Shown here: piece by piece, positions 1-64,000 of the stretch
Position numbering within the stretch: the stretch's first letter is position 1
Layout of the letters: each line of letters begins with the position of its first letter
DNA from: an uncultured Fibrobacteria bacterium
Lineage (GTDB): Bacteria > Fibrobacterota > Fibrobacteria > UBA11236
Assembly: GCA_963716395.1 (NCBI GenBank)
Contig: OY970309.1
Coordinates: forward strand, 1,536,001-1,600,000
Length of the DNA: 64,000 nt
Reading direction: 5' to 3'
Position numbers and translations under genes: made by a program
Notes under the pieces: generated by a model
Told to the model about the DNA's origin: nothing
Databases searched by the model: none
What the model saw: only the letters and a program-made list of their open reading frames with translations

Positions 1-16
1 GCGCGTGAACTCATGG

Positions 17-805
17 TCACGACGATGCCGAAGCATAGGCGCGCACTCCGCGATTCCAGACCCAGAGCGTGATACAGGCGAAAGTCGCGAGTACGCCCAG
101 CAATTGACCCAGCACCCAGATGTCAAAGGGTTCGAGCAATAGCCGTGTGGGAAACGAAGCCATGAGGCCGAAGGGCAGCGCCACCGTCAAAAGCAGCCGC
201 GCCCAGCCGCGGTAAATGCGATCGGGCCTTTCCATGAACCGGGTCAGGTTGTAAAACAGGCCGTGCAAAGCCTGGCCCGAATGCGTCCAGAAAGCCGGAA
301 GAATGGTGAGAAGATGCACGCAATAGTAGAGGAGGCTGCCGGCCAACAGCAGCGCCGCAAAGGCCAACAACCTTCCCGGTCCCAGCGGTGCGGGATAGGT
401 GGCCAGGGCCCAGGTCGCGATGCCGGCCGCGCAGGCGAGATTCAAAAATGAATTGAAGGCGAAGCTGCGCAGGCTGACGAAGAACAGCGACGATACCGGT
501 CGCACCAGGTAATAGTCGAGGTCGCCCTGGTTGATCAAATTCGGGATGAGCCACAAGTTGTCAGAAAACACCGTCATATGCACGGCATCGATCACGATGT
601 AGGCGGCCACGAATACGCGCATCTGATGCAGGTTCCAGCCGGCCAGCAGCGGGATTTGCAAAAACAGAATATGGAAAAAGGCGAGGGCCACGGCGTAATA
701 GGCCAGGTCCATGAAGACCCGGAAAAAAAAGTCGAGGCGGAACTCCAGCGAACGGCTGGCGGAGAAGCGCACGAAGCAGGCGTAGAGGCGCAGATAGCGG
801 CGCAT
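17..805 (-). CDS. ABC-2 family exporter permease (DUF990-like)
   Basis: Multi-TM protein starting MRRYLRLY, with G-D-L-D-x-x-L-x-R-P-V motif (GDLDYYLVRPV). Third gene of an ATPase-permease-permease trio. Confidence 0.85.
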   Translation of the reverse strand: MRRYLRLYACFVRFSASRSLEFRLDFFFRVFMDLAYYAVALAFFHILFLQIPLLAGWNLHQMRVFVAAYIVIDAVHMTVFSDNLWLIPNLINQGDLDYYLVRPVSSLFFVSLRSFAFNSFLNLACAAGIATWALATYPAPLGPGRLLAFAALLLAGSLLYYCVHLLTILPAFWTHSGQALHGLFYNLTRFMERPDRIYRGWARLLLTVALPFGLMASFPTRLLLEPFDIWVLGQLLGVLATFACITLWVWNRGVRAYASASS

Positions 806-806
806 A

Positions 807-1616
807 TCAAATTCCAACGCCAGCGAATTCGCGCGCGCCGCGCCGCCAAATCCAACGGGCCAGGGCCGTTAGCGCCAAGGTCCAGCAGGTCATGACGCCG
901 AACCCCACGGTGGCGTCGCGGGCCGAAGGCGTTTGCATGAGGCAACGCAGGGGAAACGACACCAGGTAAGGGAACGGCGTGTAGGTCAGTAACTTTCGGG
1001 TGACGGCGGGGAAAAATGCCAGCGGCAGCAGGCCGCCGCCCAAAAAATTCAGCACCATGCGGTTGAGGATCATCAGGCTCCAGACATTGTCGGCCCAGAA
1101 CGCCACCATTTCCAGGCAGGCGGCCAGCGCGAAGTACAGCGCGCTGCCGCATAGCGCGGCGGCGACGGCGAGCGCGCAGCCCAGGGCCGAGAAGTGAAAA
1201 GCCGGCGGGGCGCCCAGCGCCAGGAGAAACAGGGCCGCCACCACCGCCATTTGCCCGGCATAGACCGCGGTTTGGGCCAGCGAGGCCACATACTTGAAGC
1301 GAAAGAACCCGATCGGGTACAGCAGAAAACGGGTCAAGGTGCCGTTGTAAATCTCGTCGGAGATATGGCGCATCTCCGCGCCCATCACCACCCGTTCCAC
1401 CAGCGGAATCAAGAGGTAATACAGCGCCAGATCGCGCAGGGTGAAGCCGCCCAGGGTGTGCCGGCCGGTGTCGGCGAAAATCGCCGCCCACAGCAAAAAG
1501 GCCACGGCGAATTGCGACAGCGCCGTTCCCAGAAACCCGATCCAGAATTCGGCGCGGTAGGCGAAAACGCGTTTGCATTCGAGCGCGAACAGGCGCCAGG
1601 CCAAAACCGGCGTCAT
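807..1616 (-). CDS. ABC-2 family exporter permease
   Basis: C-terminal part of ORF 807..2396. Start MTPVLAW at 1616 overlaps the ATPase stop. Motifs AYRAEF, ISDEIYNGTL..LLYP, GGLLPLAFFP. Confidence 0.85.
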   Translation of the reverse strand: MTPVLAWRLFALECKRVFAYRAEFWIGFLGTALSQFAVAFLLWAAIFADTGRHTLGGFTLRDLALYYLLIPLVERVVMGAEMRHISDEIYNGTLTRFLLYPIGFFRFKYVASLAQTAVYAGQMAVVAALFLLALGAPPAFHFSALGCALAVAAALCGSALYFALAACLEMVAFWADNVWSLMILNRMVLNFLGGGLLPLAFFPAVTRKLLTYTPFPYLVSFPLRCLMQTPSARDATVGFGVMTCWTLALTALARWIWRRGAREFAGVGI

Positions 1617-2593
1617 GGCCGCTTGCGGATCAGGGCTTCGATGATGGAGCCGATGTCTTCTTCTTCGACGTTGAGATCGGCCACGGGCCGGGTCTGCAAC
1701 AGCCAGGCCGAGGCGGCGGCGGTTTGGGCGCGCAATACCTTGGCCTGCAGCATTCCCGGCGCGCGCGCCGTCGTTTCCCCCAGATCCGCCGGCAGGGGCG
1801 GCGGCGTTTCGCCCGCGGCGGCGTCCCAGCGCACCGTGATGCGTTTGTGCGTAGCGTAACGATCCAAAACCTGACGCAGCCCGCCGTCGTACACGATTTC
1901 GCCGGCGCGCACAATGGCGATGCGCTCGCACAGCCTTTCGATGTCCTCCATATAATGCGAGGTCAGGATCATGGCCGGTTGGCGCCGCGCCCGGTAATTG
2001 AGCAGAAAGTCGCGGATGGCCCGCTGCGCCGTGAGATCGAGCCCGATGGTTGGCTCGTCGAGAAACACCACCCGGGGCCGGTGCAACAGGGCCGCGATGA
2101 GTTCCATCTTCATGCGTTCGCCCAGGCTCAGCCGCCGGATTTGGGTGGTGAGACGATCGTGGATTTGCAGCGCCGCCGCCAGCTCTTCCAGCGATTCGCG
2201 GTATTCGCGTTCGGGCAGACGGTAGATCTCGCGCAGGAGCAGAAAGCCGTCGGCAGCCGGCAAATCCCACCACAACTGGGCTTTTTGGCCCATGAGCAGC
2301 GCGATTTGCCGGCGGAATGCGTAGCGCCGTTCCCAGGGCGTGAAACCCAGGACCTGCGCCGACCCCGAAGTGGGATGCAAGATGCCGGCCAGGCATTTGA
2401 CCAAGGTGGTTTTGCCCGCGCCGTTGGCGCCTACGATGCCGAGGATTTCCCCCGCGTCAACGCGCAGTGAAACCGATTTCAGGGCCGGCACTTCATTCCA
2501 TTGCCGGTGAAACAGTCCACGCACCGAAGGCCAAAACCCCGGCTCTTTGCGGTGCACGCGAAAGGTTTTACAGAGATCGCGGACTTCGATCAT
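1613..2593 (-). CDS. ABC transporter ATP-binding protein
   Basis: Walker A GANGAGKTT, signature LSLGERMK, Walker B VFLDEPT, H-loop TSH. Start MIEVRDL. Confidence 0.92.
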   Translation of the reverse strand: MIEVRDLCKTFRVHRKEPGFWPSVRGLFHRQWNEVPALKSVSLRVDAGEILGIVGANGAGKTTLVKCLAGILHPTSGSAQVLGFTPWERRYAFRRQIALLMGQKAQLWWDLPAADGFLLLREIYRLPEREYRESLEELAAALQIHDRLTTQIRRLSLGERMKMELIAALLHRPRVVFLDEPTIGLDLTAQRAIRDFLLNYRARRQPAMILTSHYMEDIERLCERIAIVRAGEIVYDGGLRQVLDRYATHKRITVRWDAAAGETPPPLPADLGETTARAPGMLQAKVLRAQTAAASAWLLQTRPVADLNVEEEDIGSIIEALIRKRP

Positions 2594-2654
2594 CGGCACA
2601 ATGAAACAATTTCGCGGGCCGGCTGCGCCCCGTTCCTGCAATTTTTGCCGAAAG

Positions 2655-3338
2655 TCAAGCTGCCCGTTTGCGGAGCGGCCGGGGAACGGACTTCTTTTTT
2701 GCCATCGGGGACATCACCCTGCGCACCACAAAACGAATGGCGCGTTGGACAAATTCCGGTTTTCGCATGTTGGGAAGATTGTCGCCCAGCCGTCCGCTGA
2801 ACTTGAGCATGACCAATCCGTAGGCCAGAGACCACAGCGCCGTCGCTGCCTCTTCGGCATTGCGGCGCGGGAGCAGCCCCTCCTGCACGCAGCGGTCAAC
2901 TGCCTTCCACAGCATGCCGAACGAGGCGCGGTTGGCGCGCTGGTAATCCGGATCTTTCAGGTTGAGCAAATCGGTGCGGTACATCATTTCGAAATGATGG
3001 GGATGGGTGAACGCGAATTCGACGTAGGCCGAGCCCATGGTTTCGAGCACTTCGATGCCGGTGCGCGGCGGCCGCCGAAGCCTGGCTTGTTCCACGGTGG
3101 CGGCCAGGCGCTCGAAACCTTCGATGGCGAAAGCGGTGAGCAGGCCGGCTTTGTTGCGAAAGTGGTGGGCGGGCGCGCTGTGCGAAACGCGCGCACGGCG
3201 GGCCGCGTAGCGCAGCGACAGGGCTTGCTGCCCGTCGGTGCGCAAAATTTCGCCGACGGCGTCGAGCAGGGCTTGGCGCAAAGCGCCGTGATGGTAACGC
3301 CCTTTTTTCGGAGGCGGTTCGGAATAGCGTTTCGGCAC
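2655..3338 (-). CDS. TetR/AcrR family regulator
   Basis: YHHGALRQALL...LSLRYAARRARVSHSAPAHHF HTH pattern. Lies upstream of the ABC exporter. GTG start inferred. Confidence 0.85.
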   Translation of the reverse strand: MPKRYSEPPPKKGRYHHGALRQALLDAVGEILRTDGQQALSLRYAARRARVSHSAPAHHFRNKAGLLTAFAIEGFERLAATVEQARLRRPPRTGIEVLETMGSAYVEFAFTHPHHFEMMYRTDLLNLKDPDYQRANRASFGMLWKAVDRCVQEGLLPRRNAEEAATALWSLAYGLVMLKFSGRLGDNLPNMRKPEFVQRAIRFVVRRVMSPMAKKKSVPRPLRKRAA

Positions 3339-3394
3339 GGGGCGAAGGTAGAAAAGGGTATTGCGCTTCGCCCGGAAAATTTGCCCGTGCGGCA

Positions 3395-4333
3395 TTATTT
3401 CGCCACGGGTGTGACGCCCGGTAATTTGCGGCCGTTCAGGCGATAGCCGCGCACCGCTTCTTCCCAGCCGGACGCGTCCGCCGCCGAACGTTTCCGTAGC
3501 GCCGGCGTTACCAGCGCCGCCGGCCCCGACACCGTCAAAGTGTCGACCAGTTGGGGCGGGCGATACGCCACCGGACAATAGGGCGGCGTATATTCGCAAT
3601 CCAGATGCTGCGAAGAGAACACCGGATATTTTCCTGCCGGCAGCGCGGGTGCGGCGTAGGACGGACCGAAGGGATGGAGATCGACCAGGCAAAGCCGGGC
3701 GGAATCGTTTTCGACCACGAACGAAGCAATCAGCGAATCATGCTGCTGGACGAGGGAGGTATGGGAAAACCAGGTGGGGCAATTTCCGTAATAGTTGTTG
3801 AGCAATTGCAAGGTGAAGGTGTCTTGGGCCACGACGCGGGTGGGGCGCAGAAACCATGAATCGGGCCCGGCGCTGTCGCCGACGGTCAAGGTGCCCGCCA
3901 GCACCGGAGCCGGAATGGCGATGGCGGTCAAACAGCGCGGCTCCGAGAAATAGCAGGCGGGATATTCCGAAGCGTAGACGGAATAGCGGCCTTTATCCAA
4001 AGCCGGCAAAGCGAACACCGGTCCGAACAAGGTGTCGGACCGGGAGCAGTGCGCCGTGGTGTCGTTTTGCGTTGTGAAACCAAGATTAATGGTGGAAGAG
4101 GAGATTGATACGGTGTCGTGGGAAAAGGCGTCGGCGCAGGTGAACTGGGAATCCTTCAAGGCCAGGTCGAACGGGAATCCCGCGCCGACCGAATCGGGCG
4201 CCAGCACATAGGGGTCGGCTGGGGCCGGTTGCGCCCCCAACCCCGAAATCGCCCAACCGACCGCTGCAACGGCGAGGCCGAAGCTCCGGGCGGCGGGTGG
4301 TCGAAGATTCCCATGTAGTCGCGGCAAAGTCAT
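3395..4333 (-). CDS. Secreted hypothetical protein with two tandem Cys-containing repeats
   Basis: Signal-peptide-like N-terminus, two ~110-aa repeats (FSH..FGP..PAL..G.Y..C..P.C..TLTV), C-terminal YRLNGRK tail. Confidence 0.7.
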   Translation of the reverse strand: MTLPRLHGNLRPPAARSFGLAVAAVGWAISGLGAQPAPADPYVLAPDSVGAGFPFDLALKDSQFTCADAFSHDTVSISSSTINLGFTTQNDTTAHCSRSDTLFGPVFALPALDKGRYSVYASEYPACYFSEPRCLTAIAIPAPVLAGTLTVGDSAGPDSWFLRPTRVVAQDTFTLQLLNNYYGNCPTWFSHTSLVQQHDSLIASFVVENDSARLCLVDLHPFGPSYAAPALPAGKYPVFSSQHLDCEYTPPYCPVAYRPPQLVDTLTVSGPAALVTPALRKRSAADASGWEEAVRGYRLNGRKLPGVTPVAK

Positions 4334-4500
4334 CGGCACCGGTCGGAAACAGGTACGCTTTAGTGATAATCTACTTCCGGGTCCTGCGCCGTTGATTTGA
4401 ACGGAAATTTTTGCAATTCCGGCCCGTTTCCGGAAAGTTTCACAAATGTTGCCGAAAACGACGGAAAGCAAAAAAATGGCACGCAGCGGAAACCGGGGCG

Positions 4501-5022
4501 TTACTCCCGTCGGCGTACCGCCTCTTCGACGCGCTGCAGCCAAGCGGCGAAAACCGGCAGCCGCAACCCCGAAGCAACGCTCAGGAGCAATCCGGCCCAG
4601 AAGGTGAGGGCCACTCCGGGCCCGGCGTGCATAAAGGGATAACCGGCGATTTCGCCTCCCGCCCAGTTCGCGCCGGCCAGGGCGGCAACTCCCGTCAGCA
4701 AACCCGGCCAGGGCGTCAAAACCGGCCACACGGCGGCGGCCAAGGCCACGCCTTCGGCCAGACCCAGCCAGCCGACGCGGCCGGCCCAGGCTTCGTCGCG
4801 CTGCACCCGTCCCTTGCGAGTTACCCAGGCGAGGATCTGCCCCGGGCCCCGCAGTTGTTCGCGCAAGTGCAGGGCGTCGGCGGAAATTCCCGCGCCTTGC
4901 GCCCAGGGCCGGAAGAAGGCGAAGAGCAAGAGAACCGCGGCCACAAGCTGAACTCCGCGCACCGCTTTGCGAATCCGGGATGCCGCTTCCGGTGGGGTGG
5001 CGTGTTCGTATTCGGAGTTCAT
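4501..5022 (-). CDS. Hypothetical membrane protein
   Basis: C-terminal part of ORF 4501..5556 with about four hydrophobic segments. Start MNSEYEH. Confidence 0.55.
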   Translation of the reverse strand: MNSEYEHATPPEAASRIRKAVRGVQLVAAVLLLFAFFRPWAQGAGISADALHLREQLRGPGQILAWVTRKGRVQRDEAWAGRVGWLGLAEGVALAAAVWPVLTPWPGLLTGVAALAGANWAGGEIAGYPFMHAGPGVALTFWAGLLLSVASGLRLPVFAAWLQRVEEAVRRRE

Positions 5023-5103
5023 GGCGCTTTTCCTGGTCCGCAATCCGCGGGCAGGTTTGCTAATATAAAAGCGGCTATTCTGTCGCAGCGGAGGGGGTTT
5101 CGC

Positions 5104-5682
5104 ATGTTGGATGCGCTGGCCTTGAACGTGGCGGGCATCCCGATGGACATCATCTCCTGGAAAAAGGCCGTCACCTTGTGGGCCTTGGGGCGGGCCGAGA
5201 TTCTCTCGGCTTATGAGAATCAATTCATCCACTCCCCGCGATTTTCCCTGCGCGCCCCGAGCGTGGTGCAATGCCTCGACATCAAAAGCATGCCGCGCAA
5301 TTTCACCCATGTGCTGCCGTTCACGCGCCGCAACCTCTACAGTCGCGATGGAGGCCGCTGCGTCTATTGCGCCCAAAAGGTTTCTTTTTCCAACTTCACC
5401 ATCGATCACGTGATCCCGCGCTGCCTGGGTGGCCACACCTCGTGGGAAAACGTCGTGGTGGCGTGTATGGGCTGCAATAACCGCAAAGGGAACCGGCGTC
5501 CGCGGCCCGGTGATTTGAAAATGCTGCACCAGCCGTTCGCCCCGCGTCTCACGCATGCGGCCCCGCGTAATCTCGTGGAAAAGCTCAGCTTTCGCGCCCC
5601 CCCCGTGGCCTGGAGCGCCTATATCTATTGGCGCATCGTCAGCGTTTCGGCCGCCACCGCCGTCGAAGCCGCTATCGCCTAA
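5104..5682 (+). CDS. HNH endonuclease (McrA-like)
   Basis: FTRRNLYSRDGGRCVYC...TIDHVIP..GG.TSWENVVVACMGCNNRKG. SD-like GGAGG upstream. Confidence 0.88.
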   Translation: MLDALALNVAGIPMDIISWKKAVTLWALGRAEILSAYENQFIHSPRFSLRAPSVVQCLDIKSMPRNFTHVLPFTRRNLYSRDGGRCVYCAQKVSFSNFTIDHVIPRCLGGHTSWENVVVACMGCNNRKGNRRPRPGDLKMLHQPFAPRLTHAAPRNLVEKLSFRAPPVAWSAYIYWRIVSVSAATAVEAAIA

Positions 5683-5774
5683 TTCGCACCTCGGGGGCTC
5701 CCCGCATTGGCAGGGGGGGGACCGGAGGTTATTTTCCGGCGGCGCCCATTCCGGAGCGCCGACTCCTTCAACCT

Positions 5775-6611
5775 ATGCAGTGGTTCCGCAAAGCCAAATC
5801 GGGCATTGGCACCTTGATCAAAAAGGATACGCCTGTCGATTTGTGGGTCAAATGCGAAGGCTGCAAAGAAGTGCTTTACCGCAAGGAATTGGCCCAGAAC
5901 CTGCATGTTTGCGAGCATTGCAATTACCACTTCCGCATCGGCGCCGGCGAATACGTCAAAATTCTGATGGATGAAGGCACCTGGCAGCCCATGGATGCCG
6001 GTCTGCGATCCATCGATCCCTTGAAATTCACCGCCAAGAAAAAGTACCGCGACAATCTGGCCGACGCCGAAAAGAACACCGGCGTGACTTCGGGCGTGGT
6101 GTCGGGCACCGGGGACATCCAGGGCCGCAAAGTGGCCATGGCCGTGATGGATTTCCGCTTCATCGGCGGCTCGATGGGTTCGGTCGAAGGCGAGAAAATC
6201 GCGCGCGTGTTCCGCAAAGCCGTGGAATTGGGCGCTCCCGCCGTGGTGGTTTCGGCCTCGGGCGGCGCGCGCATGCAAGAAGGGGCGCTTTCGCTGATGC
6301 AAATGGCCAGCACGGCGTCGGCTATCTCCCGATTGCAAGCGGCCTGTCTGCCCTATCTCTCGGTGCTCACCAATCCCACCATGGGCGGGGTCACCGCCAG
6401 CTTCGCCATGCTGGGCGACGTGAACATCGCCGAGCCCGGGGCCCTGATCGGCTTCGCCGGCGAGCGCGTTATTCGTGAAACCATACGCCAGGCTTTGCCG
6501 CCGGGTTTCCAGCGCGCCGAATTTCTGCTCGAAAAGGGCTTCGTCGACCGCATCGTATCCCGACCCGAGCTCAAAGACGTAATCGCACAATTGCTGACCC
6601 ATTTCGGCTGA
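5775..6611 (+). CDS. accD: Acetyl-CoA carboxylase carboxyltransferase beta subunit
   Basis: LWVKCxxC...CxxC zinc finger, FIGGSMGSV, SGGARMQEG, GGVTASFA, FQRAEFLL. Confidence 0.96.
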   Translation: MQWFRKAKSGIGTLIKKDTPVDLWVKCEGCKEVLYRKELAQNLHVCEHCNYHFRIGAGEYVKILMDEGTWQPMDAGLRSIDPLKFTAKKKYRDNLADAEKNTGVTSGVVSGTGDIQGRKVAMAVMDFRFIGGSMGSVEGEKIARVFRKAVELGAPAVVVSASGGARMQEGALSLMQMASTASAISRLQAACLPYLSVLTNPTMGGVTASFAMLGDVNIAEPGALIGFAGERVIRETIRQALPPGFQRAEFLLEKGFVDRIVSRPELKDVIAQLLTHFG

Positions 6612-6630
6612 GTCTCGCCGCAGAACCGCC

Positions 6631-7959
6631 ATGACGCGGATTTCATCATACGCCCAAGCCGTGGAATGGCTTTTCGCCCGCAATCAGTTCGCGATGAAAC
6701 TGGGTCTGGAGGGCCCGCGCCGCCTGCTGTCAGAGTTGGGCAACCCGCAACTGGGGCCGGTGTATGCCCATGTCGCCGGTACCAACGGCAAAGGCAGCGT
6801 CTGCGTCAATCTGGCCGCCCTGGTTGCGGCCTCGGGAACCAAGCGCGTGGGGCTGTACACGTCGCCCCATCTGGTGAGTTTTCGCGAACGCATTCGCGTG
6901 GACGGAACACCCATTTCGCCGGATTGGGTGACGCGTTGGCTGGACGAGAACATGCCCGTGCTCGAAGCTTTGAATCCCACCTATTTCGAATGCGTGACGG
7001 CCCTGGCCTTCGCTTATTTCGCGGCGCAGGATTGCCGGGCCGTGGTGCTGGAAACCGGCTTGGGAGGCCGTCTCGACGCCACCAACATCGTGACCCCCAA
7101 GGTCACGGTGATTACCTCGATCTCCTGGGATCACATGCAGGTTCTGGGCGACACTTTGGAGGCGATTTGGGGAGAGAAGCTCGGCATCGTGAAACCGGGC
7201 GTTCCATTGTGCATCGACGAATCCCGGCTCCACCTGGCCGCCCTGGCCGCCCGCGCCGCCGCCGCGGCGGCAGCGCCGCTCTGCAACCTGGCTGACCGCC
7301 TCACCCCCGAAACCGATGGATTACGGGTACAAGGACGTTACTCCGATTACTTTCTGGCCGCCGATTTGCGGCCCGAAGCCCACCAGCTCCGCAACGCGGC
7401 CCTGTCCTTGCTGGCCTTTGAAGCCTACCGGAGCGCGGCGCTTCCGCCGGCTTGGCTTTCGGCGCTGCGCACCGCGCGCATGCCCGGGCGCACGCAATGG
7501 CTTGCCGGCGAAGGCCGGCTGCCGGTTCTGCTCGACGGAGCGCATAATTCCGGCGGCATGGATTCGCTGTGCGGCTACCTGGCCGGGCTGGGCCGCGGCC
7601 GGCCGCGGTTTTTCTTCGCGGCCATGCGCGACAAAGAGGTGGCGGCGCTGTACCGCCGCCTGCGGGCGGTTTCGCACGACATCGTGTATCTCGAACTCGG
7701 CGATGCCTTTCCGCGCGCGCTGCGGGCTGACGAACTGCGCGCCCAGCTCAAGCCCGAAGAACTGCACGGTCTGCGCGTCGCCCCCGTCGCCTGGGAGGCG
7801 CTGGCGCCGCTCTTGCGGCCGGGGGAAGGCGCCGACTTCGCGGTGGTGTGCGGGTCGCTGTATTTGCTGGGCGAAGTGATTCCCAAGCTGCTGCCGCATT
7901 ACCGCGGGTTGGAGGAATTCGCGCAACTGCTGGCGGAGGAAGAGACGCATCCACGGTAA
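6631..7959 (+). CDS. folC: Folylpolyglutamate/dihydrofolate synthase
   Basis: HVAGTNGKGS, YTSPHL..FRERI, ETGLGGRLDATN, LDGAHN, GSLYL. Follows accD, the conserved gene order. Confidence 0.95.
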   Translation: MTRISSYAQAVEWLFARNQFAMKLGLEGPRRLLSELGNPQLGPVYAHVAGTNGKGSVCVNLAALVAASGTKRVGLYTSPHLVSFRERIRVDGTPISPDWVTRWLDENMPVLEALNPTYFECVTALAFAYFAAQDCRAVVLETGLGGRLDATNIVTPKVTVITSISWDHMQVLGDTLEAIWGEKLGIVKPGVPLCIDESRLHLAALAARAAAAAAAPLCNLADRLTPETDGLRVQGRYSDYFLAADLRPEAHQLRNAALSLLAFEAYRSAALPPAWLSALRTARMPGRTQWLAGEGRLPVLLDGAHNSGGMDSLCGYLAGLGRGRPRFFFAAMRDKEVAALYRRLRAVSHDIVYLELGDAFPRALRADELRAQLKPEELHGLRVAPVAWEALAPLLRPGEGADFAVVCGSLYLLGEVIPKLLPHYRGLEEFAQLLAEEETHPR

Positions 7960-8036
7960 CATTAGTGATACCTTTCCGGCGCGGTCCGCGAAAAGAGGCT
8001 GAAGATTCCGGGGGAATTTCGTAAATTCGCGGGACA

Positions 8037-8681
8037 ATGGAACGCGACACCGTGGAACTCATCGTCCGCTTTTTCGTCCTGACGGTCTCGCTGACGCTGC
8101 ATGAATTTGCGCATGCCTACTCGGCTCATCTTTGCGGCGACGACACCGCCGAGCAGATGGGGCGCATGACGCTCAACCCTCTGTCGCATCTCGATCCCAT
8201 CGGTTCGTTGATGATCCTCACCGGCATGCCGCTGGGTTGGGCCAAACCCGTGCCCATCGATCCCTTTCGCATGCGCGATCCCCGGCGCGACGGGGCCTTG
8301 GTGGCCCTGGCCGGACCGGCCATGAACTTCGCGCTGGGAATTCTGTTTTGCGGCATTTTTTCCTTCATGAGTTACCGGGCCGTGGGCACCGGCTGGTTCC
8401 AATTGCTGAGCCTGTTCATCGACATCAATTTCAGCCTGGCCATATTCAACTTGATTCCGCTGTACCCGCTCGACGGATCCCGGGTGCTGCCGCTGCTGCT
8501 GCCGCGCCACGCCGCCATGCGCTATGAGCAAACCATGGCCCGCTTGGGATTTTGGCCCGTGCTGCTTTTATTTCTGCTCGCAATTCCCGGCTTTCAGGGC
8601 CCCCTGAACTGGTGGTTCGATTTGTGGGGTCCGGTCTTACATCCCATTTATCGCCTTTTCGGCGTGCCCTCGTTCTGGTAA
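8037..8681 (+). CDS. Site-2 protease (M50 family)
   Basis: HEFAH zinc motif, AGPAMN, FNLIPLYPLDG. Confidence 0.92.
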   Translation: MERDTVELIVRFFVLTVSLTLHEFAHAYSAHLCGDDTAEQMGRMTLNPLSHLDPIGSLMILTGMPLGWAKPVPIDPFRMRDPRRDGALVALAGPAMNFALGILFCGIFSFMSYRAVGTGWFQLLSLFIDINFSLAIFNLIPLYPLDGSRVLPLLLPRHAAMRYEQTMARLGFWPVLLLFLLAIPGFQGPLNWWFDLWGPVLHPIYRLFGVPSFW

Positions 8682-8748
8682 GTCCGACGCAGTAGACAGT
8701 GCCCGGCCCGCGTAATTACTTTATGCGGCCCAATTGCGGGAGGAACTT

Positions 8749-9009
8749 GTGCCCAATCACGCATCTGCCAAGAAAGACGTACGCTCCTCGGAAAAAGCGC
8801 GGCTCGTCAACCGTGACGTGCGAACCGAGATCCGTACCAGTTTGAAAAAAGTGCGCACCGGCAATGCGGCCGATGCCGCGCGTGAACTCCCGAATCTGTT
8901 CACCTTGCTCGATCGCGCCGCGCGCCGGCACCAGGGCGGCATCACCAAGAACTCCGCGTCCAATTACAAACGCAAAGCGCAAAAAGCGGTTGCGACCCGC
9001 CCGCAATAA
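8749..9009 (+). CDS. rpsT: 30S ribosomal protein S20
   Basis: (M)PNHASAKKDVR..N...RTEIRT..KK...LDRAA...KN. GGAGG SD upstream of a GTG start. Confidence 0.92.
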   Translation: MPNHASAKKDVRSSEKARLVNRDVRTEIRTSLKKVRTGNAADAARELPNLFTLLDRAARRHQGGITKNSASNYKRKAQKAVATRPQ

Positions 9010-9196
9010 TTTTTGCCCGCCAATTTTTCTCCGCCATTCCCCCGAACCGTTTCCGAAACGGTAAATCGCGACGGACTTTGGTTGCCTCCTCCAGCGTGGC
9101 TTATTAAGACCGGCGGCGGAGAAGCCTAGGCGAGAATTTTCCAGCGGCGGGAAGATTAGTTTTCGAAAATCAACCGTTTTGCAAAGGCAGGATTTC

Positions 9197-10369
9197 ATGG
9201 CCACCGACTCCCCGCTGCTCGGTGTTTACGGCGAACGCGATGTGGAACTCGTGCGCGGCCAAGGTTCCTCGGTTTGGGACGCGGCGGGCCGCCGTTACCT
9301 CGATTGCGTGTCGGGCGTGGCGGTGAACGCGCTGGGGCATTGCCATCCGGCCGTGGTCGAGGCCATCCGCGCGCAGTCGGAAAAGCTCATCCACGGCAGC
9401 AACCTGTATCGGCTGCCGACCCAGCGCGCGCTGGCCGAACTCCTGGTCGCGCTTTCGGGTTTTGACGCGGTGTTCTTCGCCAACAGCGGCGCCGAAGCCA
9501 ATGAAGGCGCGATTAAATTTGCCCGCCGGTTTTTCACCGCCGCCGGGGATCCGGAGCGCTGTGAAATCGTGAGCTTCGCAGGCTCCTTCCACGGCCGCAC
9601 CTACGCGGCCATGGCCGCCACCGGCCAGGAAAAAATCCGTACCGGATTCGGGCCCCTGCCCGCGGGCTTCCGCACCGTGGCGAACAATGACCCCGAAGCC
9701 TTGCGGGCCGCGCTCGGCCCGCAAACCGCCGCCATCCTGTTCGAATCCATTCTGGCCGAAGGCGGAGTGATCGAGCTGGCCCCGGAAATGGCCGAAGTCA
9801 TGCGCGCCGCCCAGGCGCAAGGGATTCTGCTCATCGCCGATGAAATCCAAACCGGGCTGTGGCGCACGGGCTCGTTTCTCGCCTCCGAAACCTTGAAGTT
9901 ACGTCCCGATCTGGTGACCCTGGCCAAACCCCTGGGCGGCGGCTTGCCGCTGGGCGCGGTGTTATTGCGGACGAACATCGCGGACTCCCTCCACGCCGGC
10001 GATCACGGCTCGACCTTCGGCGGCAACCCGGTGGCCTGCGCCGCGGGCCTGGCGGTCTTGGGGGTCTTGTCACAACCGGCTTTCATCGAAGACATGCAGG
10101 TGCGCATGGTGACGCTGCGCCAGGGATTGGAAACGTTGGTGCATAAAAAACACGCCGCGGGCGTGGACATCGGCCCCGTGCGCGGCAGGGGTTTTTTGCT
10201 CGGCATCCGTTGGGGCAGCGATCTTCCGAAACTGCAAAAAGACCTTCGCCACCAAGGCGTGCTGGCTCACCGCGCCGGCGCCGACATGTTACGGCTGTTG
10301 CCACCGCTGAATATTTCCCGCGACGAAATCGCCGAGTTGTTGGGGGCATTGGAGCAGGCGATCCCTTAG
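9197..10369 (+). CDS. argD: Acetylornithine aminotransferase
   Basis: VNALGHCHP, NSGAEANE, FHGRT, ADEIQTG, AKPLGGGLP, HGSTFGGNP. Confidence 0.9.
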   Translation: MATDSPLLGVYGERDVELVRGQGSSVWDAAGRRYLDCVSGVAVNALGHCHPAVVEAIRAQSEKLIHGSNLYRLPTQRALAELLVALSGFDAVFFANSGAEANEGAIKFARRFFTAAGDPERCEIVSFAGSFHGRTYAAMAATGQEKIRTGFGPLPAGFRTVANNDPEALRAALGPQTAAILFESILAEGGVIELAPEMAEVMRAAQAQGILLIADEIQTGLWRTGSFLASETLKLRPDLVTLAKPLGGGLPLGAVLLRTNIADSLHAGDHGSTFGGNPVACAAGLAVLGVLSQPAFIEDMQVRMVTLRQGLETLVHKKHAAGVDIGPVRGRGFLLGIRWGSDLPKLQKDLRHQGVLAHRAGADMLRLLPPLNISRDEIAELLGALEQAIP

Positions 10370-10379
10370 CGGAAAAGGG

Positions 10380-11159
10380 TCAGGGGGATTTTCTTCCCTG
10401 CCTTTTCCCGCGTCCGAAATCCAAGCCGAACAGCTTTCCCAGTTCCGCGTCGCCCAGATCGAGCTCTTTGATCCCGCCGGCCGCCTTGGACCCGCGTTTT
10501 TTCCGCAGCAGTTTATGCGCGCTTTGCTCCACCGCGCGCCCGACCAGGTCTTCCATTTTGATGCCGCGCAAGGTGAAAAACAGGGCAGGATCTTCGTCGA
10601 GCCGGGCGCCCACGCCGTAGAGCGCGGCGGCCACATGCTTGCACATTCCCGCCCAATCCGGGCAGGAGCAGGAGAATTGGATTTGCCGGGGAAGGGGAAA
10701 GAACCCGTGCTTTTCGGCGAACAGCAGATGCTCCAACTCTTTGGGAAATTTCCCGGCCAAGAGGGCTTCGACGGATTCCAATTTGCCCGCGCACACCTCG
10801 GCCAGTTGCTGACGCGCAACACCGCGCAACGTCGTGATGCCGATTTCGATTTCATAGGGTGCGGATTGGCTGCCCTGCACCAGGGCCGAAACCTTTCCGG
10901 CTTCGACGCGCAAATCCACCACCGATCCGTTGCGGGCGTAGGTGCGGCCCCGGCCGATGCGGTTGGCGTAATCGGCGTAGCGTTCCAGGTTCCGGCACCA
11001 CGATTGCGCCCACCACGATTTCAACGGCGAATGCCATAACGCCGGATGCAGGCGCGCGCCTTTTTTTTCCAAGCGCCGGCGCGCGGATTCCGCCTGGGCG
11101 CGGCGTTCGGCTACGGGCACATAGCGCGGAAAGCGGGACCACTTGCCGAAGCGCGCCAT
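10380..11159 (-). CDS. SWIM zinc-finger protein
   Basis: CSCPDWAGMCKHVAA SWIM motif and RGRTYARNGSV. Directly abuts the SNF2 gene. Confidence 0.9.
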   Translation of the reverse strand: MARFGKWSRFPRYVPVAERRAQAESARRRLEKKGARLHPALWHSPLKSWWAQSWCRNLERYADYANRIGRGRTYARNGSVVDLRVEAGKVSALVQGSQSAPYEIEIGITTLRGVARQQLAEVCAGKLESVEALLAGKFPKELEHLLFAEKHGFFPLPRQIQFSCSCPDWAGMCKHVAAALYGVGARLDEDPALFFTLRGIKMEDLVGRAVEQSAHKLLRKKRGSKAAGGIKELDLGDAELGKLFGLDFGRGKRQGRKSP

Positions 11160-13832
11160 TCACACCGCCGCGGCCGACAGGGTGAACAATTCCAGCAATT
11201 CGTCGTTGCCCATTTTGGAAATCCAATCTTCGCCCGTGGCGCCGATCACATCGCGGGCCAGCGCCGACTTCTTTTCGATCAAGGCGTCGATTTTCTCCTC
11301 CAGCGTTCCGGCCGTGATGAACTTGTGCACCAGCACGTTCTTGGTTTGCCCGATGCGAAAGGCGCGATCCGTGGCCTGGTTCTCCACCGCCGGATTCCAC
11401 CAGCGGTCGAAATGCACCACATGCGCGGCGCGCGTCAGGTTCAGGCCCGTGCCGCCGGCCTTTACCGACAGCACCAGAAAGGGAATCCAGTCGTCGCCCT
11501 GAAAGGCGTCGACCACCCGGCGCCGTTGGGCCACGGGGGTTTTGCCGGTGAGCGTAAGCCCCCGGCGTCCGAAAATTTCCGCCAGGAAATCGGCCAGGGG
11601 CTCGGCGATTTCGGCGAATTGGGTGAACACCAAAACCCGCTCGCGTTTGTCGCGGATGGGTTCGCACACCTCGCGCAACAGGCGGAACTTGCCGCTGTCT
11701 ACTTCGGCGAAGCCGCCGGCGCCGGAGTAGTGATCGGGATGGTTGCAGACCTGCTTGAACTTGATGAGAAAGCCCAGCACCGCGCCTTGCCGCGCGAAGC
11801 CTTCGACGTCTTCCAGGGCCGCGGCCAGCTTTTCCGACAGGCGCCGGTACAAGGCCACCTGTTTTTTCGAGAGCACGGCCCGCGCCTTGATCTCCACCTT
11901 GTCAGGCAAATCGGGCAAAAGGCTTTTGTCGGTTTTGAGGCGGCGCAAAAGATACGGGGCGAGGGCGCGGCGCAGGCGGGCGTGGCTTTCGGGGTCGTCT
12001 TGCGCCCGCTTCTGGAAGCGCGCAAATTCGGTCGCCGAGCCGAGCAATCCCGGATTCAAAAAATCAAACAGCGACCACAAATCGGTCAGGCGGTTTTCCA
12101 GGGGCGTGCCGGTGAGCGCGATGCGTCGGGCGGTCTTGAGCGCCTTCACGGCCCGCGTCTGCTTGGCGCCGGGATTTTTGAGTGCCTGGGCCTCGTCCAC
12201 GATGACGCAATCCCATTCCCGTTTTTTCACCCACTCGAGCCGCTCCACCAGGGCATAGGTGGTGAGCGTCAGATCGGCGCCCGGCGCGGAAGCCGTGCCG
12301 CCGAACTGGGCATGCGCTGCGTGGCAGGTCAAACCGGGCGTGAAGCGTTCGATTTCGCGCATCCAATTGAAGAGCAACGAGGCCGGAGCCACCAGCAAAA
12401 CGTTCAGGCTGCGTCCGGATTTTTTCCCATTTTTTTCTTTCAGCGCTTGCAGCCAGGCCAACACCTGCACGGTTTTTCCCAGCCCCATGTCGTCGGCCAG
12501 GCAGGCGCCGAATCCCAAGGTGTGCAGCAGGTTCAGCCAATTCAGCCCCAGTTTTTGATAGGGCCGAAGCTGCGCCTGCAATCCCAAGGGAGTTTCCGTC
12601 ACGCGGATCAAATTCGGATCGCGCATTTTGGCCGTGAGATCGCGCAGCCATTCTCCCTGCGTGATCTCCAGACCCTCCATTTCCGCGAGGTCTTTTAATC
12701 CGGCTTCGCCGCGCCGGAGTAGCAGCCGGAAGGCATCGGCCAGGGAAATGCCCCCGCCTTTCAAAATTTTCTTGGCCTTATCCAACAACGCCAGGGCCGC
12801 TTTCACCTTTTCCGGATCCACGGCCACCCATTTTCCTTTGATCAAAGCCAGACCCTCGCCGGCGTCGGCCAGCCGGCGCAGTTCAGTTTCGGATACGCGC
12901 TCTCCGCCCAGACTTAATTCCAAGCCGAGCGAGATCAAGGCGTTTGCGGTCAGCAATCCGCCCTCGGATTTTTCGCCCACGTTCAGGCGCAAAGCCGCGC
13001 CTTGCTGCGCGGTTTTCCAGAAATCCGGAATGCGGCACAAGATTCCCGCTTCTTGAAAAGCCTCGGTGTCTTTGAGAAAAAGGTGGGCTTCGGCCGGAGT
13101 CCAAAGCAGCGGCCGGAAAATCGCGCCGCTCTCCGTCAGCCGTTTCAGCCACAAACTTTTGTCGGCAGCCGCGTAGAGAGATTTAAGGGCGGAAAGTTGC
13201 CGCCGCGTGTCGCCCTTGAATTCTTCCAGGGCGTGTCGCAAGGGCAAATGGCGGGTGCGGCCGCTTGCGCCCACATGCGATCCATAGGTGGCCAAGAAGG
13301 CGAAAGGATGCTTTTCGTTCTTGTGCTCCACCAGGTGAAAATGAATCCGGCCCACCTCGCGGCCGCCGCCGGCCAAACCATTGACGAAGTCTTCCACCGA
13401 TCCGGAAAAATGATCGAGGCGATCCGCCATCGCCTCGCGCATGCGCTCCCACAGGTTTTGCAACGCGTCGCGGTCGAGATATTCGGCGCCCGGCATGGGC
13501 GGAACCAAATCCAACAGCAGGCGGATTTCCTCGCCGCCGAGTTCGACCGGCGTGCGCGCGCGCAACGTTTCGGCCTCGGGGTGCAACAGCAGCTTGCGGG
13601 GAAAAGCCGCGGCGAAGGAGCGGAAAAAACGCAGCGACGGGTGCAGTTGCAGGCCGGGATCGCTTAGGCCGAGTTGCCAAAGGAAAAGTCCCGGGTCTTC
13701 GCGGAAGGCCGTTTCCAGTGCGACCTCAAGCGCTTGCGCCTCGCGGGGCGGCGGTTCGGCATCGGCGGCGATGCGCTCCAAGGTGAGCACTCCGCCGGGC
13801 TGAAGCGCGAGGGAAAGCGAATCGGGTGGCAC
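11160..13832 (-). CDS. SNF2-family (SWI2/SNF2) helicase-like ATPase
   Basis: LRPYQ, LADDMGLGKT, DEAQ, LTGTPLEN, GTGLNLT, DRWWNPAVENQATDRAFRIGQ. GTG start inferred. Confidence 0.93.
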   Translation of the reverse strand: MPPDSLSLALQPGGVLTLERIAADAEPPPREAQALEVALETAFREDPGLFLWQLGLSDPGLQLHPSLRFFRSFAAAFPRKLLLHPEAETLRARTPVELGGEEIRLLLDLVPPMPGAEYLDRDALQNLWERMREAMADRLDHFSGSVEDFVNGLAGGGREVGRIHFHLVEHKNEKHPFAFLATYGSHVGASGRTRHLPLRHALEEFKGDTRRQLSALKSLYAAADKSLWLKRLTESGAIFRPLLWTPAEAHLFLKDTEAFQEAGILCRIPDFWKTAQQGAALRLNVGEKSEGGLLTANALISLGLELSLGGERVSETELRRLADAGEGLALIKGKWVAVDPEKVKAALALLDKAKKILKGGGISLADAFRLLLRRGEAGLKDLAEMEGLEITQGEWLRDLTAKMRDPNLIRVTETPLGLQAQLRPYQKLGLNWLNLLHTLGFGACLADDMGLGKTVQVLAWLQALKEKNGKKSGRSLNVLLVAPASLLFNWMREIERFTPGLTCHAAHAQFGGTASAPGADLTLTTYALVERLEWVKKREWDCVIVDEAQALKNPGAKQTRAVKALKTARRIALTGTPLENRLTDLWSLFDFLNPGLLGSATEFARFQKRAQDDPESHARLRRALAPYLLRRLKTDKSLLPDLPDKVEIKARAVLSKKQVALYRRLSEKLAAALEDVEGFARQGAVLGFLIKFKQVCNHPDHYSGAGGFAEVDSGKFRLLREVCEPIRDKRERVLVFTQFAEIAEPLADFLAEIFGRRGLTLTGKTPVAQRRRVVDAFQGDDWIPFLVLSVKAGGTGLNLTRAAHVVHFDRWWNPAVENQATDRAFRIGQTKNVLVHKFITAGTLEEKIDALIEKKSALARDVIGATGEDWISKMGNDELLELFTLSAAAV

Positions 13833-13928
13833 GGAGAGAAAACTTAATTCGTAGGAAATCGTGCCAATGGGCGAAGAGGTCCAGGTAAATAATTTGGTCA
13901 TGCCCCAGAGCCGGAAGCGGCGGGGTGA

Positions 13929-13971
13929 GCCCCCGATACAGGCAGGCACAAGGCCTGCCCGTATCGGGGGC
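13929..13971. repeat. REP-like palindrome 1
   Basis: GCCCCCGATAC(A)GGCAGGC-ACAAG-GCCTGCC(C)GTATCGGGGGC: 19-bp arms with one mismatch. Confidence 0.85.
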
Positions 13972-14029
13972 CATGCGGGCCGGGAGTTTTGAGCCGAAGT
14001 TAGGATTGAAGATTAGTTGAATTTGGTTA

Positions 14030-14130
14030 GGCTGGATTGGGATTGAGGCTGGGATTGTAGGTGGAATTGCGGCTGCGATTGTAGTTGCGTTTGGGTTGGG
14101 GTTGAGATAGGGGTTGAGGTTGGGATAGGC
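14030..14130. repeat. Degenerate hexamer tandem repeat (GGATTG/GGGTTG-like)
   Basis: ggattg ggattg aggctg ggattg taggtg gaattg cggctg cgattg tagttg cgtttg ..., strongly G/T-skewed. Confidence 0.65.
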
Positions 14131-14164
14131 CTTGTGCCTATCCCAACCTCAACCCCTATCTCAA
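14102..14164. repeat. REP-like palindrome 2 (perfect 29-bp arms)
   Basis: TTGAGATAGGGGTTGAGGTTGGGATAGGC-CTTGT-GCCTATCCCAACCTCAACCCCTATCTCAA. Contains the transposase stop codon. Confidence 0.9.
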
Positions 14165-14404
14165 TGCTTGATTTTAGGAATTGAATGTTGATTTTCCCGA
14201 TCCCGTTCCCATTTTGCGGGATTCAATTCGATGTATCGCCGGATTCTTTCCAAGGCATATTCGTGGCGGATGATGTGTTCGTAATAATTGCGTTGCCAGA
14301 TTCGGCGGTGGAATTCCGGCCATCCATGCCGACGAACGCCGTTAATATACCGAACCGTGGTGATCGATTTAAATGCGCCGATTACGGATCCCAATGTCGG
14401 GGTG

Positions 14405-14457
14405 TCCCTGGTGGGGGTGGGGGTGGGCACAAGGCCCACCCCCACCCCCACCAGGGA
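14405..14457. repeat. REP-like palindrome 3 (intragenic, perfect 24-bp arms)
   Basis: TCCCTGGTGGGGGTGGGGGTGGGC-ACAAG-GCCCACCCCCACCCCCACCAGGGA. Confidence 0.9.
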
Positions 14458-14480
14458 ATTCGGATTGTTGGTGTTGTTGT

Positions 14481-14525
14481 CCGCTGTGATCGGGGCAGGT
14501 CTTGTGCCCACCCCGATCACAGCGG
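14481..14525. repeat. REP-like palindrome 4 (intragenic)
   Basis: CCGCTGTGATCGGGG-CAGGT-CTTGT-GCCCA-CCCCGATCACAGCGG: perfect 15-bp outer stem. Confidence 0.85.
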
Positions 14526-14901
14526 GTGCCACGCCCGCCCCGACGACGGCGCCTGACCCAAGGTGGATGATTCCATGAAAATGATTCGGCATGATCACCA
14601 TGGCGTCCAAGATGACGGAGGAAAAGCGAATGGTTAATTCCCGCCAAGCGACCAAAATCATTTCACCCGCCGGGTTCAATCGCATTTGGGCGTTATGAAT
14701 TTCTCCGAACAGACATTGTCGGTTTTGGGCGCAGAGGGTTACAAAGTAAGCGCCGGGACGGGCATAGTCGTAACCGGGTAAACGAAGGGAGTGACGGCCT
14801 AGATTTCGAGACAAGCCCGAAAAGAAGATTTTTGGAAGCGGTGAGGGTGGTGACAAAGGTCACGCCCGGCGAGTAAAAAATCCATCGGAGATCACGTACC
14901 C

Positions 14902-15236
14902 ATGCTCAGCGAACTCGAACGCAAACAAATCGCAAATGCCTTGGAGCCGATGCTCGTGCGCCGCGGCAATGTGGTCAAATCCGGATCCTCCGCCTTTCGC
15001 CTGCAGGGAAACGAAGTTGTGCTCTTTACCCACGTGCCATCTTTCCGAAACCCCGCCCAAGAAATCGAGATCCCGGTCGCCAAATTCAAACGGGTGAACA
15101 CCACCGGTTTCTGGCATCTGTATTGGATGCGGGCCAGCGGGAAATGGCAAGGCTACGAACCATTGGCTCAAGCCGAATCCTTTCAGGCATTGGCCGCGAG
15201 GTTGAAAGCGATCCTCACGGCTGCTTTTGGGGTTAA
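14902..15236 (+). pseudogene. DUF3024-like protein, frameshifted near the C-terminus
   Basis: VAKFK....W.LYWMRASGKW..YEP is in frame. The family-typical ending EVESDPHGCFWG* lies in the -1 frame (15198-15236). Confidence 0.7.
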
Positions 15237-15359
15237 GCTCCTGAATTCGCTTTCGCCCGGATCGCGCGCGGCCGGCGGGCTTCGCCAAAACGCGCGGACT
15301 TAAAATCCCTTTCCAAAGGTCTACATTTAGCGCAGCAACCGAAAGAAAGTTGGCGCATC

Positions 15360-16613
15360 ATGGCGGCGAGTAAAGAGAAAGAGAAAAACGGTAAGCTCAA
15401 AGTGGTGCTGGCCTATTCCGGCGGGCTCGACACTTCGGTGATTATTCCCTGGCTGGTCGAAAACTACGACGCCGAAGTCATCGCCTTCGCGGCCGACATC
15501 GGCCAGGGTGCGGTCGAAGTCGAACCGCTCAAGAAAAAAGCCGTGGCCACGGGCGCCGCAAAATGCCATGTGCTCGATTTGCGCCGCGAGTTCCTCGAAG
15601 AATACGCCTGGCCCGTTCTCAAGGCCGGCGCGAAATATGAAGGCCAATACTTGCTCGGCACTTCCATGGCGCGGCCCCTCATCGCCAAGCACCAGGTTTT
15701 GATCGCCGAGAAAGAAGGCGCAACGGCCGTGTCGCATGGCGCCACGGGCAAGGGCAACGACCAGGTGCGCTTTGAACTCACCTATATGGCCATGAATCCC
15801 AGGCTGCAAATCATCGCGCCCTGGAAAGATCCCAAATGGCATATCCGTTCGCGCGAAGACGCCATCGAGTATGCCGAAGCACGCAAGATACCCCTCACGG
15901 TTTCCAAGCAAAAGATTTACAGCGAAGACGGCAATCTTTGGCATCTGTCGCATGAAGGCGGGGTGCTGGAACATCCCGACCGGGAAAACAATTACGAGAT
16001 GCTGCGCAACACGGTGACGCCCGAAAACGCCCCGGATCAGGCCGAATATGTCCGCATCGATTTTGAACGCGGCATTCCCGTGGCCGTCGACGGAAAGAAA
16101 CGCCAGGCCGTGGCGCTGCTCGAAGTCCTGAACGCCTTGGGCGGCAAACACGGCTGCGGCTTGGTCGACATGGTGGAAAACCGCCTGGTGGGTATGAAGT
16201 CCCGCGGGGTGTATGAAACCCCCGGCGGGTTCCTCTTGTACCGGGCCCACGAATTTCTGGAGCAGTTGGTTTTGGATCGCGACACCTTGGCATACAAACA
16301 GTCGGCGGCGCAGAAATACGCCCAACTGGTGTACGACGGCCTGTGGTTTACGCCCTTGCGCCAGGCCCTCGACGCCTTGGTCGACAAAACCCAAGAGGTG
16401 GTCACGGGCTCGGTGAAATTGAAGCTGTACAAAGGCAACGCTACGTTGGCGGGCATGGAAAGCCCTTTTTCACTTTATGATCCCGGCCTGGGCGGGTTCA
16501 GCGACGTCGAAACCTACAACCAACAGGACGCCAAGGGGTTTATCCGTTGCCTGGGGCTGCCGCTGAAGATGCGGTCGCTTTTGCTCGGAAAGAAAAGCCC
16601 CGTGCGCATCTGA
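15360..16613 (+). CDS. argG: Argininosuccinate synthase
   Basis: [50 protein letters not shown]. Confidence 0.97.
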
Positions 16614-16619
16614 CCAGTC

Positions 16620-17321
16620 ATGGGGGCGGGAGTCGTTTTGGCCGCTGGCGGGCAGGGATCGCGTTTCGGCGGCCCGGTGCCCAAGCAATTTCTCGAAGTG
16701 CGTTCGGGCCGCCCCTTGTTTCGCTATGCATTGGAAATATTCCACGATTTGCCCGAAGTGGATTCCATCGCGCTGGTGCTGCCGCCGGATCGACTCGGGG
16801 ACTGGAAAAACTGGCGGGAAATGTTTCCCAAGCTGCGGTTTGCCGCCGGCGGTCCGGATCGCTGGGTTTCGGTGCGCAACGGGGTTGCGGCCCTGCCGGC
16901 CGCCGCCAATCCCATTCTCATCCATGATGCGGCGCGCCCGTTTATGCCGCGCAGCGTGGCGCGCCGCTGCCTGCAGGCGCTGCACGTGGGTAACACAGCC
17001 GTGACGGCGGCCCTGCCGGCCACCGACACGGTCAAAGAAATCGACGGACACAAAATCGCGCGCACGTTGGACCGCAGCCGCCTGGTGCTGGTGCAGACGC
17101 CGCAGGGGTTTCCCGCCGCCATGCTCAAGGCTCTGTACGCCCGCGATCTGCCGACCGCCAAACCCACCGACGAGGCGCAATTGGCCGAAGCGGCGGGGTT
17201 TCCGGTGGCCTGGGTGCCGGGCAACCGCTTGGGCCGTAAAATCACCGAACCCGAAGACTGGGAATGGGCCGAATGGGTGGCCGAGCGCCTCGAACTCGGT
17301 GAGATCACCCTGTATGATTAA
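16620..17321 (+). CDS. ispD: 2-C-methyl-D-erythritol 4-phosphate cytidylyltransferase
   Basis: AAGGQGSRFG..PKQF, IHDAARP, VQTPQGF, TDE, N..KIT.PED. Confidence 0.93.
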   Translation: MGAGVVLAAGGQGSRFGGPVPKQFLEVRSGRPLFRYALEIFHDLPEVDSIALVLPPDRLGDWKNWREMFPKLRFAAGGPDRWVSVRNGVAALPAAANPILIHDAARPFMPRSVARRCLQALHVGNTAVTAALPATDTVKEIDGHKIARTLDRSRLVLVQTPQGFPAAMLKALYARDLPTAKPTDEAQLAEAAGFPVAWVPGNRLGRKITEPEDWEWAEWVAERLELGEITLYD

Positions 17322-17802
17322 AGTCGGTCTGGGCCAGGACAGCCACCGCATTCAGGAGCCGGCGCAGGGCAAACCCTTGCTGCTGGGCGGAGTGCGTTTC
17401 GCAGAAACCTTCGCCCTGGAAGGCAACAGCGACTCGGATGTGGTGCTGCATGCCGTGACCAATGCCATCTCGGGCATCACAGGCAAACCCATCCTCGGGC
17501 CCGTGGCCGACGGCCTGTGCCGGGCCGGCGTCACCGACAGCGCCGCCTATCTCCGGGCGGCCCTGGACGACCTGAAATCTATCGGTTACCGTATCGTACA
17601 CGTTTCGATCTCCTTGGAGTGCCTGCGCCCGAAAATACTGCCCCGACTGTCCGAGCTGCGTGCCGGCTTGGCCGGGCTGTTGGGCGTTGCCGAAAGCGAC
17701 GTGGGCCTGACGGCGACAACAGGGGAAGGCCTCAGCGATTGCGGCCGGGGCTTGGGAATCCAGGCGTTGGTTGTGGTGACGGCCCAAGCAACGCCAGCTT
17801 GA
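17314..17802 (+). CDS. ispF: MECDP synthase
   Basis: VGLGQDSHR, LGGV, SDSDVVLHA, ATTGEGL. Overlaps the end of ispD. Confidence 0.92.
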   Translation: MIKVGLGQDSHRIQEPAQGKPLLLGGVRFAETFALEGNSDSDVVLHAVTNAISGITGKPILGPVADGLCRAGVTDSAAYLRAALDDLKSIGYRIVHVSISLECLRPKILPRLSELRAGLAGLLGVAESDVGLTATTGEGLSDCGRGLGIQALVVVTAQATPA

Positions 17803-17819
17803 TATTTAGTTTTGCGGCC

Positions 17820-18506
17820 ATGTTAGCCATCATCACCATCTGCTTGTTGGGGGGAATCGCCTTTGCGGCTCTGGCCGTGATCCTGACGCGCAGCAAGGGA
17901 AACACCCTCAAGGATGTGCTCAATTCAGAGGCTTTTCGCAACCAGCCGCCGGAAAGCATGCAAATTGAAATCGACCGACTCCAAAATAAATTCAAGGCCA
18001 GCGCGCAAATTCCCGTGGTGGCTTTGTACGTGGTTTCGGCCTTGGTGGCCTTGGGTGTGCCCGTCCTGATGATTTCCAAGCAAAGCAATCCCGGCGGACA
18101 AACCTGCGACGAGGGCGAAGTCACCCTTTCCGGAATCATTCAAAAAAACACCGAAGGCAACGTATACCTTGTTCCCACCGATCTGCAAATCCAGCCCAGC
18201 GGATTTTTCAGCATCCCCCTGAGGAAAAGCGAAACGAAATGGGATTATAACATTCAAAGCGAACAATTCTCGCCGGTGACCCTGAACGTGGAATATGAAA
18301 AAAAGGAAAACCGGCTTTACGTCAATCTGAACAACGTGGCCGGCGACACCTTGCCGGTCGACGGCGCGGCCAACACGGCCCGGCTGCCGCGGCCGATTGA
18401 GTTGGCGCCCCTGCCCCACGACACGGTTATAAATCGCGTCACGATTTCATCAGAATCTGCTCCCGCCCTAGCCGGTCCGGCAGAACTGAAGCCGTTCACC
18501 CCATGA
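17820..18506 (+). CDS. Hypothetical two-TM membrane protein with beta-rich C-terminal domain
   Basis: Start MLAIITICL, two hydrophobic helices, lower GC than neighbours, translationally coupled to the next gene. Confidence 0.65.
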   Translation: MLAIITICLLGGIAFAALAVILTRSKGNTLKDVLNSEAFRNQPPESMQIEIDRLQNKFKASAQIPVVALYVVSALVALGVPVLMISKQSNPGGQTCDEGEVTLSGIIQKNTEGNVYLVPTDLQIQPSGFFSIPLRKSETKWDYNIQSEQFSPVTLNVEYEKKENRLYVNLNNVAGDTLPVDGAANTARLPRPIELAPLPHDTVINRVTISSESAPALAGPAELKPFTP

Positions 18507-19201
18507 CGCTTCGGCTGAAGGTTTCTTGCTTGGCGGCGTTTTGTTGGCTGTCGCCGTTGCCGGCGCAGAATTTGGCCAAACTGGTCAGCGTTTCCGGATC
18601 GGTGTATTGGTTCAATACCTCGGGAGAGCGTTCCAAACCCTGCCGGCAATGGCCGGTGCGCCTGATGCCGGCTACGGCGGTCGGCCCCGGCGACACGGTG
18701 GCGACCAAAACCGACGCCTTTGGCCAATACGCTTTTTACGGGGTACCCGCGGGAAATTACAAGTTGGAAATTTCGCGCGGCTTCGGCAGGGTTTTCCAGG
18801 AGCAGGTCAAAGTACCCCAAACCGTGGCGCCGATCGTCCTGCCTCCGCGCTTGCCGGCCGTGGCCGATTCCGTGAACCCAATCCGCGTGCATTCCGATTA
18901 CGAGGTGCTGGGGCCGAAACGCTATCGCTTCAAGCTGTGGACGGAAGTTCCTCCGGAATGGAAGGCGTTGGTGAGCAAGGTCGTCTATCACATGGACCAC
19001 CCTTCCTTCACCCAGAAGGAACTGTTCGGCACCGATCCGAAAATGGACTTTGAAGCGGATTACGTCGGATGGGGTTGCCTGGAAAAGGTTTCCGTGGAAG
19101 TGGTTTTTCCCCAGGATGTTTGGAATCTGACTTTTCCCTTTTGCGCCGACCTGCAGGCCAAAGCCGAGGCGAATCGCAAGGCCGAACCTCCGGTCAAATA
19201 G
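18503..19201 (+). CDS. Secreted protein: carboxypeptidase-regulatory-like domain plus pYEATS-like domain
   Basis: Signal peptide, TDAFGQYAFYGVPAGNYKL, then VSKVVYHMDHPSF...F...YVGWG. Confidence 0.65.
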   Translation: MTLRLKVSCLAAFCWLSPLPAQNLAKLVSVSGSVYWFNTSGERSKPCRQWPVRLMPATAVGPGDTVATKTDAFGQYAFYGVPAGNYKLEISRGFGRVFQEQVKVPQTVAPIVLPPRLPAVADSVNPIRVHSDYEVLGPKRYRFKLWTEVPPEWKALVSKVVYHMDHPSFTQKELFGTDPKMDFEADYVGWGCLEKVSVEVVFPQDVWNLTFPFCADLQAKAEANRKAEPPVK

Positions 19202-19629
19202 CCGCGTGCCGCGCCCTTCGGCCCCGGAATGACTTGTCCGACTCTCTCCGGATCAGATTGAAATTTTCGTTAGCCGTTGTGAAGCCCATGAAGAACTTCG
19301 GGCGGGCCGGATCCCTTTTGAGTCGCAGGAAGGATTTTGCTTACGGTTCGCAAAACATCGGTTGTAACGAATGTGAAAATATTTAAATCCTGTCTAGATC
19401 TCATCCCCCAAAGAGTTCAAGCGTATTTTCCAACATTCTTCTCAGCGCGACATTTCTTATGCCCGTCCATACCTTGGTATTACTTTTTCCAAGATATCAT
19501 GGCGCATAAGTGGAGAAATGAAACCGCATGGTTTTGCCTACAGCGGATTTCAAAAATATCGCTCCGCCGGAGGCGGAGAGAGCGACAAAGCAGCGTGAAG
19601 TCCGCAACCCGCAGACTCCCGGAGGATAT

Positions 19630-20478
19630 TTGAAATACGCGATTGTCTGGCTGGGAATTCTCGCCATGAATACGACTTTCGCCGACCCGGCCCCGCCTTT
19701 GTGGAATTGGCTGACCGATGATTTTGAAGTGTTGATGCACACCCATGGACAAATTTCCTTCGCCCCCTATGTGAACGGAGGCAGTCCGCGCAATCAGGGA
19801 GTACCCGGATACCGATCCGATTTTTACGCCTATGTCGATTTTTTTCAATGGAAAGGCTTTATTTCCAATTGGCTCATCGCCAACTCCACCGTTATCGACC
19901 GATCCGATTCCAACATGTTCCGGTTGGATCGCATTCGTTACACGCTGACCCCGGGATATCGCTACGAATTCAAAACCTGGATCATCAGTGGACTTTTTTT
20001 GCATGAATGCATTCATTCCATCGGCCGGGTCGATTCCCTGGGTTCGGTTTGGTGGAACAGCATTCAATTCGGATTCGGGAGCAAAGGCTCTTATCAACAA
20101 TTCCTGGTGGAGCGCTATCGCAACCCTTTTGGACGCATTTGGGAAAACTGGGATTATCAAATCAACGGCGGCGCCTTTTTATACGGGCACAAATCGGTGT
20201 GGCTCGCGCAAAATCAAGACTACCGTTACCAGGAATTTTCCCTGCTGCGTTATCATCTGGGGCGATGGGGAAAATGGGGGAGCTATGCCGATTTGAACCA
20301 AGCCCTGTGGGTTCGCGCCACCGGAGACGTGGAGCAAAAATGGACGGGCACCGTGAATTTGCTTCTCATGGGTGCGGATAATATCGCGGCGCTGTATTAC
20401 ACCTATAACTTTTACGACACGAACGCCCTGGATAACGAAGACAAACTCGGGGCCTTCGGGTTCAAAATCGTTTTCTGA
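19630..20478 (+). CDS. Putative outer-membrane beta-barrel protein
   Basis: GGAGG plus TTG start, signal peptide, aromatic alternating strands, C-terminal FGFKIVF. Confidence 0.6.
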   Translation: MKYAIVWLGILAMNTTFADPAPPLWNWLTDDFEVLMHTHGQISFAPYVNGGSPRNQGVPGYRSDFYAYVDFFQWKGFISNWLIANSTVIDRSDSNMFRLDRIRYTLTPGYRYEFKTWIISGLFLHECIHSIGRVDSLGSVWWNSIQFGFGSKGSYQQFLVERYRNPFGRIWENWDYQINGGAFLYGHKSVWLAQNQDYRYQEFSLLRYHLGRWGKWGSYADLNQALWVRATGDVEQKWTGTVNLLLMGADNIAALYYTYNFYDTNALDNEDKLGAFGFKIVF

Positions 20479-20515
20479 TCTTGGCGAACGCCGATTTTGG
20501 GCCTATTCCCGACAC

Positions 20516-21664
20516 TTAATCCCGCAAACGCAGTTTCGCCGCGGCCTCGACATGGCTGGTATGTGGAAAGAAATCGAACAGCCGCAAATCTTCCAGCGCG
20601 TACGGTCCGGCCAGCAGGGCTTTCAGGTCGCGCGCCAAGGTCACGGGGTTGCAGGAAACATAGATGATACGGGGAATGCGCGCTTCGCCAAGAAAGGCGC
20701 ACACCGCCGGAGCCAAGCCCTCGCGCGGCGGGTCGACCACGGCCGCGTCGGCCGCTTCGCGGCGCAACAAACCGACGCGATCGGCGGCGAGTTCTTCCAG
20801 GCGCCCGGCGAGGAAAACCGCGCCTTCCGCGCCCACATTGCGGCGGGCGTAGGGCAGCAGATCGATTTGCGACTCGACGCAAACCACCCGCGCGAAGGTC
20901 TCGCCGAGAAAGGCTCCGAACAATCCGGCACCGGCGTACAAATCGAGCGCGGTTTTTCCGGTCAACCCCGCCAGCACGAAGTCGAGCAGGCGCGGCAATA
21001 GGGCGAGATTGCTTTGAAAAAATCCGGTCACGGGAAAAACGAAAACCCGCCCCCGTACCCTGACTGCGACCTCGGCGCCGGGGTCGCGGTCGGCCCGCCA
21101 CAGTTGCGGCGACCCGTCGGCGCCTTCGCCGGCAAAGGCCGCAAAGCGTTCCGGCGCGCCGGCTTCGCAGCCGTGCGCGAACAAAGGCGCAAAGGCCGGA
21201 TGCGCTACGGGGCAATGCTTGGCGGCCACCAAGCCGTGCCCGCTGCGGCGCAAAAATCCCACGGCGCCGGAGCCGTCGGTATGTAATTGCAGACGATTCC
21301 GATACCCGAGCGCCGGGCCCGATTCGATACCCAGGTCGGGCCACTCGATTCCGCCGGTGCGACGCAAGGCGTCGCGGGCGATGTCGAGCTTGAATCCGAC
21401 CTGGGCGTTCGGATCTATGTGCTGCCAATCGCAGCCGCCGCAGGTTCCGAAGAGCGGGCAGGGCGGCGAAGCGCGCTGGGCCGACGGTTCCTCCACCCGT
21501 AGCAGGCGGGCGCGCCAAAAATCCTTGCGGGTTTCCGTTACCTCGGCCGCGACGATTTCACCGGGTAACACGCCGGGTACGAAGACCACGCGGCCGGCGT
21601 GTCGCGCCAGGCCTTCGCCGCCCGGCACGAGTTTTTCGATTTGCAGCGTCATGTGTTCCGCCAT
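20516..21664 (-). CDS. RNA (uracil-5)-methyltransferase, RlmD/RumA family
   Basis: TRAM-like N-terminus, CPLFGTCGGC Fe-S motif, FFQSN, DLYAGAG, DPPREG, YVSCNP.TLARD, DFFPHTSHVE. Confidence 0.92.
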   Translation of the reverse strand: MAEHMTLQIEKLVPGGEGLARHAGRVVFVPGVLPGEIVAAEVTETRKDFWRARLLRVEEPSAQRASPPCPLFGTCGGCDWQHIDPNAQVGFKLDIARDALRRTGGIEWPDLGIESGPALGYRNRLQLHTDGSGAVGFLRRSGHGLVAAKHCPVAHPAFAPLFAHGCEAGAPERFAAFAGEGADGSPQLWRADRDPGAEVAVRVRGRVFVFPVTGFFQSNLALLPRLLDFVLAGLTGKTALDLYAGAGLFGAFLGETFARVVCVESQIDLLPYARRNVGAEGAVFLAGRLEELAADRVGLLRREAADAAVVDPPREGLAPAVCAFLGEARIPRIIYVSCNPVTLARDLKALLAGPYALEDLRLFDFFPHTSHVEAAAKLRLRD

Positions 21665-21677
21665 GTAGACTTTCGGG

Positions 21678-24140
21678 TTACGGCCAGGGGTGGCGGGGAT
21701 AGCGCCGCTTCAGTTCTTTTTTGATTTCGGGATAGGTGTTCTGCCAGAACGAGGTCAGGTTCGCGGTTTTCTGCACGGTGCGGAAATTCGGGGCCAGAAT
21801 GTCGAACGACACCTCGACCCGGCCGCGCAGGATTTTAAAAGCGCCCTGCATGCCCAGCAAATCGCCCAGACGCGCCGACAACTCGGGCGGCGTGTTCTCG
21901 AAGTAGGTGATTTTGCCCGGGCGCCGCCCCGCGGGCAATTTCACCGACACGGGCGCTTCGCGTTCGAGAAAAGCCGTGAGCGCGGGGCCGAGATACTCCC
22001 GTAACACGGCCGATACCGAAACGTCGCGTACCTCCTGCGCCGATTTTTTCCCCGCGCAGATTTCATGGTACAGGAGATCCCAATCCTCCTCATCCAAGGC
22101 CGGCAAGCCCTGCTCGGGGCACACGCGCTGCGCGAGACGAATACGAAAGATCCATTGGCGGGCTTCGTCGTCGAGGGGCAATTCGATTTCGCCCCGGCGC
22201 AATTGCTCGGCCAAAAGCTCGCCGGCCTCGCGATGGCGCGGCCGGGAGGCCGCGCGTCGATCCAGTACCAGGTTGCGAAATACCAGGCGATCTTCGCGTA
22301 CCACCTTGCCTTGTTTGGCGTCGAATTCTTCTGCGGATTCCCAGCGGCATTCGTCCGGAAATTCGGCTTCGACCCCGGCCGATTCCAAGGGAAGAAAAAG
22401 CGGAAAAGAGGTTTGCCGAACCCGATCTTTGCCGCCTGACTCGTGGATTTCCAGGGCCAGGATCAGCTTCACCTCGGCGGGACAACCGGGCGCGAGGCCG
22501 CGCCGGCCGTCGGACAAGACGAACGATTGTCCGCCCGACCCGTCGCGGGCGGCCAGGCGATGCAGGTAAACCGGCAGGAAGAGTTTTCCCGCGCGGCTGC
22601 GCAGGGATTCCGCGGGGCGAGGAGCGGCGCGGCTTGCGGCGGCGGAAAGCCTGCGCAGAAACTGCTGGAAAGCCTCCGTAGCATCACGGTTACCGGCGGA
22701 TCCGGGGGCGCCGGCCAAGGTCTCGGCGCGCGCGAACAGATCGCCCGATTCTTCGCGGCCCCCCGCGGGCTTGGCGGCCGACAACACCGCGGCCATGGCC
22801 GCGATGTGACGGTGCAAATCGGGCTCGGGGAAAGCCGCCGCTGCGTGCAGCACACAGGCCAATTCCGGCGGTGCCGGCCAGGAGAGAAAAGCGCGGCCCA
22901 GGGGCGTGAGGCGGCCTTGGACGAGCGCCGCGATGCGGCGCAGTTTCTCGACCGCACGTTCCCACAGCCCGGTATCGGGGGGCGTGGGCCAAAGCCCGGC
23001 TGCCTGCGCGCGCCCGGGATCGTCGATCAAGGCGTGCACGGCCAGGGCGGCTTCGGAAAGCTCGACGCGCCGCACCTCGGGCAAAAGCGCGGGCGCCAGG
23101 CGCGCGTCGCGCTCGGCGTCCCATAGGCGAATACAAAGGCCCGGCGCCGTGCGGCCGGCGCGTCCCGCGCGCTGTACGGCATTGGCGGCCGCGATGGGTT
23201 GCACGTACAGCGTGTTGAGATCGCGCTCCGGATCATAGGCCGCCACGCGCTGCAATCCCGCGTCGATCACGGCGGTGATTCCGGGCACGGTGAGGGAGGT
23301 TTCGGCCACATTGGTGGTGAGCAGGATGGTCGGGCCTTGGAGCGGTGCGGCCAGGGCCCGCCGCTGTGCGTCCAGCGGCATGGAGCCGTGCAGCTCGCGC
23401 ACCACGAAGCCGGCGCCGCGGGCGAAGGCGTCCACGGCTTCGGCAGCCTGGCGGATTTCTCCGGCGCCGGGTAAAAACACCAGCGCCGATCCCGACCAAC
23501 CTTCCGCGGCCAGCGATTTCAGCGCGCGCGCGATTTGCAGCGGCAGATATTCGCGCAGGCGCGGCGGCTGGTGGCGGATGGCGACGGGAAAAACCCGGCC
23601 CGGCAAGGTCAAAATTCGGGCGTCGGGCAAATAGGCGCGCAAGTCGCCGACCTCCAAGGTGGCCGACATCACGAGCAGGCGTAAATCCGGCCGGGCGCCG
23701 CGCCGCAATTCGCGGCACCACAGCAAGGCCAAATCGGCTTCCCAGGCGCGTTCGTGGAATTCGTCGATCACCACGGTGTGCACGCCCGCCAGTTCCGGAT
23801 CGCGCAACAATCGCTGGCGGAAGGTACCGTAGGTTTGGAACAGGATGCGGGTGTCGGGCCCCGAGGCGTTTTCGAATCGCACCTGATAGCCCGCGGTTCG
23901 GCCCAGGGCTTCGCCCAATTCCTCGGCCACGCGCGCCGCCAGGGTTCGGGCCGCAATGCGGCGCGGTTGCAAAACCCAAACCTGCCCAGAGTGTTCGGAC
24001 ACGAAGCGCGGAACCTGGGTCGACTTGCCCGTGCCCGGCGGCGCGGATAAAACCAGACAGCCCGTCGCCGCCAGCGCCGCTTCGATTTCGGCGCGCGCCG
24101 CCGTCACCGGCAGGGTTCCGGCTTCGTTTTCGCCACGCAT
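21678..24140 (-). CDS. hrpB: ATP-dependent RNA helicase HrpB
   Basis: APPGTGKST, QPRRIAAR, DEFHER, MSAT, TNVAETSLT, QRAGRAGR, and HrpB C-terminus FWQNTY...RYPRHPWP. True start ~24140; the upstream part of the ORF is antisense to motA. Confidence 0.92.
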   Translation of the reverse strand: MRGENEAGTLPVTAARAEIEAALAATGCLVLSAPPGTGKSTQVPRFVSEHSGQVWVLQPRRIAARTLAARVAEELGEALGRTAGYQVRFENASGPDTRILFQTYGTFRQRLLRDPELAGVHTVVIDEFHERAWEADLALLWCRELRRGARPDLRLLVMSATLEVGDLRAYLPDARILTLPGRVFPVAIRHQPPRLREYLPLQIARALKSLAAEGWSGSALVFLPGAGEIRQAAEAVDAFARGAGFVVRELHGSMPLDAQRRALAAPLQGPTILLTTNVAETSLTVPGITAVIDAGLQRVAAYDPERDLNTLYVQPIAAANAVQRAGRAGRTAPGLCIRLWDAERDARLAPALLPEVRRVELSEAALAVHALIDDPGRAQAAGLWPTPPDTGLWERAVEKLRRIAALVQGRLTPLGRAFLSWPAPPELACVLHAAAAFPEPDLHRHIAAMAAVLSAAKPAGGREESGDLFARAETLAGAPGSAGNRDATEAFQQFLRRLSAAASRAAPRPAESLRSRAGKLFLPVYLHRLAARDGSGGQSFVLSDGRRGLAPGCPAEVKLILALEIHESGGKDRVRQTSFPLFLPLESAGVEAEFPDECRWESAEEFDAKQGKVVREDRLVFRNLVLDRRAASRPRHREAGELLAEQLRRGEIELPLDDEARQWIFRIRLAQRVCPEQGLPALDEEDWDLLYHEICAGKKSAQEVRDVSVSAVLREYLGPALTAFLEREAPVSVKLPAGRRPGKITYFENTPPELSARLGDLLGMQGAFKILRGRVEVSFDILAPNFRTVQKTANLTSFWQNTYPEIKKELKRRYPRHPWP

Positions 24141-24305
24141 GATCGGAAATGTACCCGCCGCGTCCCGGCTTCGATGGAAAGCCGGGCCAAGGCTTGAACT
24201 TTCACGTGAACCTGGCCCCGGTTCCGCGCTTGTCCCCTGCGCCGCCCTGTGGGATAATGAATTCCGGCGCCGCGCCACGGCACCCGGATTCAGGAGATCG
24301 CGCCC

Positions 24306-25073
24306 GTGGATATCACCACTTTTTTGGGTCCCATCATCGCCTTGTGCGGAATTCTGGGCGGCATGTTGCTCGAAGGTGGCCACATTGGATCGTTGATCCA
24401 GCCCACCGCCTTCATTATCGTGGGCGGCGGCACCCTCGGCGCGACCTTGGCGAGTTTTCCCCTCGAACACACCTTGGCGGCGCTGGGCGCCGTCAAGATG
24501 GCGTTGACACCGCCCAAGGCCGATCACGAAAAGGTGATCGGCGAACTCACCGAGCTGTGCCAGTTCGCGCGCAAAAACGGCATCATGGCGCTGGAAAGCA
24601 AAGCCAAGGCCCATCCCGACGCCTTCACCCGCAAGGGATTGTCGCTGGTGGTCGACGGCATCGATCCCGCCATGCTGCTTTCCATCATGGAGACGGAGGT
24701 GGAAACCTTTGAGGAACATGCCAAGCTGCCCATCGCGGTGTTCGAAGGGGCCGGCGCCTATGCGCCCACCATCGGCATCATCGGCGCCGTGCTGGGCCTG
24801 ATCCACGTGATGGAAAATCTCGACGACCCCTCCAAGCTGGGCAGCGGCATCGCCGTGGCCTTCGTGGCCACCATTTACGGATTGGTGATTGCCAACATCA
24901 TTTGCCTGCCCATCGGCAGCAAGCTCAAGCAGCGCGTAGCGCAAATGGTGCATGAACGCAACATGGTTCTTCAGGGCCTGATCGCGCTGCAGAACGGCGA
25001 GAACCCGCATTTCCTGTCGCAGCGTCTGCGCGCCTTTCTGGCCGAGCACAAAGAGGTGGAGCACAAGGAATGA
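24306..25073 (+). CDS. motA: Flagellar motor stator protein MotA
   Basis: LEGGH..L.QP.A.IIV.GGT, ARKNGIMALE, APTIGIIGAVLGLI, AFVATIYG, GENP. Confidence 0.92.
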   Translation: MDITTFLGPIIALCGILGGMLLEGGHIGSLIQPTAFIIVGGGTLGATLASFPLEHTLAALGAVKMALTPPKADHEKVIGELTELCQFARKNGIMALESKAKAHPDAFTRKGLSLVVDGIDPAMLLSIMETEVETFEEHAKLPIAVFEGAGAYAPTIGIIGAVLGLIHVMENLDDPSKLGSGIAVAFVATIYGLVIANIICLPIGSKLKQRVAQMVHERNMVLQGLIALQNGENPHFLSQRLRAFLAEHKEVEHKE

Positions 25074-25120
25074 CGTGTCGTTGGCGGTACCGCCCCGGCG
25101 CGGCGCACGGATAACGGCGC

Positions 25121-25993
25121 ATGGCGAAGAAGCACAAGCATCCCGAACACGCGAACCACGAGCGCTGGCTCGTTTCGTACGCCGATTTCATCACGCTGTT
25201 GTTCGCGACCTTTACGGCCCTGTACGCCTTGGGTCGATCCGACGCCGACAAGGCCAAGGCCGTCGCCGAGTCCATGCGTTATTACTTCGGCGCCGCCACC
25301 AACTCCATGGTGCCCAAGGCCGTGCTCAGCTATCTCGGTATTCCCGCCGATCGCACGCAGCCGCCTTCGGCCCGCATCGCGATGGTCGAGCCCAAAGAAC
25401 CCACCAAGGGCGCCGGCAAAGGAGATCTCGAAACCGCCAAGAACCAAATCGTGAATTACCTGATGACGCAAAAATTGCTGGGCAAGGTGCGGGTCGAACT
25501 CGACAAAGAAGGCCTGCACATCAGCCTCACCGAAGCCGGCTTTTTCCCCAGCGGGCAGGCCGAATTGCTGCCGGGATCGCGCGAGGCGCTGGCCAACATC
25601 GCCGCGCATTTGCGCTCGTTCACCAATCCCATCCGCGTCGAAGGGTATACCGACAACGTGCCCATCCATTCGCGCAGCTATCCGTCGAACTGGGAATTGT
25701 CTTCGGCGCGCGCGGCCTACGTGGTGCGGGTTTTAGCCCAAGACTACGGCATCTGGCCGGCCCGCTTGTCGGCGGTTGGTTACGGCGAGTATCACCCGGC
25801 GTTTTCCAACGCCACCGCCGCGGGACGCGCCCGCAACCGTCGTGTCGACATCGTGCTGCTCAGCGGCTCCGGTCCGGCGGGGCAACCCGGAACCGATAAT
25901 AGCGCCGACGCGACCTCGCCCGCCGCATCGCCGCCGTCGCCTTCGCCCTGGTCAACCGACGACAGTTCGGACGCGCCAGTCGGCGTTCCCTAA
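25121..25993 (+). CDS. motB: Flagellar motor stator protein MotB
   Basis: HERWLVSYADFITLL (conserved Asp) and OmpA-like domain EGYTDNVP, SNWELSSARA, NRRVDI. Confidence 0.92.
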   Translation: MAKKHKHPEHANHERWLVSYADFITLLFATFTALYALGRSDADKAKAVAESMRYYFGAATNSMVPKAVLSYLGIPADRTQPPSARIAMVEPKEPTKGAGKGDLETAKNQIVNYLMTQKLLGKVRVELDKEGLHISLTEAGFFPSGQAELLPGSREALANIAAHLRSFTNPIRVEGYTDNVPIHSRSYPSNWELSSARAAYVVRVLAQDYGIWPARLSAVGYGEYHPAFSNATAAGRARNRRVDIVLLSGSGPAGQPGTDNSADATSPAASPPSPSPWSTDDSSDAPVGVP

Positions 25994-26216
25994 TCCCATT
26001 CCGGAAAAAGTTTGGATTTCGCGGCGGACCGACGCCTCGCCCTGCGACATCCCTCGACAGGGAACCAAGCTCAGGGCGCGACGGGTGAGCCCGGTTCCCG
26101 AGCCAGTCGAGGAATGCCGAACCTGTCGCCCCATCCAAGCCGTGGACACGTGTAAAGCCGCTGGGCGGTTGCGGAAAAAAGCTCCCGCGTTTTGGTCGAA
26201 TTCGGCAGTTCTGGAA

Positions 26217-26233
26217 TTGGCCCGAATCTTGTT
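26217..26233 (+). promoter_or_regulatory. Possible sigma-54 (-24/-12) promoter
   Basis: TTGGCCCGAATCTTGT versus consensus TGGCAC-N5-TTGC: correct spacing, imperfect -12. About 50 nt upstream of the SD and ATG at 26282. Confidence 0.35.
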
Positions 26234-26281
26234 CTCTCCCTGGGCATGAACTTCATCAAACCCCATCTCAGGAGGAACAAC

Positions 26282-26935
26282 ATGAAAACACAATCGCAAA
26301 CCCCGTCCCCCCCGTCCCACCAGACCCAAACCCGGACCGTCACCGGCTGCTTGGCCGGTATCGTAGCGGCCGCGATGCTTTCGACCTTGCCTACGCGCGC
26401 CGACGGCGTGGCCGCTATCACTTTCGGACTTCCCCACGCCCAGATCACCGTGGCCAGTACCTGGGACGACGACCACCGCCAAATCATGACCGCAGAAACT
26501 CCGGCGGTTGACTACGACGCCGGCCAACCCGTGGTGGTGGAAAGCGAAGCGGTTCCCACGCCGGCCACGGTGGTGTATGTCGATCAACCCTATCGCGTCT
26601 TGCGCGTTGTGCATGGCCGTCGAACCTGGGTGGTCGAACATCGGAGCGTACGGCGCGAGGTGGTATCGCATCCGGCCATGGTCCGCCACGATGAAGGTTG
26701 GCACGGAAACCAGGCGGACTTCGCGCGTGGCGACATCCGCAACCAGGCCCCGGCGCATACAACCGTTCGCGGGCATGCCGCCCCGACCGTGAACCCGCGT
26801 AACCACCAGCAAGCCAGCCATACCGCTTCGGCGGCGACCAACCGGGTCGGCAATTCCACCCCAGGCCATGGCGCCCCGAATCTCTACCCAACCTCGTCGG
26901 GACGCCCCGCCCCGGAGCGCGGCGTGCAACGATAG
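26282..26935 (+). CDS. Hypothetical secreted protein
   Basis: AGGAGG SD, signal-like hydrophobic stretch, low-complexity His/Arg/Pro-rich C-terminus. Confidence 0.6.
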   Translation: MKTQSQTPSPPSHQTQTRTVTGCLAGIVAAAMLSTLPTRADGVAAITFGLPHAQITVASTWDDDHRQIMTAETPAVDYDAGQPVVVESEAVPTPATVVYVDQPYRVLRVVHGRRTWVVEHRSVRREVVSHPAMVRHDEGWHGNQADFARGDIRNQAPAHTTVRGHAAPTVNPRNHQQASHTASAATNRVGNSTPGHGAPNLYPTSSGRPAPERGVQR

Positions 26936-26995
26936 GCGCCAAAGCCCCCGTGACCCGATGGGGCGGGGGCCAAACCTTTCACCGCGGAGAACGCC

Positions 26996-28138
26996 ATGAA
27001 CACGAAACTCGCTTGGTCCTTGCTGCTTGCCGCCACCACCGCCCATGCCGAACTGGTCGCGCGCGGGGAAAACCTCGAGGTCGGCGCCCGCGCGTTGTCG
27101 TTGGGCGGCGCCTTCACCGGTATCGCTGACGATTATTCGGCGCTGTATTACAACCCCGCGGGCATGACGCAACTGCGGCATTCCGAAATGGGGTTGAATC
27201 TCGCATATCAGATGCAGGAGAACGATGCCACGCCCGCCCAGGGCACCACGTCGATGCGCAGCTTGGAATCGACCCGCGTCGGCGATTTGTCCATGGTGCT
27301 GACCCAGGCTCGGGGCTGGGCCGTGGGCCTGGGCTATTACGCACCCACGTCTTTCGACGATCCGTTGCAATATTTCGCGCGCGGCCGCACCTATGCTTAC
27401 CAGGCGCAGGGCGCCCTCGATCATTACCGCGTGGCCGTGGCTTATGCGCCTTCATCCAGGGCCAGCGTGGGCTTCGCGGCCACGGCCTTGTCCGGACGCC
27501 AGCAATTGGAGATTCAGGATGTTACCACCGAACGCTATCTCGACGACTACAGCGGCTTCAACCTCGAACCTTCGTTTCTGCTACAGCTTTCCGATGTGGT
27601 GAGCCTGGGCGGATCGGCGGTGATGATCGAACATTTGGCTTTGCACGACATCTACCAGGAACAGGGGCAGCCGGCCGTCGAAACCGATTACCTGATCCAC
27701 GATCCTTTGCAGACGCGGCTGGGACTGGCGTTCCAATGGAGTCGCACGCAACTCGATATCGATTGGCACGGCGTATTCTGGAGCGCGTATGCCTATGCCC
27801 AGGAAGGCAGCAGCTTTTTCCAGAACGAGCCCGGTTATACCAACCAGAACGTATTCGCCCTCGGAGTCGAGCAGCGCCTGTCCCTGGGCCCGATCCTGCG
27901 CGCGGGTCTATCCTGGGAAGCCGAGGATCCCACCTTTACCGACCCGGAATGGATTCGCCATCCCGCCAGTTTCAACTTTGGCCTGGGTCTTCCTCTGGCC
28001 AGATACCTCGTGTTCGACGCGGGCTATCGCTATCTCACCTCGAAGTATGCGCAAGCCTCGACCGCCGGCGGTCCGGTCGACCTCACCATCGCCGCGACGA
28101 ACCAGCAGGTCATGGGCTCGCTGCGGTTGCGCTGGTAA
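26996..28138 (+). CDS. FadL/OmpP1-like outer membrane protein
   Basis: Signal peptide, GARALSLGGAFTGIADDYSALYYNPAGM, amphipathic strands, terminal aromatic residue. Confidence 0.82.
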   Translation: MNTKLAWSLLLAATTAHAELVARGENLEVGARALSLGGAFTGIADDYSALYYNPAGMTQLRHSEMGLNLAYQMQENDATPAQGTTSMRSLESTRVGDLSMVLTQARGWAVGLGYYAPTSFDDPLQYFARGRTYAYQAQGALDHYRVAVAYAPSSRASVGFAATALSGRQQLEIQDVTTERYLDDYSGFNLEPSFLLQLSDVVSLGGSAVMIEHLALHDIYQEQGQPAVETDYLIHDPLQTRLGLAFQWSRTQLDIDWHGVFWSAYAYAQEGSSFFQNEPGYTNQNVFALGVEQRLSLGPILRAGLSWEAEDPTFTDPEWIRHPASFNFGLGLPLARYLVFDAGYRYLTSKYAQASTAGGPVDLTIAATNQQVMGSLRLRW

Positions 28139-28180
28139 AGCGGAAAAACCCGGCCGCCGGATTCATACTATTCCAAGCTC

Positions 28181-30628
28181 ATGGCGCCGATTCCCTGGTC
28201 GCGAAGCTGCGCGGCCGCCGCGTTTCTGGCCGTGGCCCTGGCGGCCCAGACGTTGCCCGACATCCGTGACGCCTACGGCGTGGCCGTGGCCGACTTCGAC
28301 GGCGACGGCTTGCTCGACATTTACGTGGTGGGCTTCCGCACCTTGAACCGCCTGCTCATCAACAACGGTGACGGCACCTTCCACGATCGCTCCATCCCCT
28401 CGGGCGCGGGCGGCAATCTCATGCCCCTCGGCGATCTCAATCTCGAACTGGGCGCGACGGCCGTCGATTACGACAACGACGGCGCCGTGGATTTGCTGAT
28501 CGCGGGCTGGGGCGACGCCCTGGAACTGTTGCACAACCGCGGCGACGGCACCTTCGCCACCGTGACGCGCAAGGCGGGCCTGCGCCGCGACGTCGACGCC
28601 AACATGGCCGTGTTCGCCGATCTCGACCACGACGGATATCCCGACTTGCTGATCACCAACGAACATGGTCCCATGCGGCTGTACCGCAATGATCACGGCA
28701 CCCGCTTCGTTCCGATATCCCTGGAGCAGGCCGGGCTGGTCGCCGACAGCGGGTCGCAGGGCGCGGTGTTCGCCGACTTCGACAACGACGGGAAACTCGA
28801 TTTGGCCGTGACGGGCTGGGTGCATCCGCTGCGGCTGTATGAGCAGGTGGCGCCCTTTCGCTTCCGGGCCCTGCCCCTGCCCATGGAGATTCCGGCGGGC
28901 ACGCGCTGCAACAGCGTGGTGGCCGCCGACATCGACAATGACGGGGATTTGGATCTCATCGTGACCCGTCGCGGCGGACGCAGCTACTTGCTCGAGAACC
29001 AAAGCAATCCGCCGCTTACGGCCTCTTCGCCCGCCGATTGGAAGCCTGATCGCGGCCCGCCGCGTTTCATCGAGGCGGGGAAGAAGTGGGGTCTGCCTGA
29101 TTCGATGGATGCGTATTCGGCCACCTTGGCCGACTTCGACGGTGACGGCGATCTCGATTTGTTCCTCACGGCGCGCGGACAGAACCGCTATTTGGAAAAC
29201 GTCGGCGGCCGTTTCGTCGCAAGGCCGCTGCCCCGCGGCGGTTTGGAAGACACGCATGCGACCTACAGCACGGCCAGCCTGGCCGCCAATTTCGGGCCGG
29301 GAACCGGTCTGGATTTGTTCGTAGCCTCGCGCGACAGCGCCTGCGTATTGCAACCCAGCGGGATGACGCAAAACCCCTATTTACACGTGGTGCTGCACGG
29401 ACTCTATTCCGACCGCAACGCCCTCGGCGCCGCGGTGTCGCTGTGGCGGCGCGCGCCGGGCGACTCGGTGTGGCGCTTCCTGCAGATGCGCGAAGTGCAG
29501 GGCGGCGAAGGGTATCTCAGTTCCTACCTGGGTCCGATTCTGTTCGCCTTACCGTCGGGCCCCGGCGCGCTGCGGGTGCGGGCGGCTTTTCCCAGCGGCA
29601 AGGTGGTGGTGCGCGGCGTAGTATTGGGCCAGAAGACCTTGGAGGTGTGGGAAGGCGGCTTTTACGCGGGCGCCTATGTGCGCGGCCGCCAGATACTCAC
29701 GCGGCTCCTGCATGATCCCCGGCTGGTGCGCCGGCTGCTTGCGATTCTGGCCCTATTGGCCGCGGCCGCGGCGGGATTGCGTTGGCTGGTGCGGGGCATG
29801 GCGCACAACATCGCGCGGCGCCGCTATCTGGTGGAATTGGAATCCAAGAACAACGAGTTGCGGCGTTTGATCGAAGAAGTGCGGCGCACCCAGCAGCAGC
29901 TCATTCAAAGCGAAAAACTGGCGGCGCTGGGACAATTGGTGGCGGGCATCGCGCATGAGCTGAACAATCCCATCGGATTCATCTATGCCAACCTCCATCA
30001 AATCCAGGGCTATCTCGAAACCCTGGCGACGGCGGCGCCGACAGGCGAAGCGCGCGAGGCCTTGCTGCGCAAGGCGCGGGCCGCCTTGGAAGAAAGCCAG
30101 GAAGGGTCCAAACGCGTGCGCGACATCGTGCAGAACCTGCGCGGCATTGCGCGCGCCGAGGCGCCGGGCCGCCCGGGCGCGCTCGATAAGCAGCCGCAAG
30201 ACGTGAACCGGCTGTTGGAGAAAAGTCTGTCCTTGGCGCAAACCACCTTCAGCAAAAATTTGCGCATCGAAAAAAATTACGCCGAACTGCCGGCCGTAGC
30301 CTGCGACGCCACCAAAATCCAGCAGGTGTTCCTGAACATTCTGGTAAATGCCGGGCAGGCCATGGGCGAAAGCGGCACCTTGCGTTTGCGCACCTGGCGC
30401 GACGGCGGCTTCGCCGGGATCTCCCTGGCCGACACCGGCCCCGGCATCGCGCCCGAGCATCAGGCGCGGCTGTTCGAACCGTTCTTCACCACCAAGCCTG
30501 TGGGCCAGGGCTTGGGTCTGGGTCTGCACATCAGCTACGACATCGTACGCGCCCACGGCGGAACCCTGGAAGTCGCAAGCGAACCCGGGCGCGGAGCCGA
30601 GTTCATCGTGCGGCTGCCGGTGGCATGA
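28181..30628 (+). CDS. FG-GAP/ASPIC-UnbV repeat sensor histidine kinase
   Basis: Signal peptide, repeated DxDxDGxxD motifs, UnbV-like NALGA..GGEGYLS..PSG segment, TM helix, then SEKLAALGQLVAGIAHELNNP, QVFLNILVNA, DTGPGI, FEPFFTTK, GLGL. Confidence 0.88.
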   Translation: MAPIPWSRSCAAAAFLAVALAAQTLPDIRDAYGVAVADFDGDGLLDIYVVGFRTLNRLLINNGDGTFHDRSIPSGAGGNLMPLGDLNLELGATAVDYDNDGAVDLLIAGWGDALELLHNRGDGTFATVTRKAGLRRDVDANMAVFADLDHDGYPDLLITNEHGPMRLYRNDHGTRFVPISLEQAGLVADSGSQGAVFADFDNDGKLDLAVTGWVHPLRLYEQVAPFRFRALPLPMEIPAGTRCNSVVAADIDNDGDLDLIVTRRGGRSYLLENQSNPPLTASSPADWKPDRGPPRFIEAGKKWGLPDSMDAYSATLADFDGDGDLDLFLTARGQNRYLENVGGRFVARPLPRGGLEDTHATYSTASLAANFGPGTGLDLFVASRDSACVLQPSGMTQNPYLHVVLHGLYSDRNALGAAVSLWRRAPGDSVWRFLQMREVQGGEGYLSSYLGPILFALPSGPGALRVRAAFPSGKVVVRGVVLGQKTLEVWEGGFYAGAYVRGRQILTRLLHDPRLVRRLLAILALLAAAAAGLRWLVRGMAHNIARRRYLVELESKNNELRRLIEEVRRTQQQLIQSEKLAALGQLVAGIAHELNNPIGFIYANLHQIQGYLETLATAAPTGEAREALLRKARAALEESQEGSKRVRDIVQNLRGIARAEAPGRPGALDKQPQDVNRLLEKSLSLAQTTFSKNLRIEKNYAELPAVACDATKIQQVFLNILVNAGQAMGESGTLRLRTWRDGGFAGISLADTGPGIAPEHQARLFEPFFTTKPVGQGLGLGLHISYDIVRAHGGTLEVASEPGRGAEFIVRLPVA

Positions 30629-30718
30629 TCGGCGGCAGCACTCCGGATTCCGGGGGGAAAAAATGCTATAACGGGGATCGCCGCCGCTACGGAGAGCGGC
30701 GGCGAAACCATCGGAACC

Positions 30719-31555
30719 ATGCCGAACCTGGGCGACTATTTCCGCCATCTGCCGACTTTGGAAACCGAACGCCTGGTGTTGCGCCCGGTGCGGAAAACCG
30801 ATTGGCAGGACATGTGGGAATACGCGCATGATCCGAAAGTCTCCGCGCTGACCACGGGTGAATACCACCACGACCTCGACGCGACGCACGCCTATATCGA
30901 TCGCGTCCTCGATCATTACGCCGCGGGTCAGGTGGAAAACTGGGGATTGGAGTTGAAGGCCACGCACGCCTTCGTCGGCATGGCCGGATTCAGCGACGCC
31001 AGCGCCGAACACCGCGTGGGCGAAATCGGCTATGTGCTGTCGTCGCGCCACTGGAATCAGGGGCTTACCACCGAAGCCATTCGCGCCGTACTGGATCAGG
31101 GGTTTTCGGCGTTGGGTCTGGAAAAAATTTTCGCCCGCTTCCTTTCCGAAAACATCGCCTCGCGCCGGATTCTGGAAAAACTGGGCTTTCGCAAAGAAGC
31201 CCATCTGCGCAGCCAATTCGTCAAAGACGGCCTCGCGCGCGACGTCGAGATCTACGGCATGTTGAAAGACGAAATGCCCGGCCGGGGCACGTTGTTGATG
31301 GAATTGCTGGCGATGCTGGGCGCCGACGAACTCGAAGTCTTTCACGAAGTCTTGCAGGGGCTTATCGACCGCGGCGGCCGCATCGAATCCGTTTCCGCCG
31401 CTGCGCTGGCCAAGTCGGGCAAACCGGGTTTGGCGAACAACCTGCTGATTCGCAAGCTATCCAAGCGGGGCGTGTTGCAACCCGTCAAGGGCCGGCGCGG
31501 CTGTTATGCCCTGACGCCCGCCTGGAGCGATTTGGCGAAAACCGCGGCGGAGTGA
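30719..31555 (+). CDS. RimJ/RimL-family GNAT acetyltransferase with C-terminal winged-helix-like extension
   Basis: LETERLVLR, GEIGYVL..WNQGL.TEA, NIASRRILEKLGF, plus ~90 extra C-terminal residues. Confidence 0.82.
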   Translation: MPNLGDYFRHLPTLETERLVLRPVRKTDWQDMWEYAHDPKVSALTTGEYHHDLDATHAYIDRVLDHYAAGQVENWGLELKATHAFVGMAGFSDASAEHRVGEIGYVLSSRHWNQGLTTEAIRAVLDQGFSALGLEKIFARFLSENIASRRILEKLGFRKEAHLRSQFVKDGLARDVEIYGMLKDEMPGRGTLLMELLAMLGADELEVFHEVLQGLIDRGGRIESVSAAALAKSGKPGLANNLLIRKLSKRGVLQPVKGRRGCYALTPAWSDLAKTAAE

Positions 31556-31670
31556 ATCGCAGCCTTAAAAGTCCCTGCTGCAGGGCTGGCCGTAAACATC
31601 CATGCCGCCTTCGTTCGCGGGAAAGCCGGCTGCGGCTTGGGATTTCGCAGCTTGTTCGGCCGCGAAATTG

Positions 31671-31690
31671 ATGTTAGTTTAAACTAACAT
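31671..31690. promoter_or_regulatory. Perfect 20-bp palindrome, probable TetR operator
   Basis: ATGTTAGTTTAAACTAACAT, overlapping the tetR ATG at 31689. Confidence 0.75.
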
Positions 31691-32279
31691 GAAATTGCGT
31701 CGGGCTTACGTGCTGCGATCCCGTGCGGTGTCGGCGCAAACCACCCGCCGATCCATCCTGGAGGCGGGGGTGTCGGAACTGCGGGCCCGGCGCGTCTCCG
31801 ATGTTCGCCTCGAAGACATCGCCGCCCGCGCCGGGGTTACCGTGCAGACCATCCTGCGGATCTTCGGAACGAAAGCGCGGCTGGTCGAGACCGTCTGGGA
31901 CAGGGAAAGGGATCGCATCCTCGCTCAGCGCCATACGGCCGCGCCCGGAGATCTCCCCGGTTCCATCCGGGCGCTTTTCGATCACTACGAGGAGATGGGC
32001 GATCTCGTCATCCATAACCTCGCCGAGGAGGCCCACCTTCCCGACATGAAGGCCTGGCTCATGCGCGGACGGAAGGCGCATCGGCGATCGATGCAACGCC
32101 AGTTCGCCCCGTTTCTCGCGCAGCGCGGGGCCGGCGAGCGAAGAATGCGGGTCGATTGCCTGGTCGCCGCCTGCGACGTCTACACCTGGAAATTGTTGCG
32201 GCGGGACTTGGGCCGAACGCGGAGGGAAGCGGAAAATGTCGTTCTCAAAATGGTGTCCGCAATCTTGGGAGGTAACTAG
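31689..32279 (+). CDS. TetR/AcrR family regulator
   Basis: TRRSILEA...LEDIAARAGVTVQTILRIFGTK HTH. Confidence 0.88.
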   Translation: MKLRRAYVLRSRAVSAQTTRRSILEAGVSELRARRVSDVRLEDIAARAGVTVQTILRIFGTKARLVETVWDRERDRILAQRHTAAPGDLPGSIRALFDHYEEMGDLVIHNLAEEAHLPDMKAWLMRGRKAHRRSMQRQFAPFLAQRGAGERRMRVDCLVAACDVYTWKLLRRDLGRTRREAENVVLKMVSAILGGN

Positions 32280-33434
32280 ATGGCTCTTTTTGCCTTTGTG
32301 ACTTGGGATGGCGGGGGAAACGTGGGACCGGCGCTCGGCATCGCCCGCGCTCTAACGATACGCGGACACGAATGTCGCTTCATCGGTTATGCCGTGCAGC
32401 GTGACCGCATCGAGGCGCAGGGGTTCCGCTTCAGCGCGCTGGACCGCGGCAGAAACTTTGAAGTCCGCCGCCTGGCCCCCGCCGATCGCACTCCGGCGTT
32501 GGTCAAAAATGTGTGGGCTTGCCCGGAACATTTCACAGAACTTTCCCAGGCGCTCGCCGAGACTCCGGCCGATCTGCTGGTGGTCGACTTCATGCTGCAG
32601 GGCGCCCTGGCCTGGGGCAGGCGTACGGCGACGCCGATGGCGGTCCTCGTCCATTCCGCCTTGGCCGGGCTGGTTCCACCGCCGGATTCGCCGATGGGCG
32701 CCGCCGTGCTGAGCGCCTCGAATAGCTTGCGCGGGCTAGCCGGGCTCGCGCACATGGGTCGCCTGAATGAGGCCTGGGAAGGCCTGCCGACGCTGGTGAC
32801 CACGGTTCCGGATCTGGATCCGGCCAGTACCGGAAGGGGGCCGTCGGTGCACTATGTGGGCCCGATCGTCGAGCCGTTCTTGGGGCAGACCTGGGATTCT
32901 CCCTGGGAAAAGGGCGACGGCCGCCCCTTGGTCCTAGTCAGCTTCAGCACCACCCGGTTCTGGGATCAAGGGAGCCGCATCCGCAATTCTCTCGACGCCC
33001 TGGCGGGCGAAGCGGTGCGGGTTTTGATTACGACCTCGGAGGCCGTAGACGGAGTCGCCCTGCCACCAAATGCAGAGATCCGGTCTAACCTGCCCCACAC
33101 CTTGGTGCTTCCCATGGTCTCGCTCACCATAACCCACTGCGGTCATGGGACGGTTGCGGCTTCACTTGCGCATGGGGTGCCGCTGCTCGGGCTGCCGAAC
33201 AAAGTGGCCGACCAGCCTTTTTTCGCCGAGCGCGTGCGACAATTGGGCGCGGGCTTGGCCCTCGATGGAGAAGCCGAAGCGGGCGAAATTCGCAGCGCCG
33301 TAAGAGAGATTTTAGCCAACCCCGCCTATGCCACGGCCGCGCGCGGCCTCGCCAAGGCCATCCGTTCATCTCCTGGCGCCGCGGGTTCGGCTTTGTTGTT
33401 GGAAAATGCGATGCGCTCTGACAATACTCGATAA
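32280..33434 (+). CDS. GT1/MGT-family (UDP-)glycosyltransferase
   Basis: GGGNVGP N-terminus, VLVSFST, HCGHGTV..SL.HGVP, DQP motif. Confidence 0.85.
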   Translation: MALFAFVTWDGGGNVGPALGIARALTIRGHECRFIGYAVQRDRIEAQGFRFSALDRGRNFEVRRLAPADRTPALVKNVWACPEHFTELSQALAETPADLLVVDFMLQGALAWGRRTATPMAVLVHSALAGLVPPPDSPMGAAVLSASNSLRGLAGLAHMGRLNEAWEGLPTLVTTVPDLDPASTGRGPSVHYVGPIVEPFLGQTWDSPWEKGDGRPLVLVSFSTTRFWDQGSRIRNSLDALAGEAVRVLITTSEAVDGVALPPNAEIRSNLPHTLVLPMVSLTITHCGHGTVAASLAHGVPLLGLPNKVADQPFFAERVRQLGAGLALDGEAEAGEIRSAVREILANPAYATAARGLAKAIRSSPGAAGSALLLENAMRSDNTR

Positions 33435-33511
33435 CAGGGGGTATTCGGGGGGTTAACCCTCTCAAACCCGTTCGGCATGCGCTGCGGAAGTCTTACGAAA
33501 TAACGAAAAGA

Positions 33512-33588
33512 TGGGGTGAGCGACGGGACTTGAACCCGCGACCAGCGGAACCACAATCCGCTGCTCTACCAACTGAGCTACGCCCACC
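33512..33588 (-). tRNA. tRNA-His (GTG)
   Basis: Reverse strand (G)GTGGGCGTAGCTCAGTTGGTAGAGCAGCGGATTGTGGTTCCGCTGGTCGCGGGTTCAAGTCCCGTCGCTCACCCCA: anticodon GTG, G-1, encoded CCA. Confidence 0.97.
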
Positions 33589-33645
33589 GCGACGGCGAGC
33601 AAAATTAAATCGCGTTGGGAAATCGGTCCAGCCGCATTTCGCCGC

Positions 33646-33954
33646 TCAAACCGGCAATTTGTCCCGCGCCAGCGAAGCGACCGATCCGGAATGCAGGGGC
33701 ATGGGCGGAGGCAGCAGCTTGATCGTGAATTGATTGTCCCCGAATTTTTTCCCCTCGAAATACATGAAAACCGAAAAACCCAAAAGGAAAAAAGCGAAGG
33801 CGAACAAGAAACAGGTGCAACAGAGGCCCATACCGACCCATGCTATCACGCGGCGCGAGGCGGTGTCCAGGGAGGCGGGATAAAATGTCTCTTGGCCTCG
33901 CTCTCCGGTAAACCACGGCCCGGAGATCGTGATGGACTGCCGCAATTTTTTCAT
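33646..33954 (-). CDS. Small hypothetical membrane protein
   Basis: One long hydrophobic segment, plausible SD, fills the gap between the tRNA and the lipoprotein gene. Confidence 0.45.
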   Translation of the reverse strand: MKKLRQSITISGPWFTGERGQETFYPASLDTASRRVIAWVGMGLCCTCFLFAFAFFLLGFSVFMYFEGKKFGDNQFTIKLLPPPMPLHSGSVASLARDKLPV

Positions 33955-34020
33955 TTCCCGCCGACAGGATCAAACCTCCCAAGCTATCTTAAGTCCCGAC
34001 CGGGGGGTCGCGGAGGGGGC

Positions 34021-36078
34021 GTGGGCGGAACGGGCGGACGAAAGTTGGCGGCGGTGGGATTGGCCGCATTCGCGATTTTCGCCGGTTGCAATGTCTTCGA
34101 GCCTTTCGCCTCCAAAAGCGACGGCGCGCTGGATTACACGGGGTTGGTCATCCGCGGCAACGATGCGCTGGACGCGGGTAATTATGCGCAGGCCGAAAGC
34201 CTGTTCGCCGCGGCCCAACAAAAGAATCCCGCGGGCTCCGAAGCCTATCTCTTTCACGCCCAGGCCATCGTGGCCGAGTACCATCTCGACTTCAACCGTC
34301 TCCAAGACGAATTCGACTGCAAACGCAGCACGCGCAACACGGCCCGCTGCCTGGCGGAGAATATCGACACCACCGGCGTTCCGTTCATCCATCCCGGCGT
34401 GGAAGTCGAGAACATCGACAGCATCTACTATCCCATCGTCACGGCCGTCACGGATCTGAACCACATCATCCGCCTAAAAACCGACACCATCTACGAAGGC
34501 AACTATGCGCTGCCCCCCGACGGTGACACGGCGTCGGACGGCGTCGTCTCGCCGGGCGTGGCGCGCCTGGATTTGGGGCTGCTGCTGGCCGTCGACGGCG
34601 TGCTGGCGCCGCTCGATCTCGACGGCAACCACCACACCGATCGTCATTGCGGCGCAGCTATCACCAGCGATTCGCTGCGGTTGGCCGATTGCCCCGACGG
34701 CGATTCCAGCGAATCGGAGCGTCTGCATAATTTCATCAAGCTGACCCAGAATATCCACCTCGATAGCCTGAGCAGCGACGACGTGAATGCGCGCGACATT
34801 TCGGTCAATCCCAATGACATCAACGCCTTCATCACGTCCATCCAGGTTCCCATTTCCGGATCGGTGTACAATCTCGATTCGGTGACCCACAGCCTGCAAA
34901 ACCATAACGATACCGCTCTCACCGGCGAGATCCAGGGTGCGGTCGACAACGTCAACGATCTGAGCAATTTCCTGGGGTACATGCATTACAACGACGGCAT
35001 CGACGACGACTACGACGCCCAGGAGGTCGCCAATCCCACGCCCATGCGTTGGCACAACTTCGACCGCGATGCCGATCCCACGGGCGCGTACCAGAACCAC
35101 GGCATCCGCTACGATTATGACGATGGAATGGATTTCAACGTTTTTCCCTTGGGCTCCGGCGACATTGGGCATCCCATCCATCGCAATTTGCACCCCAACC
35201 TGTATCTGACTTTTTCCCAATGGGGAAAAGCTTTTCCCAAGCTCGCGGCCGACACATCGAAAAATTCGCGCTTCGCCCTGGAACGCAAGAAATGCCGCGA
35301 CATGGTGAACGCTTTGACCGCCAATGCCTGGGTGGCGGCGCATCTCGACACCCTGAACAAGACCTGCGATTCGGTTTCGACGGTTTTGCAGGCGACGGTG
35401 ACGCCTCCGCTCCACAGCGATTGGATCAGCGGAACCGCCGGCGTCGACGAAGAACTGATCGATAATTTCGACAACGATTACGACGGCATCAAGGACGAAG
35501 ACGGGCGCAACCTGGTGGGCTACGATGACGACGACGACGCCCTACTCGATGTGGGCATGATCGATTCGGTGAGCGCCGGGCACCCGCTGACCCCCATGCA
35601 ATGGCACGACGTGGCCGGCCATGCCAACCAATGCGCCGACATCGACACGACGCTGCCCATGGATCGCGGCACCACGCCCGCGGGCGTCACCGATGCCAAG
35701 GTGCTGTATCACTACCGGCGCATCAACTGCATCGGCACCCTGGAGAACCGTCTCTATTTCGAGCGCAACCACCCCGATTCGCTGGCGGTGTATTACAGCC
35801 CTTACCTCGACGCGGGCAATCCCAATCCTTTCCCGCCCGACTCCAACTGCGAAGACGATTACAACACGATGGATCCCACCTTTCGCACTTTGTGGGGTGC
35901 CACGCAAAGCGCGGTGGATTCGGCCTGCCATTACAAGCACATCTGGGTCGCCCCCATTCCTCCGCGTTCGGAATGGACGGGCGGGGTGTTCGGTATCGAC
36001 GAGGAAAAACTGGACGGCATAGATAACGACGGCGATGGCTGGATCGACGAAGATGTGGATGTCTCGACCACGAAATAG
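34021..36078 (+). CDS. Large Asp-rich lipoprotein with TPR-like N-terminus and putative Ca-binding motifs
   Basis: Lipobox-like FAGC; motifs DGIDDDYD, DNFDNDYDGIKDED, DGIDNDGDGWIDED; paired Cys. Start approximate. Confidence 0.7.
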   Translation: MGGTGGRKLAAVGLAAFAIFAGCNVFEPFASKSDGALDYTGLVIRGNDALDAGNYAQAESLFAAAQQKNPAGSEAYLFHAQAIVAEYHLDFNRLQDEFDCKRSTRNTARCLAENIDTTGVPFIHPGVEVENIDSIYYPIVTAVTDLNHIIRLKTDTIYEGNYALPPDGDTASDGVVSPGVARLDLGLLLAVDGVLAPLDLDGNHHTDRHCGAAITSDSLRLADCPDGDSSESERLHNFIKLTQNIHLDSLSSDDVNARDISVNPNDINAFITSIQVPISGSVYNLDSVTHSLQNHNDTALTGEIQGAVDNVNDLSNFLGYMHYNDGIDDDYDAQEVANPTPMRWHNFDRDADPTGAYQNHGIRYDYDDGMDFNVFPLGSGDIGHPIHRNLHPNLYLTFSQWGKAFPKLAADTSKNSRFALERKKCRDMVNALTANAWVAAHLDTLNKTCDSVSTVLQATVTPPLHSDWISGTAGVDEELIDNFDNDYDGIKDEDGRNLVGYDDDDDALLDVGMIDSVSAGHPLTPMQWHDVAGHANQCADIDTTLPMDRGTTPAGVTDAKVLYHYRRINCIGTLENRLYFERNHPDSLAVYYSPYLDAGNPNPFPPDSNCEDDYNTMDPTFRTLWGATQSAVDSACHYKHIWVAPIPPRSEWTGGVFGIDEEKLDGIDNDGDGWIDEDVDVSTTK

Positions 36079-37198
36079 CCGCAAGGCAGCGGACGGTGCG
36101 GTGGGTCTGGCCGCCCTGCTCCTGGCCGCCTCGGCGGGCCTCTGCGAACTCGGGCCGCAATACCGCGGCTTTGAGGTCGACGGCATGGGACGCTCGGGCA
36201 CGGCCTCGATTTACGGCGTGCAATCGTTGTTCCTGAATCCGGCCGGATTGGCCGACTTGCAGGACGAGGAATTCGAGGCGTCGGCCGACTTGGGCTTAAA
36301 CAGCATTCTGCTCGATTATGCGAAATGGGCCGCGGACAATTACCAATACATCAATTCCATCGACTCGTTGTTGCAACACATGCAACCTATCCAGAATAAA
36401 TGGGCCCCGTTTTCCAACTCGCTGTTTATGCAGGGGCATTATCAGGATTTCGCCGTTTCGATGGTCGAAGACGTCCGCTACGATCTTTCGCTCAGCAAGG
36501 CGGTCATCACGCCGGTTCCCGGCGTGGGCATGCAGTCGGATTTGCAAATAGTGGCCGGACGCGGCTTTCGCGTGCGGCCCGATTGGACCGTGGGATTCAC
36601 GGTCAAGTATTTGGACCGCCTGCAATACAGCGACCGGCTGGTGGGAACCACCGACGAGGATTTCTACACCGTCAAGAACATACTGCAGCAGCCCGGCGGC
36701 ACGATTTCCGACAACCTGAGCAAGATCGGGGCGGCTTCCCAGGTGGCGCAAAGCGGCCAGGGTTTCGGGCTCAACCTTGGAGCACAGCATCAGTTGCCCT
36801 ACGGTTTCACGGTCGGCGCTTCGCTGCTCGACTTCCCCACTTTTTTCGACGGCGGATTCTTGGATCCGCAGTTGAATCTGGGCGGTTCTTACGTGCGCGA
36901 CTTTGAGATTCTCACCGGCCTGCACCACCGTGTGATTCTCAACTGCGACTGGCAAATGCCCTTCGCGGGCACGCCCTGGTTCAAGCAATGGAAGCTGGGC
37001 GCCGGCATCGAAGGCCGCCTGGGGGATCGCCTCGTGAGTTTAATCACGATTGGTTTGAACGATGGCTACCCCGCGTTCGGGCTCAAAGTGGGCTACATCG
37101 TGAATTTCTACTACCTGTTCACCGCCGAAGAAACCGGCACCTATCCCGGCCAGCGTGAATTGAGCTTCAACAAGCTGGGTCTCGACTTCGATTTTTAA
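36059..37198 (+). CDS. Outer-membrane beta-barrel (TraF_2/FadL-like)
   Basis: Signal peptide, GMG..SLFLNPAGL, alternating strands, terminal DFDF. Overlaps the lipoprotein stop. Confidence 0.68.
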   Translation: MSRPRNSRKAADGAVGLAALLLAASAGLCELGPQYRGFEVDGMGRSGTASIYGVQSLFLNPAGLADLQDEEFEASADLGLNSILLDYAKWAADNYQYINSIDSLLQHMQPIQNKWAPFSNSLFMQGHYQDFAVSMVEDVRYDLSLSKAVITPVPGVGMQSDLQIVAGRGFRVRPDWTVGFTVKYLDRLQYSDRLVGTTDEDFYTVKNILQQPGGTISDNLSKIGAASQVAQSGQGFGLNLGAQHQLPYGFTVGASLLDFPTFFDGGFLDPQLNLGGSYVRDFEILTGLHHRVILNCDWQMPFAGTPWFKQWKLGAGIEGRLGDRLVSLITIGLNDGYPAFGLKVGYIVNFYYLFTAEETGTYPGQRELSFNKLGLDFDF

Positions 37199-38058
37199 CC
37201 CTTGGCGGCGTCGGAGAGCCGCTGCAACACCCAGGCGTGCAGGGCTGGCGTGGCGGCGAGCAGGCCGTGGTGCACCCCCATCGAAGCGGCGCGAAAGTCG
37301 AGGGCCCGGCCCTCCAGGGCGGTCAGAACGCCGCCAGCCTCGGCCAGCACGACGTGGGGGGCGCAGACATCCCACAGCGACATGCGGTTCTCGGGCGGAG
37401 CCACGAAGGCGGTATAGGGGCCGCGCGCGATTTCGCAGATCTTGAGCGAGCCGTCCATGGCCGTGGCCGGGGGATGTCCCAGCCGCGCCAGCAAAGCTTC
37501 GACGGCCGCATTGCGCCGGCCGCGCGAGACCAAAATTCTTGGCTCCACGTCCGGAGAAACGCGCAGACGCGTCCACGCAGCGGCTTGAAACGGGTCGGCC
37601 GCCGTCAGCCAGGCGCCTTCGCCCTCCGCCGCCCAGAACAGCTCGCGCGTCTCGGGGCGATAGGCCATGCCCAGGCGTGGTGCGCCGTCGACGGTGAGCC
37701 CGAGCAGAATGCCGTAATGGTCGCCGCCGTGGACGAAGCTCGAGGTCGAGTCGAGCGGGTCGACCATCCAGCAGCGGCAGGCGTTGCGCCAAACCCCGGC
37801 CGTGCGGGATTCGTGGGTTTCTTCGTTCAAGACCCCGTCGGCGGGGAACAGTGCTTCGAGATGGCGATCGAGAAACAGCGCGCAGCGGTGATCGAGTTCG
37901 GTGACCAGGGAGTGGTCGGCCTTGCGGCGGACCTCGGTGAGGCCGGGACGCCCTGCGCGCAGCATCGTCCCCGCCTCCACCAACAGCGGCAGCAGGGCTG
38001 CGGATTCGGCTTGGAAGCGGGAAGCCGCGAACGGGAGTCGCGGCGGCGTCCTGTTCAT
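37195..38058 (-). CDS. Inositol monophosphatase/CysQ-family phosphatase
   Basis: KADHSLVTELD, NEE, WMVDPLDSTSSF, WDVCAPHVVLAEAGG. Confidence 0.88.
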   Translation of the reverse strand: MNRTPPRLPFAASRFQAESAALLPLLVEAGTMLRAGRPGLTEVRRKADHSLVTELDHRCALFLDRHLEALFPADGVLNEETHESRTAGVWRNACRCWMVDPLDSTSSFVHGGDHYGILLGLTVDGAPRLGMAYRPETRELFWAAEGEGAWLTAADPFQAAAWTRLRVSPDVEPRILVSRGRRNAAVEALLARLGHPPATAMDGSLKICEIARGPYTAFVAPPENRMSLWDVCAPHVVLAEAGGVLTALEGRALDFRAASMGVHHGLLAATPALHAWVLQRLSDAAKG

Positions 38059-38891
38059 GTTACCGTGCCCGCAAAGTGTCGGTCGACCGCCTCGGCGACC
38101 CCGCATGCGGCCGCGGCCGCGACGGTTTCCTGGGCACATTCCCGCACCGCCGCGGGGGCATTGGCCACCGCAATGGATCGGCCCGCGCTCCGCAGCAGCG
38201 GCATATCGTTGGCCGAGTCGCCGACGGCCACGGCCTCCGCCAGATCCAATCCCAGCCACGCGGCCGCGCGGCGCGCGCCGGAAAGTTTGGAAACGCCTTG
38301 CGGCGTGATTTCCAGCATTGAGCCCGCGTAAAAGGTGTTGCGGATGAGCGCGGTTTCCAGCGGCAGCGGCGCCAACGCCATCTGGGCGCGCCGCAATTCC
38401 TCCTCGGGTCCGAGCAGGATGAGTTCGACCACTTCGAGGTCGCGCAACTCGCGGCTTTCGCGCCAGGTCCGGCAGCATCCCGCGTTCTTGGCCACGAAGT
38501 CGCCGTTTAAGAGGCTCAAGCGCCGATAATGCACGTCGACCCCGTCGGCGGGATTGTGGCTCAAGGCGATGGGGTCCCAGCCCAGGGCGTCCAGGACTTC
38601 CAGTGTCGCCATCTTTTGCTCGGCGGGAAAGCTTTCCGCATGCACGACGTCGCCGGTGTCCAAAGCGTGCATGCGCATGCCGTTGTTCACGATAGCCAGA
38701 TCGGCGAGGGCCGCGAGCCCGAAACGGTCCACCAGGCGGCGCAAGGTACTCCAGCGTCTTCCCGTGGCCAGCACCACGGGAATGCCCTGCCGGCGGCAAT
38801 GCTCCAGCGCCGCGCGGTTACGTGGGGGCAAGCCGCCCGCGTCGTCGAGCAAGGTTCCGTCGATATCGGTGATGAGCCAGCGAAAGGACAC
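38055..38891 (-). CDS. Cof-type HAD hydrolase
   Basis: [32 protein letters not shown] start inferred. Confidence 0.9.
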
Positions 38892-38919
38892 GGGCTTTAT
38901 TAAGCATTTTTTTCGCGCC

Positions 38920-39282
38920 ATGGCCAAATGGGATTTGCCCGCCGGCGACGAGGAACTTTTGGCCCAATGCGAGGTCGAAACCTTTCACGCCTCCGGCAAG
39001 GGCGGACAGCACGTGAACAAAACCGAAAGCGCGGTGCGGCTGCGGCACCGGCCTACCGGCCTCGTGGCCAGTTGCCAGGAATCGCGCAGCCAATGGCAGA
39101 ACCGCCGGCGTTGCCTGCAGAAGCTGCGGGCGCAGGCGGCGGCGCGCAGCTTCGTACCCAAACCGCGCGTGCCCACCTCCAAGACCGGCGCGGCGCGGCG
39201 CAAAAGCCGCGCGGCCAAAATCCGGCACTCCCAAAAAAAAATCCGGCGCACGGCGCGCGATTGGCGCGATGAAGAAGCCTGA
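38920..39282 (+). CDS. GGQ peptidyl-tRNA hydrolase, ArfB/YaeJ-like ribosome rescue factor
   Basis: [25 protein letters not shown], basic C-terminal tail. Confidence 0.85.
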
Positions 39283-39324
39283 AACGCGCGGCCGCATTCC
39301 CGGGATTGTGCGATAATGGAGGCC

Positions 39325-40677
39325 ATGAAACCCCGCGCGCTGGTGGTCGACGACGAAGCTTCGCTGTGCAGTCTGCTCGAGGTGTTTTTCGAGCGCCGTG
39401 GCTTCGAGGTCGATACGGCCCAAAACCGGCGCGAGGTGCAGAACCTGCTCGGCAAGCCCGAGCCCATGCTGGCCATGGTCGACCTGGCCCTGGGCAAGGA
39501 TTCGGGGCTGGCCGTGCAGCAGGATCTCAACGCCCGCTTCACCGCTTTGCCGGTGGTGGTCATGACCGCATACGGCACGGTGGAAAAGGCGGTGGAGGCC
39601 ATCAAACTCGGGGCGTTTGATTTCATCACCAAGCCCTTCGACATGGATTTTCTGGGCAAAGTGGTCGACAAAGCCCTGGCCACCCGCGCCTTGCAGGGCG
39701 AAAACCGGGAATTGCGGGCTTTAATCCACCGGCCTGCGGTGGAACTCATCGGATCGTCGCCGGTTCTGGCCACGCTGCGCACGCGCATCGAGGCCGCGGC
39801 CCCGTCCGACAGCACCGTGCTCATCACCGGCGAAAGCGGCACCGGCAAAGAGCTGGTGGCCAAGCTCATCCACCAGAAATCGCGCCGCGTGGGCAAACCC
39901 TTCGTGGTCGTGAATTGCTCGGCGTTGTCCGAAAACCTGCTCGAGTCGGAGCTGTTTGGGCATGTCAAGGGTGCTTTCACCTCGGCCCATGCCGACAAAG
40001 AAGGCCTGTTTTCGGTGGCGGACGGCGGCTCGGTTTTTCTCGACGAGATCGGCGACATGCCGCTCAAAACCCAGGTCAAGCTATTGCGCGTGCTACAGGA
40101 GCGCGAGGTGACTCCCGTGGGCGGCACCGCCGCGCAGAAGATCGATGTGCGCGTGCTGGCCGCCACCAATGTGGATTTGGAACAGGCCGTGGCCCAGGGC
40201 CGTTTCCGCGAAGACCTGTACTACCGGCTCAATGTACTGCGTCTGCAAACGCCGCGGCTGGCCGACCGCCAGGATGACGCCGTGATTCTCGCCACGCATT
40301 TTCTGAAGAAGAAAACCCGCGACCGCAAACGCTTTTCCCCCCAGGTGCTGGCCGAGATCAAAGCCTATTCCTGGCCGGGAAACGTGCGACAGTTGGAGAA
40401 TGCCGTGGAACGCGCCATCGCCTTCGCACCCGACGAAGTCATCGAAACCCTGGATTTGGATGCACCGCGCGAAGCGCCCGAGAAGTCCGGGGAGGGCGAA
40501 CCGGCCCTCGAGGCCGCGGCATTTCCGCCCTCGCTGGTCGAGGTCGAGAAAGCCTACATCCAATGGATTCTGATGCAGCACCAATGGCAGAAACCCAAGG
40601 CCGCAAAGGTTCTGGGCTTGGATATTTCCACCCTTTATCGGAAAATCGAACGATACGGGTTGAAGCAAAACCCGTGA
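39325..40677 (+). CDS. Sigma-54-dependent response regulator (NtrC family)
   Basis: Receiver domain (VVDDE, D, KPF), [44 protein letters not shown], Fis-type HTH. Alternative start at 39316. Confidence 0.93.
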   Translation: MKPRALVVDDEASLCSLLEVFFERRGFEVDTAQNRREVQNLLGKPEPMLAMVDLALGKDSGLAVQQDLNARFTALPVVVMTAYGTVEKAVEAIKLGAFDFITKPFDMDFLGKVVDKALATRALQGENRELRALIHRPAVELIGSSPVLATLRTRIEAAAPSDSTVLITGESGTGKELVAKLIHQKSRRVGKPFVVVNCSALSENLLESELFGHVKGAFTSAHADKEGLFSVADGGSVFLDEIGDMPLKTQVKLLRVLQEREVTPVGGTAAQKIDVRVLAATNVDLEQAVAQGRFREDLYYRLNVLRLQTPRLADRQDDAVILATHFLKKKTRDRKRFSPQVLAEIKAYSWPGNVRQLENAVERAIAFAPDEVIETLDLDAPREAPEKSGEGEPALEAAAFPPSLVEVEKAYIQWILMQHQWQKPKAAKVLGLDISTLYRKIERYGLKQNP

Positions 40678-40703
40678 ATTGTGAATACCATTTGGGCTTT
40701 TCT

Positions 40704-42902
40704 ATGCCGCATTTCCGCCGCCGTCCGGGTCTTGTCTTCGACCGCACACGCCTTTTCCTCGGCGTGCTGTTGGCGGCGGCCCTTTGTGCCGGAACGGTTC
40801 GTGGCGCCACGTCCGATGCCTTGCTGCAGCAATGGCGCCAAGCCCTGGCGGCCCGGTTTCAGTTCGAAAGCGATCATCCCGCCGCGGCCGCGCTCTTTTC
40901 GGGCCGGCGCGATTTTTCCGGAACCGCGGCGTGGCTGGATTCGCTGCGCGGCCCGTTTTGGAATTCGGATTCCACCCTGCGCGGATGGAATCTCGTCGCC
41001 CAGGCCCTGCTGCTGAACGCCCCACAACCCTCTGCGGCGGATCGCGCCCTCGCGGAACTTTCGCGCCGCTGGGCCGCCTATCCCGGTTGGTTGTACGAGG
41101 CGGCCAAAACCGCCGACCGCGCCGGCGCCGCGCGGCTGGCCGATTCGCTGCGCCTCAATCTGCGCCGGGCTCTCCTGGCGCAAGGGTACCGGCGTGTGCC
41201 GGAATTCGCAGCCGCCAGCCTGTGGACCGGCCTGGAACACATGCGTGTAGGCCGTTATGATCGCGCCCGCGCCGCTTTCGACTTGGCCGCGGCGTTCGAC
41301 CCGATTTGCCCGTGGGTTCCCTGGGCCCAGCTCGAAAACTCCATACACGCCTCCGGCCCCTGGCACCTGAATCTGGGGGAGACCTGGGATTATCTGAGTC
41401 AGACCTTTCGGCTGCTGCGTTTTTTCGGCAATCAGTTATTGCTCGCCTACAACGTGCTGCACGCGCTGCGCCTGGGATTTCTGTACTTCGGATTTGCCTG
41501 CCTGGTGGTTTTGTTCGCGCGCCATTTTTCGCGCCTCGCGCATCCTTGGGCCGAGCGCCTGCCCGGCAACGTCGATTTGCAGGTACGCTATGCGGCCATC
41601 GCCATGGTGCTCTTGGGTGCAGCCGTGGCCGGCGCCGGCATGGGCATCGCCGCCATGGCGGTGTTCCCCTGGATTTGGCCCCACGCCAACCCCGGCGAAA
41701 GGCGTCTGATGCGCTGGCTGCTGGCCGGACTGTTTTTACTGCCGGCGGCGCATTGGAGCGAACGCGTTTTGCTGCGGGCTTGGGATCCGCAAGATGCCCT
41801 GCATGCCTTTCATCTGGCTTCGACGCGCGGCTTTGATCCCGCCGTGCTGCAATTAGCCCGCGAGCAGAAGCCCCGGGATTCTTCCGACGCGGCGTATCTG
41901 GCTTTGGCGCAATCGCTGCAATACAAGAAGCAGGGAAATTACCGGCGCGCCCTGGAAACCGTCGAGGCGGCGCCCGAAAGCACCACCGTCCAACCTTTGC
42001 TGGAAATTCAAACAGCTGATTTGGCGTTTCTGGGATTCGATTATGCCCGGGCCGAGTCTTTGTTGACGCAAGCCAGTGGTAGGGCCGGAAACCGCGTCGA
42101 CCTGTGGTTCAATGCCAGTCAGGCCGCCCTTTTCCAAAACAGTTCGAGCCGCAACAAAGAATATCTCGATCGGGCGGCGTCTGCCGATGCCACCTTGGTG
42201 ACGAATTTCCTCAAAGAGAACGACGATTTGTTCGGCTCCAATGTGCCGGCCAACCGGCGGTTGATGGATCCCACGCTCCGCTCCAGTTCGGTCCTCTACG
42301 CGGCGATTTCCAACCGGGGTTGGACGCAACTTTTGACCGCGTCGGTTCCGAGCGGTTTGCTCGTTTTTCCCGGTGGCGTGTGGCTGGGCCTGTGTCTGGC
42401 TGCAAGCGTTCTGGTGTTCGTGCGTGCGCGCCAGAACTTCGTCACCCGGGGCAAGGCGGTCTTCCAATGCAAAATATGCGGAAGGATTATGTGCCGTACC
42501 TGCCGGAAAGGCGTACATTGCGCGCACTGTTTTAAAACCGTATCGGGCGTGGCCGAACCCAAGATGCGGCTGCAATTAATCGAACGCCTGCGCCTGCGCA
42601 GCCAGTCCTTGACCCTGGTCTTGTTCCGCGCCCTGAATGTGATGGCGCCCGGCAGCGGTTGGCTGTTCCTGGGACGGGCCGATACGCATCTTTTGCGCAT
42701 GCTGTGTGTCTCGATGCTGCTGGCCTGGACGTATCAGGCCCATCACGCCATCCTGGAATATCCGCGCTTCGCGCCGGGCCTCCTGGTGTCGCTGCCGGGT
42801 GTTCTGGTGGTCGCCTATTACGCCGGCACGCTGTGGCGTACCTATCTGTGGCGTAAAGGCGAGTCGCCACCGGTGGCCGCCGAAACGGGAGACGGGCTAT
42901 GA
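40704..42902 (+). CDS. Multi-TM TPR-like protein with Cys-rich zinc-binding motif
   Basis: Signal/TM segments, helical TPR-like blocks, CKICGRIMCRTC..HCAHC. Confidence 0.7.
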   Translation: MPHFRRRPGLVFDRTRLFLGVLLAAALCAGTVRGATSDALLQQWRQALAARFQFESDHPAAAALFSGRRDFSGTAAWLDSLRGPFWNSDSTLRGWNLVAQALLLNAPQPSAADRALAELSRRWAAYPGWLYEAAKTADRAGAARLADSLRLNLRRALLAQGYRRVPEFAAASLWTGLEHMRVGRYDRARAAFDLAAAFDPICPWVPWAQLENSIHASGPWHLNLGETWDYLSQTFRLLRFFGNQLLLAYNVLHALRLGFLYFGFACLVVLFARHFSRLAHPWAERLPGNVDLQVRYAAIAMVLLGAAVAGAGMGIAAMAVFPWIWPHANPGERRLMRWLLAGLFLLPAAHWSERVLLRAWDPQDALHAFHLASTRGFDPAVLQLAREQKPRDSSDAAYLALAQSLQYKKQGNYRRALETVEAAPESTTVQPLLEIQTADLAFLGFDYARAESLLTQASGRAGNRVDLWFNASQAALFQNSSSRNKEYLDRAASADATLVTNFLKENDDLFGSNVPANRRLMDPTLRSSSVLYAAISNRGWTQLLTASVPSGLLVFPGGVWLGLCLAASVLVFVRARQNFVTRGKAVFQCKICGRIMCRTCRKGVHCAHCFKTVSGVAEPKMRLQLIERLRLRSQSLTLVLFRALNVMAPGSGWLFLGRADTHLLRMLCVSMLLAWTYQAHHAILEYPRFAPGLLVSLPGVLVVAYYAGTLWRTYLWRKGESPPVAAETGDGL

Positions 42903-43981
42903 TCCTTCAAGGCGAACTGCGCGATTTTTCCCTGCCCGACGTGCTGCAACTTTTATGGCAGCAGAAAAAAAGCGGCGCCCTCACCGTGACTCAAGCGGGT
43001 TCCGAAAAGCGCACGGCGGAAATATTCATCTCGCAGGGAAACATCGTGGGCGTCAGCGTGCAGGGGCGTACACCGGAAAACAAGATTCAGGAAATCCTGA
43101 CCGCTTCCGGCCGGGTGTCGCCGCAGGAAATGGCCGAGCTGGAAACCTTTGCGCGCGACATGGGTCGACCTTTGCTCAGCACGCTTACGGCCAAGGGGTT
43201 GATCCAAGATGCGCAGCGCGAAACGTGGTTTCAAATGGCCGCCGAAGACATGGTGTGCGATTTGTTTGCCTGGAATGACGGACAATACGCCTTTTCCACC
43301 ACCCAGCGCAGCCTGCCGCATGCGCTCGGGACCCTGCGCCTCTCCACCGAGTTCGCTTGCATGGAAGGTATGCGGCGCGTGGACGAATGGCCGCATCTCC
43401 ATGAAGCCCTGACGTCGGATCAAATTGTGTTCCAGGTCACGAGTACGCCGCCCACCGAAGCCTTGGGCGAATGGGAGGCGTTCACCTTGGAAGTGGTGAA
43501 TGGTCGGCGCTCTTTGGCGGAAATCGGGCGCCTGGTCCCTTTCGGCGCTTTCCGGCTTTACGAGTGCATCCTAAATTTGTGGAAATCGGGTTGCATCGAA
43601 CCGACCGGAAGCGTCTCGGCTCAGCCGGCCGAGGCGCTGCCGATCGTGCAACAATCCGATCGGGATCAAAAAACGGCGCTGGTGCTGGGTTTGGCCGCGG
43701 TCTTTCTCCTGTTTATGCTTTTACTGCGGGGTGTGGGGATGTGGGTCGAATTGCAGGGCAACATTCCTCTGCGCCGGGTGGAAACGCGTGTGCGCGCCGA
43801 CTTCGCGCGGCGTAATGCGGAGGTTTTCGTGCTGCAAGACGCCTCTGCAAGGGGGGCGTACCCTCCCGACCTCGACGCCTTGGTGCGTGCGGGAATGCTG
43901 TCGGTGCCCGAAGCCGACGGCCCGGCCGGAGCGCGTTTGCTTTACCACCGTAACGGTGCCCTGGATTTTGTACTGGAATAG
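42899..43981 (+). CDS. DUF4388 domain membrane protein
   Basis: LQGELRDFSLPDVLQLL...KSGALTV, LFAWNDGQYAF, MEGMRRVDEW; C-terminal TM followed by YP..L..LV..G.L. Confidence 0.82.
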   Translation: MILQGELRDFSLPDVLQLLWQQKKSGALTVTQAGSEKRTAEIFISQGNIVGVSVQGRTPENKIQEILTASGRVSPQEMAELETFARDMGRPLLSTLTAKGLIQDAQRETWFQMAAEDMVCDLFAWNDGQYAFSTTQRSLPHALGTLRLSTEFACMEGMRRVDEWPHLHEALTSDQIVFQVTSTPPTEALGEWEAFTLEVVNGRRSLAEIGRLVPFGAFRLYECILNLWKSGCIEPTGSVSAQPAEALPIVQQSDRDQKTALVLGLAAVFLLFMLLLRGVGMWVELQGNIPLRRVETRVRADFARRNAEVFVLQDASARGAYPPDLDALVRAGMLSVPEADGPAGARLLYHRNGALDFVLE

Positions 43982-43983
43982 CC

Positions 43984-44796
43984 ATGCCGCTCCTGCTCAA
44001 ACCCCATCGCGTGGCCTCGCCGGCAGAAATTCTTGAAGCCGATCCCCGTTGCCAGAAATTCGTGCAAAGCTCCACGACGCTGGCGTATTGCTGTTTACTG
44101 ATCCGCCGGGGTGACTTGGATTTGGCGCGCCACGTTTGGAAGGTGTTGGCCGAGAACCAAGAGGCCGCTTTCCGCGACGAGTTGGTGTACTTGCAAGCCT
44201 GGATGGACATGAAAGCCCAGGATTTTGCCGCCGCCAAGGCCGCACTCCTGGGCCGCCTGGAAGCCCTGCCGGGCGATATGGCCGCACTTTCCCTCTTGCA
44301 GGCCTGTCTGGTGCTGGAACTGGATGAGAAAGCCCGCGGGTCCGCCAAATCCTACGCGTCTACCAAACCCGCTCCGGTCTTTACGTCGCCCTCCGCTCAG
44401 GGCGCCATTTCGACACCACCCGGCGCGACGGAAGCGCCGCCCTCCGAAAACAACCCCTATCAAACGGTGCTCTCCGATCCGCAAACCCGTGGTCTGGCGT
44501 TGTGGTCGGCCGGCGGCGAAGTCGAAAACTTAGGATCGGGCGAAGGGGAAGCGCTCGCCGCTGCGTTACCCGAATTGTTTCCAGCCTGGTTGGCCGAGGC
44601 GGTGGGAAACCTGGAAGGCGGAGAGGCGGTAAAAATCTGCTTCGCCTTTGAACACTGCACCGTCACCACATGGCATGGTGGCGGTCGGAACGCCGGACTG
44701 GTAACCGGGCCCTTGCGGCAATCGTTGCTCACCCTGGCCCGCGCCGAAAAAATTTTCCGCGCGTCCCCGCAGCCTCCGGTCCCGGAGGTCGCATGA
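43984..44796 (+). CDS. Hypothetical protein (TPR-like N-terminus, possible degenerate roadblock C-terminus)
   Basis: Helical N-terminus, Pro/Ser/Ala linker, alpha/beta C-terminal ~110 aa. Operon-coupled. Confidence 0.55.
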   Translation: MPLLLKPHRVASPAEILEADPRCQKFVQSSTTLAYCCLLIRRGDLDLARHVWKVLAENQEAAFRDELVYLQAWMDMKAQDFAAAKAALLGRLEALPGDMAALSLLQACLVLELDEKARGSAKSYASTKPAPVFTSPSAQGAISTPPGATEAPPSENNPYQTVLSDPQTRGLALWSAGGEVENLGSGEGEALAAALPELFPAWLAEAVGNLEGGEAVKICFAFEHCTVTTWHGGGRNAGLVTGPLRQSLLTLARAEKIFRASPQPPVPEVA

Positions 44797-45218
44797 GCGC
44801 GGCCCGCACGGCGGCCGAAGTGAATCGCCTTTTGGAAGCGGCCGAGCCCTCCGCCTGTCTCGGATATCTCAGTTTGGTGAACGGCATCGACGGCGCGGTG
44901 TTATTCGACCATCAGGGTTGGGCCATGGCCACGGGCGAAGAAACCACCGAAAACCTGCTTCTCGAAGCGCCGTATTTTCTTTTTCATTTCCAGGAAGTGC
45001 TCCGGAATTTTCAGGAGTTGGGACTCGAGCCGCTGGAGTCCCAAGTCGCGTTTGGCGGCGCGAAATTTTATCTCGTCCTCAATTTGGAGCGGGAAAGCCG
45101 GTTTTTTTTAGTAGTTTCCGGCGCGCGGGGAAGTTACGATCTCTTCAAATACCGGGTGGACCGCGGAGCCCAGGCCATCGTGGGCCTGCTTCACGGTCGC
45201 GGCTATTTCCGGAGTTGA
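44793..45218 (+). CDS. Roadblock/LC7-like protein
   Basis: L..VNGIDGAVLFDHQG, LGLEPLE, FFLVV pattern. Start MSAART overlaps the upstream stop. Confidence 0.6.
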   Translation: MSAARTAAEVNRLLEAAEPSACLGYLSLVNGIDGAVLFDHQGWAMATGEETTENLLLEAPYFLFHFQEVLRNFQELGLEPLESQVAFGGAKFYLVLNLERESRFFLVVSGARGSYDLFKYRVDRGAQAIVGLLHGRGYFRS

Positions 45219-45222
45219 ACCC

Positions 45223-45555
45223 ATGCAAGCGGTCTTGGAGCGAATCAACCGGATCAAAGGCGTTAAGGGTTCCAGCATCGTGGGATCCGACGGAATCGAA
45301 ATCGTCTCGGCCTTCCGGGCCCCGGTCCCCTCCGAATTCATCAGCGCCTTGATCGTTTCGATTCAGCAAGCGGCGGCCAAAATCGTGGCGGCCGCAGAGA
45401 CCGGCTCTTTGCTGCAAACCATGATTGAAGCGACCGAAGGAAAATTTTTTGTCCAAGTGGTAGGATTGGGATATCTTGTGGTCTTGGCCGACAGCCAAGC
45501 CAACGCGGGATTAATCCGAGTAGAAATAACCCAAGTCAGCCCCTTGATCAAATAA
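45223..45555 (+). CDS. Roadblock/LC7 protein (MglC-like)
   Basis: IKGVKGSSIVGSDGIEI, GSLLQTMIEATEGK, YLVVLAD..ANAGLIR. Confidence 0.85.
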   Translation: MQAVLERINRIKGVKGSSIVGSDGIEIVSAFRAPVPSEFISALIVSIQQAAAKIVAAAETGSLLQTMIEATEGKFFVQVVGLGYLVVLADSQANAGLIRVEITQVSPLIK

Positions 45556-45570
45556 GCAGAGGACGATCCT

Positions 45571-47139
45571 GTGGCATCCATCAATTACGCAACCCGAGAA
45601 ATCAGTTGCAAGATCGTGTATTACGGTCCGGGACTGAGCGGCAAAACCACCAATCTGCAAATCATCCACCGCAAAATTCCCGACAAGGACAAAAGCGAAA
45701 TGGTTTCGCTGGCCACTGAAACCGACCGCACCTTGTTTTTCGACTTCCTGCCGCTGGATCTGGGATCGATCAAGGGCTTTTCCACCAAGTTCCAGCTTTA
45801 TACCGTGCCGGGCCAGGTTTACTACAACGCCACCCGCAAGCTGGTGCTGCGCGGCGTCGACGGCGTGGTGTTCGTGGTCGACTCGCAGACCGACAAGATT
45901 CAGGAGAACGTGGAAAGCTTCACCAATCTGCAGGAGAACCTGCGCGAGTACGGGCATGCCATCGAGGCGATTCCACTGGTGCTGCAATACAACAAGCGCG
46001 ACCTGCCCAACGTCTATCCGGTGCAGCAATTGAACGACCTGTTCAACAAATGGAACCTCCCCTATTGCGAAGCGGTGGCGGCCACCGGGGTTGGCGTGTT
46101 CACCACTCTCAAGGCCATCGGCAAATTGGTGATCGACCGCTTCAACGCCAAGTACGCGGGTTTTCAAGGCGCCGGTCGCCGCATGCAGCCGGGCCAACGC
46201 ATGCAGCCTCCGCCGACTTCTCCCGCTCCTTCACCGTCTCGCGGCGATATGCGTCCCTTGCCCACTTCGCCTTTCGGCAGTCCCACCGGAATGCCGGGAG
46301 GGCCGCGAACCCCGGCTCAGGGGCCCGCCGGTTTTGCTCCGCCGCCGCGCGAAAACCCCTTCGCATCGGCGCCGCCTTCTTTTTCGCCGGGGGCCCCGGG
46401 ACCCGGGCACCCGCCGTTCATGATTCCGACACCTTTCCAAACACCTCCGGGAAACGCGCCTTCTCCTGCCGGGGGATTCGCTCCGCCGCCTCCGCCCGCC
46501 CCCAATTATCCGGGCGGCGGTTTTGCCGCCGGCCCGGCACCGTACCCGGGATCCAATGCACCGTTTCCGCCCCCGGGAAATATGCCCCCGCCGGGCGGAT
46601 CGCCCGCCCCCGGAGGCATGCCTTCGCGGCCGGGCTTTCCCTCCGCTCCGGGCCCGAGTCCCGGACAGGGTAACATACCGGTTTCTCCTTTCCTGGATTC
46701 GTTCGCCGGTCCCCGGCCGGCCGCCCCGCTGGGCAATCCCGGACCGATTCCGGGATTGCAAACCAGCAACCCGTTCGCGGGGCAACGTCCGCCGCCTCCG
46801 CCGTTTCCGGCATTCGGCGGCGCGCCACAACCGCAACAGCCGCCACCGCCCCCGTATCCGGGTGGCCCCTTTGCCCCGGGCAACATGCCGTCCATGGGCG
46901 GCCCCACCCCTTTCCCCGCACCCAACACACCTTTTCCTCCGACGCGGCCCAACGAACCCGAAGTCGCGCCGCCTCCGCCCCCGCCCGGGGGGCTGCGCAA
47001 CAGCTTCGACGACGCCAGCGGTATCGTGTCGACTTATGAAGACGTGCAGCGCAACGAGAATTTCAAAACCAAAAAACTGCCGTTGCCGGGAGAAAAGAAA
47101 AAGGGTTTGTTCGACGGTTTTTTCCGCAAGGACAAATAG
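45571..47139 (+). CDS. mglA: MglA-family small GTPase with long Pro-rich C-terminal extension
   Basis: INYATREISCKIVYYGPGLSGKTTNL, TETDRTLFFDF, YTVPGQ, VDGVVFVVDSQ, QYNKRD, followed by a ~320-aa extension. Confidence 0.92.
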   Translation: MASINYATREISCKIVYYGPGLSGKTTNLQIIHRKIPDKDKSEMVSLATETDRTLFFDFLPLDLGSIKGFSTKFQLYTVPGQVYYNATRKLVLRGVDGVVFVVDSQTDKIQENVESFTNLQENLREYGHAIEAIPLVLQYNKRDLPNVYPVQQLNDLFNKWNLPYCEAVAATGVGVFTTLKAIGKLVIDRFNAKYAGFQGAGRRMQPGQRMQPPPTSPAPSPSRGDMRPLPTSPFGSPTGMPGGPRTPAQGPAGFAPPPRENPFASAPPSFSPGAPGPGHPPFMIPTPFQTPPGNAPSPAGGFAPPPPPAPNYPGGGFAAGPAPYPGSNAPFPPPGNMPPPGGSPAPGGMPSRPGFPSAPGPSPGQGNIPVSPFLDSFAGPRPAAPLGNPGPIPGLQTSNPFAGQRPPPPPFPAFGGAPQPQQPPPPPYPGGPFAPGNMPSMGGPTPFPAPNTPFPPTRPNEPEVAPPPPPPGGLRNSFDDASGIVSTYEDVQRNENFKTKKLPLPGEKKKGLFDGFFRKDK

Positions 47140-47142
47140 CCC

Positions 47143-47628
47143 ATGGGTGATTTCGTCCTCTTCAAAGAGGATGTGGAGCGGATTCAGAAAATCCTTTCGC
47201 ATCTGCTGACGGAATCCGCCGCCACCTACGTGCTTTTGATCAACAAAGACGGCAACCTCATCGCCAACGTGGGATTCAGTTCCTCCATCGACGCGAACAG
47301 CCTGGCCGCGCTGGCGGCGGGCAGCTTCGCCTCGACCCGCGCCATTGCGGCGTTGGTGGGGGAAACCGAATTCACCGTGCTGTTCCATCAAGGCGCGAAA
47401 GAGAACATCCACATCTCGCTGGTCGACGAAGACGGAATTCTGGTGCTGATTTTCGACGACCGCACCAATCTCGGCATGGTGAAAATGGTGGCCGAGCAGG
47501 CACGCCGCAAATTGTCCGAAGTGCTGGACGACGTGCGGGCGAACGAAGTCGACGCGTTGCCTCCGGTGCCCGACGCGGAAAACGATGTGGCGGATCGCAT
47601 CGATTCCCTTTTTCCACCCGGCCCCTGA
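47143..47628 (+). CDS. mglB: MglB-family roadblock GTPase-activating protein
   Basis: LINKDGNLI, LAALAAGSFA.T.AIA.LVGE.EF..LFHQG..NIHISLV, FDDRTNLGMV, acidic tail ending IDSLF. Confidence 0.9.
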   Translation: MGDFVLFKEDVERIQKILSHLLTESAATYVLLINKDGNLIANVGFSSSIDANSLAALAAGSFASTRAIAALVGETEFTVLFHQGAKENIHISLVDEDGILVLIFDDRTNLGMVKMVAEQARRKLSEVLDDVRANEVDALPPVPDAENDVADRIDSLFPPGP

Positions 47629-47682
47629 CCCGTTCCGGGGGCGGCGAGTCCGCCGCTTTTCCTTTTCTCCAAGTGCGGGCGC

Positions 47683-48723
<1,041 letters not shown>

Positions 48724-48819
48724 TTTTGCGCGCGGTTTGCCCGTCGGGCACGGCGGTTGGCGTTATATTGATCTTTGAACTATGGTCAACGCGCCGCGAC
48801 GTTTCCGCGGGGGGCAAAT

Positions 48820-50925
48820 GTGAAGGCGCGCCGCATTCTCGGACTGGGAATTATCGCCGTCCTCTCCCTGGTCGTTTTATGTATTCCGGGGTCCACGCGT
48901 TTTGCCCGCCCTTTTTTTTATCGCCTGTTCTTAGCCTTGCCGGCCCGGCATTCCGATCCTGTCACCCGCGTCGTCACTACGACGCCAGAGAATTTGCCGG
49001 CCGTCCTGCAGGAATTGACCACGGCGCAACCCAAATTGATCGCCTTGGATCCGGCGCTGTGGCAGGGTCGCGGCGACGAGGTGCAAAATCTATTGGCCCT
49101 CTTGCGCGGCATTCCGGTGGTGTTGGGATGGGCGGCCGATTCCGCAGGTCCGGGGATCGCCGTTTCCGAACCCGCCGCGCCGATGCCGCGTCTTTCCACT
49201 TTGGAAGGCGCGCTGGCGATGAGCCTGCCGGTCATCCATCTGCGCGCCGGCGAGGCCCCACCCGCGCGTTTCGGTAACGTCTCGGCCGGTTGGGAGGTAG
49301 AGCCCAAGGGCCCGATTAATTCTTTGCAGGCTTTGGCGCGCCAGGGCGACGCCATCGTCCCATCGGCGGGCCTGGAAACTTTGCGCCGCAGTGCCGAGGT
49401 GTTTCCCGATCGCATCGCCTATGTGGACGGGATCGGCCTTTTCATCGGCAAGGATCTCACTTTGCCGTTGACCGCCCGGGGCAAGGTGCTCCTGCGCTTG
49501 CGATCCGCCGCGCCGATTCCGGCCGGGGTGCTGCCGCAGAATCTGGAGGCGATGGCCGGTAAAATCATCCTAGTCGGATCGCCGCAGCATGTGGTCGCCA
49601 CCGCGGCCGGCCCGCGGTTGGCGGTCGAAACCTGGGCCTCGCTGGTCGACGACGCCCTGGCCCACGAAACCTTGGCGTTACCTGCGGGTGCGCCCTGGGT
49701 GGCCGCCGGCGTGGGCGCGGCCGGCATCCTGGCCGTGGAATTGGCTTTCTTCTTCGGCATGGAGGCGGGCGGTTTGGCCGCCTTGGCCGGCGGGCTGTCG
49801 CTGTTGTACCCCTTGCTGTCGCTGGGATTTTTCCTGGGTGCGAACTGGTGGCTGCCGCCCGACAAACCCTTCTTCACCCTGCTGGCCGCGGGCGCCGCCG
49901 CGGCGCTGTTCGCGGTGGGAAGAGGCCGTGCCGATGCCCCGGTCCGGCCTGAGCCGCCTCGGCCAATCCGGACGCCGTTGCCCAAGACGCCCCTGGCGGC
50001 ATCGTCCGCGGGGTCCCCCTCTCGGCCGCATGTGCATGCCCCGCGCCTCGGCGAGAAACCGCCGTCGGCCGAGTCGGGGCTGGAGCGCGACGCACAGGGG
50101 CAATTGACTCGCCTCGGACGCTACCGCATCGTGCGGAAAATGAGCTCGGGATCGTCGGGAGATGTTTTCGAAGGCCTCGATACCCACATGGCGCGGCGGG
50201 TCGCCGTCAAGACCATGGCCCGCGGCGCGTCGCTGCATTTCGATCACGCGCTGGAACGCTTTCAGGTCGAGGCCAAGGCGGCGGGATCGCTCAACCACCC
50301 CAACATCAACACCGTCCACGATTTCGGCACCCTCGGCGATGTTTCTTACATGGTCCTCGAGTATCTCGACGGCGTCACGCTGTCGCAGTGGATGCGCAGC
50401 CATCCCATTCCGCCTCCGCCGGCTGTGCAGGAATGGGTTCGTCAAATCGCCGCTGCGCTCGACTACGCCCATGCCCACCACGTCATCCACCGCGACCTTA
50501 AGCCCAGCAACCTCATGGTGGTCGACGAGGGAAAGACGGTCAAGCTCCTCGACTTCGGCGTGGCCAAAGTCGAAGACGTTATGCTGACCCAGACCGGCAT
50601 GACCGTGGGCACCCCGTCGTACATGTCTCCCGAACAATTGCAGGGCGAAAAGGTGACCGCCGCCTCGGATCAGTACTCCCTGGCCGTGGTGCTCTATCAG
50701 CTTTACAGCCACCGGCTGCCCTACGGCGGCAGCCGCATTCCCGAGATTTGCGGGCACATTCTCAAAGGGGAATTCATTCCGCTGCACGAGGCCAATCCCG
50801 TCTTGGATCCGGCCTATTGGGAGGTGTTTCTGCGCGCGCTGCGGCGCGATCCCGCCGAGCGGTTTCCCGATTGCCGTGCCCTGGGCGATGAACTCGAAGG
50901 TGTACGCGCGCATTCCGCCCCGTAA
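48820..50925 (+). CDS. Membrane Ser/Thr protein kinase with CHASE2-like extracytoplasmic domain
   Basis: N-terminal TM, periplasmic domain, three TMs, Pro-rich linker, then VAVK, HRDLKPSN, DFG, GTPSYMSPE, SDQYSL. Confidence 0.88.
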   Translation: MKARRILGLGIIAVLSLVVLCIPGSTRFARPFFYRLFLALPARHSDPVTRVVTTTPENLPAVLQELTTAQPKLIALDPALWQGRGDEVQNLLALLRGIPVVLGWAADSAGPGIAVSEPAAPMPRLSTLEGALAMSLPVIHLRAGEAPPARFGNVSAGWEVEPKGPINSLQALARQGDAIVPSAGLETLRRSAEVFPDRIAYVDGIGLFIGKDLTLPLTARGKVLLRLRSAAPIPAGVLPQNLEAMAGKIILVGSPQHVVATAAGPRLAVETWASLVDDALAHETLALPAGAPWVAAGVGAAGILAVELAFFFGMEAGGLAALAGGLSLLYPLLSLGFFLGANWWLPPDKPFFTLLAAGAAAALFAVGRGRADAPVRPEPPRPIRTPLPKTPLAASSAGSPSRPHVHAPRLGEKPPSAESGLERDAQGQLTRLGRYRIVRKMSSGSSGDVFEGLDTHMARRVAVKTMARGASLHFDHALERFQVEAKAAGSLNHPNINTVHDFGTLGDVSYMVLEYLDGVTLSQWMRSHPIPPPPAVQEWVRQIAAALDYAHAHHVIHRDLKPSNLMVVDEGKTVKLLDFGVAKVEDVMLTQTGMTVGTPSYMSPEQLQGEKVTAASDQYSLAVVLYQLYSHRLPYGGSRIPEICGHILKGEFIPLHEANPVLDPAYWEVFLRALRRDPAERFPDCRALGDELEGVRAHSAP

Positions 50926-50979
50926 AAAGAGACGGACTTGAGGCGGGAATATTTCGCCGCATCGGTTAAATTCTTCGCC

Positions 50980-52806
50980 ATGACCGCCGCCCAGTACCGA
51001 TGCGCCGCCGGCTTTTTCCTCTGCGCCGCGGTGGGCTGGGCCTCGGCCGCCAGCCTGCAGCGGGCCGAAGCCGCCGTCAAAGCCCAGCAATGGAAGCGCG
51101 CCGAATCCGATTTAGAGCAGTTGCTCCGCCAAGCCCCGCATGCAGCGGTGGCCGAAGAAGCGACCGTACTGCTCATCGATGTGGCCCTGCAGCAGGAGAA
51201 TACCGATTTCGCCGAGGCCACCGTACAGCGCTTCAAACGCCAATACGGGGCGTCGCCCCATTTGGCCCGCGTGCTGTATTACCAGGGAATTTTGGCCCTG
51301 CAAAAAGGCCGCAACGGCGATGCGGCCCAGGCCTTCGCCGCCGCCCTGATGCAGGCGCGCGTGCAGGGGGTTTACGACGCCGCCAGCCTGGCCTTGCGGC
51401 GCCTGGTCGATGCGCGGGGGCTGTTGCCCGACGAGTTGGAGGCCACCTGGAAAACCCTGCAGCGCGATCCGGTGCTGGGCCCGGGTCTGCTCGAGCGCTT
51501 GGGCGACGAACGCGAACGGGTCGGCCGCCACCGCGCAGCCGAGGCCGCCTACACCCAGTATCTTGAAAGTTACCCGGACGTCGCCGGTGCGGAGCGCGTG
51601 CGCGACAAACTGGCGCGCGCCCAGGCCGCTCCCGAAGAAAGCCCGGTGGTCCTCCTCATGGCGCCCTTCTCGGGTGAATTTTCCGAAGTGGGGCGTTCGT
51701 TGCGCGAAGGCGCGACCTTGGCCTTTGAGGACGCCCAGCGGCGGGGCGTTTCCTTGCCGGTGCTGGAGACGCTGGACGATCAGGGCAATCTCATCTACGG
51801 CGTACAAACCTTCCGCAAGACTCTGCGCGAAGAGCGCATCGGCGCCGTGATCGGGCCCGCCATGAGCGATGTGGCCACGGGCGTGGCCATCGAGCTCAGC
51901 GCGCGCAAAAGCTCCATTCCCCTGATCACGCCCACGGCCACCACTTACGGCATCGCCTCGTTGGGCGAAGGCGTGTTTCAACTCAACGTCACCACCCATA
52001 CCCTGGGGCAGCGCATCGCCGCCTTTGCGTCGGATTGCCTAGGGCTCAAGGACTTCATCATCGTGGCGCCGCACAACGAATACGGCTTTCAACTTTCCGA
52101 GGTGTTCGCCAAAACCGTGGAGAAAAAAGGCGGCACGGTGGTGTCGGTGACCTATGTCGATCCCGACGCCACGGATTTGTCGGATCCTCTGCAAGACGTG
52201 CGGCAAAAGCTGGCCAAAATATTTTTCGATCAGATGAAGTGGGAGGGCCAGCCGCTTCCCGACGCGCATGCGCTGCGATCGTGGATGTCCGACTCGACCT
52301 TTCCGGTCGACGGCATTTTCATTCCCGCCACCAGCGCCGACGAAGCCAATAAGTTGGCGTCGCAGGTCATCTTCAACAAAATCAGCGGCCAGATGCTGGG
52401 TTCTTCGGGATGGTTCGACAAAACCCTGTTGCTCAAGAATTCCGAGGCCACCCATGGCGCTTATTTCAGCGTCGATTTTCCCGATCAGCCCAAAACCCAG
52501 ATTTACTCCGACTTTTCCCAGGCCTACCGCAACCGCTGGAAACGCTCGCCGGATCGGGTCGCCGCCCTGTCGTACGACGCCGCGCGCTTTTTGCTCGCCG
52601 GCATGTCCCAAGCCTCGCCTCCCGATCAATTGATTCGGGCGCTGCGGGCCATCCGCACCTTTCCGGGAGTGTTGGGCGACATCGAATTCGGCGAAGACGA
52701 GGGCGTGAACGAAAACACTGCGGTGTACCACTTCGAGCGCAAGGCGTTCAAAGAAGTGAACGATTGCCCGGACAGCGCCGCGGCGGTCAAGGCGCCGGTA
52801 CGGTGA
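50980..52806 (+). CDS. TPR plus periplasmic-binding-fold protein (LppC/LpoA-like)
   Basis: Signal peptide, TPR-like helices, then LMAPFSG, VIGP, YGF, AALSYDA, FPGVLGDIEF type-I PBP pattern. Confidence 0.75.
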   Translation: MTAAQYRCAAGFFLCAAVGWASAASLQRAEAAVKAQQWKRAESDLEQLLRQAPHAAVAEEATVLLIDVALQQENTDFAEATVQRFKRQYGASPHLARVLYYQGILALQKGRNGDAAQAFAAALMQARVQGVYDAASLALRRLVDARGLLPDELEATWKTLQRDPVLGPGLLERLGDERERVGRHRAAEAAYTQYLESYPDVAGAERVRDKLARAQAAPEESPVVLLMAPFSGEFSEVGRSLREGATLAFEDAQRRGVSLPVLETLDDQGNLIYGVQTFRKTLREERIGAVIGPAMSDVATGVAIELSARKSSIPLITPTATTYGIASLGEGVFQLNVTTHTLGQRIAAFASDCLGLKDFIIVAPHNEYGFQLSEVFAKTVEKKGGTVVSVTYVDPDATDLSDPLQDVRQKLAKIFFDQMKWEGQPLPDAHALRSWMSDSTFPVDGIFIPATSADEANKLASQVIFNKISGQMLGSSGWFDKTLLLKNSEATHGAYFSVDFPDQPKTQIYSDFSQAYRNRWKRSPDRVAALSYDAARFLLAGMSQASPPDQLIRALRAIRTFPGVLGDIEFGEDEGVNENTAVYHFERKAFKEVNDCPDSAAAVKAPVR

Positions 52807-52809
52807 CCG

Positions 52810-53034
52810 ATGGCCACGTGTTGGGATACGCTGTGCGGGCCCGACTGCGCCTGGTGCCGGTATAAACAGGCGCGTTACCGCCAGGGGTTCGCCACCCCCT
52901 GCTGGGAATGGTTTCACGCGCAACGCATCGAAAAGCGTTGTCGCCTCTGCCGCTTCTACCTTGAGCAGCGGAGTCTGCGCCCGGAATTGCCCGAAGATCC
53001 GTCTTGGCACCCGGCGGACGCCGCCTCCCGCTGA
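52810..53034 (+). CDS. Small Cys-rich protein (two-CW-like)
   Basis: CW..C..C..C...CW...CxxCxFY pattern, 3 nt after the previous stop. Confidence 0.55.
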   Translation: MATCWDTLCGPDCAWCRYKQARYRQGFATPCWEWFHAQRIEKRCRLCRFYLEQRSLRPELPEDPSWHPADAASR

Positions 53035-53043
53035 ACGCGCGGG

Positions 53044-53658
53044 TCAGGGCGTGTCGCGATACGGTGCGGTCGGCAATCCGCTTTGCTCCCGGCGCAAGAA
53101 TTCCCGCGCCCGTAACAAAGCCGCTACCGTAATGGATTCGGTGAAGGTTCCCTCCAGCGCCTCACGGCAGGCTGCTTCCAGCGGCATCCAGCGGATTTCC
53201 AGCACTTCGGTGGGCTCGGGTTCGGACCGGCCCGGCGTCAGGTCGCGGGCCAAAAACAAATAGGCCACTTCATCGGTCACCGAATTGGAAAGCGCCAAGC
53301 ACCCGAGCGCATCCCAGCGCTTGGCCGTGAGTCCGGTTTCTTCGCGCAGCTCGCGGGCCGCGGCGTCCCGCACGGTGCCGCCTTCTTTGCGGCAGCCGCC
53401 TTCGGGAATTTCCCAGGAGTAGTAATCGAGCGGATAGCGGTGCTGCCCCACCAAGGGAATGTTGCCCTGCGGGTCGACGGCCACCACACCCGTGGCCCAG
53501 TGGGCGAATTCGACCACCCCGTAGATGCCGGGTTGGCCGTCGGGGTGCAACACGCGATCCTCGCGCACCCGGATCCAAGGGTTGCGGTAAATGGGGCGGG
53601 TCGAAAGAACGGTCCAGGGCCCGACGCGCCGGAGCGCTTCGTCTTCGGAATCGTTCAC
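53044..53658 (-). CDS. NUDIX hydrolase (ADP-ribose pyrophosphatase-like)
   Basis: QHRYP, WEIPEGG...AARELREETG Nudix box. Confidence 0.92.
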   Translation of the reverse strand: MNDSEDEALRRVGPWTVLSTRPIYRNPWIRVREDRVLHPDGQPGIYGVVEFAHWATGVVAVDPQGNIPLVGQHRYPLDYYSWEIPEGGCRKEGGTVRDAAARELREETGLTAKRWDALGCLALSNSVTDEVAYLFLARDLTPGRSEPEPTEVLEIRWMPLEAACREALEGTFTESITVAALLRAREFLRREQSGLPTAPYRDTP

Positions 53659-54518
53659 AACCGCCGGCTTTCTTCGGCGAGCAATCGCCGCGCGCGTTTT
53701 TGTTCGAAGAAGTTTTCCGGCGCGGCTTCCGGCAAAGTGTCGGGATTGGCGTGCAGCACGAATTCCAACTGCGCGCGGAAGTCGGCGGTGTCTTTTTCCG
53801 GAGCGAACAGGTACTCGGCCATCAAGGTGCGCGTGCCGAAATACAGCGGCGCCAATTGCAGGGCGCGTTCAAAATGCAAGCGCGCCGAATCGGAATTGGG
53901 TTGGGGCAGCACCATGTACATCACCCCGAGAAAACGGTGGGCACCGCCATAATAGAACCCCTCGTTTTTGGCCAGCACCTTGACGATAAAGGCTTCGAGG
54001 CGTTCACGGCTGCCGATGCGCGCCTTAGCGCCTTCGAGATTGGCGAGACGGCCGAGATTGGCGGCATACCAGAACGCCGAGGCGACGAACGGGCCGTTGA
54101 TCTGGCCCACGGCTTCCACTTCGTCGCCGCTTGCCTGGAACACCCGGTAAAACCCCGGTTGCTGCATCAACGCCTTTTCGGCCGCGAAGGCGCCTTCGAG
54201 GTAGAGGGATTCTTTTTGATCCGGGCGCGTTTCCACATACGTCGCGACGAAATACCCGGCCCGCGCCCAGCGCGTCAGCAATTCCGGAACTTTGTTTTGG
54301 CGTTTGGCGGCGCGGCGATATTCATCCAGTGCCGCCCGGGCTGAGGCGGAATCGCGGCGCAGATTCCATAAACTGTCGGCGCGTAGCCAGGCCGCGCCTT
54401 TGGCCGACGAATACGGGGCGAAGTCGCAGGCCGGCGCCACCTTCACCAGGCGTCCCGAACAGGCCGCCAATCCCAGGGCCAATACCATCCAACGCGTTCG
54501 TTTCACGATAGTGCGCAT
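53655..54518 (-). CDS. TPR lipoprotein, TRAP-T (TatT)-like
   Basis: Lipobox LAAC, YYGGAHRFLG.MY, HFERAL, PEN..EQ.RAR.LL. Confidence 0.65.
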   Translation of the reverse strand: MRTIVKRTRWMVLALGLAACSGRLVKVAPACDFAPYSSAKGAAWLRADSLWNLRRDSASARAALDEYRRAAKRQNKVPELLTRWARAGYFVATYVETRPDQKESLYLEGAFAAEKALMQQPGFYRVFQASGDEVEAVGQINGPFVASAFWYAANLGRLANLEGAKARIGSRERLEAFIVKVLAKNEGFYYGGAHRFLGVMYMVLPQPNSDSARLHFERALQLAPLYFGTRTLMAEYLFAPEKDTADFRAQLEFVLHANPDTLPEAAPENFFEQKRARRLLAEESRRL

Positions 54519-54602
54519 CCCTTCTGACCCCTGTGGGCATTGAATTTCATGGTCGAAGGCGAAATTTACTTCTTTTGGGTTTGCCGCTTTCGGCCACTTC
54601 CC

Positions 54603-55622
54603 ATGCAAACCGGCGTTCTGCTTCTCAATCTCGGCAGCCCCGAAGCGCCGACCCCCAAGGCGGTGCGACCCTATTTGCAGGCCTTGTTGGGAGATCCGCG
54701 GGTGTTGGAAATGCCGGCGCCGCTGCGGTGGCTGCTTCTGCACGGTGTCATCCTGCGTACGCGCCCCAAATATGCGGCGCATGCCTACTCCCGTATCTGG
54801 ACCGCCGAAGGTTCTCCGCTGATGACGCACACGCGCGCCTTTGCCGCCGGCCTCGCTGCCGAGCTCGGGTCGGAGTACCGGGTGGAGGTCGGCATGAGTT
54901 GCGGAACACCTTTCATCGCCGAAGGGCTGAAGGCGCTGTTCCGCCATCCACTACGGGAATTGGTGGTGTTTCCGCTGTATCCCCAATACGCCTCGGCCAC
55001 TACGGGATCGGCTCTCGCCGCCGTGTTTCAAGGGTTGCAGCGGCGGCGCAGCATTCCCGCGGTGCGCACGGTGCCCGCTTTTTTCGATCACCCGGCCTAT
55101 CTCGAAGCCGCGGCCGCCGTGGCCGCGCCGGTGTTGGCGGAAGCCCGCCCCGATCACGTCTTATTCAGTTTTCACGGATTGCCGGAAAGCCAAATTCGCC
55201 GGGCGGAATCCGCGCCGGGTTTTTGCCTGGCGTCCGGCGACGCCTGCTGCGCCTCCATGGGCCCCGCCAATTTTTATTGCTACCGCGCGCAATGTTTTTC
55301 CCTCGCACGGCGGCTGGCCGAGCGCCTGCGCCTCCCGGCTGCGGGATTTTCCCTGTCGTTTCAATCGCGGCTGGGGCGCACGCCCTGGATTCGGCCTTAT
55401 ACCGACGAAACCTTGGTGTTACTGGCCAAGCGCGGGATCCGCCGCCTGGCGGTATTGACACCATCTTTTGTGGCGGATTGCCTGGAAACGCTGGAAGAAA
55501 TCGGATTGCGCGGGGCCGAGGCGTTTCAGGCCGCGGGCGGAGAGCGGCTGACCTTGGTCCCCTCGCTCAACGCGGATTCCGCCTGGATTCGGGCCGCCGG
55601 CGGCATGATCCGGAATTTTTGA
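54603..55622 (+). CDS. hemH: Ferrochelatase
   Basis: GVLLLNLGSP, GSPL, PLYPQYASATTGS, FSFHGLP, FQSRLG..PW..PYT, FVADCLETLEEI. Confidence 0.96.
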   Translation: MQTGVLLLNLGSPEAPTPKAVRPYLQALLGDPRVLEMPAPLRWLLLHGVILRTRPKYAAHAYSRIWTAEGSPLMTHTRAFAAGLAAELGSEYRVEVGMSCGTPFIAEGLKALFRHPLRELVVFPLYPQYASATTGSALAAVFQGLQRRRSIPAVRTVPAFFDHPAYLEAAAAVAAPVLAEARPDHVLFSFHGLPESQIRRAESAPGFCLASGDACCASMGPANFYCYRAQCFSLARRLAERLRLPAAGFSLSFQSRLGRTPWIRPYTDETLVLLAKRGIRRLAVLTPSFVADCLETLEEIGLRGAEAFQAAGGERLTLVPSLNADSAWIRAAGGMIRNF

Positions 55623-55685
55623 AGAATTGCGGCCCAGGCTTTATTTCTGTCAAACCAAGGTCGTTGGTTTTTTCCCATAAAGTCG

Positions 55686-55714
55686 TTGACGCTCGGCCTC
55701 GGGTGTTGTAAATT
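55686..55714 (+). promoter_or_regulatory. Sigma-70 promoter of the rRNA operon
   Basis: TTGACG-17 nt-TAAATT, about 300 nt upstream of 16S. Confidence 0.7.
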
Positions 55715-56011
55715 TATCGACCCCTGGGAAAACGTCGCTTGCGACGGAACACACGGGGCGCTTCATCCACAGCGGTGAGGCGGATGATTGAGAGTGAAAA
55801 GAGAACGGTAGGGAGAAGGCGAGCGTGGCCGGGGAAAGGCGCCGAGAAATCGGAGCAAGACCTCGGGCAATCGCAAAAAGGGGTTTTGCCACTCAAGGCG
55901 CAAGTCTTAAGCGGATCACAAAACCCGCCCGATGCGTGGATGGATGCATTGGGAAGCTTCACAAAGAAGCAAATCTCCGGAAATTAGAGTTTTAATCAGT
56001 GAACGAAGGAT

Positions 56012-57554
<1,543 letters not shown>

Positions 57555-57941
57555 AGCATTCCAAGGGAGAAAGAAGGCAACGCAAGAAGTTTTCAATCGA
57601 CCGAGGAAGTTGACCTTCAAAGCATCCGCCAATTCCTGGATGCCTTGAAGCGGAGGCGATCGCACACATAAAAACCATGTTTGTCCTTCTTCCTACCGAA
57701 CTCTTTCACTTAAGATTTTTCCCGCCTCTAGCGCGAGGAAAGTTCTTTGTCAGGCGAACCATATTTCCTTGTGAGAAACAAGCATTAAGGCCAAGAATCA
57801 ATTTTTGTTGTTGAACCACACTGCTAAGGGCTAAAAGCATTTTTGGCTCCTTGTGGTTGGGTGCAAGGGGAAACCAGGCGGTTGACCACACTTTGAGTGA
57901 GGGAAATTGCTTGGGAAAACCTTGATAGACCGAAGGTGACT

Positions 57942-60909
<2,968 letters not shown>

Positions 60910-61136
60910 TTATCTTCGCCTTCGGTCAATTCAAGGTCTTCCCTTGAACCCAATCCGAAGGAGCCAAGTGCTTCCTGCCCAAAGCAGGTGGTACACAACA
61001 AAAGAACCAAGGTTGGTTGCGAAAGCTTCCCGCCAATACCAAGATTCTTGGTCCTTAATGCGATCTCACCTCCGTTCTAATGCAAAAATTAGGGCGGAAA
61101 AAAACAAATCGAAATATGGCTTCGCCAAACGAGTCT

Positions 61137-61253
<117 letters not shown>

Positions 61254-61269
61254 TTATTTCAAAAAAAAT

Positions 61270-61307
61270 CGGGTCATTCCTTTATCGGAATGGCCCGGTT
61301 TGTTTTT
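61270..61307 (+). terminator. Rho-independent terminator after 5S (probably bidirectional)
   Basis: CGGGTCATTCC-loop-GGAATGGCCCG, followed by a T-rich run and preceded by an A-run. Confidence 0.82.
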
Positions 61308-61355
61308 ATACCCGGCGCTTCTGATAGATCATTTTTTGCAGGTATTGGTGGGCGT

Positions 61356-61979
61356 TCAAAAAAAGCTGTGGCCATAATCACCCGCCTCGCGTTTCCATTT
61401 CGCCAGCCATTTTTGTCTTTCTTCTTCAAACTTGCGTTCCGCGTTTTCCTTTTCCTTTTTCAATTGATCGTCCAGGAGATTCCCGCCGGATTTGCGCCAA
61501 TCCAACAGTCGGTTCAATTCGCCAGCCTGTAAAAAGGTCCCATGCTTTCCGCATTGATCCGTAATCACCCCGCTGCGGGCCCCGAAATTCACGCGGTTCA
61601 TATACTTGCCGCATACCGGGCATTTCCGATACTTTAAGATGTCGGGAGGCGCGCTCGTCCCCATTTCTCCGAGCCGGGCGAAATCGATGCGATCGGCATG
61701 GAATACCGACGCCTCCAGAATCGCTTCCAGTTCGCCCGTGTCGAAAAACATTCCCAGGCAACGTTCGCACCGATCCACCAGAAAACGCTTCTCCGGCTGG
61801 GCGCTGATGTTCCAGGAGGCCATCGGCATATCGCAATCGGGACAATGGCGCTTGGTTTCCGGTTCGGCTTCGGTATATCCGCCGACACGGCGGAGATCCA
61901 CATCGTTCACCGTGCCGCAATACGCGCAAACCGGCGAAGCCTCTGGGAGCAGGGCGGAACAATTGCGGCAGCGGGGCAT
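61356..61979 (-). CDS. Multi zinc-ribbon (zf-TFIIB-like) protein
   Basis: CRNC..CAYC, CPDC..VDRCERCLGMFFDTGELE, CPVC..DQCGKHGTFL..GEL. Confidence 0.82.
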   Translation of the reverse strand: MPRCRNCSALLPEASPVCAYCGTVNDVDLRRVGGYTEAEPETKRHCPDCDMPMASWNISAQPEKRFLVDRCERCLGMFFDTGELEAILEASVFHADRIDFARLGEMGTSAPPDILKYRKCPVCGKYMNRVNFGARSGVITDQCGKHGTFLQAGELNRLLDWRKSGGNLLDDQLKKEKENAERKFEEERQKWLAKWKREAGDYGHSFF

Positions 61980-61985
61980 GCAGCG

Positions 61986-62990
61986 TTATAGCGCGGCGAG
62001 GATTTCCTTGCGTTTGCTTTGGAATTCCTCTTCCCCGATGAGTTTTTTCTGGTAAAGATCGAGCAAAACCTGCAAACGTTCCTCCACGCGCTGGCTCGCG
62101 GAACCGGGTTTCGGCGCTCCGAGCGACTCGGCCATGGCGCCGCTCAAGGCCATGCCCGCGCCCAATCCCACGCCCGCTCCGGCGGCCCCGCCTTGGTTGC
62201 GGGCGGCGTCGCGCAAGGCGTCAAGCTTTTGCATTTCGACATAAGAAAGTCCGGCGGCCTTGGCCTCTTGGGTGGCCGCGATGCGATCGCCGATTTGTTT
62301 GATCCGCGCCCGGGTTTCGTCGTCGAAGTCCGCGCCTTCGATGCGGAAATCCAAGGCCTTCAACCCCAGCTTTTGGAACTCGGCTCCCACCTTGACCAGG
62401 ATGCCGGCGGCGATTTCTTCGCGGCGCGCGTCGATTTCCAAATAGGGCGGGCGCGCTTCGGCCACGTAATCGCTGATGCTTTGCACAATGCGGTCGGCCA
62501 GCACCGCCCTTGCGTCGCTGATGCGGTACAGGGCTTGCCCGCCCACCAAGGCCCGGTAAAAGCTTTCGGGTTCCGCCACCAGATAACTGAAATTGCCGTG
62601 GGCCCGCAGGGCCGCGGGAATGCCGTATTTCGGCTCCTCGTATTTGACGGGGGCGGGAGTTCCCCATTTTTGGTCGACGATCTCGCGGCGCGCGAAGAAG
62701 TAAATCCCCGTCTTGTGTTCGCTTTGGAAGAATTGCATGCTCTTGGTTACCGTGGTCCAAAAGGGAAGGTTGGCGGTATGCAGCTCCATCATGCCTTCCC
62801 GTTGGTGCACGGCGCGAATCTGCCCTTCGTAAACGAATATGCAACCCTGGCCCGGACCGAGGATCAGCTTGGAGGCGTTTTTGATTTCATCGCCGTTTTC
62901 CGACCAGCGCCAAAAAAGTTGGTCGGGATGGGGATCTTCCCATTCAATCACCGATCGAAGCTGGCGTTTCAAACCGTCGAGCATACCCAT
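61986..62990 (-). CDS. SPFH/band-7 domain protein (YdjI-like) with C-terminal SHOCT-like helix
   Basis: VIEWE...EIKNASKL..PGQ, KWGTP.P, GAGVGLGAGM, L..L...LI.EEEF..KRKEIL. Confidence 0.85.
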   Translation of the reverse strand: MGMLDGLKRQLRSVIEWEDPHPDQLFWRWSENGDEIKNASKLILGPGQGCIFVYEGQIRAVHQREGMMELHTANLPFWTTVTKSMQFFQSEHKTGIYFFARREIVDQKWGTPAPVKYEEPKYGIPAALRAHGNFSYLVAEPESFYRALVGGQALYRISDARAVLADRIVQSISDYVAEARPPYLEIDARREEIAAGILVKVGAEFQKLGLKALDFRIEGADFDDETRARIKQIGDRIAATQEAKAAGLSYVEMQKLDALRDAARNQGGAAGAGVGLGAGMALSGAMAESLGAPKPGSASQRVEERLQVLLDLYQKKLIGEEEFQSKRKEILAAL

Positions 62991-63115
62991 AGTATCCCCC
63001 GATCGAAGATTTCACAAAGGTCTGTTCTATGTTCGCAAACTGACGGGCGAATGACAAGAGAACCCCGAGGATAGACATTCCGTTCCTGGTTGTATTTCTT
63101 CGGCAGCGCGGCCGT

Positions 63116-64000
63116 TCATTCTCCAACCGGCTCCTTCGGGCAAAGAAATTCCAGCGCCGGCGGAAGCGCGGTGAACATGACCAGCAACCCGGCCCCGATG
63201 CCGAGCGTGGCCAGAAATCCGATGGTTTGCATTCCCTTGTGGCTTACGAAGCAGAGGCCGGTGAATCCGAACATGTTATTGAGCGTCCCGGTCAACACCG
63301 CCGAACCCGTGGTGTGATAGAGTTCGGTCATGCGGCCGGCCCCCAACTCCAGGCGACGGTGATAGAGATGGATCACCGAATCCACCGAAACCGAAAGGAT
63401 GGTGGGCAGCACCACCAGGTTGAAGACGCCGAGTTTCAAACCCAGGATTCCCATGCACTTGTAGGTCCAATAAGCCGAAAGCACGATGAAACCCACGGCG
63501 ATCAAAACACCGCGCCAACTGCGCATGTCGAGCCAGGTGATGAGAATCAATAGCAGCAGAGTCGCAGCCGCCAGCAACGGCGCGTCTTCTTTGACCATGC
63601 GCACCACGTCGGCGTAAATGAAACCGCTGCTGGCCACCAGCACCGGGCCTTGCGCGGAAGGGAGGTGTTGGAAGCGCGCCTGGAATTTGGCGCTTTCCAG
63701 GGCGTCGCTTTCGCGCATCTGGGCGTAGAGATAACCCAATTTTCCGTGGCTGCCGTCGGCTTCGGTGAGAAAGCGCTGCGCCCAGACCGGAAGATCGCGA
63801 AAACCGAAAACCCCCACGTCCAAATGATTCTTGAGCAACGCCAGTTCGGCCCGGGTGGAAGAGTCGACCCGGCGCAGCGCACGGGCGTTCAGGAGCGTGC
63901 GGATTTCCCCGAGAATTTGCAGGCGTTCCCGTTGAGCCGGCAGGGGCGGCACGAAGCTTTGGATGGTGATGAAACTTTTCAGCATGCTGTCCGCCGGAGT
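63116..64000 (-). CDS. MMPL/RND family transporter (5'-truncated by the window edge)
   Basis: Multiple TMs, VSVDSVIHLYHR, TGSAV, GFTGL, TALPPAL. Confidence 0.8.
   Translation of the reverse strand, partial: TPADSMLKSFITIQSFVPPLPAQRERLQILGEIRTLLNARALRRVDSSTRAELALLKNHLDVGVFGFRDLPVWAQRFLTEADGSHGKLGYLYAQMRESDALESAKFQARFQHLPSAQGPVLVASSGFIYADVVRMVKEDAPLLAAATLLLLILITWLDMRSWRGVLIAVGFIVLSAYWTYKCMGILGLKLGVFNLVVLPTILSVSVDSVIHLYHRRLELGAGRMTELYHTTGSAVLTGTLNNMFGFTGLCFVSHKGMQTIGFLATLGIGAGLLVMFTALPPALEFLCPKEPVGE

Follow-up and report, generated by a model that had tools for sequence, protein, structure and literature searches.

The sole MglA of a complete 3.75-Mb Fibrobacterota genome is a 522-amino-acid protein in which an MglA G domain is followed by a proline/glycine-rich linker of about 280 residues and a conserved C-terminal module of 46 residues. 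We suggest, from comparison of sequences, that it is best read as a GTPase that is probably tethered to the membrane by a MinD-like C-terminal peptide; membrane binding, helix formation on lipid and any functional consequence are the parts of this reading that we infer. Since the genome is complete and holds no other MglA, the protein is the orthologue rather than an extra copy. The model polarity GTPase of bacteria is MglA, which in the species that have been studied is soluble, about 195 amino acids long and placed by partner proteins. Here, the cell's only MglA appears to be built like membrane-anchored Ras, and the same applies to MglA in most genomes of the phylum.

The MglA Gene and Its Neighborhood

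The open reading frame lies at 45571..47139 on the plus strand, with a GTG start, a TAG stop and a GAGGA box 7 nt upstream. Its parts and its neighbors in the window (the whole stretch of 64,000 nucleotides that was analysed) are as follows.

42899..43981, plus strand: DUF4388 (PATAN) protein, first gene of the conserved cluster (PF14332, E 2e-27)
43984..44796, plus strand: 270-aa ORF, faintly TPR-like (weak TPR matches only, E 0.048), conserved upstream in own-family loci
44793..45218, plus strand: 141-aa ORF, listed as 182 aa from 44670, with an ATG at 44793 that overlaps the stop of the preceding gene
45223..45555, plus strand: second Roadblock/LC7 protein, 110 aa, directly upstream of MglA (PF03259, E 3.1e-8)
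45571..46155, plus strand: MglA G domain, residues 1-195, with P-loop GPGLSGKT, intrinsic Arg53, T78xxGQ82 and NKRD; matches MglA structures in the PDB
46156..46998, plus strand: Pro/Gly-rich low-charge linker, residues 196-476, of varying length among relatives
46354..46362, plus strand: NPF tripeptide, residues 262-264
46666..46710, plus strand: conserved internal motif QGNIPVSPFLDSFAG, residues 366-380, recognized by column identity and regex matches
46768-46776, plus strand: second NPF, residues 400-402
46999..47136, plus strand: conserved C-terminal module, residues 477-522, with SGIVSTYED (acidic-aromatic), FKTKKLPLP (basic-Pro) and KKK + LFDGFF + RKDK
47095..47136, plus strand: putative membrane-targeting peptide KKKGLFDGFFRKDK, residues 509-522, with a MinD-like pattern
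47143..47628, plus strand: MglB-like Roadblock protein, 161 aa, starting 4 nt after the MglA stop (PF03259, E 2.1e-12)

MglA thus sits between the only two Roadblock genes of the genome. The downstream protein matches the NCBIfam MglB model at E 4.4e-23 with 82 bits, below the 200-bit cut-off, and all own-family loci that reach that far have an MglB-like gene downstream of MglA. The 110-residue Roadblock/LC7 protein is 75-84% identical across all 17 of 17 loci (L007-L023). The 141-residue ORF gave no Pfam match, even at E 10, and is conserved at the same position in own-family loci at 41-61% identity. A DUF4388 (PATAN) gene lies upstream of MglA not just in the own family but also in several others of the phylum, and an association of PATAN with MglA/MglB is reported in the text of the PMC4316618 survey.

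High-GC, proline-rich coding opens long frames in several reading frames here, as would be expected if the tail were an artefact of annotation or assembly and the true product an MglA of about 195 residues. We give this reading almost no credence. The frame stays open for 327 codons past the G domain; in dozens of independent assemblies it varies in length and yet closes with the same conserved peptide; and MglB begins immediately behind the stop of the long frame. Moreover, when the last 22 codons up to the motif were compared in 16 pairs, pN was 0.085-0.19 in 14 of them, with pS at 0.56-1.0; since pN lies so far below pS, the tail frame is translated and under selection. The terminus is under purifying selection. 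The matching sequencing runs were soil-metagenome DNA only, with word shares of at most 0.17, and no RNA runs were among them. The architecture given in the initial annotation, an MglA with a long tail, agrees with the ORF limits, the PDB matches and the composition of the tail.

A Canonical G Domain

Residues 3-191 align to the MglA of M. xanthus (5ymx, E 4.5e-75), and the same residues align to that of T. thermophilus (3t12, E 4.1e-72), the first PDB match outside MglA being Rab27B at E 6.7e-6. The arginine of TDRT (R53) and both T78 and Q82 of TVPGQ are identical to M. xanthus MglA in the PDB alignment, and R53, T78, G81 and Q82 are invariant across 111 sequences. An intact MglA G domain, with its intrinsic Arg in TDRT and Gln in PGQ, had been claimed from the DNA at the outset, and the alignment to 5ymx bears this out. 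Mean identity to the window protein over the G domain is 0.91 among 26 family members, and AlphaFold2 (AF2) run on the 111-sequence alignment gave the domain a pLDDT mostly of 84-97. A model from the 26-sequence family alignment had been discarded, with a mean pLDDT of 47.7 and poor values even in the G domain, and the protein was refolded with the 111 sequences.

Judged by these alignments, the G domain is that of a canonical MglA. The window protein shares with the Group 1 proteins of M. xanthus and T. thermophilus (195-196 aa) the G domain itself, Arg53, TxxGQ (the MglA-family trait in place of DxxGQ) and NKxD, and resembles them in the MglB-like Roadblock gene that adjoins it. It is a Ras-like GTPase without the deviant Walker A ATPase domain of the MinD/ParA family. 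However, canonical MglA stops after the G domain (PDB chains of 195-203 aa), whereas the window protein continues for 327 residues to a conserved terminus. At 522 residues it also exceeds the single-domain size of at most 240 aa used in the PMC4316618 survey, which is an operational cut-off and not a biochemical criterion.

The Linker and Its Short Motifs

The tail as a whole (residues 196-522) is 30.6% Pro and 15% Gly, and the recurring FAPPP, PFP and NPF motifs that had been noticed in it are indeed there, in 2, 4 and 2 copies, respectively. Residues 196-470 are more extreme, with 34.9% Pro, 15.6% Gly, 7% Phe and just 16 charged residues among 275. The DNA of the linker has a GC content of 0.66-0.72 vs 0.54-0.55 in its flanks, and no DNA tandem repeat of note accounts for it. 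In the AF2 model the linker has a pLDDT of 41-62 and no secondary structure. Column identity in the linker is 0.32, and family members range from 442 to 704 aa in total length.

Within this poorly conserved stretch, short motifs stand out. NPF occurs in 79 copies in the 26 family tails, vs 9.6 expected from composition shuffles, with at least one copy in 24 of the 26. Similarly, the internal motif QGNIPVSPFLDSFAG has a column identity of 0.54 vs 0.32 in the surrounding linker, and the regular expression IPxxPx[LV][EDQN] matches 22 of the 26 family tails. The flexible leash proposed in the initial annotation is partly right: composition and AF2 agree with a long disordered linker, but the conserved NPF and IPVSPF-type motifs mean that it is not a plain leash.

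Such a composition, with its lack of predicted structure, would also suit a tail that works mainly as bulk low-complexity sequence, either as an entropic spacer or as a Pro/Gly/Phe-rich condensate former, with the terminal peptide of minor importance; the long tails kept by families without the terminal helix fit this as well. We nevertheless find it quite improbable, given that it is the linker that varies in sequence and length while the terminus is conserved and under purifying selection.

The C-Terminal Peptide

The window protein ends GEKKKGLFDGFFRKDK, and its last 26 residues hold nine K/R and three D/E. E. coli MinD ends ...EEKKGFLKRLFGG, which includes KKGFLKRLFGG and had been quoted correctly in the initial annotation. 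Both proteins carry at the very C-terminus a pattern of paired large hydrophobic residues, PhiPhi-x-x-PhiPhi, with basic flanks: KKKG-LF-DG-FF-RKDK in the window protein and KKG-FL-KR-LF-GG in MinD. The highest hydrophobic moment of any 8-mer, calculated on one scale for both, is 0.73 for the terminus of the window protein and 0.69 for E. coli MinD. When the last 14 residues alone were shuffled, which is a weak control, the observed moment was reached in 3597 of 10000 trials, and since shuffles reach it in 36% of cases the amphipathicity of the peptide is not statistically special. Helices of the G domain scored higher in a scan of the whole protein, and with the shuffle also non-significant, the hydrophobic moment alone was dropped as evidence. 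The case for the terminus rests on its position and conservation, not on the moment alone.

AF2 on the 111 sequences gave the terminus no helix (pLDDT 47-62) and placed no secondary structure after residue 200. The own-family core reads FFDGLF or LFDGFF, with a central Asp-Gly that is not helix-friendly. MinD-type targeting peptides often fold only on lipid. The terminus of the window protein does not belong to the transmembrane (TM) class, its Kyte-Doolittle value being <1.6, and was sorted into the amphipathic class.

A looser form of the motif is found in the last 16 aa of 26 of the 8145 crude ORFs of the genome, and among these 26 the flank of MglA is the most basic. No second protein with a comparably basic motif was seen among the C-termini of all crude ORFs, so the motif is not a general tag of this genome. 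The genome has no MinD above the family cut-off, the best match scoring 66 bits vs 212.9. The genome's own FtsA has a different, FtsA-type amphipathic ending (...DIWKRMTGWVKNYV) and was rejected as a direct match to the MglA terminus.

Conservation in Relatives and across the Phylum

Column identity in the own family is 0.63 over the C-terminal module and 0.73 over the last 14 aa. Among the 27 closest homologues (P0003-P0029), 25 carry the module. One way in which the initial annotation could have failed was for orthologues to stop after the G domain or to lack the terminal motif; the nearest ones do neither. Among 257 long MglA homologues, 111 have PhiPhi-x-x-PhiPhi in the last 22 aa, vs 5 of 3034 internal 22-aa windows of the tails, and therefore the terminus is more than chance. 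Another 15 of the 257 have a tail-anchor-like, TM-like ending (a 19-residue stretch with a mean Kyte-Doolittle of >=1.6). One cluster with a TM ending is named Planctomycetota, and helix-type termini extend to clusters named Zixibacteria.

MglA was matched in 245 of 296 genomes of the phylum, and 141 of the 150 matches listed have open frames of at least 288 aa; long MglA frames are the rule in this phylum. They do not all end alike. The Fibrobacter-like families (f5, f6) have a long-tailed MglA that ends DDIELRPYVPKKK, that of family f2 ends ...FNPF..., that of f8 ends YPTRRMPLGP, and a terminus of another kind was found in 8 of 30 complete ORFs retrieved (hand-picked, one or a few per family). 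Because whole families of the phylum do without such a terminus, a membrane helix is not required for a long-tailed MglA. The expectation that the terminal motif would be kept while the linker changed in length holds in the own family, across 442-704 aa, but not in the Fibrobacter-like families, from which the motif is absent. On a quick G-domain tree the helix state needed 23 changes, whereas shuffled labels needed 77.9 on average. The state is heritable without forming a single clean clade, and truncated metagenomic proteins may account for some of the changes.

The terminus is also found on a second protein. In other families of the phylum, 8 of 22 MglB-like ORFs that adjoin MglA have a length of 272-296 aa and end in the same kind of terminus (e.g., KGLFSRFFNRSK), with MglB carrying it in two of these families. 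The module can therefore be carried by different proteins and does not belong to the G domain as such.

Lipid or Protein as the Target of the Module

A different target for the module has to be weighed, namely that it is a short linear motif bound by a protein and not by lipid, with the tail serving as a multivalent docking arm and the likeness to MinD being superficial. Candidates for the protein that binds it are a polar hub, the PATAN/DUF4388 protein, a Roadblock dimer and a component of the pilus or the divisome. The helix never occurs alone and is always preceded by other conserved motifs, SGIVSTYED and FKTKKLP in the own family and YFTSVN and KKPVNP in other classes, both parts being carried by the MglB of family f15 as well; the whole module could thus be read by a protein. 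The over-represented NPF and the IPVSPFVE motif of the linker point the same way, as do the lack of a helix in AF2 and sister-family termini that are clearly not membrane helices (IELRPYVPKKK, YPTRRMPLGP). In addition, DYLDIKPF (L027/P0142) resembles DYLDIPAF, the protein-binding C-terminal peptide of E. coli FtsZ. Even so, we regard a protein target as unlikely. The TM-like anchors that replace the terminus in 15 of 257 homologues point to the membrane, and the basic flanks and four bulky hydrophobic residues match a peptide that is proven to bind lipid. Furthermore, the terminus is kept across lineages that differ in operon partners, the genes for the 110-residue Roadblock protein (RD110) and the 141-residue protein being found only in the taxonomic order to which the genome belongs, and in the AF2 model the module packs against no other part of the chain.

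We favor the membrane tether because of the TM-anchored homologues, the MglB proteins with the same terminus and a moment equal to that of MinD. The membrane-tethered GTPase of the initial annotation thus gains from the architecture, the conserved terminus, these anchors and MglB termini and the MinD-like moment, and loses from the AF2 model without a helix and from the other terminus in Fibrobacter-like families.

A Possible Mechanism and Its Parallels

In the mechanism that we propose, the G domain would presumably be cycled by the adjacent MglB-like GAP, perhaps together with the two extra small proteins of the operon. The disordered and almost uncharged linker of about 280 aa carries the NPF and IPVSPFL(D/E)SF motifs, and the last 14 residues would act like the membrane-targeting sequence of MinD, their basic residues binding anionic lipid head groups while four large hydrophobic side chains at i, i+1, i+4 and i+5 insert into the inner leaflet. 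With such a flexible leash, the G domain would stay no more than some tens of nanometres from the cytoplasmic membrane, and the tethered MglA, like Ras, would encounter its membrane-bound effectors and regulators in a two-dimensional space. The anchor may be constitutive or avidity-dependent, and partner binding would be GTP-dependent. With four PilT-family ATPases in the genome, the type IV pilus machinery is a candidate effector.

MinD attaches to the membrane by a C-terminal amphipathic helix, as described in the text of PMC13537761. The window protein resembles it in the extreme C-terminal position of the peptide, the Lys flanks, the PhiPhi-x-x-PhiPhi spacing and the moment (0.69 vs 0.73), but in MinD the peptide is borne by a ParA/MinD ATPase without a long linker. 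The resemblance is one of analogous peptides and not of homologous proteins.

FtsZ is likewise made of three parts, a disordered linker of variable sequence joining its nucleotide-binding domain to a short conserved end for membrane tethering, and the genome's own FtsZ is a long open frame ending ...YETPAFLRNQAD; in contrast to the Ras-like MglA, FtsZ has a tubulin-like fold and polymerises. The canonical FtsZ C-terminal peptide binds FtsA or ZipA, not lipid. A C-terminal amphipathic helix of Mycoplasma FtsZ binds liposomes and E. coli membranes, according to a preprint (bioRxiv 10.1101/2023.08.29.555414).

The long homologues known as Group II MglA2 (Fremgen et al. 2010, PMC3000849, as set out in part of that paper) belong to the same phylum-wide set as the window protein, and the same part of PMC3000849 proposes no function or motif for them. 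The Fibrobacter-type tails that we retrieved are 315-330 aa long, end DDIELRPYVPKKK and mostly lack an adjacent MglB, whereas the window type is longer, has a MinD-like end and keeps MglB. No anchored MglA was found in the literature searched on MglA C-terminal extensions, Fibrobacter, amphipathic or membrane targeting, and proline-rich or disordered tails; the supplementary tables of PMC4316618 and PMC3169522, which possibly list Fibrobacter MglA, lay outside the scope of that search.

Eukaryotic Ras and Rab proteins consist of a G domain, a hypervariable region and a lipid anchor. The window MglA shares with them a small Ras-like G domain, a variable flexible region and a basic C-terminal membrane anchor, which in its case is putative. 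It differs in having no Cys, CAAX box or lipidation, in a linker about ten times longer and in an independent origin within the bacterial MglA lineage. Asgard Rabs have no such C-terminal extensions in the account given in the text of PMC10933270. More tentatively, it is possible, if rather doubtful, that this phylum and at least the Zixibacteria independently reached the Ras/Rab design; that the GTPase and its GAP MglB, anchored in some families, set up polarity on the inner membrane by reaction and diffusion in two dimensions, in the manner of Min; and that the linker motifs (NPF, IPVSPFVE and the DYLDIKPF of sister lineages) recruit pilus or division proteins.

Should the anchor prove functional, bacteria will have found ways to hold a small GTPase at the membrane that need no lipidation, and will have done so many times, by an amphipathic peptide, a TM helix or other motifs. 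A GFP-tagged MglA tail and liposomes would then make a simple system for studying the influence of anchor strength and tether length on a polarity circuit of GTPase and GAP. As its text states, the main survey of prokaryotic small GTPases (PMC4316618) discarded sequences of >240 aa, a blind spot when set against the at least 8000 MglA-like proteins of 287-914 aa that a length-restricted search returned.

Tail conservation and selection

The features discussed are as follows.

Upstream of MglA: DUF4388/PATAN protein
Upstream of MglA: 270-aa ORF, faintly TPR-like
44793-45218, + strand: conserved 141-aa ORF without a known family, flanked by the 270-aa ORF and a Roadblock gene
45571..47139, + strand: MglA ORF, 522 codons, with a GTG start, GAGGA 5' of the start and a TAG stop
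46354-46362 and 46768-46776, + strand: NPF tripeptides in the linker, roughly eight times as frequent in 26 family tails as composition predicts
46666-46710, + strand: IPVSPF(V/L)(E/D)(S/G)F motif in the linker, kept in 22 of 26 family tails
Starting 4 nt past the MglA stop, + strand: MglB-like Roadblock protein, 161 aa (NCBIfam MglB E 4.4e-23, below the cut-off)

The ORF is real and opens with an MglA G domain, as the initial annotation had described, TDRT and PGQ motifs included. In comparison with solved structures, those of M. xanthus and T. thermophilus MglA both align to residues 3-191 (E 4.5e-75 and 4.1e-72), with Rab27B the next solved family (E 6.7e-6), and the crystallised MglA proteins have the same intrinsic arginine (TDRT) and the same TVPGQ motif. 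Pfam matches to residues 14-185 were all generic (Ras, Arf, Gtr1), and none fell anywhere in the tail.

The tail (residues 196-522) is 30.6% proline and 15% glycine, and ends in GEKKKGLFDGFFRKDK. It contains two FAPPP, four PFP and two NPF motifs, which bears out the earlier description of it, and its linker part (residues 196-470) has 16 charged residues in 275. Over the tail, GC climbs to 0.66-0.72, which fits a stretch rich in Pro, Gly and Ala codons. We found no DNA tandem repeat of note.

Our homologue search, limited to proteins of 287-914 aa, gave at least 8000 MglA-like matches. Among the matches listed, ...FKTKKLPxPxEKKKGFFDGLFKKDK ends 25 of the 27 closest proteins, whose G domains are 83-93% identical. 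The two lacking the terminal motif are P0004 (425 aa) and P0006 (910 aa); the latter has a Roadblock domain, which suggests MglA joined to the downstream MglB, either by read-through or frameshift in that assembly or as a genuine fusion. In a 26-sequence family alignment, total length spans 442-704 aa, and identity to the window protein is 0.91 for the G domain, 0.32 for the linker, 0.63 for the last 46 residues and 0.73 for the last 14. Of 16 pairwise comparisons over the 22 codons up to the motif end, 14 give a non-synonymous difference of 0.085-0.19, whereas synonymous sites are near saturation (0.56-1.0). The tail is, on this evidence, translated and conserved; the contrast rules out an untranslated or artefactual tail, a reading to which we give practically no weight.

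Across the phylum Fibrobacterota, an MglA match reaches E 1e-30 or better in 245 of 296 genomes. Open frames of 288 aa or more hold 141 of the 150 matches listed; the nine shorter frames are mostly partial matches or at contig ends. Within the window's genus, one of 11 other genomes has a match. The 11 genomes measure 1.9-2.7 Mb and the host genome 3.75 Mb; the explanation is either loss of the module from streamlined relatives or heterogeneity of the genus grouping.

A candidate membrane-targeting terminus

The motif sought was two hydrophobic residues, two others (no Pro) and two hydrophobic residues. Of 257 long MglA homologues, 111 have it within their last 22 aa; of 3034 internal 22-aa windows from the same tails, 5 contain it. 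In the host genome, 26 of 8145 crude ORFs carry a looser form in their last 16 aa, and the most basic flank among these is that of MglA. The likeness to MinD noted in the initial annotation holds: spacing and Lys flanks equal those of the E. coli membrane-targeting sequence (...EEKKGFLKRLFGG in the K-12 record). On one hydrophobicity scale, the window peptide's best 8-mer reaches a hydrophobic moment of 0.73 and that of E. coli MinD 0.69; shuffles of the last 14 residues equal the observed moment in 36% of trials, and Asp-Gly lies within the own-family motif core. AlphaFold2 with 111 sequences modelled the G domain well and, past residue 200 (pLDDT 41-62), gave no secondary structure and no terminal helix, with the tail not docked against the G domain; a run with 26 sequences was poor throughout.

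We think it probable that a basic, aromatic C-terminal peptide, on a long disordered linker, anchors the MglA switch to the inner membrane. The tether would hold the G domain in a shell beneath the membrane, where MglB and effectors act, and short linker motifs would provide extra docking sites. One short peptide may bind membrane only weakly. Monomers of E. coli MinD, unlike those of B. subtilis MinD, are reported not to remain on the membrane (PMC13537761), and binding of the MglA terminus may therefore depend on clustering. The observation in the initial annotation is confirmed, and its interpretation, a membrane-tethered GTPase, is supported in part and extended: the architecture of domain, linker and terminus is conserved, but AlphaFold2 gave no helix and some families end in other motifs.

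The main alternative casts the terminal module as a whole as a protein-binding motif. NPF occurs 79 times in the 26 family tails against 9.6 expected from composition, and other conserved motifs always stand before the helix-type terminus (one ending with the motif); together with IPVSPFVE, these make it very likely that parts of the tail are read by proteins. We know of no bacterial reader of NPF or of the IPVSPF(V/L)(E/D)(S/G)F motif. A MglA-type terminus on a second protein, and its replacement by a transmembrane-like ending, both described below, are what one would expect of a portable membrane-targeting signal. We regard protein binding by the entire module as unlikely. That the tail acts in bulk, through low complexity or condensates, we consider more doubtful still.

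Variety of termini

A C-terminal stretch hydrophobic enough for a transmembrane helix follows tails of similar length in 15 of the 257 homologues; one such cluster is named Planctomycetota, and three helix-type clusters are named Zixibacteria. Among 32 loci taken by hand, one or a few per family, the motif ends 22 complete ORFs and is absent from eight, with two more running off contigs. The closest relatives mostly keep the terminus while length varies, but not all orthologues in the phylum do. The eight are the Fibrobacter-like f6 and f5 (ending DDIELRPYVPKKK), f2, f8 (ending YPTRRMPLGP) and one f11 protein. A quick G-domain tree built from 243 sequences requires 23 changes of the helix state (77.9 with shuffled labels) and six of the transmembrane state (13.8); judged from these sequences, the trait is inherited, and is either labile or obscured by truncation of metagenomic proteins.

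Eight of 22 MglB-like ORFs adjoining MglA are 272-296 aa instead of about 160, all downstream of MglA in families f15 (L032, L045-L049, L054) and f17 (L052). They end in the two-part module of their own MglA, a YFTS-type motif plus a basic amphipathic terminus, for example MglB ...YLYFTSMNYLKNK...KGLFSRFFNRSK beside MglA ...LYFTSVN...GSFLSKFFNKEK. The GTPase and its GAP may therefore share one targeting signal.

Other long-tailed MglA lineages carry motifs such as DYLDIKPFAG, FIDLQPFRG or DDIELRPYVPKKK at the end or internally (L027/P0142, P0128, P0138, P0143, P0154, P0170; L025, L026, L028, L037, L044). DYLDIKPFAG resembles FtsZ C-terminal peptides (E. coli ...DYLDIPAFLRKQAD, host genome ...YETPAFLRNQAD) and may mimic the FtsZ tail. 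More distant long homologues (P0181, P0182, P0189, P0201, P0202, P0209 and many of P0212-P0253) form a large set with another conserved, strand-like ending, e.g. ...EIVVPVEV...RRFKLSLRLRLE...

Relation to known systems

In the literature searched, we found no MglA described as having a membrane anchor or a conserved motif at its terminus. The long-MglA list of PMC3000849 includes a 313-aa F. succinogenes protein, said there to be without an MglB partner, and a 2014 survey of prokaryotic small GTPases placed Fibrobacteres in Group 1 but left out sequences >240 aa (PMC4316618). Functionally, the closest analogues are the MinD sequence, eukaryotic Ras/Rab tails, and FtsZ, which has a disordered linker and a terminal peptide; a C-terminal helix of Mycoplasma FtsZ is reported to bind liposomes (bioRxiv 10.1101/2023.08.29.555414). 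Since a study of Asgard Rabs argues for a proto-eukaryotic origin of the membrane-anchoring C-terminal extension (PMC10933270), an independent bacterial version would be noteworthy.

Genomic setting

The host genome (single contig, 3.75 Mb, 99% complete) has no other MglA match, and its two Roadblock/LC7 matches are the genes directly before and after MglA. The 141-aa ORF has zero Pfam matches even at E 10; judging by its place in the MglA/Roadblock operon, it may be a co-regulator or a divergent Roadblock-like protein. The order PATAN, 270, 141, Roadblock, MglA, MglB recurs in related loci L007-L023 wherever DNA extends, and a shorter arrangement (PATAN, MglA, MglB) in other families of the phylum. 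Of the 17 related loci that come from named records, sixteen belong to Fibrobacteria or Fibrobacterota MAGs and one is titled 'uncultured bacterium'. Four PilT-family ATPases score above cut-off in the host genome. A sigma-54 activator without a receiver domain (47683-48723, + strand) and then a CHASE2-linked Ser/Thr kinase (48775-50925, + strand) lie 3' of MglB; the activator is also downstream of MglB in same-genus loci L022 and L039, at 68-76% identity.
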